Origin: an uncultured Chloroflexia bacterium
Lineage (GTDB): Bacteria > Chloroflexota > Limnocylindria > Limnocylindrales > CSP1-4
Direction: 5' to 3'
Length of the DNA stretch: 64,000 nucleotides
Assembly (NCBI GenBank): GCA_963707215.1
Contig: CAVPPB010000004.1
Location: 1 to 64,000, forward strand
Below the pieces are notes generated by a model. It made no database searches. It was not told the DNA's origin and was given only the letters and a program-made list of their open reading frames with translations. This document shows positions 1 through 64,000 of the stretch, piece after piece (the stretch's first letter is position 1; each line of letters opens with the position of its first letter). Position numbers and translations under genes: made by a program.

Positions 1-1005
1 CTCGTCAGGAACGACGAACCGGCTCGGTGGCATCGCATCCGGGTCGCCACACGTCCTGGGCAGATCGGCGCCCAGGCCACCGACCACAACGGGCCGTCCC
101 AGCCACGCGGCCTCGGTCGCCAAGCCAGCAAGAGGGGAGTCGCTGAACAGCTCGTCGACGACGAGGTCCGCCCATCCGAGCGCCTCGATCACGTCGCTAT
201 GTGGTCGACCCGTGAGCTCCCGGTACTCGATCTTGAGCCCTCGGTCCCGCAGTCGCGAGACGATCGCTCGGATCTCGGCCGAGCCCTTGACCGCCGGCAC
301 TGTGGGGCAGTGGAGGATCCGCACGGACCGGGGCGCCTCCAGTGGCTCGCTCGCCGAAGCGCTCGGGAAGCGGGTCGGAGCGGCGGGCAACGCCACGGGG
401 AAGCCGACCGCTAGGAAGTCGATGTACCTCCGCCGGTGGAACTGCGCGGAGGCCGGCAACGCAACCACGGCGTTCGCGCTTCGCTCCATCCGCCCGACTC
501 GCGCCTTGATGCGCATCGAATCACGGACAATTCGCCCGACGCCGACCCGATCAAGGTCGTGCATCCAGATGCCGTTCAGGTACGGCGGCCGATGGTCAGA
601 GCCAGTGAAGACGACGATCACCGTCCGTCCGAACCTGCGGATGAGGGCAACATCGCGTCCCCCGGGCAGGAACGTCTGGTTGCCGCCGAGGATGAGAACG
701 TCGGACCGCGCGATCGCCAGCGGCATGAGAATCGCCGCACGGATGGCACGGACGATGCGGTTCGTCGCCAGGATCAGATCGAATAGCCCCCGCCTGGGCG
801 AGCCTGGCGTTGCCCGGCCCAGACCGAGGAGACGACCGGCGAGCGTCCGGCCATCCGACCCTGGGCTCGCCTCGGACCGGTAGCCAAGGGGATCACCGCT
901 GAGGTCGACATGCCACGTCCGGATGCCGAGCTCGCGCAACCCCCGAGCCAAGCCCGAGTAGTAGCCCGCGACCTCACTCAGCCCGACGAATACTCGGGGA
1001 GACAT
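1..1005 (-). CDS. Glycosyltransferase (GT-B/GT4-like), runs off the window edge
   Basis: Not in the ORF track because there is no stop in the window. Manual translation from ATG at 1005 gives MSPRVFVGLSEVAGYYSGLARGLRELG...FTGSDHRPPY...ILHCPTVPAVKGSAEI...ADLVVDELFSDSPLAGLATEAAWLGRPVVVG, resembling a GT-B C-terminal motif. It overlaps the 3' end of the amidotransferase gene. Confidence 0.75.
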   Translation of the reverse strand, partial: MSPRVFVGLSEVAGYYSGLARGLRELGIRTWHVDLSGDPLGYRSEASPGSDGRTLAGRLLGLGRATPGSPRRGLFDLILATNRIVRAIRAAILMPLAIARSDVLILGGNQTFLPGGRDVALIRRFGRTVIVVFTGSDHRPPYLNGIWMHDLDRVGVGRIVRDSMRIKARVGRMERSANAVVALPASAQFHRRRYIDFLAVGFPVALPAAPTRFPSASASEPLEAPRSVRILHCPTVPAVKGSAEIRAIVSRLRDRGLKIEYRELTGRPHSDVIEALGWADLVVDELFSDSPLAGLATEAAWLGRPVVVGGLGADLPRTCGDPDAMPPSRFVVPDE

Positions 1006-2191
1006 GCGACACGGGGGTCGGTGCGTCGCGCCGGGCCCCCGGCGCATCCGGATCCGGCAGCGCGTACTTGAGGTAGAAGCTGCGCGGCACTCGGTCCAAT
1101 CGCTGGAGGGCCCAGAACACGGGCCGCAGACGCTCGAACAGCGGCTTGTAGGTCGGGAACTCCGAGTAGTGACGATGAGGAGCGGCCACGATCGACGCCA
1201 GCTCCTCCTCGCTGAGGCCCAATCGCTTGCGGACCAGGCCGACGACCTCGTCGTCGGCCTCGATCGGTCGAGCGAGCTCGTCCAGCGCCGCGGCACGGTC
1301 GAGCTGGCCAGAACGAACGAGCGCGGCGTGCCCGAGCAACCGGCCGTCGATCCCATAGCGGGAAGGGAGCCAGTACGTGTGGAAGAACGACGTGAAGCGG
1401 TTCTCGAGGTGGTGTCCGCCGTACCAGACCCAGCCGAGCCGCTCGGCCAGCAACTGCTTCGCCTCCTCCTTGTGGTAGTCCATCCAGTAGAGCGGACGCA
1501 GTCGTCGGATCTTGCGGACGGTCGCCCAGCGCATGAAGTCCCGGAACCAAAGGTTCGGGAACGTCTCCATGGCGCGGCTTCCGTACTGGCGGTGGATCGC
1601 GTCCACGTACCGACCGTCGAAGTAGATCCAGCCGAGCGGAGCAATTCCCTCGGTCCGGAACGAATGGCCCTCGATGATGTACCGGACCCCGTGCTGCTCG
1701 GCCGCCCGGTACAGCGTCGTGGTGAGTCCCAGGTCGGTGGCCGCCTCGATGTCCTTGACCCCCGATCGCATGAAGGCGCGAAGGATGTCGTCGAACTCGC
1801 GGTTGTTGACGACGAGCGTCGAGAGCTCGACGTCAAGCGACTCGAGGACGTTGTAGATGTTCTGTGTCGCGGTCGGGGAGTTCCAGGTGTTGTCGAAGTG
1901 GACGGCCAGCGGCCGCACGCCGAGCTCGCGCATCCGGTAGAGGAGATACGACGAGTCGCAGCCGCCGCTCACGCCGACCACGCAGTCGTACCGCTTGCCC
2001 CTGCCCTCGCGACGGAGACGGTCGGCCATGCGGACCAGGCGCTGCTCACCCTCTGCCCCGGTCGGGTACTGGCGGTCGAGGGCGTCATGGATCCGGCAGT
2101 AGTTGCAGACCCCGGAGGAATCGAACTCGATCCCGGGTACGGACGCGTCGTAGACGCAACGGGCACAAATCGGGGCGGCGATGGCCGGCAT
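974..2191 (-). CDS. N-acetyl sugar amidotransferase (WbuX/WbpG/PseA-like)
   Basis: CxxC...CxxC N-terminus (CARC, CNYC), PP-loop YDCVVGVSGGCDSS, and HLENRF motif; RBS GAGGGG before ATG 2191; adjacent to HisF/HisH paralogues. Confidence 0.9.
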   Translation of the reverse strand: MPAIAAPICARCVYDASVPGIEFDSSGVCNYCRIHDALDRQYPTGAEGEQRLVRMADRLRREGRGKRYDCVVGVSGGCDSSYLLYRMRELGVRPLAVHFDNTWNSPTATQNIYNVLESLDVELSTLVVNNREFDDILRAFMRSGVKDIEAATDLGLTTTLYRAAEQHGVRYIIEGHSFRTEGIAPLGWIYFDGRYVDAIHRQYGSRAMETFPNLWFRDFMRWATVRKIRRLRPLYWMDYHKEEAKQLLAERLGWVWYGGHHLENRFTSFFHTYWLPSRYGIDGRLLGHAALVRSGQLDRAAALDELARPIEADDEVVGLVRKRLGLSEEELASIVAAPHRHYSEFPTYKPLFERLRPVFWALQRLDRVPRSFYLKYALPDPDAPGARRDAPTPVSHVSPSIRRAE

Positions 2192-2255
2192 GTTCCCCTC
2201 GGTGCGGTCAGGTGTGGACCGTCGGAGTATCGAGCCTCGCGGCGGTGAGCGACAA

Positions 2256-3041
2256 CTAGGCTGAAGGTCCGGGCGCGAGCCGAACTGCAAAGAGCCGCTC
2301 CAGCTCGGCTCGCGCGGGGAAGTTGACGACCACGGCCCGCTCCCGACCCTGGTAGACGAACAGGCTTCCGGCCGCGACGGCAGCGGCCCCCGCCTCGATG
2401 GGTCGAGGCAGATCGGCTCGGGATGCAGCGCCGCCGCAGGCGATCAGCGGGATCGAGAGCGCTGGAGCGACCCGGCCGATCAGTTCGACATCGTACCCGA
2501 GGAATGTCCCATCACGGTCAACGGCGTTCAGCAGGATCTCGCCGAAGCCAGCCGCCTCGAGCGACCGAGCGTAGGCGACGGCGTCGCTGGCGACGTGACG
2601 TCGGGCGCCGTCAACGAGAACCTCGTACCCGTCCGGCACCACGCCCACGTCGACCGAGCCAACGAGCGCCTGCCGCCCGTATCGCTCCGCTGCCTCGGCC
2701 GCGAGCCCCGGGTCGTCGGCCGCGTTTGACCCGATGACGACCTTCTCGACGCCCCGACCCAGAACCGCGCCGATGTCGTCGATCATCCGGATCCCGCCAC
2801 CGTAGGCGAGCGGCACCCAACACTCGCCGGCGAGCTCCTCGATCAGGTCGAGCTGCGGCCCACGCTGCTCCCGGGTCGCGTCGATGTCGAGGACGACGAT
2901 CTCATCGACCTCGAAGCGATTGAACAGGTTGATGACGTTCACTGGGTCGCCGACGTACCGACGCTCGCGATACCGGACCGTCTTCACGAACGCGCCGTCT
3001 CCGTCGAGCAGGAGGACCGGGATCACCCGCGGGATGTTCAA
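2256..3041 (-). CDS. HisF-like cyclase subunit, glycan-modification paralogue (WbuZ-like)
   Basis: PRVIPVLLL...VKT, GDPVN, DEIVVLDID, PLAYGGGI, EILLNAVDRDGTFLGYD, IACGGA; TTG start at 3041 overlapping the HisH-like stop. Confidence 0.88.
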   Translation of the reverse strand: MNIPRVIPVLLLDGDGAFVKTVRYRERRYVGDPVNVINLFNRFEVDEIVVLDIDATREQRGPQLDLIEELAGECWVPLAYGGGIRMIDDIGAVLGRGVEKVVIGSNAADDPGLAAEAAERYGRQALVGSVDVGVVPDGYEVLVDGARRHVASDAVAYARSLEAAGFGEILLNAVDRDGTFLGYDVELIGRVAPALSIPLIACGGAASRADLPRPIEAGAAAVAAGSLFVYQGRERAVVVNFPARAELERLFAVRLAPGPSA

Positions 3042-3661
3042 GGCTCCAGCTCCACGAAGTTGCGGAGCAGTTGCAGCCCGAATTGGTGCGACTTCTCGGG
3101 GTGGAACTGGGCGCCCCGGATCGGACCCCTTGCGACCACGGCCGGGAACTTCGTGCCGTAGGTGCTGACGGCCACGACGTCCTCGGGATCCGAGGCGACG
3201 ACGTGGTAGCTGTGAGCGAAGTAGAACCTCGGCTCCTGGTCGAAGCCCCCGAGGATAGGATCCAGCCTCATCAGCTCGACCGTATTCCAGCCCATGTGGG
3301 GCACCTTCAGGCCTTCGGGGGCGACGTCCGTCCGGAAGCGAGCGCAGACTCCCCGAAGCCAGCCGAGGCCCTCTGCGGTGCCCTCCTCGCTCCGCTCGAA
3401 CAGAAGCTGCATGCCCAGGCACAGCCCGAGCACCGGGACCCGCTCGGCGAGGACCCGCTGACGCAGGATCGGCTCCAGGCCAAGCGCGCGGAGGCGGCCC
3501 ATGCCGGCGTCGAACGCGCCGACGCCGGGAAGGATCAGGCGATCAGCCGCACCCACGACCTCGGCATCGCCACTGATCGTGGCCTGGACGCCGATGCGCC
3601 GAAGCATGTTGGGGATCGAGCCGAGGTTCCCGACGCCGTAGTCCACCACGACGAGGTTCAC
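3038..3661 (-). CDS. HisH-like glutamine amidotransferase (WbuY-like)
   Basis: VVDYGVGNLGS, LILPGVGAF, LGLCLGMQLL (catalytic Cys), VPHMGWN, FYFAHSY, QFHPEKS. Confidence 0.92.
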   Translation of the reverse strand: MNLVVVDYGVGNLGSIPNMLRRIGVQATISGDAEVVGAADRLILPGVGAFDAGMGRLRALGLEPILRQRVLAERVPVLGLCLGMQLLFERSEEGTAEGLGWLRGVCARFRTDVAPEGLKVPHMGWNTVELMRLDPILGGFDQEPRFYFAHSYHVVASDPEDVVAVSTYGTKFPAVVARGPIRGAQFHPEKSHQFGLQLLRNFVELEP

Positions 3662-5097
3662 GGCGCCACCCTCGCTGGGGTACCGCGTCGGAGCCGCTTC
3701 ACCTCGGCTGGACGGATGAGCCCGAGGGCCAGCATGGCCACCGCGGCCCCGGCGACGAGGGCGCCTCGACCCAGCAAGCCGAGCCAGCCGAATTCGATCA
3801 GGGGACGGCCGAGGAGGACGGCGCCGACGGTGATCAAGACTCCCAGGAGGATCGGCGGCCAGTCGTGGGGCACGGGGTAGTGGCGCTGGCTGGCCAGCAT
3901 CAGGCCCGTGAAGACGACGGCGGCCCCGCCCAGCGTCCCCAGCGCGGCGCCGACGGTGCCGAGCAGCGGGATAAGGACCACACTCAGAGCGACGTCGACC
4001 GCAACACCGCCGATCGCCACGAGCGCGAACATCCCGGTCCGACCCACGATGGTCAGACCCGGCGCGAAGACCGTCAATCCGCCGAGGACGGCCGCGGCGA
4101 CCAACGGGCCGACGACCACGGCGGCACCGGCATAAGCCGGGGTAGACAGGAGGGTAACGAGCTCGGGGGCGAACAGCGCCAAGGCAAGCCCGCCTGGCAA
4201 GGCGACGGCGAGCGACTGGCGGAAGAGCCGCGCCAGGGCGACGGGCGTCGCGGCGTCCTCGTGGACCGCGTAGATCACGGGGGTCAACGCCATCTGGAGG
4301 CCGACCATGAGCAGGCCGACCACCGCCGCGATCCGCGAGCCGATGCCGTACACGCCGACCGCGTCGAGTGAGCCAAGACTCGCGAGCAGGAAGCGATCGG
4401 CATACAGCCCGGCGACGACGCCGATCGACGCTGGGACGAGCGGCAGGGAGAAGCCGAGCATCCGGCGCACGGTCGCGCCGTCTATCACGAACCGATACAA
4501 CCGGACCGTCACCGGTAGCGCAACGAGGAGTCCGGCCAGCCCGCCGGCCAACTGGCCGGCGAAGACGCTCGTGGGGCCGGCTTGCCAGAGGGTGAGGGCG
4601 ACCGTGGTGACGATGAGGGTGGTCGCGGCCGCAGCGACCGCCGCGGTGCCGTACCGACGAGGTCTGAACTGGTACCGGAGCTGGTTGTGCACCAGGAGGA
4701 AGAGCCCGCCGACCCAGGCCGCCGCCGCCGCCCACCTGACCGTCGTTGCCGCGTCCGCCGAACCTGCCACAGCGATCGCGATCGGTTCCGCCGCCAGGAC
4801 CCCGAGGCCGAGCAGGATCGAGAACCCGAACACGGTCACCCACAGCGAGGTGGAAGCGATCCGCGAGCGATCGACGGACTCGTGCGCTGGCGGCAGGAAG
4901 CGTGCAAGGGCCTGGTTGATCTCCAGGGAGACCGTGACGTTCGCGAGGGTGGTCATGGCGACCAGAACGTCGACGAACCCCAGCTCCGCCGGGGCGAGAG
5001 CCCGACTCAGGAGCGGGACGAGCACGAGCATCGTGCCCCGAGCGATGAAGGTCGCCCCCGCGTACAGGATCGCGTCGGACCCGACGCGGCTCAGCAT
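3658..5097 (-). CDS. Wzx-type oligosaccharide flippase
   Basis: About 12-14 hydrophobic segments; LVPLLSRALAPAELG, ADRFLL...VGVYGIG and LIPLLGTVGAALGT are typical of the polysaccharide biosynthesis/MOP family. Confidence 0.85.
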   Translation of the reverse strand: MLSRVGSDAILYAGATFIARGTMLVLVPLLSRALAPAELGFVDVLVAMTTLANVTVSLEINQALARFLPPAHESVDRSRIASTSLWVTVFGFSILLGLGVLAAEPIAIAVAGSADAATTVRWAAAAAWVGGLFLLVHNQLRYQFRPRRYGTAAVAAAATTLIVTTVALTLWQAGPTSVFAGQLAGGLAGLLVALPVTVRLYRFVIDGATVRRMLGFSLPLVPASIGVVAGLYADRFLLASLGSLDAVGVYGIGSRIAAVVGLLMVGLQMALTPVIYAVHEDAATPVALARLFRQSLAVALPGGLALALFAPELVTLLSTPAYAGAAVVVGPLVAAAVLGGLTVFAPGLTIVGRTGMFALVAIGGVAVDVALSVVLIPLLGTVGAALGTLGGAAVVFTGLMLASQRHYPVPHDWPPILLGVLITVGAVLLGRPLIEFGWLGLLGRGALVAGAAVAMLALGLIRPAEVKRLRRGTPARVAP

Positions 5098-5101
5098 CGC
5101 G

Positions 5102-6097
5102 TCAGGCGCCCGCCGCCGCCGCCGCCCGACCGTAATGCTCGGCCGTCCGAGCGATCCCCTCCTCGAGGTCGACCTCAGCCTCGAAGCCAAGCAGGTCGCG
5201 CGCCTTGTCGACGGACGGGATCCGCAGCTCGACGTCCGGGTCGTCCCTCGCAGCGAAGATGATCGGAGAGTCGGACTCGGTGACACGGAGCACCGTCATG
5301 GCCAGCCGATGGATGGTCTCGACGCTGCGTCGATTGCCGATGTTGAAGGTCTCCCCGACGGCCGCGGGTCGGACCAGGGAGAGCATGACGGCATCGACCA
5401 TGTCGTCGACGTAGCACCAGGCGCGGATCTGCGTGCCTGAGCCGTAGATCTCCAGGGGATCGCCCCGCAGTGCCCGCTGGATGAAGATCGACAGGGCGCC
5501 TTCGCCGACCTGGCCTGGGCCGTAGATGTTGAATGGACGCAGGACGGTGGCCGGGAGCCCGATCTCCTGATGGTAGGCGATCGCCAAGTGCTCCTCGGCG
5601 AGCTTGCTGACAGCGTAGGTCCACCGGGCCTCTCCGACGGCGCCGATGACCGTCCGATCGCCTTCTCCGGACATGAACGCCTGCTGCCCGAACACCTCTG
5701 ACGTGCTGAAGCAGACGATGCGGCGCAATCCGACCACCGCCGCCGAGGCTTCGAGCACGTTCGCCGACCCGATCATGTTGACGCGCATCGTCCGGACCGG
5801 GCTCCGGGTCACCGTGTCGATGCCGGCGACACCAGCACAGTGCACGACGGAGTCGGCGCCCTCCATGGCCTCTCGGAGACCGCCCGGATCGAGGATGTCG
5901 CCGCGAACGACCCGCAGGTTGGGATGGTCCAGGTATGCGGTCTTGGTCAGGGCATCGCGAGAGAAGTCGTCGTAGACGACGACCTCGTTCTGATCCAGCA
6001 GTCGGCCGACGACCCGGCTGCCGATGAATCCGGCGCCGCCCGTCACGACGATGCGTTCGCCAGAAGGTCGCGGGATCTCGGTCATGGCCGAGGGCAT
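5102..6097 (-). CDS. NAD-dependent nucleotide-sugar epimerase/dehydratase (extended SDR)
   Basis: VVTGGAGFIGS, FSTSEVFG, YAVSK (YxxxK), RPFNIYGPGQ, RAWCYVDD. Start uncertain (6097 or 6085). Confidence 0.9.
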   Translation of the reverse strand: MPSAMTEIPRPSGERIVVTGGAGFIGSRVVGRLLDQNEVVVYDDFSRDALTKTAYLDHPNLRVVRGDILDPGGLREAMEGADSVVHCAGVAGIDTVTRSPVRTMRVNMIGSANVLEASAAVVGLRRIVCFSTSEVFGQQAFMSGEGDRTVIGAVGEARWTYAVSKLAEEHLAIAYHQEIGLPATVLRPFNIYGPGQVGEGALSIFIQRALRGDPLEIYGSGTQIRAWCYVDDMVDAVMLSLVRPAAVGETFNIGNRRSVETIHRLAMTVLRVTESDSPIIFAARDDPDVELRIPSVDKARDLLGFEAEVDLEEGIARTAEHYGRAAAAAGA

Positions 6098-6284
6098 GGT
6101 ACGCACGGGGACTTCATATTCTGTCGACCGCTGCCTCACCATAGGTCCATGGTAGGGGCAGGAGGAGGCGGACCTCGGCACGAAGCCGGTGCTTCGCATG
6201 CTCACGTCGTGGTGAAGAACACCGCGGCGTCCTACCGTCCGAGACGGTCATCAACGCGATCAGTGCAGGGACGGGAAGCATCCG

Positions 6285-7497
6285 ATGCGGATCAGCCTGC
6301 TCACCCACTACTACGCCCCCGAGGTGGGCGCACCGCAGACACGTCTACGCGAGACGGCAGAGCTCCTGCGCTCTGGGGGACACACAGTCTCCGTCATCAC
6401 GACTATGCCCCACTACCCCGGGGGTCGGATCCTCGAAGGCTACCGGGCCTTCTCTGTTCGGCGAGAGCAGATTGATGGCGTGGCCGTGCTGCGCCTACCG
6501 GTGGTCGCCCGTCCGAATTGAGGACTGCTGGACAGGGTGGTGGATCAGGGATCGTTCGCGACGGCCGCCTTGGCGGCCGCGCCCGTCGTGCGCCGGTCAG
6601 AAGCGATGATCGTCGAGTCCCCGCCGCTCTTCCTCGGGGCCACGGCTCGCGTGTTGCGATCGTTGACGAGCGTCCCGTATCTGCTCCATGTCTCCGACCC
6701 CTGCCCGACTACCCGATCGCCCTAGGTGCGCTGCGGGGCAGAACGGCTATCCGGGCTGCACGATTCCTCGAGACGGTCGCCTACAGCGGGGCGGCCGCGA
6801 TCACGACGGTCACTCCGTCCTTGGTTGACCTTCTTGACCGGAACCCCGCCGCGAGCGGCCGGGTCCGGCTGCTGCCAAACACCGTGAATACATCGCGCTT
6901 CGACCCCTCGATCACTCCGGCCGTGGCACGGGCGCGGCTTGGCTGGGATCCGGATCGATTTACCATCGTCTACTGCGGGACCCTGGGACTCGCCCAGGGC
7001 GTTGGCACGCTCGTCGATGCCGTCGCCGGCATCGACGATCCAGGCTCCACCTGAGGATCGTCGGCGACGGCATCGAGGCAGGGGATCTTCGCCGGCGGAT
7101 TGATTTGCTCCGGTCCCCGCGAATCGAGCTGGAGCGGCCCGTCGCGGCCGACATGGTCCCTACGGTGTTGGCGGCGGCGGACGCTGTAGCGGTGGTACTG
7201 CGTTCCGGTGCGATGCTCGAAGCGGCACTGCCAACCAAGCTCGTCGAGGCCTTGGCGGCCGGACGACCGATCTTGGTTTCGGCGTCCGGCGACACCGCCC
7301 GCATCGTCGAGGAGGCGGGCGCCGGGGTCGTCGCCCCGGCAGAGGACGTCCCCTCGCTACGGGCCGCGATCGTAGAACTGATGCGCGGCTCTCATCGGTC
7401 GACGATGGCTGAGGCTGGACGTGCGCTGGCCGTCGCGCGCTTCGAGCGCGCGACGGTCGCCCGGGAGCTGGCCAAGATCCTCGAGACCATCCGATGA
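6285..7497 (+). CDS. GT4 glycosyltransferase (WbuB-like), split by about 3 frameshifts
   Basis: Fragments MRISLLTHYYAPEVGAPQTR...TTMPHYPGG (6285), IVESPPLF (6537), YCGTLGLAQG (6518 frame) and LPTKLVEALAAGRPIL (7105) join into one protein; breaks near 6520, 6705 and 7050. Confidence 0.85.
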
Positions 7498-8204
7498 CGA
7501 GTCGGCCGAACCGTGGGGGCGGAGAGCTGCCGCGGGAGGAGGCCTTGGCTCGGGTCCTCGAGACCTACGAGCGGTATGAGACCACCGGCTACGCGCGCAG
7601 GTGGCATGGCACGGCGGCCGGCTCGATCCTCGCCGCCCAAGAGGTCGACGCGTGGCTAGCCGCTGCGATCGGGCCCGACGCGGAGGTCGTGGATCTCGGC
7701 TGCGGAGCCGGGCGTGTCGCTCGCTCCCTCGAGGCACAGGGCGTCCGGCCGCGCCGCTACGTGGGCATTGATCTCATCCCTTCGCGCATTGCAGTGGCCG
7801 CTCGCAACCTGCCCTGGGCGGAGTTCATCGAGGCGAGCGCCGACCGGGTCCCGCTTCCCGACGGGTGCGCCACCGTCGTCACGGCATCGACACTCCTCAG
7901 CTCGGTCCTGGATGACGCGATGCGCCAGGCCGTCGCATGGGAAGTCCAGCGCCTCGTGCGATCGGGCGGGCGCTTCGTCGTGTACGACGTCCGCTATCCA
8001 AGCCCTGGGAACCCGAATGTGCGCCCCGTCCCGACTCGAGTCCTGTCTCGGCTGTTCCCCGGATGGCACCTGAGCGCTCGAACCCTGACCGTCCTGCCAC
8101 CTCTTGCCCGCACTCGACTCGCTGGCGGGCCGCGGCGGTACGCAGCGCTGGCGGCCATCCCGGTTCTTCGATCACACATCGGGGCGGTATTGGTGAAGCC
8201 ATGA
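7494..8204 (+). CDS. Class I SAM-dependent methyltransferase
   Basis: VVDLGCGAG motif I, YVGIDL, ADRVPLPDG, RLVRSGGRFVVYD; translationally coupled (ATGA) on both sides. Confidence 0.85.
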   Translation: MTSRPNRGGGELPREEALARVLETYERYETTGYARRWHGTAAGSILAAQEVDAWLAAAIGPDAEVVDLGCGAGRVARSLEAQGVRPRRYVGIDLIPSRIAVAARNLPWAEFIEASADRVPLPDGCATVVTASTLLSSVLDDAMRQAVAWEVQRLVRSGGRFVVYDVRYPSPGNPNVRPVPTRVLSRLFPGWHLSARTLTVLPPLARTRLAGGPRRYAALAAIPVLRSHIGAVLVKP

Positions 8205-8851
8205 GTCCCGGGTGGGCCATCGCCCAGCGACTGATCGCTCTCGCTGCGCTGGCCGTCATGTCGCCCGTGCTCGCCGGGCTCGGGCTGGCCGTGCGTCTCG
8301 ACTCACGAGGCCCTGCTCTCCACCGCGCCATACGGCACCGTCCCGGCGGCGTTTTCATCGTGTACAAACTGCGATCGATGCACCTCGACCCCGTGCCCGG
8401 ATCGGCCGTGACTGCCGTGGGCGACCGACGCGTGACCAGGATCGGGCGCCTGCTTCGTCGGTGGAAGCTCGACGAGCTACCACAGCTGTGGAACGTGGTC
8501 CGCGGCGACATGCTCTTGGTGGGTCCACGCCCCGAGGACCCGCGCTACGTCGACCTGACCGATCCTCTGCATCGCTTGGTCTTTGGGGCGGTGCCAGGCA
8601 TCACGGGATCGACGGCGCTCGCATTCCGCGACGAGGAGACGATCCTCGCCGGGGAGGCCGCTCGGGTCGCCAGCGCAGCGGGTCGCGATGGCCCAGCCAT
8701 CGAAGACTTGAGCTCGCCTATCGCGAACGGATTCTGCCCTCCAAGCTCGAGATGGACGCCACCTACCTGCGGTCCCGCTCGATCCGCGGGCGACCTCGTG
8801 ATCATCGGCAGGACCATCGGCCAGGTGCTTCCGCGCACCGTCCGCCGGTAG
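8201..8851 (+). CDS. Bacterial sugar transferase (initiating polyprenyl-phosphate phosphoglycosyl transferase, PglC-like), frameshifted near the C-terminus
   Basis: VRLDSRGP, YKLRSM, DRRVTRIGRLLRRWKLDELPQLWNVVRGDMLLVGPRPE, PGITG; the C-terminal ILPSKLEMDATY segment lies in another frame. Confidence 0.88.
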   Translation: MSPGWAIAQRLIALAALAVMSPVLAGLGLAVRLDSRGPALHRAIRHRPGGVFIVYKLRSMHLDPVPGSAVTAVGDRRVTRIGRLLRRWKLDELPQLWNVVRGDMLLVGPRPEDPRYVDLTDPLHRLVFGAVPGITGSTALAFRDEETILAGEAARVASAAGRDGPAIEDLSSPIANGFCPPSSRWTPPTCGPARSAGDLVIIGRTIGQVLPRTVRR

Positions 8852-8893
8852 ACTCCCGGCGACACGTCTCGGGAGCAGCATGTTCGTGCAGCG

Positions 8894-10870
8894 ATGACCC
8901 TGCCGGCATTGGATCGAGTCCGCGGCCGCCATCTGTTCGTCGCCGACCTTGTCGTGGTCGGTCTCGCCTGCGTGGCCGCCTTCGTCCTACGCTTCGACAC
9001 GCTCGGGCATCGACTCGTCCTGGCTGGTCTACTTCCCGCCGCCTTGTTCCCGCTCCTGGTCCGCCCGCCGGTCAACGTGGCGGTCGGCCTCGTACCGCCG
9101 GGCCTGGGCCTACGCGAGCGTGGGCGAGCTGGCCCGGATCTCGTGGTCGTCGCGGTCGGGTCCTCGTCGGGTTGGCCGTGCTTCTACGTGCTGCTGGTCC
9201 CGCTCGGCGTCGCCGGGACGACGGCGCCGGTCGGGCGACTTCCCGCGCTCGTTCTTCGTCCTCGAGGGCCTGCTGACCCTGGCCGGCGTGGGTGGGCGCG
9301 GTTCCTCGTCCGGGCCTCGTCGGAGTGGAAGGGACTGGCGGCCGGGAGGGAGGCGTCTCGACGGCGACGCCGACGTGCGGCCCGGTGCAGACCCTCGTGT
9401 ACGGCGCCGGGGACGTCGGCGCCCAGGTCCTCCGGACGATCGGCGTCGCGCCGGATGGGCTGGGCATGCGGGTCGTCGGGCTCCTCGACGACGACCGGGT
9501 CAAGCGCGACCAGGTCCTCCGCGGCGACAGCGTCCTGGGCTCCATCGGCGAGCTCGCCGAGGTCGCCCGGGTCACCGGGCGCCCGCCGCCTGCTCATCGC
9601 CATCCCGACGGCCTCGGGCGAGGTCGTCCGGCGCAGCCGTCGATGACGGCCACCGAGCTGGGCCTCGAGACTCGGACCGCTGCCCGCGCTTCGAGGACCT
9701 GGTGACGGGCCGCCTGGACGCTGCCGCCATCCGCGAGGTGCAAGGTGGAGGACCTCCTACGGCGCGAGCCGGTCGCTCATCGACGAGACCGTCTGCGCGA
9801 GCTGGTCGCCGGCAAGACCGTGCTGGTGACCGGCGCTGGCGGGTCCATCGGGTCCGAGCTGGCCCGCCAGGTCTTCGACCTCGACCCGGCGCGACTCGTC
9901 CTGCTCGACCGGGCGGAGGGCCCGCTCTACGACATCGAACGCGAGCTGACGCTGCTGCGCGGATCGCGACTCTGGGTCGCCGTCGCGCGACGGTCACCAC
10001 CGGGCGGAGCTCGTCGACCGGCTGGCCAATGTGGCCAGCCGGCAGAGGCGATGCGGCGGATCATCTCGCGCGGACCGCCCGGTCCTGGTGCTCCACGCCG
10101 CCGCATACAAGCACGTGCCGATGATGGAGCACCATCCGGCCGACGCCGTCTACACGAACATCGGCGGGACGCTCGCGACGCTGCGACGCGGCGCTCGCGG
10201 CCGACGTCGAGCGGTTCGTCCTGGTGTCGCACGGACAAGGCGGTCGAGCCGACCTCCGTCATGGGCGCCACCAAGCGACTCGCCGAGCTGGCCGTCGCCG
10301 CGGCCGCGCGCGCCGGGCGGACGCCGGTTACGTCGTCGGTCCGCTTCGGCAACGTGCTCGGCTCGTCGGGCAGCGTCGTCCCGCTCTTCCAGCGACAGCT
10401 TGCGCGAGGGCGTGCCCGCTGACCATCACCGATCCGGAGATGACGCGCTTCTTCATGACCATCCCGGAGGCGTCGCGCCTCATCCTCGAGGCGTCGCTCA
10501 TCGGCGAGCCCGGCGACCTGTTCGTCCTGGACATGGGCGAGCCGATCCGGATCGTGGACCTCGCCCGAGACCTTGCCCGCCTCGCCGGCCGCGACCCGGA
10601 CTCGGTGCCGATCCGCTACATCGGCCTGCGACCGGGCGAGAAGCTCCACGAGTCGCTCTTCTACGACGCGGAGGCCGTGAACCGACGGCGCACCCAAGGT
10701 GCTGCGGCACCAGGCGACGTGGGCCTGCCGGCGGCGGACGTCCTGCGAGCCGGCTCGACCGGCTCGTGGCGATCGGGCGCGACGGGCGATCACGACGGCG
10801 GCCCGGGCCGCGCTGTTCGAGACCCTGGCCATCGTCGGCAGCGTGCCGCCGGAGCGGTGGTCGCCGACGG
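8894..10870 (+). CDS. Membrane-bound UDP-GlcNAc 4,6-dehydratase (PglF/CapD/WbpM-like), heavily frameshifted
   Basis: N-terminal TMs, LVYGAGDVG, VLVTGAGGSIGSELARQ, HAAAYKHVPMMEHHP, TDKAVEPTSVMGATKR, VRFGNVLGSSGSVVPLF, MTRFFMTIPEA and GLRPGEKLHE, spread over several frames; 3' end approximate. Confidence 0.85.
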
Positions 10871-12103
10871 TGAGCGCCTCGAGCCGATCCCGTTCCACCG
10901 GCCGTCCATCGGCGCCGCCGAGCGCGAGGCCGTCGCTGGAGGTCCTGGACTACGGGCTGGCTGACGACCGGGCGAGCGGGCCGCCGCGTTCGAGGCGGCG
11001 TTCGCCGGCTACGTGGGCTCCGCCCACGCGGTCGCGCGTGAACAGTGCGACGGCGGCGCTCCACCTCGCGCTCGAGGGCCTCGGGTCGGCGAGGGCGACG
11101 AGGTCATCGTCCCGACCTACACGTTCGCGGCCTCGGCCGAAGTCGCGCTCTACCTGCGGGCACGGCCGGTCCTGGTGGACGTGGACCCGGTCACGGTGAA
11201 CGTGGATCCGGCTGCCGTGTCGGCTGCGATCACGTCGCGCACCCGGGCGGTCGAGGCTCGTCCACGTCGCCGGTCTGCCGGCCGACCTGTCGCGGCGTCC
11301 TCGACGCGCGCCGGCGAGCGTCCCGGTCGTCGAGGACGCGGCCCATGCCTTCCCCTCGCCGGTGGCGGCCTTCGACGGCCGGTTCGCCGGGACGATCGGC
11401 CGCGCCGGGGCGTACAGCTTCTACGCGACGAAGACCATCACGACCGGCGAGGGCGGGATGCTCGTCACCGACGACGACGCGCTGGCGGACCGGGCGCGTT
11501 CGATGCGCCTGCACGGGATCGGCCGCGACGCCTGGAAGCGCTACGCGGCCGGCGGCTCGTGGCACTACGAGATCGAGGCGGCCGGCTTCAAGGACAATCT
11601 GACCGACCTCGCCGCGGCGCTCGGGCTCGTGCAGCTGGCGCGGGCCCAGGAGCTCCGCGAGGCGCGTGCCGCGATCGCCCGACGATACCTGGACGGGCTG
11701 GCGGACGGTGCCGCGGACGGGCGGCTCGTCCTCCCGCCGGGGATCGACGATCCGGGCCACGCCTGGCACCTGTTCATGGTCCGGCTCGGGCCGGAGGCGC
11801 GGGCTCCCGAGGCGGCGGACCCGGAGCTGCCGGGGGTCGCCGACCTCCCAGTCGCCGCTCCGTCGTCTCGCCGCACGACGCGCGCGGGCGATCGAGGCAC
11901 TCGCGGCCGATGGGATCGGGACGAGCGTCCACTTCATCCCGCTGCATCTCCACCCGCTCTACCGCGAGCTGGGCTACGCGCCGGGCCAGTTCCCGGCCGC
12001 CGAAGCGGCCTACGCCGGCGCGATCAGCCTGCCGATCTGGCCGGGCATGGGGGCTTCGTTGGTCGAGCGCGTGGTCGACGCGGTCCGCGGAACGTCGCCC
12101 TGA
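10857..12103 (+). CDS. DegT/DnrJ/EryC1/StrS PLP-dependent sugar aminotransferase, frameshifted
   Basis: IPFHRPSIG, NSATAALHLAL, GDEVIVPTYTF, EDAAHAFP, SFYATKTITTGEGG (PLP Lys), GIGTSVHFIPLH, ISLPIWPGM. Confidence 0.88.
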
Positions 12104-12176
12104 CCGCGAGTCCGGGCTGCACCGCCGGTCATCGAGCCACGCGACCCGCGCTGGCTGCTGACCTCTTTGGCGTGGC

Positions 12177-14439
12177 TCACGGATCTGCGCATCCGGGTCG
12201 CCCGTAGCGGACGCTCCAGGTGTCGTCGAGGTAGGGCGACGAGGGCAGGTCGGTACCCCAGACAGCTTCCGGGTATCGCACGGGGCGCATCTTCCAGAGG
12301 GGTTCCACCACGCCGACCTCCGTCGGGAGGGCCAGTGACGCGCCGGTCCCGATCCAGGCGATCGCCCACCAGCGGTCGGCTGCCGCGAGGTCGCAGGCCC
12401 GAGCGGCAAGAATCGACGACCACCTCAGGGCCAAGAGGTCTCTGGGGGTCGCCGTCGAGGCTCCATCGAGCCTGGCCCGAGCTGCGGTGTCACCGGACCA
12501 CGCAAGCGCGGCGTCGGTGAGGATCGGCTGTCGGTCGGCGGGAGCAGTAGAGATCACGTCAAGGACGCCAACGCCGCCGGCAACGAGCGCAGCCCCTAGT
12601 GCGTCGTCCCATCGCTCCTGCGCGAGCATTCGCGGCTGCGCCGCGATCGTCGCCTCCTCGAGCCGGCCCACCAGTGTTGGCGGCAGACCGTCCGCCAGAC
12701 CGATGAACGCCTCCAACTCGGCCAGGAGCGTGAGCGCGGTGTCCCGGTCCACCGGTCGGCCAGCCATGTCAGCCAGCACGGCCGCCTGCAGCGCGACGAA
12801 TGGGTCATGGCCCTCGCGATCGATCACGGAGTTGGCGGCCTTGGCTGCCTCCGTAGGAGCGCGGCGAGCTGGACGACCGCCGCCTCCGAGGCGTGCTGAG
12901 CCAGTGCGTCAAGCTCCTGGATCCGCGAAAGCGCATCCGCCACGACATCCTCGTCGCCGGCGGCATCGGCGGTAGTGGCGAGCGCATTCCACGCCGGTGC
13001 GAGGTCCGGTGCCAGCTCGGTGGCGACCCTGGCATGGGCCATCGCCTCGGCTGGCGCGGCCGTCGTGACGGTTCCGGCCCACCAGATCTCTGCCCAGGCA
13101 GCCTCGGCACGCATCGCTGGGATCGATAGCAGTGCCAACCCCAGTAGCGCCACGACCGCTGTTGCCCGGATGGCCGATGAGGGTGCGCTTGCGGCCAGCC
13201 GACGAGGACCGGGAGGAGTCTCGGCGGTCGCACCTTCCGGCGGATGGGGCGCCATGCCGGTCGCTGCGACCGCGAACGCGGCGACCAGCAGCGCCCGCAC
13301 CTCGATGACGACGTCGACCATGGCATGCGCACCGATCGCGGCTACACCGAGGCCGGCCGGCAGGGCCAGACGTCGTCTTTGCTCGTCGGATGGCCAGTCG
13401 CGCCTTGCAGCGCGCAGGATGAGGCCGGCGGCCGTCGCCAGGCCGATCAGGCCGACCACGCCCGTCTCGCCGGCGACGGTTAGCGGGACGTTCAGCGCGT
13501 CGGCAGGGCGTAGTGGTCGAGAGTGTCCCCTGGATCCTCGAGTCGGCGGACCCCGTATGTGCCAGGCCCCGACCCTAGGAGCGGGTCGTCGACGAACAGG
13601 CGGACCGCTGTCACCGCCGCCGATGATCGGCCCTCGTCGAGGTCTCGAGCCACTCGCTGTGGCAGGCCGAGGGCCAGGGCCACTCCCGCCAGAGCGACGA
13701 GGCCGACGAGCACGGCGGCGCCGATCCGCCGATCCCGGCCGCGGAGCCACCACTGCGTCACTGCGAGATAGAGGACCGCCGCAATGAGCCAGACGGAACG
13801 CGTCCCGCTCACGATGACCGCGGCGACAGCGGCCACGGCGAGCACGACGGCCCCGATGCGGCCGCGTCCTCCGGACGCCCAGGCGCCGACGACCGCGATC
13901 GGGGCGAGCAGGACCACATAGTCGGCCATCCACGTCGGGATGCCCGCCGCGCCGCCGACCGAACCCGGACGAAGCGGAAGGTCCGCCAGCGGCATCCCCA
14001 GGCCCAGCCAGGCGGACCAGAGCACGCCGACCTGAAGCCCGAATGTCGCGAGCAAGAAGACCAGCAGGACTGTCGCCGCACCCAGCAGGGCCCGTCGTCC
14101 GAGCGAAGAGACGACCAAGCCGAACACACCCATCGCGACTCCGGCGAGGGCGAGGGTCGTGAATGCGGCGGGATATGACAGGGATGGCGAAGGGCTCGAG
14201 ACCGCGGACAGCACGGTCGCAGCGCTGATGATCATCGCGGCGGCCACGATCCCGGGCCGAGCCTGCCACGGCCGCACTAACAAGAGGAGCCACCCGAGCA
14301 AGCCACCGAGCGCGATCCAGCCCAGCGTGAGCCAACGCGCCCATAGGGGGCCCGGGCTTGGCACGCCGACGACGAGCAGGATCAGAAGCGCCAGGACAGC
14401 CACCGTTACGGTCACTGACGGCGCCAGTCGCGCGATCAC
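12177..14439 (-). CDS. O-antigen ligase/O-oligosaccharyltransferase-like membrane protein with C-terminal TPR-like helices, frameshifted
   Basis: Many TMs, IVSGTRSVW, GRSSAAVTAVRLFVDDPLLGSGPGTY, then NVPLTVAGETGVVGL and HAMVD (Wzy_C-like); later ARVATELAPDLAPAWNALA (TPR-like). GTG 14439 overlaps the upstream TGA; breaks near 13500 and 12830. Confidence 0.72.
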
Positions 14440-15323
14440 GGGCGGATCACGGGCGCGCGGTCCCGCCGCAATGCCGCCAGCAGCGTCATGAGCATGTAGC
14501 TCAGGAGCCGCGGCGCCGCGAGCACCGAGAACGCGACCGCGATCGGCCAACCCCAGCGGGTCGGGGCCAGACGCAGCGCGAGCAGCCCGAGACCGCCGGC
14601 GAGCACGGCCCACAGGAGCGGGCTGATCGCGTACGGGGAGAGGTTGCGGACCTCGCCGACCTGCTCGAGCGAGAGGAACTGCAGGTACTCCAGCGTGCCG
14701 GCGGGCTCGAGCACGAGCTGTGCAGCGCCCAGCAAGGCCATGGCGCCGAGGAGCCAGCCGAGCGCCCGCCAGTCGCGCCGGCCCAGCCAGAAGACCGCGG
14801 CAAGGAGCGGCAGCACCTTCAGGTTCGCCGCGAGAGCCACGGCCCACGGCGCTCCGAGGGCGAGCAGCCAGGTCACCTCGACCTGGGCCTGGCCGATGGC
14901 GAGCGACCAGCCGATCGGCAGCCCGAGCACCCCGACGGCGACCCAGACCTCGAACCGCCGGACGCCCAGGGTCCAGAGCGTGAGGACGAAGAACGCGACC
15001 CCCAGGAGGCCCCAGAGGATGGCGGCCGTCTCGTACGGCAGCAGCGCCGCCACCGGGCGGAAGGCGATCGCCAGCAGGGGTGGGTACCGGTAGAACTCTG
15101 CGTCGTTCGTCGTCGACGGCTGGTCGTATAGCGGCAGGCCGGCATTGAGCCGAGCGCCGGCGTCGTAGTAGGCCCGGACGTCCGCGAGCGGGTCCTCGGT
15201 GATGTGAAGGACGAACGTCGCCACGCCGGCGATCGCCCCGACGACCGCGACGCCGAACCAGGCGAGTCGGGCGAGCCGCTCGGTGCGCGAGAGCGAGCTG
15301 GGGTGCGGTGGGTCCTGCTGCAC
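14436..15323 (-). CDS. GT87/DUF2029-like GT-C glycosyltransferase
   Basis: DVRAYYDAGARLNAGLPLY, FYRYPPLLA, GQAQV and LKVLP motifs; about 8 TMs. Confidence 0.82.
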   Translation of the reverse strand: MQQDPPHPSSLSRTERLARLAWFGVAVVGAIAGVATFVLHITEDPLADVRAYYDAGARLNAGLPLYDQPSTTNDAEFYRYPPLLAIAFRPVAALLPYETAAILWGLLGVAFFVLTLWTLGVRRFEVWVAVGVLGLPIGWSLAIGQAQVEVTWLLALGAPWAVALAANLKVLPLLAAVFWLGRRDWRALGWLLGAMALLGAAQLVLEPAGTLEYLQFLSLEQVGEVRNLSPYAISPLLWAVLAGGLGLLALRLAPTRWGWPIAVAFSVLAAPRLLSYMLMTLLAALRRDRAPVIRP

Positions 15324-15434
15324 GGCCGCATGCTAGCGGGCCCGTCCACCCGCACGGCGGACCCGGACGGCCTGACCCGTGCCTGACCTGGGTACCGGTG
15401 GACCCGCCGCCCGGCGGCGCGTACCCTCGCCGCC

Positions 15435-16577
15435 GTGACCCCGCTTCGCCGGATCCTCACGGTCGGCACGCCTGGCAATCGCCTGCTCCGGTTCGGCATG
15501 GGCATCCTCGCGCTTGTCCCGACCGTCTACGCGTTCGGCCTGCTGGCCCTCAACCATCCGCTGGGAGTGGACCTGGAGATCCCCCTCCGGGCGGCGCAGC
15601 GCTGGGTCGACGGCGGGGTCGTCTATGACCCTGCATCGTTCGACGTCACGGGCGGGGCCGCGCTGCCGTACCTCTATCCGCCGTTCGTGCTGCCCTTCGT
15701 GGTGCCGCTGCTGGCCCTGCCGAAGGAGCTCGTCCTGGCCGGCTGGGTCGGGGTCTGCCTGCTGGCCAGCATCTGGGCGCTCCGGCGGATGCGGACCCCG
15801 TGGCTCGTCGTGCCGCTGCTGCTGATCTGGCCTCCATTCTCGGAGGGCTGGATCGGCGGCAACGTCCAGGTGGTGCTGTTCGCGCTCTTCGTCTCGATGT
15901 TCGTCGCCCGCGACGCCTGGGGGCCGACATTCGGGTTCGTCGCCCGGGACCCGGCAGAGGCGGACGAGCCGGTCCTCCGGCGCGGGCTCCAGGCCACGGT
16001 CATCGCCGCCTTCAAGGTCTCGCAGCTCCATCCATGGCTGTACCAGCTCCGGCGGCGACCCACGTCGGCGATCCTCGGCGTGGTCGTGCTCGGCGCGATC
16101 GTCCTGGCCACGGTGCCGCTCACGGGCAGCGACCTCTGGTTCGAGTGGCTCGACCAGGTCCGCCGCGCCTCGGACCCCGAGTGGGCGATCGGTGGGCTGG
16201 GCCTGGGTCGCTACCTCGGACCGGCCATCGGGACGGCGGTCGCGATCGCCTGTGTGGCGGCTGTCCTCTTCGTGCCCCGCCGCGAAGCCGGTGCCTGGGT
16301 GGGCGTCCTGTCGGCCGTCGGCAGCCTCTCGCTGCGGACGTACGGGATCCTGTTCCTGCTGCCGGCCGGCTACCGGCTACGGCGGGAGATCGGCCTCGTC
16401 GCCTTCGCCTTCATCGGCACCTTCACCGAGGTGGGGATGTGGCTCGGGATCGTCATCGTGGCGGCCGGCTGGGTTGCAGCACAGCGGTGGTCGATCCTGC
16501 TGGAGCCCGAAGGCGGACCGACGCCTGCACGTAGCGATCCCCAGGTCTCGCCGGCCGCGGAAGTGTCAGCCCGCTGA
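15435..16577 (+). CDS. GT87/DUF2029-like GT-C glycosyltransferase
   Basis: VDLEIPLRAAQRWVDGGVVYD, PYLYPPFVL, GNVQ and AAFKV motifs; multiple TMs. Confidence 0.8.
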   Translation: MTPLRRILTVGTPGNRLLRFGMGILALVPTVYAFGLLALNHPLGVDLEIPLRAAQRWVDGGVVYDPASFDVTGGAALPYLYPPFVLPFVVPLLALPKELVLAGWVGVCLLASIWALRRMRTPWLVVPLLLIWPPFSEGWIGGNVQVVLFALFVSMFVARDAWGPTFGFVARDPAEADEPVLRRGLQATVIAAFKVSQLHPWLYQLRRRPTSAILGVVVLGAIVLATVPLTGSDLWFEWLDQVRRASDPEWAIGGLGLGRYLGPAIGTAVAIACVAAVLFVPRREAGAWVGVLSAVGSLSLRTYGILFLLPAGYRLRREIGLVAFAFIGTFTEVGMWLGIVIVAAGWVAAQRWSILLEPEGGPTPARSDPQVSPAAEVSAR

Positions 16578-17444
16578 TCCCGGGAGAACCGTCGCCGCGT
16601 TGGTGATCCCACGTCGTCGTTGCGCGATCGGCCAGAGCGCCGCGAGCACCGCCAGCGACGTCGGCCAGAGGATCGGCATGGCGAGCGTCGCGGCGACCGG
16701 CACCGTCCAGGCTCGGTCGGTCCGGGCTCCCCAGGCGACCAGGACGATGGAGACCGGCAGCCGCAGCCAGACGGGGATCGCCAGCTCCGGCTGCCCCGTC
16801 GGGGAGGCGCCCGAAGCCGTCGCCGTGACGCTGTCCAGCCAGTCCGACCAGAGCGACGCGTCGAGGAGCAGCGAGACGGCCACCAGCGCCCCCGTGACCC
16901 CGAGGGCGATCGCCAGCCGCCGCCACTCCCCACGGACGGCGAACCAGACGACGCCCACCCCTGGGGTCACCTTGGTCAGCAGCGGGAAGGCCCAGAAAGC
17001 CGGGTAGCGGAAGCCGAGGGCGAGGGCGGCGGCGATGAGCAGGTTCACGTTGCCGTGGTAGAGCTCCAGGGCGACCGGCGGAAACGCCAGCACGACGAGG
17101 GCGCTCCGCCAGCCGAGCCAGACTATGGTCGCGACGAGCACCGCCAGCCAGAGCCACAGGAACGTCAGCCAGTCGAGTCCCCCGAACGGGGCGAACAGCC
17201 ATGCCGCCACGGGCGTGTACGGGAAGGCGCCGAGCTGGCCGGCGGTCCGGGCGTACGGATCGGCCAGATCCACGGACCAGTAGGCGTAGGCGTCGAACCC
17301 GAGGGTACCCGCCTGCGGCGCGACGAGAATGAACAGGTAGGCCGCGAACAGGAGGCCGGCGACCACGAGCCCGTCGCGCGCGGCTCGACGGGCCTGCGGG
17401 GTCAGCCACCGGGCGAGCGGGCGGGATCGCAGGCTCGACGGCAT
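16566..17444 (-). CDS. GT87/DUF2029-like GT-C glycosyltransferase
   Basis: GFDAYAYW, AFPYTPVAA, HGNVNLL and LTKVTPG motifs; multiple TMs. Confidence 0.8.
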   Translation of the reverse strand: MPSSLRSRPLARWLTPQARRAARDGLVVAGLLFAAYLFILVAPQAGTLGFDAYAYWSVDLADPYARTAGQLGAFPYTPVAAWLFAPFGGLDWLTFLWLWLAVLVATIVWLGWRSALVVLAFPPVALELYHGNVNLLIAAALALGFRYPAFWAFPLLTKVTPGVGVVWFAVRGEWRRLAIALGVTGALVAVSLLLDASLWSDWLDSVTATASGASPTGQPELAIPVWLRLPVSIVLVAWGARTDRAWTVPVAATLAMPILWPTSLAVLAALWPIAQRRRGITNAATVLPGSAG

Positions 17445-17555
17445 GGCGGCATCCTACGCCGCCGCACCTGGTCCCTCGCCCCCTCCACGGGCCACCCGAC
17501 TAGCCGATTGGTACTGGTCGGAAGGCCACCGGACCGGTGCTACGCTGCACCGGCC

Positions 17556-19196
17556 GTGGCCGTACCGATCGCCCTCTACGCGCTCGCCGTCCTGGCCCGC
17601 GCGGCCATGGGGGCCCACTTCCCCGAACCGGCCTACCCGGACGCCTTCTACTACACGGAGGTCGCCCGGTCACTGGCGGGCGGCCAGGGGTTCAGCGTCG
17701 ACTTCATCTGGATCTTCGCCGAGGTCGGGGGGGCCATCCCGGCCGACCCGGTCCTCCCGATCCCCTCGAACGCCCACTGGATGCCGCTGCCCTCGATCCT
17801 GGCGGCGCCGTTCATCGCCCTCCTGGGCGAGGGCGGGCCGGGGCAGCTGGCCAGCTACCTGCTGGTCGGCGCGCTCGCGGCACCGCTGACCTGGGCCATC
17901 GCCCGCGACCTCGGCGCTCCGTCGTGGCTGGCGATCGGCGCCGGGGCCATCGTGGCCGTCCCGGGGATGCTCGCCCCGTTCATGGCCCAGCCGGACAACT
18001 TCGGGCTCTACCAGCCGCTGGTCACCGCAGCGCTCTGGTTCGGCGCGCGAGGGCTGCGCGGAGAGCGCCGCCTCTTCGCTCTCGCCGGCCTGCTGGCCGG
18101 ATTCGCGACCCTGGCTCGCAACGACGGGGTCCTGGTCCTCGCCGCGCTCGGCCTGGTCTGGCTGGACGATCGGTTCCTGGCCTGGCGGTCCCGCGGCGGG
18201 CGTATGCCGGCGATCCCGCTCTCGACGGCCATCGCCTGCGTCGCCCTCTTCGTGCTGGTCATGGCGCCGTGGTGGCTCCGCCAGCTGGCCGTCTTCGGGT
18301 CCATCTCGCCGTCGGCCGGCAGCGGCAAGGTGCTGTTCATCCGCGACATCGGGGAGTGGAACAGCATCTCGACCCCGGCTGACCTCGACTGGCTCCTGGG
18401 CCAGGGGCTGGGACCGCTGGTCGCCAGCCGGATCGGCGGCTTCGTGGCCGCCGTCACGATCTTCGTGGTCCTCGGCACCTCGGTCGTGCTGGCGCCGTTC
18501 GCCATCGTCGGCTCCTGGGCCCGGCGCCGGGATCCTCGGCTGGCCCCGTTCTTCGTCTTCACGGCGCTCCTGTTCGCGGCCAACGCCCTGGCCTTCGCCG
18601 TCCACGTTCCTGGCGGGACGTTCATCCACTCGGCCTGTGCGCTGGTCCCATACACCGCGATCCTGGGCCTGGAGGGGATCGTCGTCGCGGTCCGCTGGGT
18701 CGCCCGGCACCGGCCGACCTGGGACGCCGACCGGGCGGGTCGCCTCTTCGCGGGGGCAGCCGTCGTCTTCGTGGTCGGCGTCTCGATCCCGGCCACCCTG
18801 AGCGTCCACGCGACCTGGGACTCGCGGCGGGAGACCTTCCGAGACGTCGCGGCGGTGCTCGAGGCCGCGGGGTCGCCGCGCTCGGACCGCGTGATGTCCA
18901 TCGACGCCGGCGGGACGAAGTACCACAGCGGCCACGGCGGCGTGGTGACGGTCAACGACCCGATCGAGACGATCGAGGAGGTCGCCCGCGCCTACGACAT
19001 CCGCTGGCTCTCGCTCGATCGACGCGACGCCGTGCCGGCGATGGCCCCGGTCCTGGACCGCGACGAGCGGCCCGACTGGATGGGCCCGGCGGTCTGGACG
19101 CAGACCGAGACCGACGGGCGGACGCTGGCCGGCCTCTACCCCGTCTGCCTGGAGCCCGGCGATGCCCGCTGTTCGACCGAGGTGGCGACGCGATGA
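17556..19196 (+). CDS. GT39/ArnT-like GT-C glycosyltransferase
   Basis: First TM followed by YPDAFYYTEVARSLAGG, HWMPLPS, LATLARNDG and PWWLRQL, plus a C-terminal soluble domain. The true start is GTG 17556, inside track ORF 16620..19196. Confidence 0.8.
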   Translation: MAVPIALYALAVLARAAMGAHFPEPAYPDAFYYTEVARSLAGGQGFSVDFIWIFAEVGGAIPADPVLPIPSNAHWMPLPSILAAPFIALLGEGGPGQLASYLLVGALAAPLTWAIARDLGAPSWLAIGAGAIVAVPGMLAPFMAQPDNFGLYQPLVTAALWFGARGLRGERRLFALAGLLAGFATLARNDGVLVLAALGLVWLDDRFLAWRSRGGRMPAIPLSTAIACVALFVLVMAPWWLRQLAVFGSISPSAGSGKVLFIRDIGEWNSISTPADLDWLLGQGLGPLVASRIGGFVAAVTIFVVLGTSVVLAPFAIVGSWARRRDPRLAPFFVFTALLFAANALAFAVHVPGGTFIHSACALVPYTAILGLEGIVVAVRWVARHRPTWDADRAGRLFAGAAVVFVVGVSIPATLSVHATWDSRRETFRDVAAVLEAAGSPRSDRVMSIDAGGTKYHSGHGGVVTVNDPIETIEEVARAYDIRWLSLDRRDAVPAMAPVLDRDERPDWMGPAVWTQTETDGRTLAGLYPVCLEPGDARCSTEVATR

Positions 19197-20850
19197 TCGA
19201 CACGTCGACGGCCTGGCGCCCGGACCGCCGCGAGGCGTGGGCCTCAGCCGGGCTCGTCGCCCTCGTCGCCCTGGCGGCCGGGCTGGTCGCCGCCTCCGCC
19301 ATCGTCTTCCCCAAGCCCGAGGACACCGCCTACTACGTCGGCGTCGCCCGGAACATCCTCGAGGGGCGCGGCATCGTGTCCGACGCGATCTGGAGCTACG
19401 GGACGCCGCCGCTGGTCTTCCCGCGGCCGGCCTTCGAGGTCTGGCTGCCCCTGCCGAGCCTCCTGGCACTCGGGCCGATGTGGCTGTTCGGGACGACCTT
19501 CGCCGCGGCGCAGTGGGTCGGCCTCGCTGCGGGTGCCGTCATGGCCGTCCTCGGCTGGCGCCTGGCCGCCGACGTCGCCACCGAGCGGGCGATGCCGCCC
19601 GGGCGCGGGCGGACCCTCGCTCTCGGAGCGGGCCTCACGACCGCCGTCTACCTGCCGGTGGCCCTCTCGGCGGCGCTGCCCGATTCGACGCTGGTCTTCG
19701 GGGCGATCGTCCTGGCGGCCGGCCTGCTCATGACCCGGGTCCTGCGCGATCCTCGGGACGCCCGCCTGACCGATCCCCGGACCTGGGCGATCGGCCTGCT
19801 CCTTGGCCTCGGCGCCCTGACCCGCAACGAGGCGATCTGGCTGGCCCTCGCCTGGGCCGTCCTCGTCGTGCTCGATCGCACGCTCGACCGCGCGGCCAGG
19901 GTCCGCCTCGTCGGCCTCGCGGCGGCCGTCTCGATCGCGGTCTACGTCCCCTGGGCCGTCCGCGACTGGCTGGCCTTCGGCAGCGCCTTCCCGGGGCAGG
20001 CGCTCGACAACGCCCTCTCGATCCGGGGCACGGATATCTTCGCCTGGTCGGACCCGCCGACCCTGGCCCGTTACCTGGACCAGGGTATCGCGACCCTCCT
20101 GGGCCTCCGGGTCACCGGGACCCTCCACAACCTGCTCAACGTCCTGCTGTTCCTCGGCATCCCGGTCTCGATCGTCGGGTTGCTGGGGCTGCCATGGGCG
20201 GCCCGGCTGCGGTCCCTGCGACCCCTCCTTGTCTACGCCGTCCTCACCTTCCTGGTCGCCAGCCTGGTCTTCCCGGTCGCCACGACCTGGGGGACGTTCC
20301 TCCACGCGGCCGGGGCGATCCACGTCCTGCTGGTCGTCAGCGCCCTCCTCGCGCTCGACGCCCTCATCGTCCGGATCGGCGTGCGTCCGCGGCTGGACCC
20401 GGCCCGTGGCCTGGCTGGGGGCGACGTTCGCGATCGTCGGCTCCATCCTCTTCTCGCTCGCCCTGCTGCCGAGCTTCGCGGCCGGGTCGCGCCAGACGGA
20501 GGCTGGCCTACGAGGCGCTGGGACAGGTCCTGGCCGAAGCCGGCATCCCGCTCACGCCCGGCGAGCCGGTCATCACCGACTTCCCGATCTGGCTGGCCGA
20601 GACGTGGCGCCAGGAGGCGCTGGCCCTGCCCGACGAGTCGCCCGAGAGCGTCCTCGACCTGGCGGCCGCCTTCCCCGGCACCCGCACGCTGGTCCTGTTC
20701 GGGGGCCTCCACGAGCGCTGGCCCGACACCCTGGACGCTGGCGAGCCCGGCAGCGAGTGCTTCGACGAGGTCGCGCTGCCTGTCCCCGCGGATCCGGACG
20801 CGGCCGAGGCCCTCGACGGGGTCCGGGCCTGGCGGATCGGTTGCCCATGA
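19193..20850 (+). CDS. GT39/ArnT-like GT-C glycosyltransferase, paralogue of the upstream gene, frameshifted
   Basis: PEDTAYYVGVARNILEG, VWLPLPSLL, LTRNEA, PWAVRDW and WGTFLHA parallel the upstream protein; breaks near 20385 and 20500; ends WRIGCP*. Confidence 0.78.
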
Positions 20851-20921
20851 CCGGCGAGCGTTCGCCCGGGACGGAGCGACGGCAGGGTGGGGGCGAGACC
20901 GCCCCGTATACTCGGCCGCGG

Positions 20922-21908
20922 ATGGACGCTGCGCGCGCCGTGACCGGAACGGGGGACGACCACTTCGACGGCCTGCACGCCGAGGCCAAGGCGGCGGTAT
21001 CCCGCGCCGCCAACGATCTGCGGGCGGTCCGTGACCGATATCGGACGGCCTACCTCGACGAGCTGACGCGTGGCACGCCGCGCGCGACGACGCGGACCGG
21101 GCCGACCGGCCGACCAGCCGACCTGGGCCTCCACCAGCAGGAGCTCTCGAAGCTCGACCTGGCCGGGCAGACGCTCGAGCAGACCTGGCTCTTCCTCGAG
21201 CGCGGCGATCGATCGCTGCTCGCCGACGCCGCCGACCCGGAGCTGCCGGCGGACGCCCGGATGCGGATCGTCGAGGCCCGCGAGGCCGAGCGCAACCGGA
21301 TCGCCCAGGAGGTCCACGACGGACCGGCCCAGGCCCTCAGCAATGCGATCTTCCAGGTCGAGTACATCGACCGGGTGCTGGACCAGGACCTCCGCCTGGC
21401 TCGGGCCGAGCTGCGCTACCTCCGCGACCTCCTTCGCCGCGAGCTCGGTGGCGTCCGCAGCTTCATCAGCCAGCTCCGGCCACCGGTCCTCGACTCGCTG
21501 GGCCTCGACGGGGCGCTGGCCGACACCGTCGAGAACCTGACCGCCCTGACCGGGCTCCCGATCGAGCTCCGCCTGGAGGCGCCGATCGACGCACTCGACC
21601 CGGCCCAGCAGACGGTCGTCCTGCGGGTCGTCCAGGAGGCGCTCCAGAACGTCCGCAAGCACGCCGCGCCGACGACCGTGCGCGTGGCGACCCGGCTCGA
21701 GGCCGACACATGGGTCGCGGAGGTCATCGACGACGGACGAGGATTCGACCCCGAGGCGGTGGCCGCCCAGCGCGGCCGCAGCTTCGGGCTCCAGTTCATG
21801 CGCGAGCGATCGGACCTGATCGGGGCCCGTTTGGAAGTACGATCGAGACCGGATGGCGGTACCGTCGTCCGGCTGGCCATCCCCCCTGGAGGTGAGAAGG
21901 ACCGATGA
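20922..21908 (+). CDS. Soluble DegS-like sensor histidine kinase (HisKA_3 + HATPase_c)
   Basis: EAERNRIAQEVHDGPAQALSN H-box, LRPPVLDSLGL, QEALQNVRKHA N-box, DDGRGFD G1, FGLQFMRER, GGTVV; no TM segment. Alternative start ATG 20847. Confidence 0.9.
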   Translation: MDAARAVTGTGDDHFDGLHAEAKAAVSRAANDLRAVRDRYRTAYLDELTRGTPRATTRTGPTGRPADLGLHQQELSKLDLAGQTLEQTWLFLERGDRSLLADAADPELPADARMRIVEAREAERNRIAQEVHDGPAQALSNAIFQVEYIDRVLDQDLRLARAELRYLRDLLRRELGGVRSFISQLRPPVLDSLGLDGALADTVENLTALTGLPIELRLEAPIDALDPAQQTVVLRVVQEALQNVRKHAAPTTVRVATRLEADTWVAEVIDDGRGFDPEAVAAQRGRSFGLQFMRERSDLIGARLEVRSRPDGGTVVRLAIPPGGEKDR

Positions 21909-22648
21909 GCGAGACCTACACCGGCCCGGACCGGCGCCGCGGCGGCCCGGATCGGCGGAACCCGGAGGAGCGGACCCGGATCCTCCTCGTCGACGACCAC
22001 GCCCTGTTCCGGGTCGGGATGCGGAACATCCTGGAGCGCGAGGACGACTTCGACATCGTCGGCGAGGCGGACGGCAGCCGGACGGCGATCGACGCCGCCA
22101 CCGAGCTGAGCCCCGACATCATCCTCATGGACCTCTCGCTGCCCGCTCCGGGCGGGATCGAGACGACCCAGCGGATCAAGCGCGAGCTGCCGTCCTGCGG
22201 GATCGTCATCCTGGCGACGGAGGAGGGCGAGGAGGAGCTGTTCGAGGCCATCAAGGCCGGCGCGGCCGCCTTCATCCTCAAGGACATCGGCCCGGACGAC
22301 CTGGTCACCATCATCCGCCGGGTGAAGGTCGGCGAGTTCCTCATCAACGACAAGGTCTTCGCCCGCCCCTCGGTGGCCACCAGGGTCCTCAAGGAGTTCC
22401 GCGAGCTGGCCGTCTACGGCACCGAGTCGACCCAGATCTTCGCCCCGCTCTCACCCCGTGAGATCGAGATCCTCGACAACATCGCCCAGGGCATGACCAA
22501 CAAGCAGGTCGCCTACGAGCTCGGCATCTCCGAGCAGACGGTCAAGAACCACATGAGCTCGATCCTCCGCAAGCTGGCCGTCAACGACCGGACCCAGGCC
22601 GTCGTCTACGCGATGCGCCAGGGCTGGATCAAGATGCCCGAGGATTGA
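21905..22648 (+). CDS. NarL/DegU-family response regulator
   Basis: ILLVDDHALFR, ILMDLSLP (phospho-Asp), FILK, and LuxR HTH LSPREIEIL...GMTNKQVAYELGISEQTVKNHMSSILRKL. Confidence 0.93.
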   Translation: MSETYTGPDRRRGGPDRRNPEERTRILLVDDHALFRVGMRNILEREDDFDIVGEADGSRTAIDAATELSPDIILMDLSLPAPGGIETTQRIKRELPSCGIVILATEEGEEELFEAIKAGAAAFILKDIGPDDLVTIIRRVKVGEFLINDKVFARPSVATRVLKEFRELAVYGTESTQIFAPLSPREIEILDNIAQGMTNKQVAYELGISEQTVKNHMSSILRKLAVNDRTQAVVYAMRQGWIKMPED

Positions 22649-23802
22649 TGACCGACGCGTCCTCGCTCCCGGCACCCACCTCCCTGCCCGGCCTGGCCCA
22701 GCGGCTGGAGGCCGAGCTCGCAGCGCTCGACTCCGAGCTCTCGGAGATCGACCTGCTCGTCGCCCAGGCCAGGACCGAGTCCGGCCGCCACGAGGCGCGG
22801 CGAGCCCAGGCTGCCGACAAGCTCGCCGGCAAGGGCGGCAAGGGTGAGGCCAAGGATCTCGTCGAGGCCTACTCCCAGCTGGCCATCCTGACCCGTCGAG
22901 CCGCGGTCATGGAGGCCCAGGTCGAGGTCCTGGAGGGCAAGCGCAAGGTCCTGTCCCGCTACCGTGACTCGCTGGCCGGCTACGCGGCCGCCATCGGGCC
23001 GCTCGCCGCCGGCGGCGTCCCCGTCGGCGGTGAGGATGGCGCGGGCGGTCTCGACCCGGACGCACCCCCGGCCGTCTCCCGGGCCATCCTCCGGGCCCAG
23101 GAGGATCTCCGCCGCGAGATCGCCCGGGCGATGCACGACGGCCCGGCCCAGAGCCTCACCAACATCGTCCTGCAGGCCCAGATCGTGGACCGCCTGCTCG
23201 ATCGCGACCCGGCCTGGGCCCGTGGCGAGCTGGCCCAGCTCGGCTCGATGGTGGAGCAGACGCTCGAGGCCACCAAGACCTTCATCTTCGACGTCCGCCC
23301 CATGGTCCTCGACGACCTCGGCCTCGTGCCGACGCTGCGCCGGATGACCCGCGAGCGGAGCCAGCGCGGTCCGATCCCGGTCGCCTTCGAGACGGTCGGC
23401 GTCGATCGGCGGCTGCCTGCCGACACCGAGAGCGGTCTCTACCGGATCGTCGACCAGGTCCTGGGCGCCTACCTGGCGGCTGGCCCCGACCGGATCGAGG
23501 TCAAGCTCGACTGGGGTGACGAATCGCTGGCGCTGGACATCGCCGCCAGGCGGATCGAGGTCGAGCCGGTCGAGGACGAGGAAACGCCGCCACCACCGGC
23601 CGAGGACCTGCCGCCGGCCCTGGCCGAGATGATCGAGGACCGCCGCCGGGCCGCTGCGCCCGTCCAGCCCGAGCCGATCGAGCTGCCGGACGCGACCTGG
23701 CGCGACGTGTCCGCCCGGGCGGCCTCGATCGACGCGACGGCCGAGCTGACCGACGGGGCGAGCCGGATCCGGATCGAGCTGGCCGTCCCGGCCGCCGACT
23801 GA
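22645..23802 (+). CDS. DegS-like coiled-coil + HisKA_3 protein with degenerate ATPase domain
   Basis: N-terminal coiled coil, RREIARAMHDGPAQSLTN H-box and VRPMVLDDLGL; the N-box position reads RIVDQVLGAY and no DxGxG motif is present. Confidence 0.8.
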   Translation: MMTDASSLPAPTSLPGLAQRLEAELAALDSELSEIDLLVAQARTESGRHEARRAQAADKLAGKGGKGEAKDLVEAYSQLAILTRRAAVMEAQVEVLEGKRKVLSRYRDSLAGYAAAIGPLAAGGVPVGGEDGAGGLDPDAPPAVSRAILRAQEDLRREIARAMHDGPAQSLTNIVLQAQIVDRLLDRDPAWARGELAQLGSMVEQTLEATKTFIFDVRPMVLDDLGLVPTLRRMTRERSQRGPIPVAFETVGVDRRLPADTESGLYRIVDQVLGAYLAAGPDRIEVKLDWGDESLALDIAARRIEVEPVEDEETPPPPAEDLPPALAEMIEDRRRAAAPVQPEPIELPDATWRDVSARAASIDATAELTDGASRIRIELAVPAAD

Positions 23803-23811
23803 GGATCCCTC

Positions 23812-23973
23812 GTGAGCCTTGCGCACGGCTTCGGCCAGGGCATCGTCGAGTACGGTCTGATCCTGGCCCTGGGCGCCCTCCTGGCGATCGCGGTCCTGGT
23901 GCTCTTCCCGGACGTCGTCGCGGAGGTCGTCCGCTGGGTCGGCGAGACGGTCGATGCGGCCACGGGAGCCTGA
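23812..23973 (+). CDS. Flp-family type IVb/c pilin-like protein (53 aa, below the ORF-track cutoff)
   Basis: Manual translation: VSLAHGFG|QGIVEYGLILALGALLAIAVLVLFPDVVAEVVRWVGETVDAATGA*, with G|xxxxEY Flp motif and RBS GAGGA. Confidence 0.8.
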   Translation: MSLAHGFGQGIVEYGLILALGALLAIAVLVLFPDVVAEVVRWVGETVDAATGA

Positions 23974-24048
23974 CGGGCGGCCGGGATCTGGCGGCCGGGC
24001 GATCGGCCGCTCGGCCCACCGTCGGCGACCGATGGTACGAAGGTGCTA

Positions 24049-24078
24049 TTCACCCGCCGGCTGACCCCCTCGTATCGT
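24049..24078 (+). promoter_or_regulatory. Putative sigma70 promoter of the pilin at 24128
   Basis: TTCACC-18 nt-TATCGT upstream of RBS GGAGG. Confidence 0.4.
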
Positions 24079-24127
24079 GATGTCGCCCAAGCTTGGGGCA
24101 GCAGCACTCATCGAGGGAGGTCGCCAC

Positions 24128-24298
24128 ATGGCGCTCATCCAGTCGCTCCTGGCCATGTTCAGCCAGGATGAAGAGGGCCAGGGGCTCGCCGAGTACGCCC
24201 TGATCCTCGCCCTCATCGCGATCGTCGCGATCCTCGCCCTCATCTTCCTGGGCGGCCAGATCAGCGGCATCCTCAGCAACGTCGGCAACTCGGTCTAG
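24128..24298 (+). CDS. flp: Flp pilin
   Basis: MALIQSLLAMFSQDEEG|QGLAEYALILALIAIVAILALIFLGGQISGILSNVGNSV; RBS GGAGG. Confidence 0.92.
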   Translation: MALIQSLLAMFSQDEEGQGLAEYALILALIAIVAILALIFLGGQISGILSNVGNSV

Positions 24299-24313
24299 CA
24301 CCGATCCGCTGAC

Positions 24314-24357
24314 ACGACGCCCCCCTGGGCTCCGGCCCGGGGGGCGTCGTTCGTTTC
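24314..24357 (+). terminator. Intrinsic terminator after pilin 24128
   Basis: Hairpin ACGACGCCCCCCTGGGC-TCCG-GCCCGGGGGGCGTCGT followed by TCGTTT. Confidence 0.75.
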
Positions 24358-24392
24358 CGGGGCGCCCGGGCACCATAGGGAGGTTAGGTAGG

Positions 24393-24421
24393 TTGACACC
24401 CGCGACGACGGCACCTATGGT
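24393..24421 (+). promoter_or_regulatory. Sigma70-type promoter of the pilin at 24489
   Basis: TTGACA (24393)-17 nt-TATGGT (24416). Confidence 0.7.
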
Positions 24422-24488
24422 CCGGGTCGCTCCCGACGCCGCACCCGGCTCGGGGGACTTCGACGGGGAAGGAGGTGAACCAGACACC

Positions 24489-24659
24489 ATGACGCTTCTC
24501 AACGCCATCATCTCGCTCTTCCAGTCCGACGAGGAGGGCCAGGGGCTCGCCGAGTACGCCCTGATCCTCGCCCTCATCGCGATCGTCGCGATCCTCGCCC
24601 TCATCTTCCTGGGCGGCCAGATCAGCGGCATCCTCAGCAACGTCGGCAACTCGGTCTAG
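24489..24659 (+). CDS. flp: Flp pilin (mature part identical to 24128..24298)
   Basis: MTLLNAIISLFQSDEEG|QGLAEYALIL...NSV; strong RBS AAGGAGGTG. Confidence 0.92.
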   Translation: MTLLNAIISLFQSDEEGQGLAEYALILALIAIVAILALIFLGGQISGILSNVGNSV

Positions 24660-24674
24660 CACCGATCCGCTGAC

Positions 24675-24718
24675 ACGACGCCCCCCTGGGCTCCGGCCCG
24701 GGGGGCGTCGTTCGTTTC
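24675..24718 (+). terminator. Intrinsic terminator after pilin 24489 (copy of 24314-24357)
   Basis: Same GC hairpin plus TCGTTT. Confidence 0.75.
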
Positions 24719-24782
24719 CGGGGCGCCCGGGCTCGGTGGCGCAGCCGCGCACCGACAGGACTCCCGGGCTACTCGAGGGCTA

Positions 24783-24812
24783 TTGACAGCCCCTCGCTGA
24801 CGTACCCACGAT
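24783..24812 (+). promoter_or_regulatory. Putative sigma70 promoter of the pilin at 24895
   Basis: TTGACA (24783)-18 nt-CACGAT. Confidence 0.5.
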
Positions 24813-24894
24813 GGCGGCGCCAGAGCCGGGGGACCGACCGTCCTCGGGTGTGCCTGCCGCCATCCGGCAGAGCCGGCAGAAGGGAGGTTGGTGG

Positions 24895-25107
24895 ATGCCA
24901 TCGCTGGACCGCATCGTCCTGGAGCTTCGTTCATTCATCCATCGTTTCCAGGTTCGATCGACCGAGGGCCAGGGTCTTGCCGAGTACGCGCTCATCCTTG
25001 CACTCATCGCCATGATCGCCATCGTCGCGTTGCTCTTCCTCGGCCAGATGATCAGCGGCGTCGTCTTCGATCACATCGGAGGCACGCTCGAGAGCAAGGT
25101 GAGCTGA
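24895..25107 (+). CDS. flp: Flp pilin (divergent)
   Basis: MPSLDRIVLELRSFIHRFQVRSTEG|QGLAEYALILALIAMIAIVALLFLGQMISGVVFDHIGGTLESKVS; RBS GGGAGG. Confidence 0.88.
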   Translation: MPSLDRIVLELRSFIHRFQVRSTEGQGLAEYALILALIAMIAIVALLFLGQMISGVVFDHIGGTLESKVS

Positions 25108-25139
25108 CGCCTTCGGGCTCGGTTCTCCAGGCACCGACG

Positions 25140-25166
25140 CCGGGGTCACCCATCGGGTGGCCCCGG
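25140..25166 (+). terminator. Hairpin after the pilin array
   Basis: CCGGGGTCACCC-ATC-GGGTGGCCCCGG. Confidence 0.55.
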
Positions 25167-25353
25167 ACCCGTTCCTGGCCATCGACACGCCCGGGCACGG
25201 CCGCACGCGCCGGACCTTGCCACGGACCTTGCGGGGCCCGTCGCGTTCCTACCATATCCTCCGATGGTCCTAGCCCGTTCGTATAGTCGCGTCGGCTCGG
25301 TCCGATGCTAGAGTGGTGCCACCTGTCACACGGTCACCGGGGAGACATGTGAG

Positions 25354-26259
25354 TTGAAGCGCTCGAATCGGCTGGTCATCCTGATCGGCATCTTCCTTGC
25401 CGTCGTCGCCTTCGTCGGCGTGTTCATCCTGCTCTCGAACGATGGCGGAGGCGGAGGCGGGGACAACCAAGGCAGTCGGACGACGACGCCCACCGTCTTC
25501 GCGGCGAAGGACATCCCCATCGGCACCCAGGTGACCGCGGACCTGCTCCGCGTCGAGGAGGAGTGGCCCAACGACCAGCGAGCCGCCGATGCCTACAGCA
25601 CGCCCTCGCTCGTCATCGGGCAGATCGCCCGCGTCCAGATCCTCAAGGACCAGCAGCTGACCGCCAGCGCGTTCGCGAGCACGGCCGGGCTGACGACGGT
25701 GACCTGCCCCGAGACCCTCCGCTGCATCGCCGTCCAGGTGGACCAGGTGACCGGCGTCGGGACTCTCATCCGGGCCGGCGACTATGTCGACGTGCTGGTC
25801 GGCTTCACCGGCGACAAGTTCCCGGTGGTCCAGATCAACCCGGATGACGACACGATCACCCCGGTCGCCGGGATCAGCGGCACGACCGTCAAGCTCCTGC
25901 TCCAGGGCCTCCAGGTCCAGGGCGTCCTGCTCCCGCCGCCGCCCGCAGAGGACGGGAACCAGGATCAGGCACAGGAAGGCGACGCGCCGACCAGCCTGAC
26001 CGGCCAGCAGGAGATCGTGATCCTGGGCGGGACCGCCCAGCAGGTCGAGGTCGTCAAGTTCGGCCAGATGGACGGGCAGATCAGCCTCGTCCTCCGCTCG
26101 ATCAAGGACTTCCAGGACCCCAACGACCCCACGATCCCGGTGACGCCGATCCCGGACGTCACGACCGGCGTCATCCTCAAGACCCTGGTCGACGACTACG
26201 GGGTCCTCGTGCCCGAGATCATCGAGCTCATCCTGCCCGAGGGCGCACCCGCCCCGTGA
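25354..26259 (+). CDS. cpaB: Flp pilus assembly protein CpaB/RcpC
   Basis: N-terminal TM, SAF domain (VFAAKDIPIGTQVTADLL), IAVQVDQVTGVGTLIRAGDYVDVL, ISLVLRS. Confidence 0.88.
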   Translation: MKRSNRLVILIGIFLAVVAFVGVFILLSNDGGGGGGDNQGSRTTTPTVFAAKDIPIGTQVTADLLRVEEEWPNDQRAADAYSTPSLVIGQIARVQILKDQQLTASAFASTAGLTTVTCPETLRCIAVQVDQVTGVGTLIRAGDYVDVLVGFTGDKFPVVQINPDDDTITPVAGISGTTVKLLLQGLQVQGVLLPPPPAEDGNQDQAQEGDAPTSLTGQQEIVILGGTAQQVEVVKFGQMDGQISLVLRSIKDFQDPNDPTIPVTPIPDVTTGVILKTLVDDYGVLVPEIIELILPEGAPAP

Positions 26260-26275
26260 CGCCGCGGCTCGGTTC

Positions 26276-26306
26276 GACCGGGCGCCGGGTCCCCCGGCGC
26301 CCGGTC
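26276..26306. terminator. Perfect 14-bp hairpin between cpaB and cpaE
   Basis: GACCGGGCGCCGGG-TCC-CCCGGCGCCCGGTC; no U-tract, so it may be a stabiliser or processing element. Confidence 0.45.
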
Positions 26307-26356
26307 CGCCGGGACAAGACCATCCCCCACACTTGGAGCGCATTCGCGACCCGCTG

Positions 26357-27613
26357 ATGACCGACCGGATCCGCGTCCTCATCGTCGACGACATCCCGGA
26401 GACGCGCGACCACCTCACGAAGCTCCTCGGCTTCGAGAGCGACATCGAGGTGGTCGGCGCCGCCGCATCGGGTGCCGAGGCGATCGAGCTCGCCGAGCGC
26501 GTCTCCCCCGACATCGTCCTGATGGACATCAACATGCCGGACATGGACGGGATCGCGACCACCGAGCAGCTCGTGACTCGCGTCCCCACGGCGGCCGTCA
26601 TCATGATGTCCGTCCAGGGTGAGGCCGACTACCTGCGCCGCTCGATGCTGGCCGGAGCTCGCGAGTTCCTGGTCAAGCCCTTCAGCTCCGACGAGCTGAC
26701 GGCGTCGATCCGCCAGGTCAGCTCCCGCGAGCGCGAGAAGCTGAGCCGGATGGCGGTCGCGGCCGCCCCGACCGGAGCGTCGCCCAACGGTCATGACGAC
26801 GGGCAGGGCGAGCCGGGCATGGTCATCGCCCTGTTCAGCCCCAAGGGCGGGGTCGGGCGGACGACGATCGCCGTGAACATGGCCGTCGCGGCTCACCAGG
26901 AGCTGGGGCGCGACGTCTGCGTCGTCGACGGCTCGCTGCAGTTCGGCGACGTCGGGGTCCTGCTCAACCTCAACCCGAAGAACAAGTCCATCGCCGACCT
27001 GGCGCCCGAGCTCGAGGCCGGTGAGGCGGATTCGCTGGACACCTTCGTCGTCACCCACTCGTCCGGTATCAAGGTCCTGCTGGCTCCGCCCTCGCCGGAG
27101 ATGGCCGAGCTGGTCAGCCCGGCCGGCCTGCGGCGGGCGATCGACGGCCTCCGGATGCGCCACGAGCTCGTCATCGTGGACTGCCCCTCGACGTTCAACG
27201 ATTCCACGCTGGCCGTCCTGGACGCGGCCGATCTCGTCCTGACGGTCCTGAGCCTCGAGATCACCAGCATCAAGAACATGCGCCTCTTCCTGGAGGTCGC
27301 TGACCAGCTGGGCTACGAGAAGGGCAGCATCCAGCTGGTCCTGAACCGGGCCGACTCGACCCTCGGCATCCGGGTCACCGACGTGGAGCACTCGATCGGC
27401 CGCAAGGTCGATCACACGATCGTCTCCGATGGCCGCAGCGTGGTCTACGCGCTCAACCGCGGCATCCCGTTCTACATCAGCAACCGGGAGGCCCAGGTCT
27501 CCCAGGACATCCTCCGGCTGGCCAAGGCGGTCGCCGGTCCGATCGAGCATCCGACGACGGGCAGGTCCGAGGAGCGGGCCGCCCAGAAGAAGTCCCTCTT
27601 CGCATGGCGATGA
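26357..27613 (+). CDS. cpaE: CpaE/TadZ-like receiver domain + ParA/MinD-type ATPase
   Basis: REC domain VLIVDD...VLMDINMPDMDG...FLVKPF; deviant Walker A SPKGGVGRTT; VIVDCP; LVLNR. Confidence 0.85.
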   Translation: MTDRIRVLIVDDIPETRDHLTKLLGFESDIEVVGAAASGAEAIELAERVSPDIVLMDINMPDMDGIATTEQLVTRVPTAAVIMMSVQGEADYLRRSMLAGAREFLVKPFSSDELTASIRQVSSREREKLSRMAVAAAPTGASPNGHDDGQGEPGMVIALFSPKGGVGRTTIAVNMAVAAHQELGRDVCVVDGSLQFGDVGVLLNLNPKNKSIADLAPELEAGEADSLDTFVVTHSSGIKVLLAPPSPEMAELVSPAGLRRAIDGLRMRHELVIVDCPSTFNDSTLAVLDAADLVLTVLSLEITSIKNMRLFLEVADQLGYEKGSIQLVLNRADSTLGIRVTDVEHSIGRKVDHTIVSDGRSVVYALNRGIPFYISNREAQVSQDILRLAKAVAGPIEHPTTGRSEERAAQKKSLFAWR

Positions 27614-27648
27614 GCGAGGTCCCCTCGGGGGCGGAAGGGGAGTAGGCG

Positions 27649-29071
27649 ATGTCCCTCCTGAAGCGGATCGAGAGCGCCCGACCGGGCGCGGAACCCCAGG
27701 CGACGCCGGGAGCGCCGGCGCCGGCCCCGGGCAGCCCCAACCTGCCGGCGGCACCGGCCGGCACCCCGCCCCCGGCCGCCCCGCGGCTCATGACGAGCGC
27801 GCCGGTCCGGGAGTCGTTCCGGGACGTCAAGTTCCGGATCCAGAGCCGGGTCATCCAGGACCTGGACCCCAAGCTCGACCTCTCCAACCAGGTCGAGGTC
27901 CGCCGCCAGATCGAGGAGATCTTCGGCAAGGTCATCGACGAAGAGGGCCTGGCCCTGACCCGCGCCGAGCGGGTCCGGATGCTCGAGCAGATCACCGACG
28001 AGATCATCGGTCTCGGCCCGCTCGAGCCGCTCCTCCGCGACGAGACCATCACCGAGGTCATGGTCAACGGGCCCGCGCCAGGTCTACATCGAGCGCGCCG
28101 GCAAGCTGGAGCTGACGAACGTCGTCTTCCAGAACGACGACCATGTCATGCGGATCATCGATCGGATCATCGCCCCGATCGGCCGCCGCGTCGACGAGTC
28201 GCAGCCCGATGGTCGACGCCCGCCTGACCGACGGCTCGCGCGTCAACGCGATCATCCCGCCGCTCTCGCTCGTGGGACCGGTCATCACGATCCGGAAGTT
28301 CGCCGCCTCCCCGTTCACCGTCGACGACCTGATCCGCTTCGGGACGGCGACGCCGGAGATGTTCGACTTCCTCAAGGCCTGCGTCGAGGCCCGCCTGAAC
28401 ATCTTCGTCTCCGGCGGCACCGGCTCGGGCAAGACGACGACGCTCAACGTCCTCTCGTCGTTCATCCCCAACGACGAGCGGATCGTGACCATCGAGGACG
28501 CCGCCGAGCTCCAGCTCCGCCAGGAGCACGTGGTCACCCTCGAGTCGCGGCCGCCCGAACATCGAGGGCAAGGGCGCGATCCCCATCCGCGAGCTGGTCC
28601 GCAACTCCCTGCGGATGCGGCCCGACCGGATCATCGTCGGGGAGTGCCGCTCGGGCGAGGCGCTGGACATGCTCCAGGCCATGAACACCGGCCACGACGG
28701 CTCGCTGTCCACCGGCCACGCCAACAGCCCGCGCGACATGCTCTCGCGCCTGGAGACGATGGTCCTGATGGCCGGCGTCGACCTGCCGCTGCGGGCCATC
28801 CGCGAGCAGATCGCCTCGGCGGTCGACCTCATCGTCCACCAGAGCCGCCTCAAGGACGGCACCCGGAAGATCACCAACATCACCGAGGTCCAGGGCATGG
28901 AAGGCGACGTCATCGTCATGCAGGACGTGTTCGTGTTCGAGCAGACGGGCGATCGTCGAGGGCAAGATCCAGGGTCGCCTGAAGCCGACCGGCATCCGGC
29001 CGAAGTTCGTCGAGAAGTTCGAGGTCATGGGCATCCACCTGCCGCCGGGCCTCTTCGGCTTCGACTTCTAG
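27649..29071 (+). CDS. tadA: CpaF/TadA pilus ATPase, frameshifted
   Basis: [92 protein letters not shown]; about 4 indels. Confidence 0.9.
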
Positions 29072-29092
29072 CCGAGCGCGAGGAGATCGCCG

Positions 29093-30117
29093 ATGCGACG
29101 CTCTCACCCATCCTCGTGGCCGGCATCGCCGCGCTCGCGATCGTCCTGATCACCCTGGGGATCGCCGAGCAGTGGCCGCTCGTCGGGCACTCAGCGCCCG
29201 CCTCGAGCGCTACGCCTCGGGCGACAAGCCGAAGCCGGCGCCGACGCCGAGCGGCCAGGGCGCGTCGCCAGACCTCCTGTCCCAGAGCCAGGCCCTGACC
29301 CAGCTCAACAAGGTCGTCGAGCAGCGCGACTTCGGCGCGAACCTGGCCCGTGAGCTCGCCCGCGCCGACCTGAAGCTGAAGCCGTCCGAGTACCTGCTCA
29401 TCTGGGGCGCCGCCGATCGTCGGCGATCCCGCTGGTGATGATCGCCTTCTCGGTGGTCCTCCGAGCGCTGCGCAACCCGCTGGCCCTGCTGATCGGCGCG
29501 TTCGTCGGCTTCATGCTGCCGCGCTTCTGGCTCGAACCGCCGCAAGGGCGGCCGGCTCAACGCCTTCAACAAGCAGCTGCCGGACACGATCACGCTCATC
29601 GCCAACGCCCTGCGGGCCGGCTCGTCGTTCCTGCAGGCCATCGAGCTGGTCGTCCGGGAGACCCGGCCGCCGATCTCGACCGAGTTCGGGCGCGTCATCC
29701 GGGAGGTCAACCTGGGCCTGCCGTTCGACCAGGCGCTGGAGAACATGGTCCGGCGGGTCCGCTCGGACGACCTGGAGCTGATGGCGACCGCCATCTCGAT
29801 CCAGCACACGGTCGGCGGCAACCTGGCCGAGATCCTCGACTCGATCGCCTTCACGATCCGCGAGCGGGTCCGCATCAAGGGCGAGATCCGGATCCTGACG
29901 GCCCAGCAGCGGATGTCCGGCTACGTCGTCGCGTTCCTGCCGATCGGCCTGTCGGTCTTCCTCTTCGTCATCGCGCCGTCATTCATCGAGCCGATGTTCG
30001 ACCAGGAAGTGAGCATCCTCGGCATCCCGGCCGGCATGTTCATCATCGCGCTCGGCGCAGATCTCGATGCTCATCGGCTTCCTCATCATCCGCCGCATCG
30101 TCGACATCGAGGTCTGA
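29093..30117 (+). CDS. tadB: TadB (T2SS-F family) membrane platform protein, frameshifted
   Basis: [58 protein letters not shown]; ends RRIVDIEV*. Confidence 0.85.
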
Positions 30118-30120
30118 TCG

Positions 30121-31068
30121 ATGAACGACATGATCCTTCCGCTCATCGTCGCCGGGGCCGCCGCCCTGGGCATCCTCCTCGTCGTCGTCGGCCTGACGAG
30201 CCGTCGATCGGTGGATCCGGTCCAGGCCCGCCTGACCCAGCTGGGCGCCGCCCAGGCCAAGAACCTCGAGGAGCTCGAGCTCCAGCAGCCGTTCTTCGAC
30301 CGGACGATGCGACCGCTCATGGGCCGGGTCGCCGCCTCATCCTCGCGCCTGTCGAGCTCGAACTTCAGCGAGCCGGACCGAGAAGCGCCTCGCCCTGGCC
30401 GGCAACCCCAACGACCTGCGGGTCCCCGACTGGCTCGGCCATCAAGGTCATCGCCGCCGTGGTCGTCGGGGGATCCTCTTCTTCCTGATCTTCACGTTCC
30501 TGTCTGGGCACCGGCTTCCCGCTGAACCTCGTGCGGCGGCGTTGCGGGCGTGGCGATCGGCTACATCGCCCCGGAGTTCTGGCTCAGCGCGCAAGATCGG
30601 CCAGCGCCAGCACCGCGATCCTGCTGGCGATCCCGGACACCCTCGACCTGTTGACGATCTCCGTCCGGGCCGGACTCGGCTTCGACGCCGCGCTCGGCAA
30701 GGTCGTCGAGAAGACGAAGGGACCACTGGCCGACGAGTTCCGACGGGCCCTGGCCGAGGTCCGGATGGGCAAGACGCGGCGCGAGGCGCTGCGCGACATC
30801 ATCCCGCGGACCGAGGTCCCGCCGCTGACGAACTTCATCGGCGCGATCATCCAGGCCGAGCAGCTCGGCGTGTCGATCTCGCAAGGTGCTCCAGGTCCAG
30901 TCGGAGCAGCTGCGGATCGAGCGCCGCCAGCGAGCCGAGGAGCAGGCCGCCAAGGCGCCGATCAAGATGCTCTTCCCGCTCGTCGGCTGCATCTTCCCGT
31001 CGCTCTTCATCGTCATCCTGGGTCCGGCGATCATCCTGATCATGAAGAACCTCGGGCAGGTCAACTGA
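30121..31068 (+). CDS. tadC: TadC (T2SS-F family) membrane platform protein, frameshifted
   Basis: [63 protein letters not shown]. Confidence 0.85.
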
Positions 31069-31091
31069 GCGAGGTCTCATCCGGGCGGCGC

Positions 31092-31460
31092 GTGGCCCGG
31101 AACCTCGATCGGGGGACGTCGCTCGGCGATGGCATCGAAGTCGCCGACAGCTTCTGGGGCAAGTTCCGCGGCCTGATGCTGCGGCCGCCCCTGCCGGTCG
31201 GCGGCGGACTCTGGCTCCCGGGCGGCAACGGGATCCACATGATGTTCATGCGCTTCCCCATCGACGTGGTCTTCCTGGCACGCGCCGACGACGACGGCTC
31301 GCGGGCCGTGGTCGCCATCCGTGAGTCGTTGCCGGCCTGGACGGGCATCGTCCCGTTCGTCCGGCGGGCCGACGGATGCCTCGAGCTCCCCGCGGGGGTG
31401 GTGACGGCGTCCGGGACCCGCGTCGGCGACCGGGTGATCCTGGAGCGTGTCGGAGGCTGA
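31092..31460 (+). CDS. DUF192 family protein
   Basis: VADSFWGKFRGLM, GIHMMFMRFPIDVVFL, CLELPAG; start uncertain. Confidence 0.8.
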   Translation: MARNLDRGTSLGDGIEVADSFWGKFRGLMLRPPLPVGGGLWLPGGNGIHMMFMRFPIDVVFLARADDDGSRAVVAIRESLPAWTGIVPFVRRADGCLELPAGVVTASGTRVGDRVILERVGG

Positions 31461-31529
31461 CGCCGGGCTGGCACTCGGACTGGAGGTCGGGCAAAGGCTC
31501 GGTGCAACCCCTCGTGGCATCGTCCGAGG

Positions 31530-32216
31530 ATGGCGACCGCCCTCGACTTCGCACGGACCGCGACTGGCACGCTGCTCGACGCCGTCCTGCCGCCGTCCTG
31601 CGGTGGCTGCGGCGCGGAAGGCAGCGTCCTCTGCACCGCGTGCCTGCGGTCCCTCGAGGAGCGCTCGGGTGAGCCGCCGGGGATCCCGCTGGGCCTGCCA
31701 TCCGACGTCCCGGCGCCACTCCTTCAGCTCGAGTGGTGCGCCGCCTACCGCGGCCCCGTGCGGGCGGCGCTGCGGTCGCTCAAGTACGCCGGCGAGCGGC
31801 GCCTCGCCGGTCCTCTCGGCGAGGCGCTCGCCCGGCGCTGGTCGGCCGCCGGAGCCGGCGGGGAGCTGCTGGTCCCGGTCCCGGTCCACGAGGAGCGCCG
31901 GCGCCAGCGCGGCTACGACCAGGCGGAGCTCCTGGCGCGCGTGGCGAGCGAGCGGCTCGGACTGCCTGGTGTCTCGGCCCTGGTCCGTCAGCGAGCCACG
32001 GTCGCCCAGTTCGATCTCGACCGCGGGGCGCGCCAGGCCAACGTCAGCAGGGCCTTCGCCGTCCGCCCGGGGGCGTCAGCGGTCGTCCGAGACCGGTGGA
32101 TCGTCCTCGTTGACGATGTCGCCACGACCGGCTCGACACTCGTCGCCTGCGCCGAGGCATTGCTGGCCGAGGGGGCGCTCGGGGTGTCCGCCCTGACGGT
32201 CGCCCGCGAGCGCTGA
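31530..32216 (+). CDS. comF: ComF/ComFC family (double zinc ribbon + phosphoribosyltransferase-like)
   Basis: PPSCGGC...LCTAC, LKYAG, VPVPVH...RGYDQA, RQANVSRAF, LVDDVATTGST. Confidence 0.9.
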   Translation: MATALDFARTATGTLLDAVLPPSCGGCGAEGSVLCTACLRSLEERSGEPPGIPLGLPSDVPAPLLQLEWCAAYRGPVRAALRSLKYAGERRLAGPLGEALARRWSAAGAGGELLVPVPVHEERRRQRGYDQAELLARVASERLGLPGVSALVRQRATVAQFDLDRGARQANVSRAFAVRPGASAVVRDRWIVLVDDVATTGSTLVACAEALLAEGALGVSALTVARER

Positions 32217-32395
32217 GCCGCCCGCTCGCCGGGGCCCCGGACGGGACGATCCGCACCTTCCTTCGGGCCGGACGAACGGATCGGCCGACTCGCCATCGAA
32301 CCTATACTCCGGTCACGGATCAGCCCCGCCGGAGGCGCCCCGTCCGGACGCGGCCTCGCGTCACGGGTCGCCAACCAGGGACCAGGAGGTCGACC

Positions 32396-32980
32396 GTGAG
32401 GACGATCGTCAAGGGCAAGAACATCGAGGTCCCGGATCGCGTCCGCTCGTACGCCGAACGGAAGCTCCGTCGCCTCGACCGGATCCTGGACGACCGGAGC
32501 GACGCGATCGTCGAGCTCTCCAACGAGCAGCACCGCAGCGCCGCCGACGCCCACATCGCCGAGGTCACCCTCGTCGTCAACGGGCGGACCCTCCGCAGCC
32601 ACGCCGCCGGCGCGTCCTACCAGGCGGCTCTCGACAGCGTCGTCGACAAGGTCGAGCGGCAGGCCGTCGACCACAAGGAGAAGCCGCGCCTCCGGGCCCG
32701 CCCGGACGAGGAGAAGGAGATCCTCCGCCAGATCGCCGATGGGACCGCCGAGCCGACGGCCGAGCGCCGCGTCGTCAAGACGAAGCGCTTCGCCATCGAG
32801 CCGATGTTCGAGGAGGACGCGATCGCGGCGATGGAGGAGCTCGGCCACGAGTTCTTCGTCTTCGTCGATGCGGAGACGGAGCGGACGGCGGTCCTCTATC
32901 GACGCAGGGACGGCGATTACGGGCTGATCCAGCCGATCATCGCCGGGGAGTACACGCCGGGCCGGAACGGCAAGCGCTGA
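32396..32980 (+). CDS. hpf: Long ribosome hibernation promoting factor (HPF/RaiA)
   Basis: IVKGKNIEV...YAERKL, YQAALDSVVDKVERQ, C-terminal MFEEDAIAAMEELGHEFFVF...YRRRDGDYGLI; RBS AGGAGG, -10 TATACT near 32303. Confidence 0.92.
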   Translation: MRTIVKGKNIEVPDRVRSYAERKLRRLDRILDDRSDAIVELSNEQHRSAADAHIAEVTLVVNGRTLRSHAAGASYQAALDSVVDKVERQAVDHKEKPRLRARPDEEKEILRQIADGTAEPTAERRVVKTKRFAIEPMFEEDAIAAMEELGHEFFVFVDAETERTAVLYRRRDGDYGLIQPIIAGEYTPGRNGKR

Positions 32981-32989
32981 CCGGCGTCG

Positions 32990-33559
32990 TCAGGCGGCGC
33001 GGCGATACACGCCGCCCGCGCGGGTCATGAGGCCGGTCTCGACCAGATAGCGGCGGAGCGCCGCCGTGTCTTCGTGGACCTGGCCGATCCGCTCGTTGAC
33101 CTCGCGCTCCGGGTAGTCGCGGTCCTCGCTGAAGCAGCGCCCCAGCAGCCAGCGGAGCACGACGTCGCGCTTCTTCGCCTGGGCCGGGATAGCGGTCAGC
33201 CGGTCTCCGTCGAGGAAGGCCCGGAGCACCTTTGCGTCAAAGGCGGGGAGCAACCGTCCGTCGGGGCCCGGCCGGGTCGCCGGCTCCTCGGTCTCGCGCT
33301 CCAGCCGACCGATCCGCCGGCCGAGCTCGTGGAGGCGGCCCACGGCCAGGGAATACTCGACGTACGGCCGGGCTTCGCGGGCGTCGACCAGACGGGCCTC
33401 GCGAAGGCGCTTGAGGTGGTGGGCGACCGTCCCCGGCGAGAGGTCGGCCGCAGCGGCGAGCTCCTCCACGCTGTACGGCCGGTCCGCCAGGAGGCCGACG
33501 ATGCGCAGGCGCGACGCGTCGGAGAGGGCCTTCAGGGTGAGGAGCAGGTCGTCGTCCAT
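32990..33559 (-). CDS. ArsR/SmtB HTH + DUF2087 protein
   Basis: LKALSDASRLRIVGLL...TVAHHLKRLREARLV; C-terminal IPAQAKKR...YPEREVN...DTAALRRYLV. Confidence 0.85.
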   Translation of the reverse strand: MDDDLLLTLKALSDASRLRIVGLLADRPYSVEELAAAADLSPGTVAHHLKRLREARLVDAREARPYVEYSLAVGRLHELGRRIGRLERETEEPATRPGPDGRLLPAFDAKVLRAFLDGDRLTAIPAQAKKRDVVLRWLLGRCFSEDRDYPEREVNERIGQVHEDTAALRRYLVETGLMTRAGGVYRRAA

Positions 33560-33623
33560 GACGAAAGCGTACCCGGCGATTTGACAACCGTCGAATCGGG
33601 AGCGGCTCGGGTACGATGCGCGC

Positions 33624-34586
33624 ATGCTGCCCGACGGCCGGAGGATCGGCGCCCACCTGCCCCTGGCAAACGGCATGGTCAAGGCGGCCGACCGGGCGAT
33701 CCAGACCGGGGCGACCGCGCTCCAGGTGTTCAGTGACAACCCGACCGCCTGGCGACGACGCAGCGAGCCACCGTCCGAGCTGGCGGCCTTCCGTGCCCGC
33801 CTGGAAGCGGGCGGCCTCATGCCGATCGCGATCCACGGACCGTACCTGCTCAACCTCGCCAGCCCCGACGAGACGGTCCGGGAGCGCTCGATCGACCTCC
33901 TCGCCAACGAGCTCCTGGTGGCCCCGACCTTCGGCGCCGGGTTCCTCAACGTCCACCTGGGCTCGCACCGGGGCAGCGGACCCGAGGCCGGGATCGAGCG
34001 GATCGGCGAGTCGGTCGCGGCCGCCCTGGCTCGGGTCCCCGAGCCGTCCGGCGGGGCGGTGCTGGTCCTCGAGAACTCGGCGGGTGGGGGCGACAGCCTC
34101 GGCTCGACGATCGACGAGCTGTCCAGGATCGCGGCCGCGGTGGAGAGCCATGGCGCCGACCGGGCGCGCTTCGCCTTCTGCCTCGACACGGCCCACGCCT
34201 GGGGAGCCGGACTGCCGATCGGCGACCCCGAGGGGGTCGACGAGGTGCTCGCCCTGCTCGACCATCGGATCGGCCTCGACCGCGTGGTTATGGTCCACCT
34301 CAACGACTCCCGCGCCGGGGCCGGGAGCCGGGCCGACCGGCACGAGCACCTGGGGGCCGGCCTGATCGGCGTGGCTGGCCTGCGTCGGGTCCTGACCCAC
34401 CCGGACCTGCAGCACGCGATGTACATCCTGGAGACGCCGGGCATGGATGAGGGGTACGACGCCGTCAACCTGGCGCGGGCCGTCGCCATCGCCGAGGGCC
34501 GGCCGCTCGAGCCGCTGCCGGCCGCGGCGTTCCGGCTCCGCGGCGGGCGTGCCGGTGCGGCCTCGCCCGACGAGGCAGCGACGTGA
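33624..34586 (+). CDS. nfo: Endonuclease IV (AP endonuclease 2)
   Basis: IGAH, QVFSDNP, HGPYLLNLAS, VHLGSH, LENSAG, CLDTAHAW, HLNDS, DRHEHLGAG, ILETP. Confidence 0.93.
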   Translation: MLPDGRRIGAHLPLANGMVKAADRAIQTGATALQVFSDNPTAWRRRSEPPSELAAFRARLEAGGLMPIAIHGPYLLNLASPDETVRERSIDLLANELLVAPTFGAGFLNVHLGSHRGSGPEAGIERIGESVAAALARVPEPSGGAVLVLENSAGGGDSLGSTIDELSRIAAAVESHGADRARFAFCLDTAHAWGAGLPIGDPEGVDEVLALLDHRIGLDRVVMVHLNDSRAGAGSRADRHEHLGAGLIGVAGLRRVLTHPDLQHAMYILETPGMDEGYDAVNLARAVAIAEGRPLEPLPAAAFRLRGGRAGAASPDEAAT

Positions 34587-36145
34587 CGCAGGGCAGACCG
34601 GCATCGACCGGGCGTGGCGCCTCCGACCGGGCGCTCGACGTGCTCGTCGTCGCGGCGCTGGCCGTCGCGGCGACCCTCCTTCGTTCCTTCGCCCTGCCGA
34701 CGCGCGGCACGTGGGACGCCGATCAGGGTGAGCAGATGCTGGTGCTCCTCGGGCTGGTCCGCCAGGGACAGGTCCCCCTGCTCGGGCCGCCGTCCTCGAT
34801 CGGCGACTTCCACCACGGGGCTCTCTACTACTACCTGCTGGCTCCTGGGGCGGCCTTGACGGATGGGGATCCGGTCGCGGCTTCAGCGACCCTCGCCGCC
34901 TTCGGCGTCGTCGCCGTCGTCGCCACGTGGTGGCTCGCCCGGTCGGTGGCGGGCCCGATGGCCGGGCTCGTTGCCGGCGGGGTGCTGGCGCTGTCGGCGA
35001 CGGAGATCGCCCTGTCGACGACGATCTGGAATCCCTCGCTCGTCCCCGCCGGGGCGGCCATCGCCATCGCCACGGGGTGGCGGGCGTATTCCGGGAGCAG
35101 CCCGGCATGGTGGGTCGCCAGCGCCATCGGGCTGGCGATCGCCGTCCAGGCGCATCTCGTCGCCGGCCTGCTGCTGGGCCCGCTGGTCGGCCTGTACCTC
35201 GTCAGCGTGGTCCGGGCCGACTCTGGCGGCCGTCGGACCCTGGGGCTTGCCGGCCTGGCCGCCATCGGCGTCCTCGGGCTCGCGCACGCCCCGCATCTGA
35301 TCCACGAGCTGGGGACGGGGTTCGCCCAGCTTCGCTCGATCGGGGATCTGGCTGCCGACAGCCAGTCCGGCACATCCCTGCTGACCCGCCTGTTCGTGGT
35401 GCCCATCAGGATCGTCTCGTGGCCGCTCGTCGGTCTGTTCACGGATGCCCTCGTGCTGGCCGTCGCCGCGACCGTCGTCGTCGTCGGCCTGGTCGCCTGG
35501 CGGATCCGGGCCGCCGGGCCGCCGGAGCGGGCCGCGATGATCTGGCTCGGCGCGACGCTGGCCTGGTCATGGGCCGCGCTGGTGGTCCTCGCCCCATCGC
35601 TGGGCACGGTCGTGCGGGAGCTCCCCGTGGATCACTACCACGCCTACCTCGATCCCGTCGTGGCGACGATCGTCGGCGTGGGCGTCTCGGCGCTCCTGCG
35701 CGGCGGTCCGGCCGGGAGACTCGGCGCCATCGCCGTCGTCGTCCCGTTGCTGGTCTGGAACGTTGCGACACAGCCGCCGCTCGTCCATCCGGACGGCGGC
35801 TGGCCGGCGGGGGAAGCCGCCGGGGAGCGGATCGCGACGGCGGCGGGTGGCGCCCCGATCGGCTTCGTCACCCTGCCGGACTTCAAGGGCCCGCAGGCCT
35901 ATCGCTTCCCCGTGGAGCGGGCCCGGGCGGAGGTCCTCGATGATCCGGCCAGCCTGCCAGACGGCGGGCTCCTCGTCGTCCTCTGCGAGGACCTCTTCCG
36001 TGAGGCCATCGGAGCGTCCTGCGGTGGCCCGGCCGAGGCCGAGGTGCTCGACGGGCTCGGGAGGCCGACGGTCCTGGTGGACCGCTTCGAACCGTCACCG
36101 GGCCGGCTGCTGTCGCTCTACCGCCTGGAGGGACCGACCTACTGA
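34583..36145 (+). CDS. GT39/ArnT-like GT-C glycosyltransferase
   Basis: TM1 then WDADQGEQ...PLLGPPSSIGDFHHGALYYYL, IWNPS, QAH; about 11 TMs plus a C-terminal soluble domain; GTG overlaps the nfo stop. Confidence 0.75.
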   Translation: MTQGRPASTGRGASDRALDVLVVAALAVAATLLRSFALPTRGTWDADQGEQMLVLLGLVRQGQVPLLGPPSSIGDFHHGALYYYLLAPGAALTDGDPVAASATLAAFGVVAVVATWWLARSVAGPMAGLVAGGVLALSATEIALSTTIWNPSLVPAGAAIAIATGWRAYSGSSPAWWVASAIGLAIAVQAHLVAGLLLGPLVGLYLVSVVRADSGGRRTLGLAGLAAIGVLGLAHAPHLIHELGTGFAQLRSIGDLAADSQSGTSLLTRLFVVPIRIVSWPLVGLFTDALVLAVAATVVVVGLVAWRIRAAGPPERAAMIWLGATLAWSWAALVVLAPSLGTVVRELPVDHYHAYLDPVVATIVGVGVSALLRGGPAGRLGAIAVVVPLLVWNVATQPPLVHPDGGWPAGEAAGERIATAAGGAPIGFVTLPDFKGPQAYRFPVERARAEVLDDPASLPDGGLLVVLCEDLFREAIGASCGGPAEAEVLDGLGRPTVLVDRFEPSPGRLLSLYRLEGPTY

Positions 36146-36149
36146 ACAT

Positions 36150-36182
36150 GCGAACGCCGGCTCCCCAGAAGCCGGCGTTCGC
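36150..36182. terminator. Hairpin between convergent genes
   Basis: GCGAACGCCGGCT-7 nt-AGCCGGCGTTCGC. Confidence 0.65.
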
Positions 36183-36236
36183 TGTCCCCGAGACCCGGAC
36201 GTGGAGGGCCGCCGGGTCGTGCCCTGGGATTCGGAG

Positions 36237-36716
36237 TTACGGGTCGCCCGGGGTACGAGCGGGCCGCGGGGCGACGCGGACGTACGATGGGGCATCGGAC
36301 CGGTCGGCACGGCCGTAGCCGCGATCGGCGAGGCCGTTCGTGCCGGGGTTGGCGGCGCGTCCGCTGAAGCGTCGCTGGCGGATCGCGAGGTAGTACTCCA
36401 TGACCTGGCGGACCTGGGCCTCGCCGAGGACCTCGTCGGCCCGCAGGGCGTACTCGACCCGCGCGGCAGGGTTCGTCGTGCCCGAGGCCACGTAGCCCAG
36501 GTAGGCCGGCATCTCCGTATCATCGCGGAGCTCGCGCAGCCCGCGGGCCAGCTTGGTGGCCGTGCCGAGCGATGGCATGCGGTCACCGCGGATGAGTCGC
36601 GAGATCGTCGAGTGGTCGACGCCGGACTGCTGGGCCAGCTGGCGCTGCGACATCCGCTTCGCCTTGAGCTGCGCCCGGAGCCACTCGTTGAAGGCTCGGC
36701 CGTTCTGGGTGGTCAT
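36237..36716 (-). CDS. XRE-family HTH transcriptional regulator
   Basis: LRAQLKAKRMSQRQLAQQSGVDHSTISRLIRGDRMPSLGTATKLA; RBS GGAG/AGGCGG. Confidence 0.85.
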   Translation of the reverse strand: MTTQNGRAFNEWLRAQLKAKRMSQRQLAQQSGVDHSTISRLIRGDRMPSLGTATKLARGLRELRDDTEMPAYLGYVASGTTNPAARVEYALRADEVLGEAQVRQVMEYYLAIRQRRFSGRAANPGTNGLADRGYGRADRSDAPSYVRVAPRPARTPGDP

Positions 36717-36797
36717 GCGACCGCCTGCATCTCCATGCGCCACGAAGGTGGTTCGCGATGGCACCACTATCGCGACAGGCCGCGACGACCCATATCA

Positions 36798-36827
36798 CCC
36801 GTTCGTACCAACCACCAGTACGAAGGG
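36798..36827. promoter_or_regulatory. Operator-like inverted repeat upstream of the XRE gene
   Basis: CCC(G)TTCGTAC-CAACCACCA-GTACGAAGGG. Confidence 0.5.
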
Positions 36828-36944
36828 TCCGTGATCCGGGGCCGAGCGGCCCGTCGGGAGCCGCGCAGGACGGCGGGCCGCTCGGCGGGCAGCGGGCCGC
36901 GGCATCATCTGCACCCACCGCCGAGGAGCGAGCGAAGGCGCGGG

Positions 36945-38088
36945 TCAGCCGGGCTGCTCTGCCGGCTGCGGGAGCGGTTTGCGGAGGCCCTCGCCACGGC
37001 GCAGCGGGGAGACCGCGTAGGCGATGGAGCCGAAGACGACGATCGAGAGGACGCTGATCGCCCGGTCGACGAGGGCGATCGTCGTTGCCTCCTGGAGTGG
37101 GATCCCGTAGGCGGCGACGAGGACGCCGACGACGCCCAGCTCGACGATACCGAGCCCGGCGGGGCTCAGGGGCACTGCCGTCAGGAGGGATCCGATCAGG
37201 GCGACGAACGTGGCCCCCGAGAGGCCCAGGCTGACATCGGGGTAGCCGAGCGCCTCGACGACGAACCACAATCGCAGCGCCTCGGTCATCCAGATCGCCA
37301 CCGTCGTGATGCCGAGGAGCGGGATGTAGCGCCGCTCGACGGCATTGAAGACCCCCTCCTCGAACCGGTCGTAGAAGTCGAGGAACCGCTCCGGGATCGG
37401 CAGCCGGGAGAGGATCCGGCGCCCGAAGTTGCGCAGCGTGAAGAGGCCGATGGCGAGGACGACGACGACGACGACCGCCAGGACGACGACGACCTGGATC
37501 GCCGGCGGGAGCCCCAGCCGGAACGACCAGAACCCGGCCGCCAGCCCCAGGATCGCGATAGCGAAGAGGTCGAGGATCCGCTCGATGAAGACGGTCCCGA
37601 AGGTCCGGCTCAGCGACACGGGGCTGTTGAGCTTGAGCAGGTAGGCCCGGTAGACGTCGCCGAGCTTGGCGGGTACGAGGCAGTTGACGAGCCAGGACAG
37701 GAAGATGATCTCGGTCGAGTCGCGGACCGAGAGCCGGAAGCCGGTCCCGCGGAGGAGCAGGACCCAGCGGAACCCGCGGAGCGGGAAGCCCAGGTAGTAG
37801 ACGAGGAAGGCAGCCAGGAGGAGCAGCGGGTCCGCCGACAGGATCGAACTCGACGAGCTCGCCGAAGTCGATCTGGGCAACCAAGCGGACGAACAGGACG
37901 ATGAGGACCAGGGGCAGGACGATCGAGACGATCGTGCGAGGCTCCCGGAGCCGCTTCGTCAGCGCGACGGGGGTGCCGGAGGGCTCGGTCCCGTGCGGTG
38001 GATCGGCGCTGGTCGGCGCGGCGGACCCCTGGGCGCCCCCGGTACCGTCCGTCGTCCGAGGTTCGCCCTCGCGCCCGGGGCCGCTCAC
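36945..38088 (-). CDS. Lysylphosphatidylglycerol-synthase TM / UPF0104 flippase-like membrane protein, one frameshift
   Basis: LRGFRW, NCLVPAKLGDVYRAY, ERILDL, PLSPAGLGIVE, LVDRAIS; break near 37850. Confidence 0.82.
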
Positions 38089-38819
38089 CCGTCGGCTTCC
38101 TGCCCGCTGCCGGCGGGCCTGACCCGGCCGTTGCCCCGCATCCTCTGGACCAGCTTGGCGGCCGGCGTCACCAGGCGGACCAGGTACGACGCCCGGGAGG
38201 TGACGACCCGGGCACCCTCCAGGGCGGCCTTCAGACCGGCCGGGGTGGACGGGTCACCCTCGAGGATCGTGTAGCTGACCGCGACCTCCATGATCGTGTG
38301 GGCGTCGGAGACCGCCACCCCGGGGAGACCGTGGGCACCGGCGAACTCGGCGGCCCGCTCGTTGCCCTTGCCGACGATCCGACTGTTGTGGATCTCGACC
38401 CAGTCGACCAGCGCCGCGAGGCCGTCGAGCTCCTGGGTGCGGGCCAGGCTGTTGCGGAAGCGATCGAACGGATGCGGGATACCGACCATGCCGCCCTGCT
38501 CCCGGACGGCTGCGATCGCCTCGGTCGGCGAGAGGCCAGGCGGGATAGCCCGCTCCAGGAACACGCCGATGAGATCGCCAGCGGACGTCTTGATCTCCTC
38601 GCCGACGATGATCGTCAGGCCGGCGGGCGCATGGTCGCGAGCCTCGAACGCGCCGTCGAGGCGGTCGTGGTCGGTGATGGCCAGGTGGGTGATGCCTCGC
38701 TCGGCCGCGGCCCTGGCCACGTCACGGGGCCGACTGAGCGAGTCGAAGCTGGCGTTCGTGTGGCAGTGCAGGTCGACGAAGGCGCGCGTGGAGGTCGGCT
38801 CGGACGACGAGCCGGCCAT
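38085..38819 (-). CDS. PHP-domain metal-dependent phosphoesterase
   Basis: VDLHCHT...DS, AITDHD, GEEI, IPHPF, EIHNSR, SDAH. Confidence 0.88.
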   Translation of the reverse strand: MAGSSSEPTSTRAFVDLHCHTNASFDSLSRPRDVARAAAERGITHLAITDHDRLDGAFEARDHAPAGLTIIVGEEIKTSAGDLIGVFLERAIPPGLSPTEAIAAVREQGGMVGIPHPFDRFRNSLARTQELDGLAALVDWVEIHNSRIVGKGNERAAEFAGAHGLPGVAVSDAHTIMEVAVSYTILEGDPSTPAGLKAALEGARVVTSRASYLVRLVTPAAKLVQRMRGNGRVRPAGSGQEADG

Positions 38820-38822
38820 GCC

Positions 38823-39821
38823 TCAGACCGCCTGGACGAGCGACTTCCGGAAGAAGTCGAAGTGCTCGAGGGCGAGCCCGGTCCCGATCGCCACGCAGTG
38901 GAGCGGGTTCTCGGCCACGTGGCAGGGCACGCCGGTCACCTGGGTCAGGAGCCGGTCGATGTTGCGCAGCTGGGCGCCGCCGCCGGACATGACCATGCCC
39001 TTGTCGATGATGTCCGAGGAGAGCTCGGGGGGTGTCTGCTCGAGGACCAAGCGGACGGCCGCGACCAGCTGCTGGAGCGGCGTCTCGATCGCCTCCATGA
39101 CCTCCGAGCTGGTGACCGGGATCGTCCGCGGCAGCCCGGCGATGAGGTCGCGCCCGCGGACCTCCATCTGGAGCTCCCGCTCCAGCGGCAGGGCGGTCCC
39201 GATCTGGATCTTGACGTCCTCGGCGGTCCGGTCGCCGACCTGGAGGTTGTACTTCTTCTTGATGTAGCTGGCGATCGATTCGTCGAAGCGGTTGCCGCCG
39301 ACCCGCAGGCTGTGCGAGACGACGATCCCGCCGAGCGAGATCACGGCGATCTCGCTCGTCCCCCCGCCGATATCGATGATGAGGTTGCCCGACGGCCCGC
39401 TGATCGGGACGTTGGCGCCGATGGCCGCGGCCAGGGGCTCCTCGATGAGGAAGGCTTCCTTGGCTCCGGCCTTGAGGGCGGCGTCGCGCACGGCCCGCTT
39501 CTCGACGCTGGTGACGCCGGCAGGCACGCTGATCATCACCTCGGGTCGCGAGAAGCCGATCCGGCCCTTCGTCGCCTTGGAGATGAAGAAGCGGAGCATT
39601 GCCTCCGTGATGACGTAGTCGGCGATGACGCCGTCCTTCATCGGGCGGATGGCCTGGATGTTGCCGGGAGTCCGCCCGATCATCTCGCGGGCCTCCTCGC
39701 CCACGGCCACGATGCGGTTGTCGTCGCTGATGGCGACCACGGACGGCTCGGAGATGACGATCCCCTTGCCCTTGACGTAGACGAGCACGTTGGCCGTGCC
39801 GAGGTCGATGCCGATCTTCAT
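38823..39821 (-). CDS. mreB: Rod shape-determining actin homologue MreB/Mbl
   Basis: [58 protein letters not shown]. Confidence 0.95.
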
Positions 39822-41158
39822 GGGGTGGGTACGGTCGTTCCTTCCGGGAGGCGCTCGATCCTGGCACCAAGATCCAGGAACTTGCGCTCGATGTTCTCAT
39901 AGCCCCGCCGAACGTGGTGGGCGCCGTGGATGGTGGACACGCCATCGGCCGCCAAGGCGGCCAGGATGAGCGACGCCCCGGCCCGAAGGTCGCTGATGTC
40001 GACGGCGGCGGGCCGGAGGGCGGCCGGTCCGCGGATGACGGCGTGCTGGGCATCCTGGATCTCCACGTCGACGCCCATCCGGCGGAGCTCCTGGAGCCAC
40101 TCGAGGCGGTCCTCGAAGACGGCCTCGTGGACCCGGGACTCGCCATGAGCCGTCGCCAGGAGGACGCAGGTCGGCGGCTGGAGGTCGGTCGCCAGGCCTG
40201 GGTACGGCGCCGTCTGGATGTCCACCGCGCGGTAGTCGGAGCGGCCGCTGCCGTCGACGTCGATCCAGTCGGGCCCGCAGGCGATCGACACGCCCACCTG
40301 ACCGGCGACGCTGAGGAGCGCCCCCAGGTCGTCGCAGGGCGCACCCTCCAGGCGGACCCGTCCGCCGGTCACCGCCGCGGCGATGACGAAGGTTCCGGCC
40401 TCGATGCGGTCGGCCGTGACGGCGTGCTCGGCTCCACGGAGCCGCTTGCGGCCCTCCACCTCGATCGTGTCCGGTGCGGTCCGCGCGACCTCGGCACCCA
40501 TCGTCCGGAGGAAGGCGATGAGGTCGTCGACCTCGGGCTCCTGGGCCGCCGGGCGGATGACCGTGTGGCCGTCGGCCAGGGTGGCCGCCAGCATGGCGTT
40601 CTCGGTGCCCATGACCGAGACGAACGGGAAGGTGACCTCGGCGCCGCGCAATCGTCCAGGCGCGAGGGCGAAGTAGTAGCCGTTGCGATAGGCGATGTCT
40701 GCCCCGAGGGCGCGCATCGCGTCGACGTGGAGGTTCACCGGCCGCCGACCGATCCGGTCGCCGCCGGGGTTGCTGATGATGACCCGCCCGAAGCGGGCCA
40801 GGAGCGGTCCCAGGAGCATGAAGCTGGCCCGCATCTTGGCGGCCGCCTCGAGGGGCACGAAGAGCCAGTCGACGTCGCCGGCGGCGACCTCGTAGACGTT
40901 CGGCCCGGGGTGGTCGACGACGACGCCGAGGTCCCGCAGGGTCTCGGCCATGACCCGCACGTCCTCGATCTCGGGGACGTTGGTCAGGCGACAGCGCTCA
41001 CCGGTCAGGCAGGCCGCCGCGAACAACTTGAGCGCCGCGTTCTTGGCGCCGCTGACCCGGACCGTGCCGCGGAGCGGTCGACCGCCTTCGATTCGGTAGA
41101 GCTCGTGGGGGACCGGCTCCGGCTGGAACTCCCAGTGGAACGGGCGGGCGTCGGCCAC
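39818..41158 (-). CDS. murA: UDP-N-acetylglucosamine 1-carboxyvinyltransferase
   Basis: [51 protein letters not shown]. Confidence 0.95.
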
Positions 41159-41160
41159 GC

Positions 41161-41589
41161 TCAGCCGATCCGGCGCGACCCCTCGCGCCGACGACGCTCC
41201 GCCACCCGGATGCGGAGGAGCGCCTGCTGCAGGGCGGCCCGGGCAGCGGCCAGGTCGGCACCTTCGTGGTAGCCGGTCTCGAGAGCCCGCTCGGCCTCAC
41301 GGCGAGCCTCCTGGGCCTTCTCGAGGTCGATCTCGGCCGCCATGTCGGCGGTCTCGGCCATGACGACGACCTTGTCCGGACGGACCTGGACGAAGCCGCC
41401 GACGATGGCGAATGACTCCTCGAGGCCGCCCTTGCGGATCCGCAGCTCCCCCACCCCCAGGGTCGAGACGAGGGGGGCGTGGTGGGGCAGGATGCCGAGC
41501 TCGCCATCGGCGCCCGGCACGACGACCGAGTCGACCTCGTCGCTGTAGGCCAGGCGCTCGGGGGTGACGATCTCGAGCTTGAGGGGCAT
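41161..41589 (-). CDS. atpC: ATP synthase epsilon subunit
   Basis: LEIVTPER, GELGILPHHAP, GGFVQV. Confidence 0.95.
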   Translation of the reverse strand: MPLKLEIVTPERLAYSDEVDSVVVPGADGELGILPHHAPLVSTLGVGELRIRKGGLEESFAIVGGFVQVRPDKVVVMAETADMAAEIDLEKAQEARREAERALETGYHEGADLAAARAALQQALLRIRVAERRRREGSRRIG

Positions 41590-41590
41590 C

Positions 41591-43880
<2,290 letters not shown>

Positions 43881-43912
43881 GTCGTGTCCGCTCGCTCACC
43901 GGTCCGGGCTCC

Positions 43913-45448
<1,536 letters not shown>

Positions 45449-45489
45449 GCGATTCTCCGTTCGGGTCGTGGGCTCGGCGCCTGGCGCGC

Positions 45490-46137
45490 CTAGCCGTGGG
45501 CCGGCCGACTGCCGGCGAGGAGCTGGGATCGGAGCCGCTCGAGGCGGCCCCGCACGGATGCGTCGAGTAGACGATCGCCGAGGCGGACGGTGATGCCGCC
45601 AAGCAGGTCGGGGTCGACCTCGGCCCGGATGTCGACGGTCGTCCCGGCGAGCTGCTGGATGCGGGTGCGGACGGCCTCCAGCTCGTCGGCGGCGAGCGGC
45701 GTCGGTGTGGTGACGACGGCCTCGGTTAGGCCCCGGCGGCGATCGAGCAATCGCTTGTACTCGCGGGCGATCGCCGGCAGGCGGGAAAGCCGGCGACGCT
45801 CGAGGAGCAGCTCGACGAGGTTCAGGACCTGCCCGCGGACCGGTCCGAGGGCCGCGCCACGGACCACCGCGATGGTGGCCCCGAGCGACCGACGACCCTC
45901 CAGGAGGTCGTCGACCACGCTGCTGATCGACTCGACGCCGAGGGCCGCCCGGACGGCCCGGCGTCGCTGCTCGATGGGGACGGCCGGGTTCTCCACGATC
46001 CGCAGCACCTCTGGCGGCCCGAGCGCGGCGGCGGCCGCTTCGAGAGCGACCGACCAGGCGTCCTCGGTGTCGTCGCGGACGGCGAGCTCAGAGATCGCCT
46101 CGGCGTAGCGGCGCGCGGAAGAGCGGCGGCCGGCCAT
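45490..46137 (-). CDS. atpH: ATP synthase delta subunit (elongated)
   Basis: [18 protein letters not shown]...DASVRGRL; operon position. Confidence 0.9.
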
Positions 46138-46715
46138 CAGCCCCTGGGACTCCCGCCGGAACCGGTCTCGGCCAGGAATTCCTGGACCAGGCGGCGCTGG
46201 CGCTCGTCGTCCATCGATTCGCCGACGACCCGGCCGGCCGCGGCCAGGGCGAGGTCGGCGACCTCGGCCCGCAGATCGGCGATGGCCCGGTGCTTCTCGG
46301 CTTCGATGTCGGCGGAGGCCCGCGTCCGGAGCGCCTCGAGCTCCTTGCGGGTCGCGGCGATGTCGGCCTCGCGGCTCTCCTGTGACACCTTCTGGGCGCG
46401 GGCGATGATCTCGCTCGCCTCCCGTCGAGCCTCGGCGAGGGCGGCCAGGCGCTCCTGCTCCGCGCTCTCGCGATCCCGTCGCGCCTGCTCCGCGTCCTTC
46501 AACCCCTGCTCGATCCGCTCCCGGCGCTCGTTGAGCATCCGGGTGAGCGGACCCCAGGCGAACCAGGTGATGACGAAGAAGAAGAAGAGGAAGTTGAGCG
46601 ACGAGACGATGATCCAGAACAGGTTCAGCTGGAAGCCGCCGCCCTCCCCCTCGGCCTCGGCGGCCAGGGCGATGACGTCGGCGGCAACGCCGCCTGCGAC
46701 GGCGAGCAGGTCCAC
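46137..46715 (-). CDS. atpF: ATP synthase subunit b
   Basis: LNFL...WGPLTRMLNERRERIEQGL, followed by a coiled coil. Confidence 0.92.
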   Translation of the reverse strand: MDLLAVAGGVAADVIALAAEAEGEGGGFQLNLFWIIVSSLNFLFFFFVITWFAWGPLTRMLNERRERIEQGLKDAEQARRDRESAEQERLAALAEARREASEIIARAQKVSQESREADIAATRKELEALRTRASADIEAEKHRAIADLRAEVADLALAAAGRVVGESMDDERQRRLVQEFLAETGSGGSPRG

Positions 46716-46737
46716 GATCGTCTCCGAGGGTCGGTGA

Positions 46738-46962
46738 TCAGGCGGCGGCCGGGCTCAGGAAGATCGCCAGCAGGCCGACGACGACCGCGAGCACCCCGAG
46801 GCCTTCGGCGAACGCCGCGCCGAGGATGAACTGGAGGCGCATCGCCGGGGCAGCATCGGGGTTGCGGCCGATGGCGGCGTTGGTCATGCCGCCGAGGATG
46901 CCGATGCCGATGCCGGGGCCGATGACGCCGAGCGCCGCGAGGCCAGCTCCGAGCAGTTCCAT
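46738..46962 (-). CDS. atpE: ATP synthase subunit c
   Basis: GxGxGxG, RNPDA loop, FAEGL carboxylate. Confidence 0.95.
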   Translation of the reverse strand: MELLGAGLAALGVIGPGIGIGILGGMTNAAIGRNPDAAPAMRLQFILGAAFAEGLGVLAVVVGLLAIFLSPAAA

Positions 46963-47013
46963 GGTCTGTCCGTTCCTCCTGGTTCGCTCCGGACCGCGCC
47001 GGAGCCACTGGGC

Positions 47014-48051
47014 CTAGGTGGTGGGGATCGCCTGCGCCGCATCGTATGCCGGATCCGAGAGCTCTCGAGCGGCATGTTCCTGCGCCGAGGCGTGCTCCTC
47101 CTCGTGGTGCGGCCCCTCGATGGCGAGGAGCGTGAACATGAGGGTGAGGAGGCTGAAGATGAGGGCCTGGACCACGTTGAGGATCAGTTCCAGGCCGTAG
47201 ATGGCGATCGGGACGATCGCGATGAGCAGTCCGGTGACGACCCCGAGGGCGACCTCGCCGCCGTAGATGTTGCCGAAGAGTCGCATGGCCAGGGTGAGCG
47301 GCTTGATGAACTCGAGCAGGAACTCGATCACCCCGACGAACAGGCCGATGAGGCCGGCCCCGATCCCGCGCCGGAACTCCCCGAGCGGGAAGAACTTGCC
47401 GAGGTAGCCAAGCACCCCGAGCGAACGGACGCCCTCGACATGGAAGATCACGAAGCTCACGAGAGCGAGGCCGACGGTGATGTTGACGTCGCTCGTGGGC
47501 GCCCGCAGGAACTCGACCTTGCCGATGACCGGCATCAGGCCGCTCCAGTTCGAGAACAGGATGTAGACGAAGAGCGAGGCGAAGAGCGGCACGTAACGGA
47601 TGGCCGCCGGGCCGCCGATGCCCTCAGCGAACGAGTACAGGCCGCCGTAGAGCCACTCGATCGCGTTCTGCTTCTTGCTGGGCATGAGCGTCAGGCCGCG
47701 GGTCAGCACGAACGCCACGACCAGCAGGACGGCGATGATCAGCCAGCTGGTGAAGATCGTCGACGAGATCGTGAAGTCGACGACGACGAGGCCATCCGGC
47801 GCGTGGGCACCGGGCGGGAAGATCACGTGCGGGGCCACCGGCTCGAGGTTCTTCTTGATGGCGTCGGCCGGGTAGGTCGCGTCGGCTCCCGGCTCCGCCG
47901 CGGGCATACCGATGAACAGGAAGGCCAGGACGTCGAGGACGATGACGACGACCGCCAGGATGGCGATCGGCCGGAAGGACGGCCGACGGGTCGTCGCCTC
48001 GAGCTCCGTCTCGATCGGGTCGCTGGTCGCGGTGGTCGGCTCGGTCGCCAA
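47014..48051 (-). CDS. atpB: ATP synthase subunit a
   Basis: NWSGLMP, APTSDVN, LAMRLFGNIYGGE, VQALIF; TTG start. Confidence 0.93.
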   Translation of the reverse strand: MATEPTTATSDPIETELEATTRRPSFRPIAILAVVVIVLDVLAFLFIGMPAAEPGADATYPADAIKKNLEPVAPHVIFPPGAHAPDGLVVVDFTISSTIFTSWLIIAVLLVVAFVLTRGLTLMPSKKQNAIEWLYGGLYSFAEGIGGPAAIRYVPLFASLFVYILFSNWSGLMPVIGKVEFLRAPTSDVNITVGLALVSFVIFHVEGVRSLGVLGYLGKFFPLGEFRRGIGAGLIGLFVGVIEFLLEFIKPLTLAMRLFGNIYGGEVALGVVTGLLIAIVPIAIYGLELILNVVQALIFSLLTLMFTLLAIEGPHHEEEHASAQEHAARELSDPAYDAAQAIPTT

Positions 48052-48094
48052 GCGGGGGTCTCTCCACGCGCAGAACGCGGCGTGTCCGCCGCGC

Positions 48095-48317
48095 TCAGTC
48101 GAAATCTTGCCATGAACCTGGCGATGAGTCGGTACACGGCCAGGCCGCCGATGGTCAGCCCGACCAGGAAGCCGACGAGGACGAAGACCGGGAGCGTTCC
48201 GAGGGTCCCGTCCAGCCAGTATCCGGCGAGCACACCCGCCAGGACGACGACGAGGAACACGAACCCGATCTGGCTGAAGAGGACGACGTAAGCCGCGACC
48301 GATCCGAGCCCGCTCAT
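48095..48317 (-). CDS. atpI: AtpZ/AtpI family protein (probable 1-bp error before the stop)
   Basis: GYWLDGTLGTLPVFVLVGFLVG motif; removing one T of AGATTTCGAC gives ...RFD* at 48095; -10 TATACT upstream. Confidence 0.75.
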
Positions 48318-48419
48318 CCGGTCCCTAACGAGCGCGCCGGGAGTATAGCAGGCGGGCCGCGCGAGCCGCAGGCGGGCATCCGCGGCCGGGTCGGCGACCC
48401 GGGAAGCCCATGCCACCGT

Positions 48420-49220
48420 TCACGGCGTCGGCGTCGGCGTCGGGTCCGGCGACGGCTCGACGCTCGGCTCCGGGCTCGGGTCCTGGCTCGGCGCGGGACT
48501 AGGCTCCGACGTCGGCTCCACGGTCGGCTCCACCGAGGCGGACGGGCTTGGCTCGACCGACGGAGCGGCGGTCGGGGTGGAGGTCGGGCGCGGCGTCGGA
48601 CGTGGTGTCGGGCGCGGGGTGGGACGTGGCGTGGCCGTGGGCCCGTTCGCAGGTGGCGCGGAGGCCGTCGATGACGGAGACGGGATCGCGCTCCCGAGCG
48701 GCGACGAGCTGACATCCGGACTCGGCTCGCTGGTGGGCTCCGCGGTCGCCTCGGACGAAGCCGAGCCGGCCGGGGCCACGGTCGCGGCCGGGCTCCCCCC
48801 GGCATCCTCGGGGGCCGAGGTCGCGCCCAGGACACCCTCCCCGGGAACCGGTCCGCCGGGCAGGGCGATGATGGCCAGGGCGAGTGCCGATCCGAGCATC
48901 ATCACGACGGCGGTGTCGCGCCGCAGGCGAGCCCGCGGGTCGGGTGGAGGCTCCGCCGGCCGTCGCGCGAGGGCGGTCATGGCGGCACCCGAGACGACCA
49001 GCCGGCGAGGCTGGACGATCCGCGGCCCATCATCCGGCTCCGCGACTGCGGAGGCCGCGGCCGGTCGCCGCAACCGCGCCGAGATAGCGGCGGCGATGCC
49101 CGTGCCCGGCAATGGCGGCCGAGCCTGCGAGCGACGCCAGAGCCAGTCGTGCCGGAGGACCCAGAGCCCCGCCAGCAGGGCCGCGGCCAGCACCAGGACG
49201 ATGATCAGCTCAAGCGACAC
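48420..49220 (-). CDS. Two-TM membrane protein with Pro/Thr/Ser-rich C-terminal tail
   Basis: N-terminal TM, second TM (AVVMMLGSALALAIIAL), then about 130 aa of low complexity with PTPR x4 and SVEP/EPS repeats. Confidence 0.6.
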   Translation of the reverse strand: MSLELIIVLVLAAALLAGLWVLRHDWLWRRSQARPPLPGTGIAAAISARLRRPAAASAVAEPDDGPRIVQPRRLVVSGAAMTALARRPAEPPPDPRARLRRDTAVVMMLGSALALAIIALPGGPVPGEGVLGATSAPEDAGGSPAATVAPAGSASSEATAEPTSEPSPDVSSSPLGSAIPSPSSTASAPPANGPTATPRPTPRPTPRPTPRPTSTPTAAPSVEPSPSASVEPTVEPTSEPSPAPSQDPSPEPSVEPSPDPTPTPTP

Positions 49221-49314
49221 GTTGGCTCCGGAACGGGGGCCGGGCACGGGTGGTCCCGCTTCGAACCGATGCTACCGCACGACCCGCGACCGTCGGGATC
49301 GACGTCGTCGGTCG

Positions 49315-50514
49315 TCAGGATCCCCGGTCGGTCGGGGCCGGGCCGGGTCTTGCGTCTACGCCCGGCGTCCGGTCCTCAGCGGCGTCCCCGTTCGCGCCCG
49401 GCCTCTCATCGGCGCCGACCTCCTCATATGAGGCGGCCCGCAGCTCATCGGCGACGAGCGATCGGCGCGCCAGGAAGAAGAGGCCCAGCCCGAGGATCAC
49501 CAACAGGCCGAGGAACGCATAGATCTGCCCGGTCCCGGAGAGGAGCAGCGACAGCAGGGCCAGGGCGCCGCAGATCGCGTAGATGAGCAGGACGGTCTGG
49601 GTGTGCGAGAGGCCCAGGTCGAGCAGACGGTGGTGGATGTGGCCTCGGTCGGGACTGAAGGGAGCCCGACCACCGGCCAGGCGGCGGACGATGATCCAGA
49701 AGGTGTCGATGATCGGGACGCCCAGAACGAGCAGCGCGACCGCCACCTTGGCCGTCCCGAGGACCGCCAGTACGGCCAGGGTGAAGCCGAGGAACATCGT
49801 CCCGCTCGTGCCGGCGAAGATCGTGGCCGGGTGGAAGTTCCAGCGCAGGAACCCGAGCAGGGCCCCGGCCAGGGCGAAGCAGAGCACGGCGATGAGCGGC
49901 TGGCCGATGGTCGTCGTCAGGCTGATGATCCCCAGCGTCACCGCGGCGATGATGCCGATGCCCGTCGAGAGGCCGTCAAGCCCGTCGATGAAGTTGACGC
50001 TGTTGATCATCCCGACGATCCAGAACACCGTGAAGCCGACCGCCAACCAGCCGTCCAGGACGATGATGCCGCCGAGTGGCGCGTTGATAAAGCCGACCTC
50101 GATACCGAGAGCGACCGCCCAGACGGCCAAGCCGACCTGGCCCAGGAGCTGCCAGCGGGCCCGGAGCTGGAGGTAGTCGTCGATCAGCCCGATGAGGGCC
50201 GCGAGCGCCGCCCCGCCGAGCAGGGCGATGAGCTCGGGAGCGCCGACGAAGGTGGGGACCGGGACCAGCAGCAGCCGGTCGTTGACGACGATCACCCCCA
50301 GGGCGACGAGGATGAACGACGCAGCCGTGGCCAGGCCGCCGGCCCTGGGGACGGGGTCCACGTTGACCCGGCGGGCCTCCGGCTCGTCGACCATCCCGAG
50401 CCGGATGACCGTCCGCCGCACGATCGGCGTCAGGACGAGCGCCAGCAACGCGGCCACGACGAGCGCCCCGACGATCAGCGGCAGACTGTCGCTGGCCGAG
50501 GCGATGAACCTCAC
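49315..50514 (-). CDS. WecA/TagO-type polyprenyl-phosphate GlcNAc-1-P transferase (MraY family)
   Basis: VPRAGG, GLIDD, NSVNFIDGLDGL, NFHPATIFAG, PIIDT, PDRGHIHH. Confidence 0.9.
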   Translation of the reverse strand: MRFIASASDSLPLIVGALVVAALLALVLTPIVRRTVIRLGMVDEPEARRVNVDPVPRAGGLATAASFILVALGVIVVNDRLLLVPVPTFVGAPELIALLGGAALAALIGLIDDYLQLRARWQLLGQVGLAVWAVALGIEVGFINAPLGGIIVLDGWLAVGFTVFWIVGMINSVNFIDGLDGLSTGIGIIAAVTLGIISLTTTIGQPLIAVLCFALAGALLGFLRWNFHPATIFAGTSGTMFLGFTLAVLAVLGTAKVAVALLVLGVPIIDTFWIIVRRLAGGRAPFSPDRGHIHHRLLDLGLSHTQTVLLIYAICGALALLSLLLSGTGQIYAFLGLLVILGLGLFFLARRSLVADELRAASYEEVGADERPGANGDAAEDRTPGVDARPGPAPTDRGS

Positions 50515-50566
50515 CGTTCCCGCTCCCGCGACCCGGTCGGCGTCAGCGACTCGCGGCGGGTCGCGC

Positions 50567-51898
50567 TCACGTCTCCCGGAGGCCAGGGACCGGGAAGCGA
50601 TCGGTGATCGCCCGCGCCTCGGCGGCGAGCCGATCGAGCGCGGCGTCGTCGTCCCGGGAGCGGATGGCCTCGACGATGATCCGGGCTACGTCGCGCATCT
50701 CCTCCAGGCCGAAGCCGCGGGTCGTGGTGGCCGGCGTGCCCAGGCGTATGCCCGACGCGACGTTCGGCGGGTTCTGGTCGAAGGGGATGGCGTTCTTGTT
50801 GACCGAGATCGCGATCCGCTCGTCGAGGAGGCGTTCCGCCTCGACCCCGGTGACCCCGAGCGGCGTCACGTCGACCAGGACCAGGTGGTTATCGGTGCCG
50901 CCCGACACGACCCTGGCCCCGGCCTCCGCGAGCGCTTCGGCCAGGGCGCGGGCGTTCGCCACGACAGCCTGCTGATAGTCACGGAAGGACGGCTCGAGGG
51001 CAAGCTTGAAGCCGACCGCCTTGCCGGCCAGGACGTGCATGAGGGGCCCGCCCTGGGCGCCCGGGAAGACGCTCTTGTCGATCGCGGTCGCCAGCGAGCC
51101 GCGGACCATCGGGTAGTCGGCCGGATCGACGTCGGGCGGCAGGTCGCGTCGGCTGAAGACCAGGCCGCCCCTGGCGCCTCGCAGCGTCTTGTGGGTCGTC
51201 GACGTCACGATGTCGCCGTGGGGGAACGGGCTCGGATGGACCCCGCCGGCGACGAGGCCGGCGATGTGAGCCATGTCCACGAGCAGCAGGGCGCCGACAT
51301 CGTGGGCGATCACGGCGAGCCGCTCGAAGTCCCACGCCCGCGGGTACGCCGAGGCGCCACCGATGATCAGGCGGGGCCGAACAGCGCGAGCCCGCGCCTC
51401 CAGCACGTCGTAGTCGATCCGCTCGGTCTCGCGCTCGACGCCGTAGGCATGGACCTCGTAGAGCCGACCGCTGAAGTTGACCGGCGACCCGTGGGTCAGG
51501 TGTCCACCGTGGGCCAGGTCCATGCCCAGGATCCGGTCGCCGGGCCGAAGGACCGCGAAGTAGGCTGCCATGTTGGCCTGGGCACCGGAGTGGGGCTGGA
51601 CGTTCACGTGCTCCGAGCCGGGGAAGAGGGCGAGGGCGCGCTCCTGGGCGAGCCGCTCGGCGACGTCCACGTACTCGCAGCCGGCGTAGTAGCGACGGCC
51701 GGGCAGACCCTCGGCGTACTTGTTCGTCAACCAGGAACCCTGGGCCTCCATGACGGCCGCCGGGGCGTAGTTCTCCGAGGCGATGAGCTCGATGTTGCGG
51801 TGCTGGCGGCGGCGCTCGGCCACCAGGGCGTCCCAGAGGTCGGGGTCAACGTCGGCCACGCTCGCCCAGGCCGTTCCGGTCGCCGTCGTGGCGGTCAT
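50567..51898 (-). CDS. glyA: Serine hydroxymethyltransferase
   Basis: [43 protein letters not shown]. Confidence 0.97.
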
Positions 51899-52027
51899 GG
51901 GTCGGTCTCCTCCAAGCCGAAGGCCCGGCGACCCGACCATGTCAGGCTGGCCTGTGATGCGGCCGCGGGTCGTCGTCGGCGTCGCGGCCTATCGTCCCAC
52001 ACCGACGCCGCCGGTGAGCAGGGCGCA

Positions 52028-53047
52028 TCAGCCCGGCCGGGCCGACTCCGCCTCGTGCAGCTCCCCATCGTCCAGCTCCGCCCTGGCGTTCTCCCGGGCT
52101 GCCGCCCCTTCCTCGAGCCAGCGGGCCATGTTGCGGGTCACCGCAGTCGGCGACGCCAGGACCAGGTCCTCGATCAGGCGAGCCGCGCCCTCGTCCTCGA
52201 GGGGCGGTGGATGGTACCTGGCGAGCCGGCGGACTTCGGCGGGCGCGCTGGGCATGGCGGCGCCGTGGCCGACGGCCCGGATCATCTCGGCGTCGTTCCA
52301 CTGGTCGCCGATGGCGAGCGCCTGGGACAGGGGGACGTCTCTCCGTCGAGCCAGCCGAGTCAGCGCACGCGCCTTTGAGACGCCCGGGGCGACGAACTCG
52401 AGGAATCGAGGATGGCTGAGGGTGACCTCAGCGCGACCTGCGAAGGCGGCCCGGCCCGCCGCCAGGAGCCCCGGGGCGACCTTCGGGTCGCCGACCGAGA
52501 TCACCTTGGTCACCGGCCGCCGGATGGCTCCCTCCAGGTCGGGCACGAAGGTCGCCCGCGCCCCGAGGAACGACGAGTAGTCGTCGGCCCGGGGATCGTC
52601 GGCCGGCAGGATGAACCGCTCGAGGTGGTTGACGTGGGGCTCGAGACCGTTGGCCCGGCTCCAGCGGATCGCCGCGCGGGCGACGTCGGCGGCCAGTGGC
52701 GTGTGGGCGATGATGCGACCGACGGGACGGACCGCGCCGCCGCGCGCCCTGGCGCCGGGTCCGGGCATCTCGCGGATGAGGGCCCCCTGGAAGGCGACGA
52801 TCGGGTCGCGGATCCCCAGGGCCTCGGCGAAGACCACCGCGCTCGAGGCCATCCGGCCCGTGGCAAGCGAGACGGCGACCCCTCGATCGACGGCCGCCCG
52901 GACCGCGTCACGGGTGCGGTCGCGGAGGAGCAGATCATCGCCGACGAGCGTGCCGTCGATATCGAGGGCGATCAGGCGGATCGGCAGTCGTGGCTCGGGC
53001 CCCGGGTCCATCGCCGTGGCGGGGCGGGCTCGCGATGCGGCGGTCAA
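52028..53047 (-). CDS. Cof-type HAD-IIB hydrolase
   Basis: LIALDIDGTL, ATGR, VSKA, AIGDQWNDAEM. Confidence 0.9.
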   Translation of the reverse strand: MTAASRARPATAMDPGPEPRLPIRLIALDIDGTLVGDDLLLRDRTRDAVRAAVDRGVAVSLATGRMASSAVVFAEALGIRDPIVAFQGALIREMPGPGARARGGAVRPVGRIIAHTPLAADVARAAIRWSRANGLEPHVNHLERFILPADDPRADDYSSFLGARATFVPDLEGAIRRPVTKVISVGDPKVAPGLLAAGRAAFAGRAEVTLSHPRFLEFVAPGVSKARALTRLARRRDVPLSQALAIGDQWNDAEMIRAVGHGAAMPSAPAEVRRLARYHPPPLEDEGAARLIEDLVLASPTAVTRNMARWLEEGAAARENARAELDDGELHEAESARPG

Positions 53048-53940
53048 CCCGGACGCCTGACCCGGGCGACGCGCGGCAGGTCGGCGAGATCCCGCTCGAC
53101 CGTGCAGCGCCAGCCCGGCAGCACCGACGCGACCGCGGCAACGACGCCGTCTTCCTGGTCGGCCCCGATCTCGAGCAGGGCGACGCCGTCGATGGCCAGG
53201 TGGCGACGGAGGCGCTCCAGGAGCGCCCGGATGACGGCCAGACCATCTTCGCCGCCGTCGAGGGCCGCGGCCGGCTCGTAGGCCGTGGGGCGCGGCAGCG
53301 AGGCCATGGCGTCGGACCGCACGTAGGGCAGGTTCGCCATCACCACGTCGTAGGCGACGTCATCGGGCGGCAGCAGGTCGGCGACCAGGAGACGGACCGA
53401 GTCGGCCAGGACGTGGCTGACCACGTTCTCGGCGGCCACCCCCAGGGCGTCCGGCGAGACATCCGTCGCCAATATCGTCACGTCCTCGAGCATCCGTCGG
53501 CGACGGAGATCCACGGCCACGGCCACGGCCACCGCCCCGCTGCCGGTGCCGACGTCGACGAGCCGCAGCGGCGGGGTCCCGGGCGGCCGGGGAGCGGCCG
53601 TTAGCCGGGCCACCACCTCGGCGGCAGCAAGGTCCACGAGCCGCTCCGTCTCGGGCCTGGGGATCAGGACGCGCGGATCGACGCTGAGGGCGAGACCGTG
53701 GAACTCCTTGACACCCCGGATGTAGGCGACCGGCTCGCCCGCCTCGCGCCGGGCGATCAGCTCGCGGTAGGCCGCCGCGGCTGCCTCGCCGACCGGGGCC
53801 TCCCCGTGGGCCACCATCCGGGTCCGGTCCAGATCGAGGACGTGGCCGAGCAGCAGCTCCGCGTCGAGCCGGGGTGTCTCGGTGACCGTCCCGCGGAGGG
53901 CCGCGGTGCCCTCGGCCAGCAGCTCGGCGAGGGTCGTCAT
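53044..53940 (-). CDS. prmC: Release factor glutamine methyltransferase
   Basis: GEPVAYI, VLIPRPETE, DVGTGSG, ANLPY, ALDGGEDGL. Confidence 0.95.
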   Translation of the reverse strand: MTTLAELLAEGTAALRGTVTETPRLDAELLLGHVLDLDRTRMVAHGEAPVGEAAAAAYRELIARREAGEPVAYIRGVKEFHGLALSVDPRVLIPRPETERLVDLAAAEVVARLTAAPRPPGTPPLRLVDVGTGSGAVAVAVAVDLRRRRMLEDVTILATDVSPDALGVAAENVVSHVLADSVRLLVADLLPPDDVAYDVVMANLPYVRSDAMASLPRPTAYEPAAALDGGEDGLAVIRALLERLRRHLAIDGVALLEIGADQEDGVVAAVASVLPGWRCTVERDLADLPRVARVRRPG

Positions 53941-53948
53941 CGGGCGGC

Positions 53949-55052
53949 TCAGGCGACCCCGGCGGGCTCGGACTCGAGCAGCGCCGCCAGTCGGTCGGCC
54001 TGGTCGGCCGTGGTCAGCGCATCGATCATCTCGTCGAGATCGCCCTCGAGGAAGCCGGGCAGGTCGTACAGGTCCTTGCCGATGCGATGGTCGGTGATGC
54101 GGTTCTGCGGGTAGTTGTAGGTCCGGATCTTGTCGGAGCGGTCACCCGACCCGATCATCGACCGGCGGGCTGCCGAGCCCTCCGCGCGCTGACGGATCAT
54201 CTCCTGCTCGTAGAGCCGGGCCCGCAGGACGGCGAGCGCCTTGGCCTTGTTCTTGTGCTGGCTCTTCTCGTCCTGGATCTCGACGACGAGGCCGGTCGGC
54301 AGGTGGGTGATCCTGACCGCCGAATTGGTCGTGTTGACCGACTGGCCCCCGGGTCCGGACGCCCGCTTCACGTCGATCCGGAGGTCCTTCTCCTCGTCGA
54401 TCGCCACGTCGACCTCCTCGGCCTCCGGCATGACGACGACCGTGACGGTCGAGGTGTGGATCCGGCCGGACGATTCGGTGACGGGAACGCGCTGGACGCG
54501 GTGGACGCCGCCCTCGAACTTGAGGCGGCTGTAGGCACCGACCCCGCCCACGCGGACGATGGCCTCCTTGGTGCCGCCGATGCCCGTCTCGTTGAGGCTC
54601 ATCAGCTCGGCCCGCCATCGCTGGCGCTCGGCATAGCGCAGGTACATCCTGGTGAGCTCGCTGGCGAAGAGGGCGGCCTCGTCGCCGCCGGCGCCGGCCC
54701 GGATCTCGATGATCACGTCACGGTCGTCGTTGGGGTCGCGCGGCAGGACCAGCAGCCGGAGGCGATCGAGCAGCTCGGCCTCGCGGGCCTCGAGCCGGTC
54801 GGCTTCCTCGCGGGCCATGGCCCGGAGCTCGTCGTCGCTCTCCGCCTCACGCATCTGGTGGGCGCCCGCCAGCTCATCCCGGGTCCGCTCGAGGTCGCGG
54901 TAGGCGGCGACGATCGGCTCGAGCCGGGCCAACTCCTGGCCGAGCCGCCGGATCGCCGTGGGGTCGGACGCGACCGCTGGGTCGGCCAACTGCGCCTGAA
55001 CGTCCTCGTGCTGGCGAGCGACCTCGGCCAGGCGTTCGTCGAGCCCCTTCAC
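53949..55052 (-). CDS. prfA: Peptide chain release factor 1
   Basis: EIRAGAGG, HRVQRVPVTE (PxT motif of RF1), GPGGQSVN, IRTYNYPQNR. Confidence 0.97.
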   Translation of the reverse strand: MKGLDERLAEVARQHEDVQAQLADPAVASDPTAIRRLGQELARLEPIVAAYRDLERTRDELAGAHQMREAESDDELRAMAREEADRLEAREAELLDRLRLLVLPRDPNDDRDVIIEIRAGAGGDEAALFASELTRMYLRYAERQRWRAELMSLNETGIGGTKEAIVRVGGVGAYSRLKFEGGVHRVQRVPVTESSGRIHTSTVTVVVMPEAEEVDVAIDEEKDLRIDVKRASGPGGQSVNTTNSAVRITHLPTGLVVEIQDEKSQHKNKAKALAVLRARLYEQEMIRQRAEGSAARRSMIGSGDRSDKIRTYNYPQNRITDHRIGKDLYDLPGFLEGDLDEMIDALTTADQADRLAALLESEPAGVA

Positions 55053-55056
55053 GGGT

Positions 55057-56046
55057 TCACCCGTCGGGCGGGGGGTCGGCGGGTGCCTGCGGAGCCGGGG
55101 CCGGGGCGCCCGTCTCGACCTCCCTGCCCTGCAGGACGAGGGGCGAGCGCGGCAGATCGGCCGAGCCGGCGGGGACCTCGGCGCCGTCGGCCTGAAGCGC
55201 CTGTTCCATCGAGACGATGGCGACCTCGATCATGTCGTCGGTCGGCTGCTTGGTGGTGATCCGCTGGACCAGGATCCCCGGCCACATCAGGGCGGCGACG
55301 ATCGGGTTGGACCGATAGCGGGCCCCCAGGCGCAGCAGCTCATAGGAGATCGAGGCGATGACCGGGATCAGCAGGATCCGGCTGGCGACCATGACCAGCG
55401 GGGCCTGCCGGCCGACGAAGGCGAAGGCGACGATCGACACGAGGATGACGACGACGAGGAACTCGGTCCCGCAGCGGGGGTGGGCCGTCGGGTACTTGCG
55501 GATCTCATCGGTCGTCAGCGCGTCGCCATGCTCGTAGGCATGGATCGTCATGTGCTCGGCGCCGTGGTACTGGAAGACCCGGCGGATGTCCGGCGTCCTC
55601 GAGATCAGGGCCAGGTAGCCGATGAAGATGGCGGCTCGGAAGACGCCCTCGGCAAGATGTTGGACCAGCTCGTTGTCGATCCAGCCGAACAGCAGGCTCG
55701 CTCCGAGCAGCGGCGTCAGGAAGAAGATGACGACGCCGAGCAGGAGCGTCAGGCCGAGCATCAGGGCGACCGCACCCTTGCCCAGCTCCACGCCTTCGCC
55801 TTCGGCCTGCAGCGAGGCCGAGCGGATCAGCCAGCGGGTCCCGACCACGAGCGTCTCGTAGAGGACGACCAGCCCGCGGACGAACGGCAGCTTGGCCCAC
55901 CGGGTCTCACGGAAGCCGCCGCGCAGCGCCTCCTGCGACCAGACGATGCCCCCGTCGGGGTGTCGGAAGGCGACCGCGATCGAGTCCCGACCGCGCATGA
56001 GCACGCCTTCGATGAGCGCCTGACCGCCGTAGTTGAACCGTGCCAT
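55057..56046 (-). CDS. DUF1385 family membrane protein
   Basis: GGQALIEGVLMR, PFVRG, FQYHGAEH, HPRCGT, QRITTKQP. Confidence 0.92.
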   Translation of the reverse strand: MARFNYGGQALIEGVLMRGRDSIAVAFRHPDGGIVWSQEALRGGFRETRWAKLPFVRGLVVLYETLVVGTRWLIRSASLQAEGEGVELGKGAVALMLGLTLLLGVVIFFLTPLLGASLLFGWIDNELVQHLAEGVFRAAIFIGYLALISRTPDIRRVFQYHGAEHMTIHAYEHGDALTTDEIRKYPTAHPRCGTEFLVVVILVSIVAFAFVGRQAPLVMVASRILLIPVIASISYELLRLGARYRSNPIVAALMWPGILVQRITTKQPTDDMIEVAIVSMEQALQADGAEVPAGSADLPRSPLVLQGREVETGAPAPAPQAPADPPPDG

Positions 56047-56150
56047 GGGGGCAGTCTACCCGGCGTGCCGCAGCGGGCCATCGGGGCCGGGAACGCGACG
56101 GCGGGCCCGTCGGCCCGCCGCTGGGTCGCCGATCCGGCCTCGCCGGGGTC

Positions 56151-56363
56151 CTATGAGCGGGCCTGCCGTTCCAGGCGGCGCTGGAAGCGCTCGACCTGGC
56201 CGGCCGTGTCGATGATCGTCTGCTTGCCGGTGAAGAACGGGTGGCAGCTGCTGCAGACGTCGACCCGAAGCTCGGATCGGGTGGAGCCCACGGTGAACTC
56301 CGTGCCGCAGGACGCACAGTGGACCTGCGCGTCGTGGTACTTGGGGTGGATGTCGGCCTTCAC
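56151..56363 (-). CDS. rpmE: 50S ribosomal protein L31 (Zn-binding form)
   Basis: [25 protein letters not shown]. Confidence 0.97.
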
Positions 56364-56444
56364 GGGTCTCTCCTGCGGCGCCGTCCGATCGGGGTCACGG
56401 TGCCCCGCCGGTGGTCGCCCGCCTCGGCGTGCGGGGGTTGCGGG

Positions 56445-56711
56445 TCAGGCCGAGGCCTCGACCGCCTCCACCCGGACGCGCTTCTTGTCCTTGGTCGCGT
56501 GCTCGAAGCGGACGTGGCCGGTCACCGTCGCGAAGACGGTGTAGTCGCGGCCGAGCCCGGCGCCCTGGCCGGCCAGGAAGGTCATGCCGCGCTGGCGGAC
56601 GATGATCGAGCCGGCCGGGACGAGCTGACCGTCGCCGGCCTTGACGCCCAACCGCTGACCGACCGAGTCGCGGCCGTTCTTGGAGCTGGAGCCTGCCTTC
56701 TTGTGGGCCAT
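56445..56711 (-). CDS. rpmA: 50S ribosomal protein L27
   Basis: [16 protein letters not shown]...RLGVK...IIVRQRG. Confidence 0.97.
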
Positions 56712-56716
56712 CGGGG

Positions 56717-57408
56717 CTACTCGTCCTTCTTGGTGGTGCGGCGCCGGCGCTTGGGAGCGGCGGGGGCGCTCTGGTCGGCGGCCTCGGCGGGGCGGCTCGG
56801 CGGGGGCGGCCTCGGCAGGGGCGGCCTCGGCGGGGGCGGCTCGGCGGCGCCTCGGCCGTCTCCTCGGCGGGCTCACTGGGCTTCTCTTCGGCCGGCCCGG
56901 TCGGGGCGGCGGCCTTGGCGGCCCGGCTCCGGGTGCGCTTGGGTGCGGCCGGCTCGGCCTTGGTCTCGCGGGCCGCGAGCTTGGCCGCGAGCTCGGCGTC
57001 CGCGGCGGCCTGCTTGGCGGCCGCCTCTTCGAGACGCTGGCGCTCGGTCTTCTTCGCTTCGCCGGCCTTGGCCTCCTCGGACGCCGCGCTGCGGCCTCCG
57101 AAGGTGATGTCGGAGACCCGCAGGACGGTCAGCTCCTGGCGATGACCCTTCTTGACCCGCCGGCGGGCCTTCGGGCGGTACTTGAAGACGATGACCTTGT
57201 CGGCGCGGGCCTGGCGGACCACTTCTGCGCTCACCGAGGCTCCCTCGACGAGCGGCCGGCCGATGGCGGCCTCGTCACCGTCGGCGACGAGGAGGACCCG
57301 GTCGAGGGTGATCGAGCCGCCCGGCTCCGTGTCGAGGTACTCGACCTCGAGAACGGTCCCGACCTCGACCCGATACTGCTTCCCGCCGGTCTCGATGACT
57401 GCGTACAT
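56717..57408 (-). CDS. rplU: 50S ribosomal protein L21 with long Ala/Glu/Lys/Pro tail (tail frameshifted)
   Basis: [14 protein letters not shown]...[10 protein letters not shown]...GHRQ; the tail ends [13 protein letters not shown] at TAG 56717-56719. Confidence 0.9.
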
Positions 57409-57596
57409 GGATCCTCGGATGGCGCTGGCGGCCGCGTCCGGCGGCCGCGTCATGGACGTGGGGACGCACCTCGGCAGGTCCGAGGCGCGAAGAGGGAGTG
57501 TACGGCCGGCGCCCGGGCGCGTCAACGACCTCGGACGCGCGAGCAGACCCGCCATCGGGGCCGGGATCCGGCGCTCGACCGCATCGGGAGCCAGGA

Positions 57597-58286
57597 TCAG
57601 GCCAGCTCGAGCGCCGTCCGACGGCCCTCGACGATCCGGAGGCGCCTGCCCGAGGCTTCCCCGAGCGCCGCGACGACCTCGTCCGGCCGGCCCGTCCCAA
57701 GCTGGGGATCGACCCTGAGTCGCATCCGGAGCACGGCCCGACCCGATCGGCCGTGCGGGTCGCCCTCAGCGGTCAGCTCGAGCAGGAACGGGCGGAGGTC
57801 GTAGGGCACGATCCGGTCGACCTTGGTCCGCTCGCGCGGAAGGTGCTCGGCGGCGGACAACCGATCGACAGCGGGGACGAGGTCGTCCAGGAGCGGACGC
57901 CGCTCGTCGTCCACCGAGACCACGAGGCGGTAGACGGCCGAGGCGACGCTCGCGGGCAGGGAGGGAGCGCCGAGCCAGACGTCGTGAAGATCGACCAGCG
58001 CATGGCCGGGTGGCATCGTCGCCTCGAGGGCCGAGCGGACCTCGGCCCGGGTCCTTCGCTTGGACAGCATGAACTCGATGGGTTCGGCATCGGCGACCAT
58101 GCCGACCGGCAGGGGGACCGAGGCCGCGATGCGCGGTCGGGGCCGGTCCGTGCCAGTCATCGCGACCGGCAGACCCGTCCCGGCCAGGGCCGTCTCCCAG
58201 GCCACCAGCTCGTCACGCTGGGACAGCCCGGTCGCGTCGAGGCCGCGGCGGTAGAAGATCCGCCAACGCTGGACGGCGGTGGTCAT
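57597..58286 (-). CDS. TIGR03936/DUF2344 radical-SAM-associated protein
   Basis: RWRIFYRR...LSQRDELVAWE..L..TGLPVA...RPRI...PLPVG..E, YDLRPF, GRPDEVVAAL. Confidence 0.8.
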   Translation of the reverse strand: MTTAVQRWRIFYRRGLDATGLSQRDELVAWETALAGTGLPVAMTGTDRPRPRIAASVPLPVGMVADAEPIEFMLSKRRTRAEVRSALEATMPPGHALVDLHDVWLGAPSLPASVASAVYRLVVSVDDERRPLLDDLVPAVDRLSAAEHLPRERTKVDRIVPYDLRPFLLELTAEGDPHGRSGRAVLRMRLRVDPQLGTGRPDEVVAALGEASGRRLRIVEGRRTALELA

Positions 58287-58328
58287 CGGTCTCGGGGGCC
58301 CTCCCTTGCTCTGGTAGTCTGCGCCACG

Positions 58329-59691
58329 ATGGAGGAGGGCGCCCGCCCCACGCCGCCCGTGCGCCGGGTACGGTTGCCGACCCCGCAGGTCGCGCTGGCG
58401 GTGCTGGCGGTCGTCGTCGTGGCCTTGCTCCTGTACCAGGGCGGCGACGCTCTCGGACCGTTCGTCATCGGGCTCCTGCTCGCCTACATCCTCGATCCGG
58501 TCGTCACCTTCCTGAACCGGCGACTTCGGATCCCGCGCTGGATCGGCATCCTCGCCCTCTACGTCGTCATCGTGGCGGTGCTCGTCCTCGTCGGCAGGAT
58601 CACCATCCTCGCCCTCGTCGAGCAGGTGGCAGCCTTCGTCGATCAGCTCCCCGAGCTCGTCCGCCAATGGGTCGCAGCCGTCCAGGAGTTCGTTGGGGGG
58701 CTCGCCTGGCTCTCACAGGGCGTTCGCGACGAGATCGCCCTCCAGCTCGACCAGCTGGTCGCCTCGCTGACCGGCGAGGGTCCACGGCCCGGCCTCGACG
58801 AGCTCGCGGGCTTCCTCCAGCTGTTCCAGTTCGCCGGGCCGATCGCCCGGGTCGCGACCGCCGTCGTGGCCTACTTCATCATCCCGATCTTCGTCTTCTA
58901 CGTCCTCAAGGACCGGCCGGCGCTGGTCGCCGGCGCCATGGCGGCCCTGCCCGAGTCGTGGCAGCCTGACGTCCGGGCGCTCGGCCGGGTGATCGAGCGG
59001 GTCTTCGGGCGCTGGCTGCGGGGTCAGCTGCTCCTGGGGCTCGTCGTCGGCGTCGCGACGTTCGTCGGTCTCGAGCTGCTCGGGCTCTTCGTCGACCCGG
59101 TCTTCGCCCACTTCGCCGTGCTTCCTGGCCATCATCGCCGGCGTCCTTGAGCTGGTCCCGATCATCGGCCCGATCATCGCCGCCATCCCGGCGCTGATCC
59201 TCGGGGCGACCGGTGGCCTCGACGCCATGGTCGCCGTGCTCCTGCTCTACCTCCGCGTCCAGCAGCTCGAGAACAACTTCCTGGTGCCCAAGATCCAGGG
59301 CGACGCCGTCGACCTCCACCCATCGCTCGTGCTCTTCGTCATCGTGCTGGGCGGTGCCCTCGGCGGCCTGCTCGGGGCGATCCTGGCGATCCCGGTCACG
59401 GCGACCGGACGGGACGTCCTGCGGTACCTGTTCATGCGGACCGCGCCCGAACCGGTCCCGGTAGCGGAGGCAGAGGCACGGGCGCTCCGGCCGGCGGCCT
59501 GGCGTCGCGCCCAGGCGAGGTCGGCGAGCGGCGGCCCCGAGACCGGGCGTGACGATGAGCCGACACCGGCCCAGGGAGTGGCGCCGGGCCGGAGCCCACC
59601 CTCGGCAACGCCGCCACCGAGGGGGCCGCGCCGGACCGGGCGCCGAGCCCGGGCCCGGACGCGACACATCGTCCTGAGGGGCCCTCGATGA
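58329..59691 (+). CDS. AI-2E (PerM) family permease, one frameshift
   Basis: PFVIGLLLAYILDPVV, FYVLKD, WLRGQL, ELVPIIGP, QQLENNFLVPKIQG...LHP, LAIPV; break near 59125. Confidence 0.88.
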
Positions 59692-60327
59692 CCTTCGAGC
59701 CAGCCGGCCAGACCGACCACTACAAGATCCTGCAGGTCGATCCCGAGGCCGATCCCGAGGTGATCCAGGCCGCCTACCACCGCCTCGCCCGCAAGTTCCA
59801 TCCTGACGTCGGCGGGTCGGCCGACGCGGAGCGGATGGCTCGCCTCAACCTGGCCTGGGAGGTCCTCCGCGACCCGGACCGCCGCGCCGCCTACGACCGA
59901 GCTCGGGCCAGGGCGGCCGTCCCGGTCACCGAGCGACTCCTCCCGTCCGGGGGCCGAAGCTGCGTCCGCGGCCGGTCCGGGTCGGGATCCGCACGGGCCT
60001 GCCGGAGCTGCCCAGGCCCGCCCGGCCGAGACCGTCTCACCCCACTGGACCAGCGGGCGCTCGTCGTCCGGTGGCGGGTACGACCCGTCGACCATGCGGA
60101 GCGCCGAGGGACAGGGCGCTGCCGGTCCGCCACCGGGCAAGCCGTCCGGCACCGTCCTCGGTTTCGGCCGCTACGCCGGCTGGTCCCTCGGCGAGATCGC
60201 CCGCGTGGACCTGGAGTACGTGGAGTGGCTCGACCGAGCGCCGATCGGCCGGGCCTACCGGGACGAGATCGATGCCCTCCTGCGCAAGGCGGGTCGGCGA
60301 CGCGCGGCCCGCCCCGGCGAGACGTGA
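59688..60327 (+). CDS. J-domain protein with a C-terminal FGRY (DUF3820-like) module, frameshifted
   Basis: DHYKILQV...AYHRLARKFHPD...LNLAWEVLRDPDRRAAYD; C-terminal fragment PSGTVLGFGRYAGWSLGEIARVDLEYVEWLDR ends at TGA 60327. Confidence 0.75.
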
Positions 60328-60421
60328 GCGGCGAGGGCTCTTCCGCCGCTGACGACGCCGGACAGCGAGCCGGGATCCGACCCGATCACCCGGCGCTTCC
60401 GACCGCTCGGGACTGCCGGAT

Positions 60422-61681
60422 CTACGCCGCCTTGGGCTCCGGGTCGTGCGCGTGGATCCGCTCCTCGACCGCCTTCGGGATCGCCCAGTTCAGCAGGAAC
60501 GGGGCCACGACGGTCGTCAGGACGACCGCGACCAGCACGGCGCTGAAGAGGTCCTCGGTCAGGACGCCGGCCGCGAGGCCGAGGGTGACCACGACGATGC
60601 CGACCTCGCCCCGTGGCACCATCCCGATCCCCACGGCGATCGAGCCCCACCGCCCCAGCCGCCGGGCGCCCAGGATCCCGCCGAGCGCCTTGGTGATGAC
60701 GCCGAGCACCGCGAGCACGATGGCCAGCACGACCACTCCGGGGTCGAGCAACGCGCTCAGGTCGAGCTGGGCCCCGGTGAAGGCGAAGAAGAACGGGGTG
60801 AAGATCGAGGCCAGCGGCCTGATCTCGTGCTCGAGCTCCTCGCGCGCCTCCGTCTCGGCCACGATGAGGCCGGCGACGAACGCCCCGATGATGGCGGCCA
60901 GGCCGACGAAGACGGCCAGCAGCGAGAACGCCAGCATCATCAGGAACGCGGGCACCAGCGGCGTGTCGGCGAACAGGGGCCAGGTGAAGGCCTCGCGCTT
61001 GACGCCCCTTGCCCGCCGGGCGATCGCGAAGCCGAGGATCACCAGGGCGACGCCGGCGACGGCAGCGACGAACGTCGAGGCGGAGAGGTCGCCTTCGACG
61101 AGACCCGAGACGATGCCGATGAGCACAAGGGCCAGCACGTCGTCGATGACGGCTGCGCCCAGCACGACCCTGGCGAAGGCGCGGTCGAGCACGTTCATGT
61201 CGGCAAGGACCCGACTCGTGATGCCGATGCTCGTGGCGGCCAGGGCCAGGCCGATGAAGGCCGCGGTGCCGAACGGCTCGCCGACGGCGACACCGACCGC
61301 GAAGCCGGCGGCGATCGGCAGCACCATCGCGATGAGGGCGGTCAGGACGGCCGGACGGCCGACCGCGAAGAGGTCGTCCAGACGGACCTCCAGGCCGACC
61401 GCGAAGAGCAGGATGACGACGCCGATCTCAGCGAAGACAGCCGCGGTCTCCCCGGGCTCCGGCAGGCCGATGAGACCGCCCAGGGCGAACGGCCCCACGA
61501 TGAAGCCGCCCACCAGCTCCCCGATGACGGCGGGCTGGCCGAGGCGGCGCGCGGCCTCCTCTCCCAACTTGGCCGCGAGCAGAAGGAGGAAGAGGCCGAA
61601 CAGGACCTCCGTCGGGGCGGCCGACGCGGACAGGCTGATCGGGTCGGCCGGGAGACCATCAAGGATGCTGGCGAAGGGCAC
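60422..61681 (-). CDS. Cation:proton antiporter (CPA2)
   Basis: GQPAVIGEL, LLFAVGLE, ATSIGIT, AAVIDD, IIGAFVAG, GMVPRGEV. Confidence 0.92.
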   Translation of the reverse strand: MPFASILDGLPADPISLSASAAPTEVLFGLFLLLLAAKLGEEAARRLGQPAVIGELVGGFIVGPFALGGLIGLPEPGETAAVFAEIGVVILLFAVGLEVRLDDLFAVGRPAVLTALIAMVLPIAAGFAVGVAVGEPFGTAAFIGLALAATSIGITSRVLADMNVLDRAFARVVLGAAVIDDVLALVLIGIVSGLVEGDLSASTFVAAVAGVALVILGFAIARRARGVKREAFTWPLFADTPLVPAFLMMLAFSLLAVFVGLAAIIGAFVAGLIVAETEAREELEHEIRPLASIFTPFFFAFTGAQLDLSALLDPGVVVLAIVLAVLGVITKALGGILGARRLGRWGSIAVGIGMVPRGEVGIVVVTLGLAAGVLTEDLFSAVLVAVVLTTVVAPFLLNWAIPKAVEERIHAHDPEPKAA

Positions 61682-61696
61682 CGGCGTGGACCTCCC

Positions 61697-62962
61697 TCAG
61701 GTCAGATAGCGGAACCAGACATAGACGCTGCTCAAGGCGAGTGACAGCACCGTCACCGGGATACCGTACCGCACGAACATCCGGAAGCTGATCGGGTGCC
61801 CGGCTCGGCTCGCCATCCCCGAGGCTACGACATTCGCCGAGGCGCCCACGATGGTCGCATTGCCGCCGAGGCAGGCCCCCAGGGCCAGTGCCCACCAGAG
61901 CGGCTCGATCGGGATGCCGGCGTCCCCGAGCTCGAAGACGACCGGGATCATCGTCGCCGTGTAGGGGATGTTGTCGATGATCGCGGAGGCGACACCCGAG
62001 AACCAGAGCAGGCCGATCGTGGTCAGAGCCGGGTCGCCACCGGTCAGCTCGAGGAGTGTGTCTGCGATCTGCGCGACGATGCCGGCAGCGACGATGCCCT
62101 CGACGACGATGAACAGGCCCACGAAGAACGCGATCGTCGGCCACTCCACCTCGTCGAGTGCGGCATGGATGTCGCGCCGGGTCACCAGCAGGAGGATCGT
62201 GGCGCCGGCCAGGGCGATCGTGGCCGGCTCGATCCCGAGCGTCCCACCGAGCAGGAAGCCGACGATCGTAAGGCCCAGCACGGCGAGGGAGCGGCGGAGC
62301 AGGTCGAAGTCGGTGATGACCTGGTCTGCATCGAGCGAAGCCAACGCCGCGTCGATGTCGGCCGTCGACCGGACCGCCGGCCGCATGACCCAGCCGAGCC
62401 AGGCCAGCGAGACGACCAGGACGACGATGGCGATCGGCGCCATGTTCAGGAGGAAGTCCACGAAATCGAGGCCGGTCGCGGCGCCGATCAGGATGTTCGG
62501 CGGATCGCCGACCAGGGTGGCGGCCCCGCCGATGTTCGACGCCAGGATCTGGCTGATCAGGAATGGCAAGGGCGACACGCCGAGGGTCGCAGCCACGAAC
62601 AGGGTCACCGGGGCGATGAGGACGACGGTCGTGACGTTGTCCAGGAACGCCGAGAGCACGGCGGTGACCAACGAGAGGACGATGAGCAACCGGACCGGAT
62701 CGCCGCCGGCCGCGTGGACCGACCGGATGGCTACCCACTGGAAGAACCCTGTCTCGCGGAGGACGCCGGCGATGACCATCATCGAGGCCAGGAGGAGGAT
62801 GACGTCGAGCTCGACGGCCGCGAAGGCCTCCTCCTGCGCCACCACGCCGAGCACGACCATCGCGACACCGCCGGCGAGGGCGGCGACCGTCCGGTCGAGC
62901 CGCTCCGTCGCGATGATCGCGTACGTGACCAGGAAGACCGCCGCCGCGATCCAGGTGTCCAC
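61697..62962 (-). CDS. ArsB/NhaD (IT superfamily) transporter
   Basis: SAFLDNVTT, SNIGGAATLVGDPPN, DNIPY, GGNATIVGASAN. Confidence 0.92.
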   Translation of the reverse strand: MDTWIAAAVFLVTYAIIATERLDRTVAALAGGVAMVVLGVVAQEEAFAAVELDVILLLASMMVIAGVLRETGFFQWVAIRSVHAAGGDPVRLLIVLSLVTAVLSAFLDNVTTVVLIAPVTLFVAATLGVSPLPFLISQILASNIGGAATLVGDPPNILIGAATGLDFVDFLLNMAPIAIVVLVVSLAWLGWVMRPAVRSTADIDAALASLDADQVITDFDLLRRSLAVLGLTIVGFLLGGTLGIEPATIALAGATILLLVTRRDIHAALDEVEWPTIAFFVGLFIVVEGIVAAGIVAQIADTLLELTGGDPALTTIGLLWFSGVASAIIDNIPYTATMIPVVFELGDAGIPIEPLWWALALGACLGGNATIVGASANVVASGMASRAGHPISFRMFVRYGIPVTVLSLALSSVYVWFRYLT

Positions 62963-62972
62963 GCCGCTCTGG

Positions 62973-63518
62973 TCAGCCGCCCGCCGACCGCGGCGCGGCC
63001 GGGGGAAGCCCCGTCGTGGCCAGGTAGGCGAGCTCTAGTCGGTCCAGGTACCCGATCGGGTGACCCTCGGCGTCGATCATGTAGACCCCGGACAGTCCGT
63101 CCTTCAGCATCCGCCGGAAGGCGGCCACGACGCTCGCGTCGGGCGGGACGACGGCCGGTGGGAGCATGGCGTCACCCGCCGTGGACGATTCGAGGTGATG
63201 TCCGAATCGGGCCACGTCGTCGACCGATGCCAGGTCGGACATCAGGGCCTCCGGGATCGTGTTCGCGAGGACGTCCTCGACGAGGTCCCTGATGCGGATG
63301 ACGCCGACCATCACCCCGGCGTCGTCGACCACCCCGATCAGCCTGGTGGACGGCTGGCGGGCGGCCCGGCGAAGGACATCCAGGAGATCGTCGCCGACAT
63401 GGACGACCAGGGGCTCGATGTTGAGCAGCTGCACGCAGTCGGCCACCCGGGCCGATCGGTCGAGCCTGGCCTCGGCGTGGTCGGCATGCTCCGCGTGCTC
63501 GGGGGCGTCGTTCGTCAC
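62973..63518 (-). CDS. CBS-pair domain protein
   Basis: IGVVDDAGVMVGVIRIRDL and YMIDAEGHPIGYLDRLEL, two CBS repeats. Confidence 0.8.
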   Translation of the reverse strand: MTNDAPEHAEHADHAEARLDRSARVADCVQLLNIEPLVVHVGDDLLDVLRRAARQPSTRLIGVVDDAGVMVGVIRIRDLVEDVLANTIPEALMSDLASVDDVARFGHHLESSTAGDAMLPPAVVPPDASVVAAFRRMLKDGLSGVYMIDAEGHPIGYLDRLELAYLATTGLPPAAPRSAGG

Positions 63519-63679
63519 GGGTCCCGTCCTCCCGACGTGGGCCGCCCGGAACGAACCAGCGCAAGGGCGTGCCCGCCCACGAGTCTAGCCTCGGAGGGCA
63601 GGCTGTCGCGGCCCGGATCCGAAGACGATCGCAGCGACCGCCTTGGCCCCGCGCTCGGGCGTATCTGCCCGAGGCGGCG

Positions 63680-64000
63680 TCACCATTCGGCTCGAGCCTG
63701 CCGGATGTTGATGCTCTGGATCACCCCAAGCGCGATGGCGATGCTGATCAGCGATGCGCCTCCGTGGGTCACGAAGGGCAGCGGGATACCGGTGATCGGC
63801 ATGATCCCGACGACCATCCCGACGTTGACGATCAACTGGAAGAGCAGCATCGATGCGACGCCGCTCGCGAAGAGGACGCCGAACGGATCCCGGGCTCGCC
63901 AGGCCGTCAGCAGGATGCGCCAGAGCAGGAGGACGAACAGGACGAACAGGACGATGCCGCCGACCAGACCCAGCTCCTCGGCCAGGATCGCGAACACGAA
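63680..64000 (-). CDS. rodA: RodA/FtsW SEDS protein, C-terminal part
   Basis: FAILAEELGLVG, NVGMVVGIMPITGIPLPFVTHGGAS; 5' part lies outside the window, and rodA versus ftsW cannot be resolved. Confidence 0.8.
   Translation of the reverse strand, partial: FVFAILAEELGLVGGIVLFVLFVLLLWRILLTAWRARDPFGVLFASGVASMLLFQLIVNVGMVVGIMPITGIPLPFVTHGGASLISIAIALGVIQSINIRQARAEW

Follow-up and report, generated by a model that had tools for sequence, protein, structure and literature searches.

A conserved arginine-rich tail on a NarL-type regulator heading a Chloroflexota Flp/Tad pilus cluster: a possible c-di-GMP input

The window, that is, the whole stretch of DNA analysed, comprises 64,000 nt of contig CAVPPB010000004.1 from an uncultured Chloroflexota bacterium of the class Limnocylindria. 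In it, a kinase, a response regulator and a pseudokinase form a translationally coupled, DegS/DegU-like two-component module that heads a Flp/Tad pilus cluster. The genes and features of the locus are the following:

20847..21908, + strand: soluble DegS-like histidine kinase (Pfam HisKA_3, E 7e-14; HATPase_c, E 1.2e-13)
21905..22648, + strand: NarL/DegU-type response regulator of 247 aa (Pfam REC and GerE)
21905..21976, + strand: N-terminal tail of the regulator, residues 1-24, predicted to be disordered
21917..21958, + strand: compact tandem motif YTGPDRR-RGGPDRR, residues 5-18 of the regulator
21980..22318, + strand: receiver domain, residues 26-138 of the regulator (Pfam PF00072, E 1.6e-24)
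22445..22612, + strand: GerE/LuxR-type helix-turn-helix, residues 181-236 of the regulator (Pfam PF00196, E 5.9e-23)
22648..23802, + strand: DegS-like pseudokinase of 384 aa (Pfam HisKA_3 only)
23812..25107, + strand: four tandem small Flp-type pilin genes (Pfam Flp_Fap in three of four, below the gathering score)
25354..26259, + strand: CpaB/RcpC pilus assembly protein (Pfam RcpC, E 7e-12, and SAF)
26333..27613, + strand: receiver-domain CpaE/TadZ-type ParA/MinD ATPase (Pfam Response_reg, E 7e-29, and AAA_31)
27646..29068, + strand: cpaF/tadA secretion ATPase (tblastn with an intact orthologue)

The likely ATG of the kinase (20847) overlaps the stop codon of a membrane-protein gene upstream, the ATG of the regulator (21905) shares bases with the TGA that ends the kinase ORF at 21908 (ATGA), and the ATG of the pseudokinase overlaps the regulator stop (TGATG). 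A GGAGG lies 12 nt 5' of the regulator ATG. The N-terminus of the pseudokinase is a coiled coil, and its HisKA_3 domain retains the histidine of HDGPAQ; Pfam finds no recognisable ATP-binding domain in the protein. NCBIfam kinase models match it only as far as position 384 of 457, and its BLAST alignment with the kinase is limited to the DHp region. The preliminary description of this DNA had placed the regulator directly upstream of the pilin genes; the pseudokinase gene (22648-23802) in fact intervenes. The pilin ORFs lie at 23812-23973, 24077-24298, 24393-24659 and 24811-25107, their true starts being uncertain, and cpaF/tadA appears by tblastn as five segments in frames 1, 2, 3, 1 and 2. 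This arrangement recurs in related loci, with a kinase orthologue upstream of the regulator in all 76 loci with enough sequence, a pseudokinase orthologue downstream of it in 73/73, Flp matches downstream in 59/59, and the CpaB/RcpC, receiver-CpaE and cpaF/tadA orthologues each in 53/53.

The translation of the + strand ORF 21905..22648 begins MSETYTGPDRRRGGPDRRNPEERTRILLVDDH. Its receiver looks intact, because D30, D31, D76, T105 and K126 are all present. The receiver pocket, the C-terminal GerE domain and the adjoining HisKA_3-type kinase gene place the protein among NarL/FixJ (LuxR-type) regulators; NCBIfam returns NarL-like matches, every one under the equivalog cut-off. Its closest solved relatives are VraR, NarL, DevR and DesR, with alignments that begin at about residue 21-26, and the tail is absent from these solved homologues. 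Pfam finds no PilZ domain in the regulator, which has a single Trp, W243, within GWIKM close to its C-terminus.

Positions 21917-21958 encode YTGPDRRRGGPDRR, which corresponds to residues 5-18 (Y5 to R18) and packs six arginines into 14 residues together with Gly-Gly-Pro. AlphaFold2 models residues 1-17 without secondary structure and at a pLDDT below 50. No further in-frame ATG, GTG or TTG follows 21905 before the beta1 strand LLVDDH is reached, and the motif must therefore be translated. A true start downstream of it, which had been raised as a reason to doubt the tail, is ruled out, and the start codon lies upstream of the motif. Coordinates, translation and the Pfam receiver match all agree with the earlier statement that a tandem motif precedes an intact receiver.

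The tail is sharply conserved. In all 120 of the best protein clusters [YF]xG[P/S][DE]RRRGGPDRR is kept amid varying flanking residues, which bears out the conservation in orthologues that the preliminary description had proposed to check; among the nearest clusters, the motif lies 2-6 codons from the start. Across 137 distinct DNA versions, the G, P and R positions use every four-fold codon, and such free synonymous codon use means that selection acts on the peptide and not on DNA or RNA; an RNA or DNA element as the cause of the conservation is ruled out by the same freely varying sites. Judged by these alignments, the core [YF]xGP[DE]RR-RGGPDRR is under strong purifying selection.

A degenerate DNA pattern for the motif matched 36 of 201 genomes of the class Limnocylindria, and its reversed control matched none. 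The tail is confined to one family of the class (35 of 60 sampled genomes vs 0 of 140 in sister families), in which the kinase-regulator-pseudokinase triad always lies upstream of a Flp/Tad pilus cluster. When 596 Gb of genomes were scanned with the degenerate pattern, at least 120 loci were found; among the 120 matches listed, 107 are intact regulators, three are regulators whose frame is lost or whose contig ends, and the other 10, from GC-rich Actinomycetota, Myxococcota and others, are arginine-rich frames that no receiver follows. Within the genome itself, the regulator is the one recognisable gene that carries the tandem. Among its six-frame ORFs of at least 80 aa, the expression [YFW]xGP[DE][RK]R has four matches and a tandem expression seven; those outside the regulator look like Arg/Pro-rich off-frame translations, and the one inspected (C3:740573) lies 5' of where a Mur-ligase-like gene really starts. 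Judging by these matches, the tail is no module shared among many proteins.

Conservation within the family is not complete, since 18 of the best 80 loci have variant tails, with the second unit altered or lost, and about nine of the 80 have lost the second DRR (e.g. PGPGGRS). Synteny is complete in 6/6 variant-tail genomes checked, and the genomes that lost the second DRR retain 9-11 GGDEF matches and the full pilus cluster, so that in the relatives checked neither c-di-GMP enzymes nor cluster genes go missing together with it. The tail has the character of an add-on, because the triad persists without it in sister families and the cluster stays complete in lineages whose tail has decayed.

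To our knowledge, the Cle-type arginine-rich tail is the only known linear c-di-GMP-binding peptide; it takes up an intercalated c-di-GMP dimer 2:1 with a sub-micromolar Kd. Its tandem [Y/F]XGP[D/E][R/K]R (PMC5677366) bears out the [Y/F]xGP[D/E]RR of the preliminary description, which also agrees with PMC7382256. The likeness of the regulator tail is closest in the first unit, where YTGPDRRR shares 7/8 residues with YVGPDRRR of CleD, and extends to the second unit, where GPDRR fits the family consensus GP[D/E][R/K]R. In both cases, a short, linear, disordered, arginine-rich peptide is carried by a receiver-domain protein, and the free CleD peptide is disordered by NMR (PMC7382256). In that peptide the Asp before RR, both arginines and the Gly of the second GP are important (Table 1, PMC7382256), and their counterparts (G, P, D/E, R, R) are invariant in the regulator tail in 120/120 clusters. 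In a way reminiscent of the Cle element [R/K]RxxD, an acidic residue comes after the second RR (RRNPE in the regulator), although its position is not fixed: 24 of 63 loci have it at +3, and all 63 have it at either +3 or +4. A phmmer search of residues 1-30 against 177,635 distinct sequences of solved structures gave a sole match, the CleD peptide itself (6sft_A), though at E 0.79.

The differences are also substantial. The two units abut in the regulator tail, five residues closer than in natural Cle tails: the second RR stands eight residues after the first Asp, whereas this distance is 14 in CleD and a constant 13 across 95 versions of natural tails, and the Cle-type spacing, with DRR and [R/K]RxxD 11 residues apart, is not found. 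Single-residue deletions in this intervening loop of the CleD peptide raise Kd about 2- to 7-fold (PMC7382256). The second aromatic of CleD (Y163) is replaced by Arg (RGGPDRR); Y163A raises the Kd of the CleD peptide about 25-fold (PMC7382256), and natural Brevundimonas homologues, with 95 distinct tail versions, often carry Pro or Ala in place of the second aromatic. Helix alpha4 of the regulator (residues 109-118, EEELFEAIKA) is without Arg and so offers no counterpart of R113 of CleD. The tail is N-terminal on a REC-HTH regulator of the Chloroflexota, whereas Cle tails are C-terminal on single-domain CheY-like proteins found almost only in Alphaproteobacteria. An HMM of 96 natural Cle tails gave the regulator 9.2 bits (E = 2), which ranks it 16th among the 43,105 six-frame ORFs of the genome, in a test that is weak in both directions because the model is dominated by one Brevundimonas paralogue. 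As this score is not significant, membership in the Cle tails is not supported by sequence. What stands of the proposed Cle-like tandem is the first heptad and the second GPDRR; spacing, second aromatic, alpha4 arginine and profile score depart from it.

The count of GGDEF genes that had been suggested gives about 10-11 matches in the genome, plus three EAL matches. GGDEF genes occur in 6/6 genomes checked, with 7-12 matches in the five relatives (three of them with a decayed tail), and their presence consequently discriminates nothing. PilZ domains, with their motifs RxxxR and [D/N]xSxxG, were not detected in the genome, which is 85% complete, and were found in 10 of 62 genomes of the tail-bearing family.

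On the likeness of the two units to CleD, binding of c-di-GMP by the regulator tail appears plausible, if somewhat short of probable. In such a scheme, the kinase would phosphorylate D76 of the regulator, the pseudokinase would serve as a phosphatase or phosphate sink, and the phosphorylated regulator would dimerise and control the flp/tad promoters, while the tail would provide a second input by binding c-di-GMP. Each G-P-[D/E]-R-R unit would contact guanine edges through its acidic residue and both arginines, the part that D154, R155 and R156 play in the CleD peptide. Either one intercalated c-di-GMP dimer would be enclosed by the two abutting units of a single chain, or two regulator chains would share one between their tails; in both arrangements the c-di-GMP level would bear on dimerisation or DNA binding, and hence on pilus expression. 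The invariant acidic residues within the arginine cluster would suit base-specific recognition of guanine better than plain binding of DNA or a polyanion. The scarcity of PilZ domains beside GGDEF and EAL genes, the add-on character of the tail and the frequent Pro or Ala at the second aromatic in Brevundimonas count in favour of this reading. By analogy with the CleD data, tails without the second DRR should not bind c-di-GMP on their own, and it counts against the reading that the genomes with such tails keep their GGDEF genes and the full cluster. It is a more doubtful proposition that the abutting 14-residue tandem represents a minimal linear c-di-GMP-binding peptide, independent of Cle or far diverged from it, which would make this NarL-type regulator a one-chain coincidence detector of kinase and c-di-GMP signals for the Tad pilus genes of a family in which PilZ receptors are mostly lacking.

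In many proteins a short, conserved, disordered tail serves as a linear interaction motif, and the tail could instead be a docking or regulatory peptide that tunes phosphotransfer or activation through a protein partner (the cognate kinase, the pseudokinase, the receiver-CpaE ATPase or RNA polymerase) without binding a nucleotide. The regulator is always flanked by kinase (76/76 loci) and pseudokinase (73/73), and the Cle-profile score of the tail is not significant. We nevertheless regard docking as unlikely, since lineages with a decayed tail retain the kinase, the pseudokinase and every cluster gene, and sister families have the triad without a tail; the core partnerships can thus do without it. 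Nor would docking explain why the first heptad is nearly identical to that of CleD. The six arginines in 14 residues and the Gly-Gly-Pro of a disordered segment on a DNA-binding protein would suit an arginine-rich DNA- or RNA-binding arm, AT-hook- or RGG-like, that raises promoter affinity through minor-groove or backbone contacts. Such an arm seems quite unlikely given the acidic residue before each RR (D/E at residue 9 and D16, invariant in 120/120 clusters), which is unusual for backbone binders, and the placing of the tail at the terminus far from the GerE domain. The tail also lacks GRP, the core of the AT-hook.

The same Asp-Arg-Arg chemistry that favours c-di-GMP might serve another anionic small molecule, such as a different cyclic dinucleotide, (p)ppGpp, GTP or polyphosphate, and the changed spacing and absent aromatic could reflect a different ligand geometry. 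The probability of this is low in our estimation, as nothing positive points to any ligand other than c-di-GMP, and the CleD peptide is reported to be highly specific for c-di-GMP (PMC7382256). A tail without specific function, with a Cle likeness arising by coincidence from GC-rich coding, is hardly credible. The string GP[DE]RR does occur 274 times in the six-frame ORFs of at least 80 aa of the genome and is common in off-frame translations, but the motif is invariant in 120/120 clusters despite free synonymous change, and in 110 of the 120 pattern matches listed it stands at the N-terminus of the same orthologue.

If the tail does bind c-di-GMP, the linear c-di-GMP peptide would extend beyond the CheY-like motor regulators of Alphaproteobacteria to a transcription factor, and to one from a distant, uncultured phylum. 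The motif would then work in a shorter, spacer-less form, which is relevant to the design of c-di-GMP-sequestering peptides, and the regulator would be a first receptor for a clade rich in GGDEF genes and poor in PilZ domains. It would further offer a simple model for joining phosphorylation and a second messenger on one regulator that controls adhesive pili. If there is no binding, a pilus regulator still carries a linear motif that is sharply conserved and specific to its lineage, and the partner of this motif is worth finding.

The preliminary description knew of no Cle-type motif on a NarL-type regulator, and our literature search agrees, as no paper was found that puts such a motif on a regulator of this type or describes the tail. 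LuxR/NarL-type regulators that bind c-di-GMP through other sites are already known, with VpsT and DevR named in the review PMC12564702. VpsT of Vibrio cholerae resembles the present regulator in joining REC to a LuxR-type HTH. Its c-di-GMP site is formed by W[F/L/M][T/S]R at the dimer interface of its receiver-like domain. The present regulator lacks this motif, and VpsT lacks the arginine tail. Both the oligomerisation of VpsT and the transcription of genes for surface attachment are under c-di-GMP control (PMC12564702). DevR (DosR) of Mycobacterium smegmatis also belongs to the NarL family, and 3c3w is among the closest solved relatives of our regulator (E 1e-28). DevR is reported to bind c-di-GMP, with binding assigned to its C-terminal domain, and to join it with phosphorylation by its kinase (PMC12564702). 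It differs from our regulator in having no N-terminal tail, and the alignment begins at query residue 25. The architecture of the module also resembles that of two further systems. DegS-DegU of Bacillus subtilis pairs a soluble HisKA_3 kinase with a NarL-type regulator of surface behaviour, and PprAB of Pseudomonas aeruginosa is a two-component regulator beside a Flp/Tad cluster. The present module shares with them the pairing of a HisKA_3 kinase with a NarL-type regulator and the position beside a Tad pilus locus, and it differs from both, as they are generally described, in its arginine tail and its paired pseudokinase.

The regulator, a NarL/DegU-type response regulator, begins with an arginine-rich tail whose motif, YTGPDRR-RGGPDRR at 21917-21958, corresponds exactly in translation to residues Y5-R18. 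The genes concerned are as follows.

From ATG 20847, + strand: soluble HisKA_3 + HATPase_c kinase; its start overlaps the previous stop
21905..22648, + strand: regulator, 247 aa, N-terminus MSETYTGPDRRRGGPDRRNPEERTRILLVDDH
From ATG 22648 to 23802, + strand: third gene, product of 384 aa; its start overlaps the regulator stop
Downstream of the third gene, + strand: four small Flp-type pilin genes, then cpaB, receiver-cpaE and cpaF

Pfam matches regulator residues 26-138 to a receiver domain (E 1.6e-24) and residues 181-236 to a GerE/LuxR helix-turn-helix (E 5.9e-23), leaving residues 1-25 without a match. NarL-like NCBIfam matches are all sub-threshold. The nearest solved proteins, VraR, NarL, DevR and DesR, align only from residue ~21-26, so none of them has the tail. 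The receiver following the motif had been described as intact, and it does keep the five key residues (D30, D31, D76, T105 and K126), so it looks phosphorylatable. The second acidic-pocket Asp is replaced in the tail-bearing orthologues of protein clusters P0064, P0102 and P0115 and DNA loci L019, L044, L109 and L120 (forms LLVDHH, LLVDSK, LLVDNH, IVDGH and IVDNH), a hint that phosphorylation chemistry may have changed in them while the tail was kept.

The regulator ATG at 21905 shares bases with the stop codon TGA that ends the kinase ORF (an ATGA overlap), and GGAGG lies 12 nt 5' of it. There is no in-frame ATG, GTG or TTG between this codon and the beta1 strand, and in all 107 intact-frame regulator loci among the DNA-pattern matches listed, the nearest upstream start codon lies 2-6 codons ahead of the motif aromatic. 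A true start downstream of the motif, which the preliminary description had allowed for, is therefore ruled out by the start codons, and the motif is translated.

Translational coupling joins a run of genes in which the regulator comes second. The third protein keeps a HisKA_3 domain and the phospho-acceptor histidine of HDGPAQ, while Pfam finds no HATPase_c match in it. Only its DHp region aligns with the kinase, its match to kinase models stops at position 384 of 457, and, compared with the kinase, it has other residues at the Asn-box and DxGxG-box positions. From these features it is read as a DegS-like pseudokinase. The pilin genes had been placed directly downstream of the regulator; the pseudokinase gene stands between. 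Wherever enough sequence was available, the kinase lay upstream of the regulator (76/76 loci) and the pseudokinase (73/73), Flp pilin (59/59) and CpaB, REC-CpaE and CpaF (each 53/53) lay downstream. The six genomes with variant tails that were inspected likewise keep the arrangement complete. What stands at the head of the Tad cluster is a module of DegS/DegU type to which a pseudokinase has been added.

Within the cluster, the CpaE/TadZ-type ATPase (26333-27613) includes a complete receiver domain (E 7e-29), a possible second phosphorylation target. The cpaF/tadA gene (27646-29068) falls into five frame segments (frames 1, 2, 3, 1, 2) that each share 82-94% identity with an intact orthologue, and so contains four frameshifts in 1.4 kb, which seem more likely to be errors of long-read assembly than signs of a decayed gene. 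The genome assembly comprises 5 contigs and 3.26 Mb. The gene before the kinase, which encodes a membrane protein (19162-20850), appears to change frame near 20400: ORF 19193..21034 looks genuine at the start and ORF 19162..20850 at the end. This too may be an assembly frameshift.

Conservation of the motif in orthologues, which the preliminary description had proposed as a check, is borne out. In a search of 5.8 billion proteins, [YF]xG[P/S][DE]RRRGGPDRR was present in 120/120 best clusters (63-97% identical to the regulator overall, all but two at ≥80%), and the residues flanking it on both sides vary freely. At each G, P and R position of the motif, the 137 distinct DNA versions between them use all the four-fold codons, which rules out an RNA or DNA element behind the conservation; judging from this codon use, selection acts on the tail peptide. 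Among representatives clustered at 50% identity the motif is confined to the nearest relatives, and homologues at or below ~60% identity begin a few residues before beta1. In an AlphaFold2 model (136 sequences, mean pLDDT 82.9), residues 1-17 have pLDDT <50 and lack secondary structure; the tail is thus predicted to be disordered.

Source names given for the proteins and loci put the regulator gene in Chloroflexota, class Limnocylindria. A degenerate DNA pattern for GP[DE]RRRGGPDRR, scanned over one genome per species, matched at least 120 loci. Among the 120 matches listed, 107 were the intact regulator, 3 were the regulator with its frame lost or the contig ending, and the remaining 10 fell in GC-rich genomes from other phyla, where the frame is rich in arginine and is not followed by a receiver. 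Frames with three consecutive GGPDRR(R) repeats in Actinoplanes (L003) and Frankia (L028), unrelated to the regulator, represent either real low-complexity proteins or off-frame translation. A slightly looser pattern matched 36 of 201 genomes sampled from the class, every one from the same family as the window (35 of 60 genomes apart from the window's own), and 0 of 140 in four sister families; the reversed pattern gave no match across the 201. A regulator orthologue occurs in 58 of 62 own-family genomes, and those missed by the exact pattern have variant tails: GG[S/Q]DRR, TMPDRR or SAPDRR, GGPEKR, RRRPGPGGRS in one lineage where the second DRR is gone, and RPERRRSGGQRDED in another. The best 80 loci comprise 62 with the full motif and 18 with a variant, the first half being more constant than the second.

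Eight genomes from two sister families (L245-L252) also contain the triad of kinase, regulator and pseudokinase. Their regulators, 55-60% identical, lack the tail and have LADAS, LADPS or LADGS in place of LVDDH, and their pseudokinases are 35-38% identical. The fetched DNA around these triads, up to ~5 kb downstream where the contig allowed, gave no Flp or Cpa match. Tail and pilus link are therefore both features of one family; as a single evolutionary event, they permit no causal reading.

The window's genome (85% complete) has 11 GGDEF matches, the count that had been suggested as a further check, with 3 EAL matches and no PilZ match. GGDEF matches number 7-12 in five relatives, three of them with decayed tails, so their presence neither supports nor tests the c-di-GMP idea. 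PilZ was found in only 10/62 own-family genomes (7/37 of high quality). Most organisms of the family make c-di-GMP without its commonest receptor, which leaves room for unrecognised ones.

The kinase would presumably phosphorylate D76, with the pseudokinase as phosphatase or sink, and the regulator would control the flp/tad promoters, the tail being an accessory input. The leading reading, a tentative one, is that the candidate tail binds c-di-GMP. Each G-P-[D/E]-R-R unit would offer an acidic residue and two arginines, those that CleD, a Cle protein, uses on guanine edges. Two abutting units of one chain could clasp a pseudo-symmetric intercalated c-di-GMP dimer; alternatively, each chain of a regulator dimer could contribute one unit. 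VpsT reportedly uses c-di-GMP through dimer-interface binding. The invariant acidic residues within the arginine cluster appear to fit base recognition better than backbone binding, and they make a DNA- or RNA-binding arm improbable. Binding of another anionic ligand, a reading with no positive evidence for any such ligand, is comparably improbable. A docking peptide for a protein partner is unlikely, if less so, as the core partners are kept even in genomes lacking the tail. That the tail has no function is scarcely credible given its invariance despite free synonymous change. Several features weigh against c-di-GMP binding itself: the shortened spacer, the missing second aromatic and alpha4 arginine, a Cle-tail profile score short of significance, and the loss of the second DRR in lineages that kept everything else.

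The general idea of a c-di-GMP-binding LuxR/NarL-type regulator is not new, as VpsT and DevR (via its C-terminal domain) are known examples (reviewed in PMC12564702). The preliminary description knew of no such motif on a NarL-type regulator, and our literature search, with most subscription journals outside it, likewise found no published description of a spacer-less, Cle-like linear motif at the N-terminus of a LuxR/NarL-type regulator in Chloroflexota. The tail is a candidate c-di-GMP receptor.

Cle proteins are CheY-like, with a 28-residue C-terminal extension (ARR) that has a tandem [Y/F]XGP[D/E][R/K]R, in agreement with the Cle motif of the preliminary description, and a conserved helix alpha4 Arg that contributes to binding; the extension was found in 302 proteins, of which 294 are alphaproteobacterial, and no protein is described there with an HTH domain (PMC5677366). 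For the CleD peptide, unfolded when free, an NMR complex with an intercalated c-di-GMP dimer is reported, in which D154, R155 and R156 contact the guanines Gua1 and Gua3, Y163 stacks on Gua4, and R169 and D172 contact Gua2 and Gua4. The substitution K168R strengthens binding, a turn requires G165, and single deletions among the 11 residues between the DRR and [R/K]RxxD motifs raise Kd ~2- to 7-fold (PMC7382256). Natural variation was read from Brevundimonas terrae (G001), a genome reached through a chance pattern match and encoding four receiver+ARR Cle-like proteins (L207, L213, L217, L218). Among 95 distinct tail versions from 120 homologues of one of these, Pro or Ala often replaces the second aromatic, and Glu, Val or Gln often the second Pro; the distance from first Asp to second RR is a constant 13. 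The second unit of L217 is stretched (YGPPMGEKGRR), so natural Cle-like tails tolerate some layout change.

A profile of 96 natural Cle-like tails gives the regulator 9.2 bits (E = 2; a weak test, dominated by one paralogue), rank 16 among the 43,105 six-frame ORFs that the window's genome yields. Against 177,635 solved-structure sequences, residues 1-30 match nothing but the CleD peptide 6sft_A, and that match, with E 0.79, is non-significant. The profile gives no support, and we therefore do not place the tail in the Cle ARR family. The tail differs from Cle tails in lying at the opposite end of the receiver, in a distance of 8 rather than 13 from first Asp to second RR (the two units abut), in having Arg in place of the second aromatic, and in the absence of Arg from helix alpha4 (residues 109-118). 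It resembles them in YTGPDRRR (YVGPDRRR in CleD), in a second GPDRR closer to the family consensus than the GPRKR of CleD itself, in having an acidic residue beyond the second RR, at either +3 or +4 without a fixed position (63/63 loci), and in its predicted disorder. The tail is strongly selected, lineage-specific, arginine-rich, predicted to be disordered and half Cle-like, and it may work like the Cle ARR.
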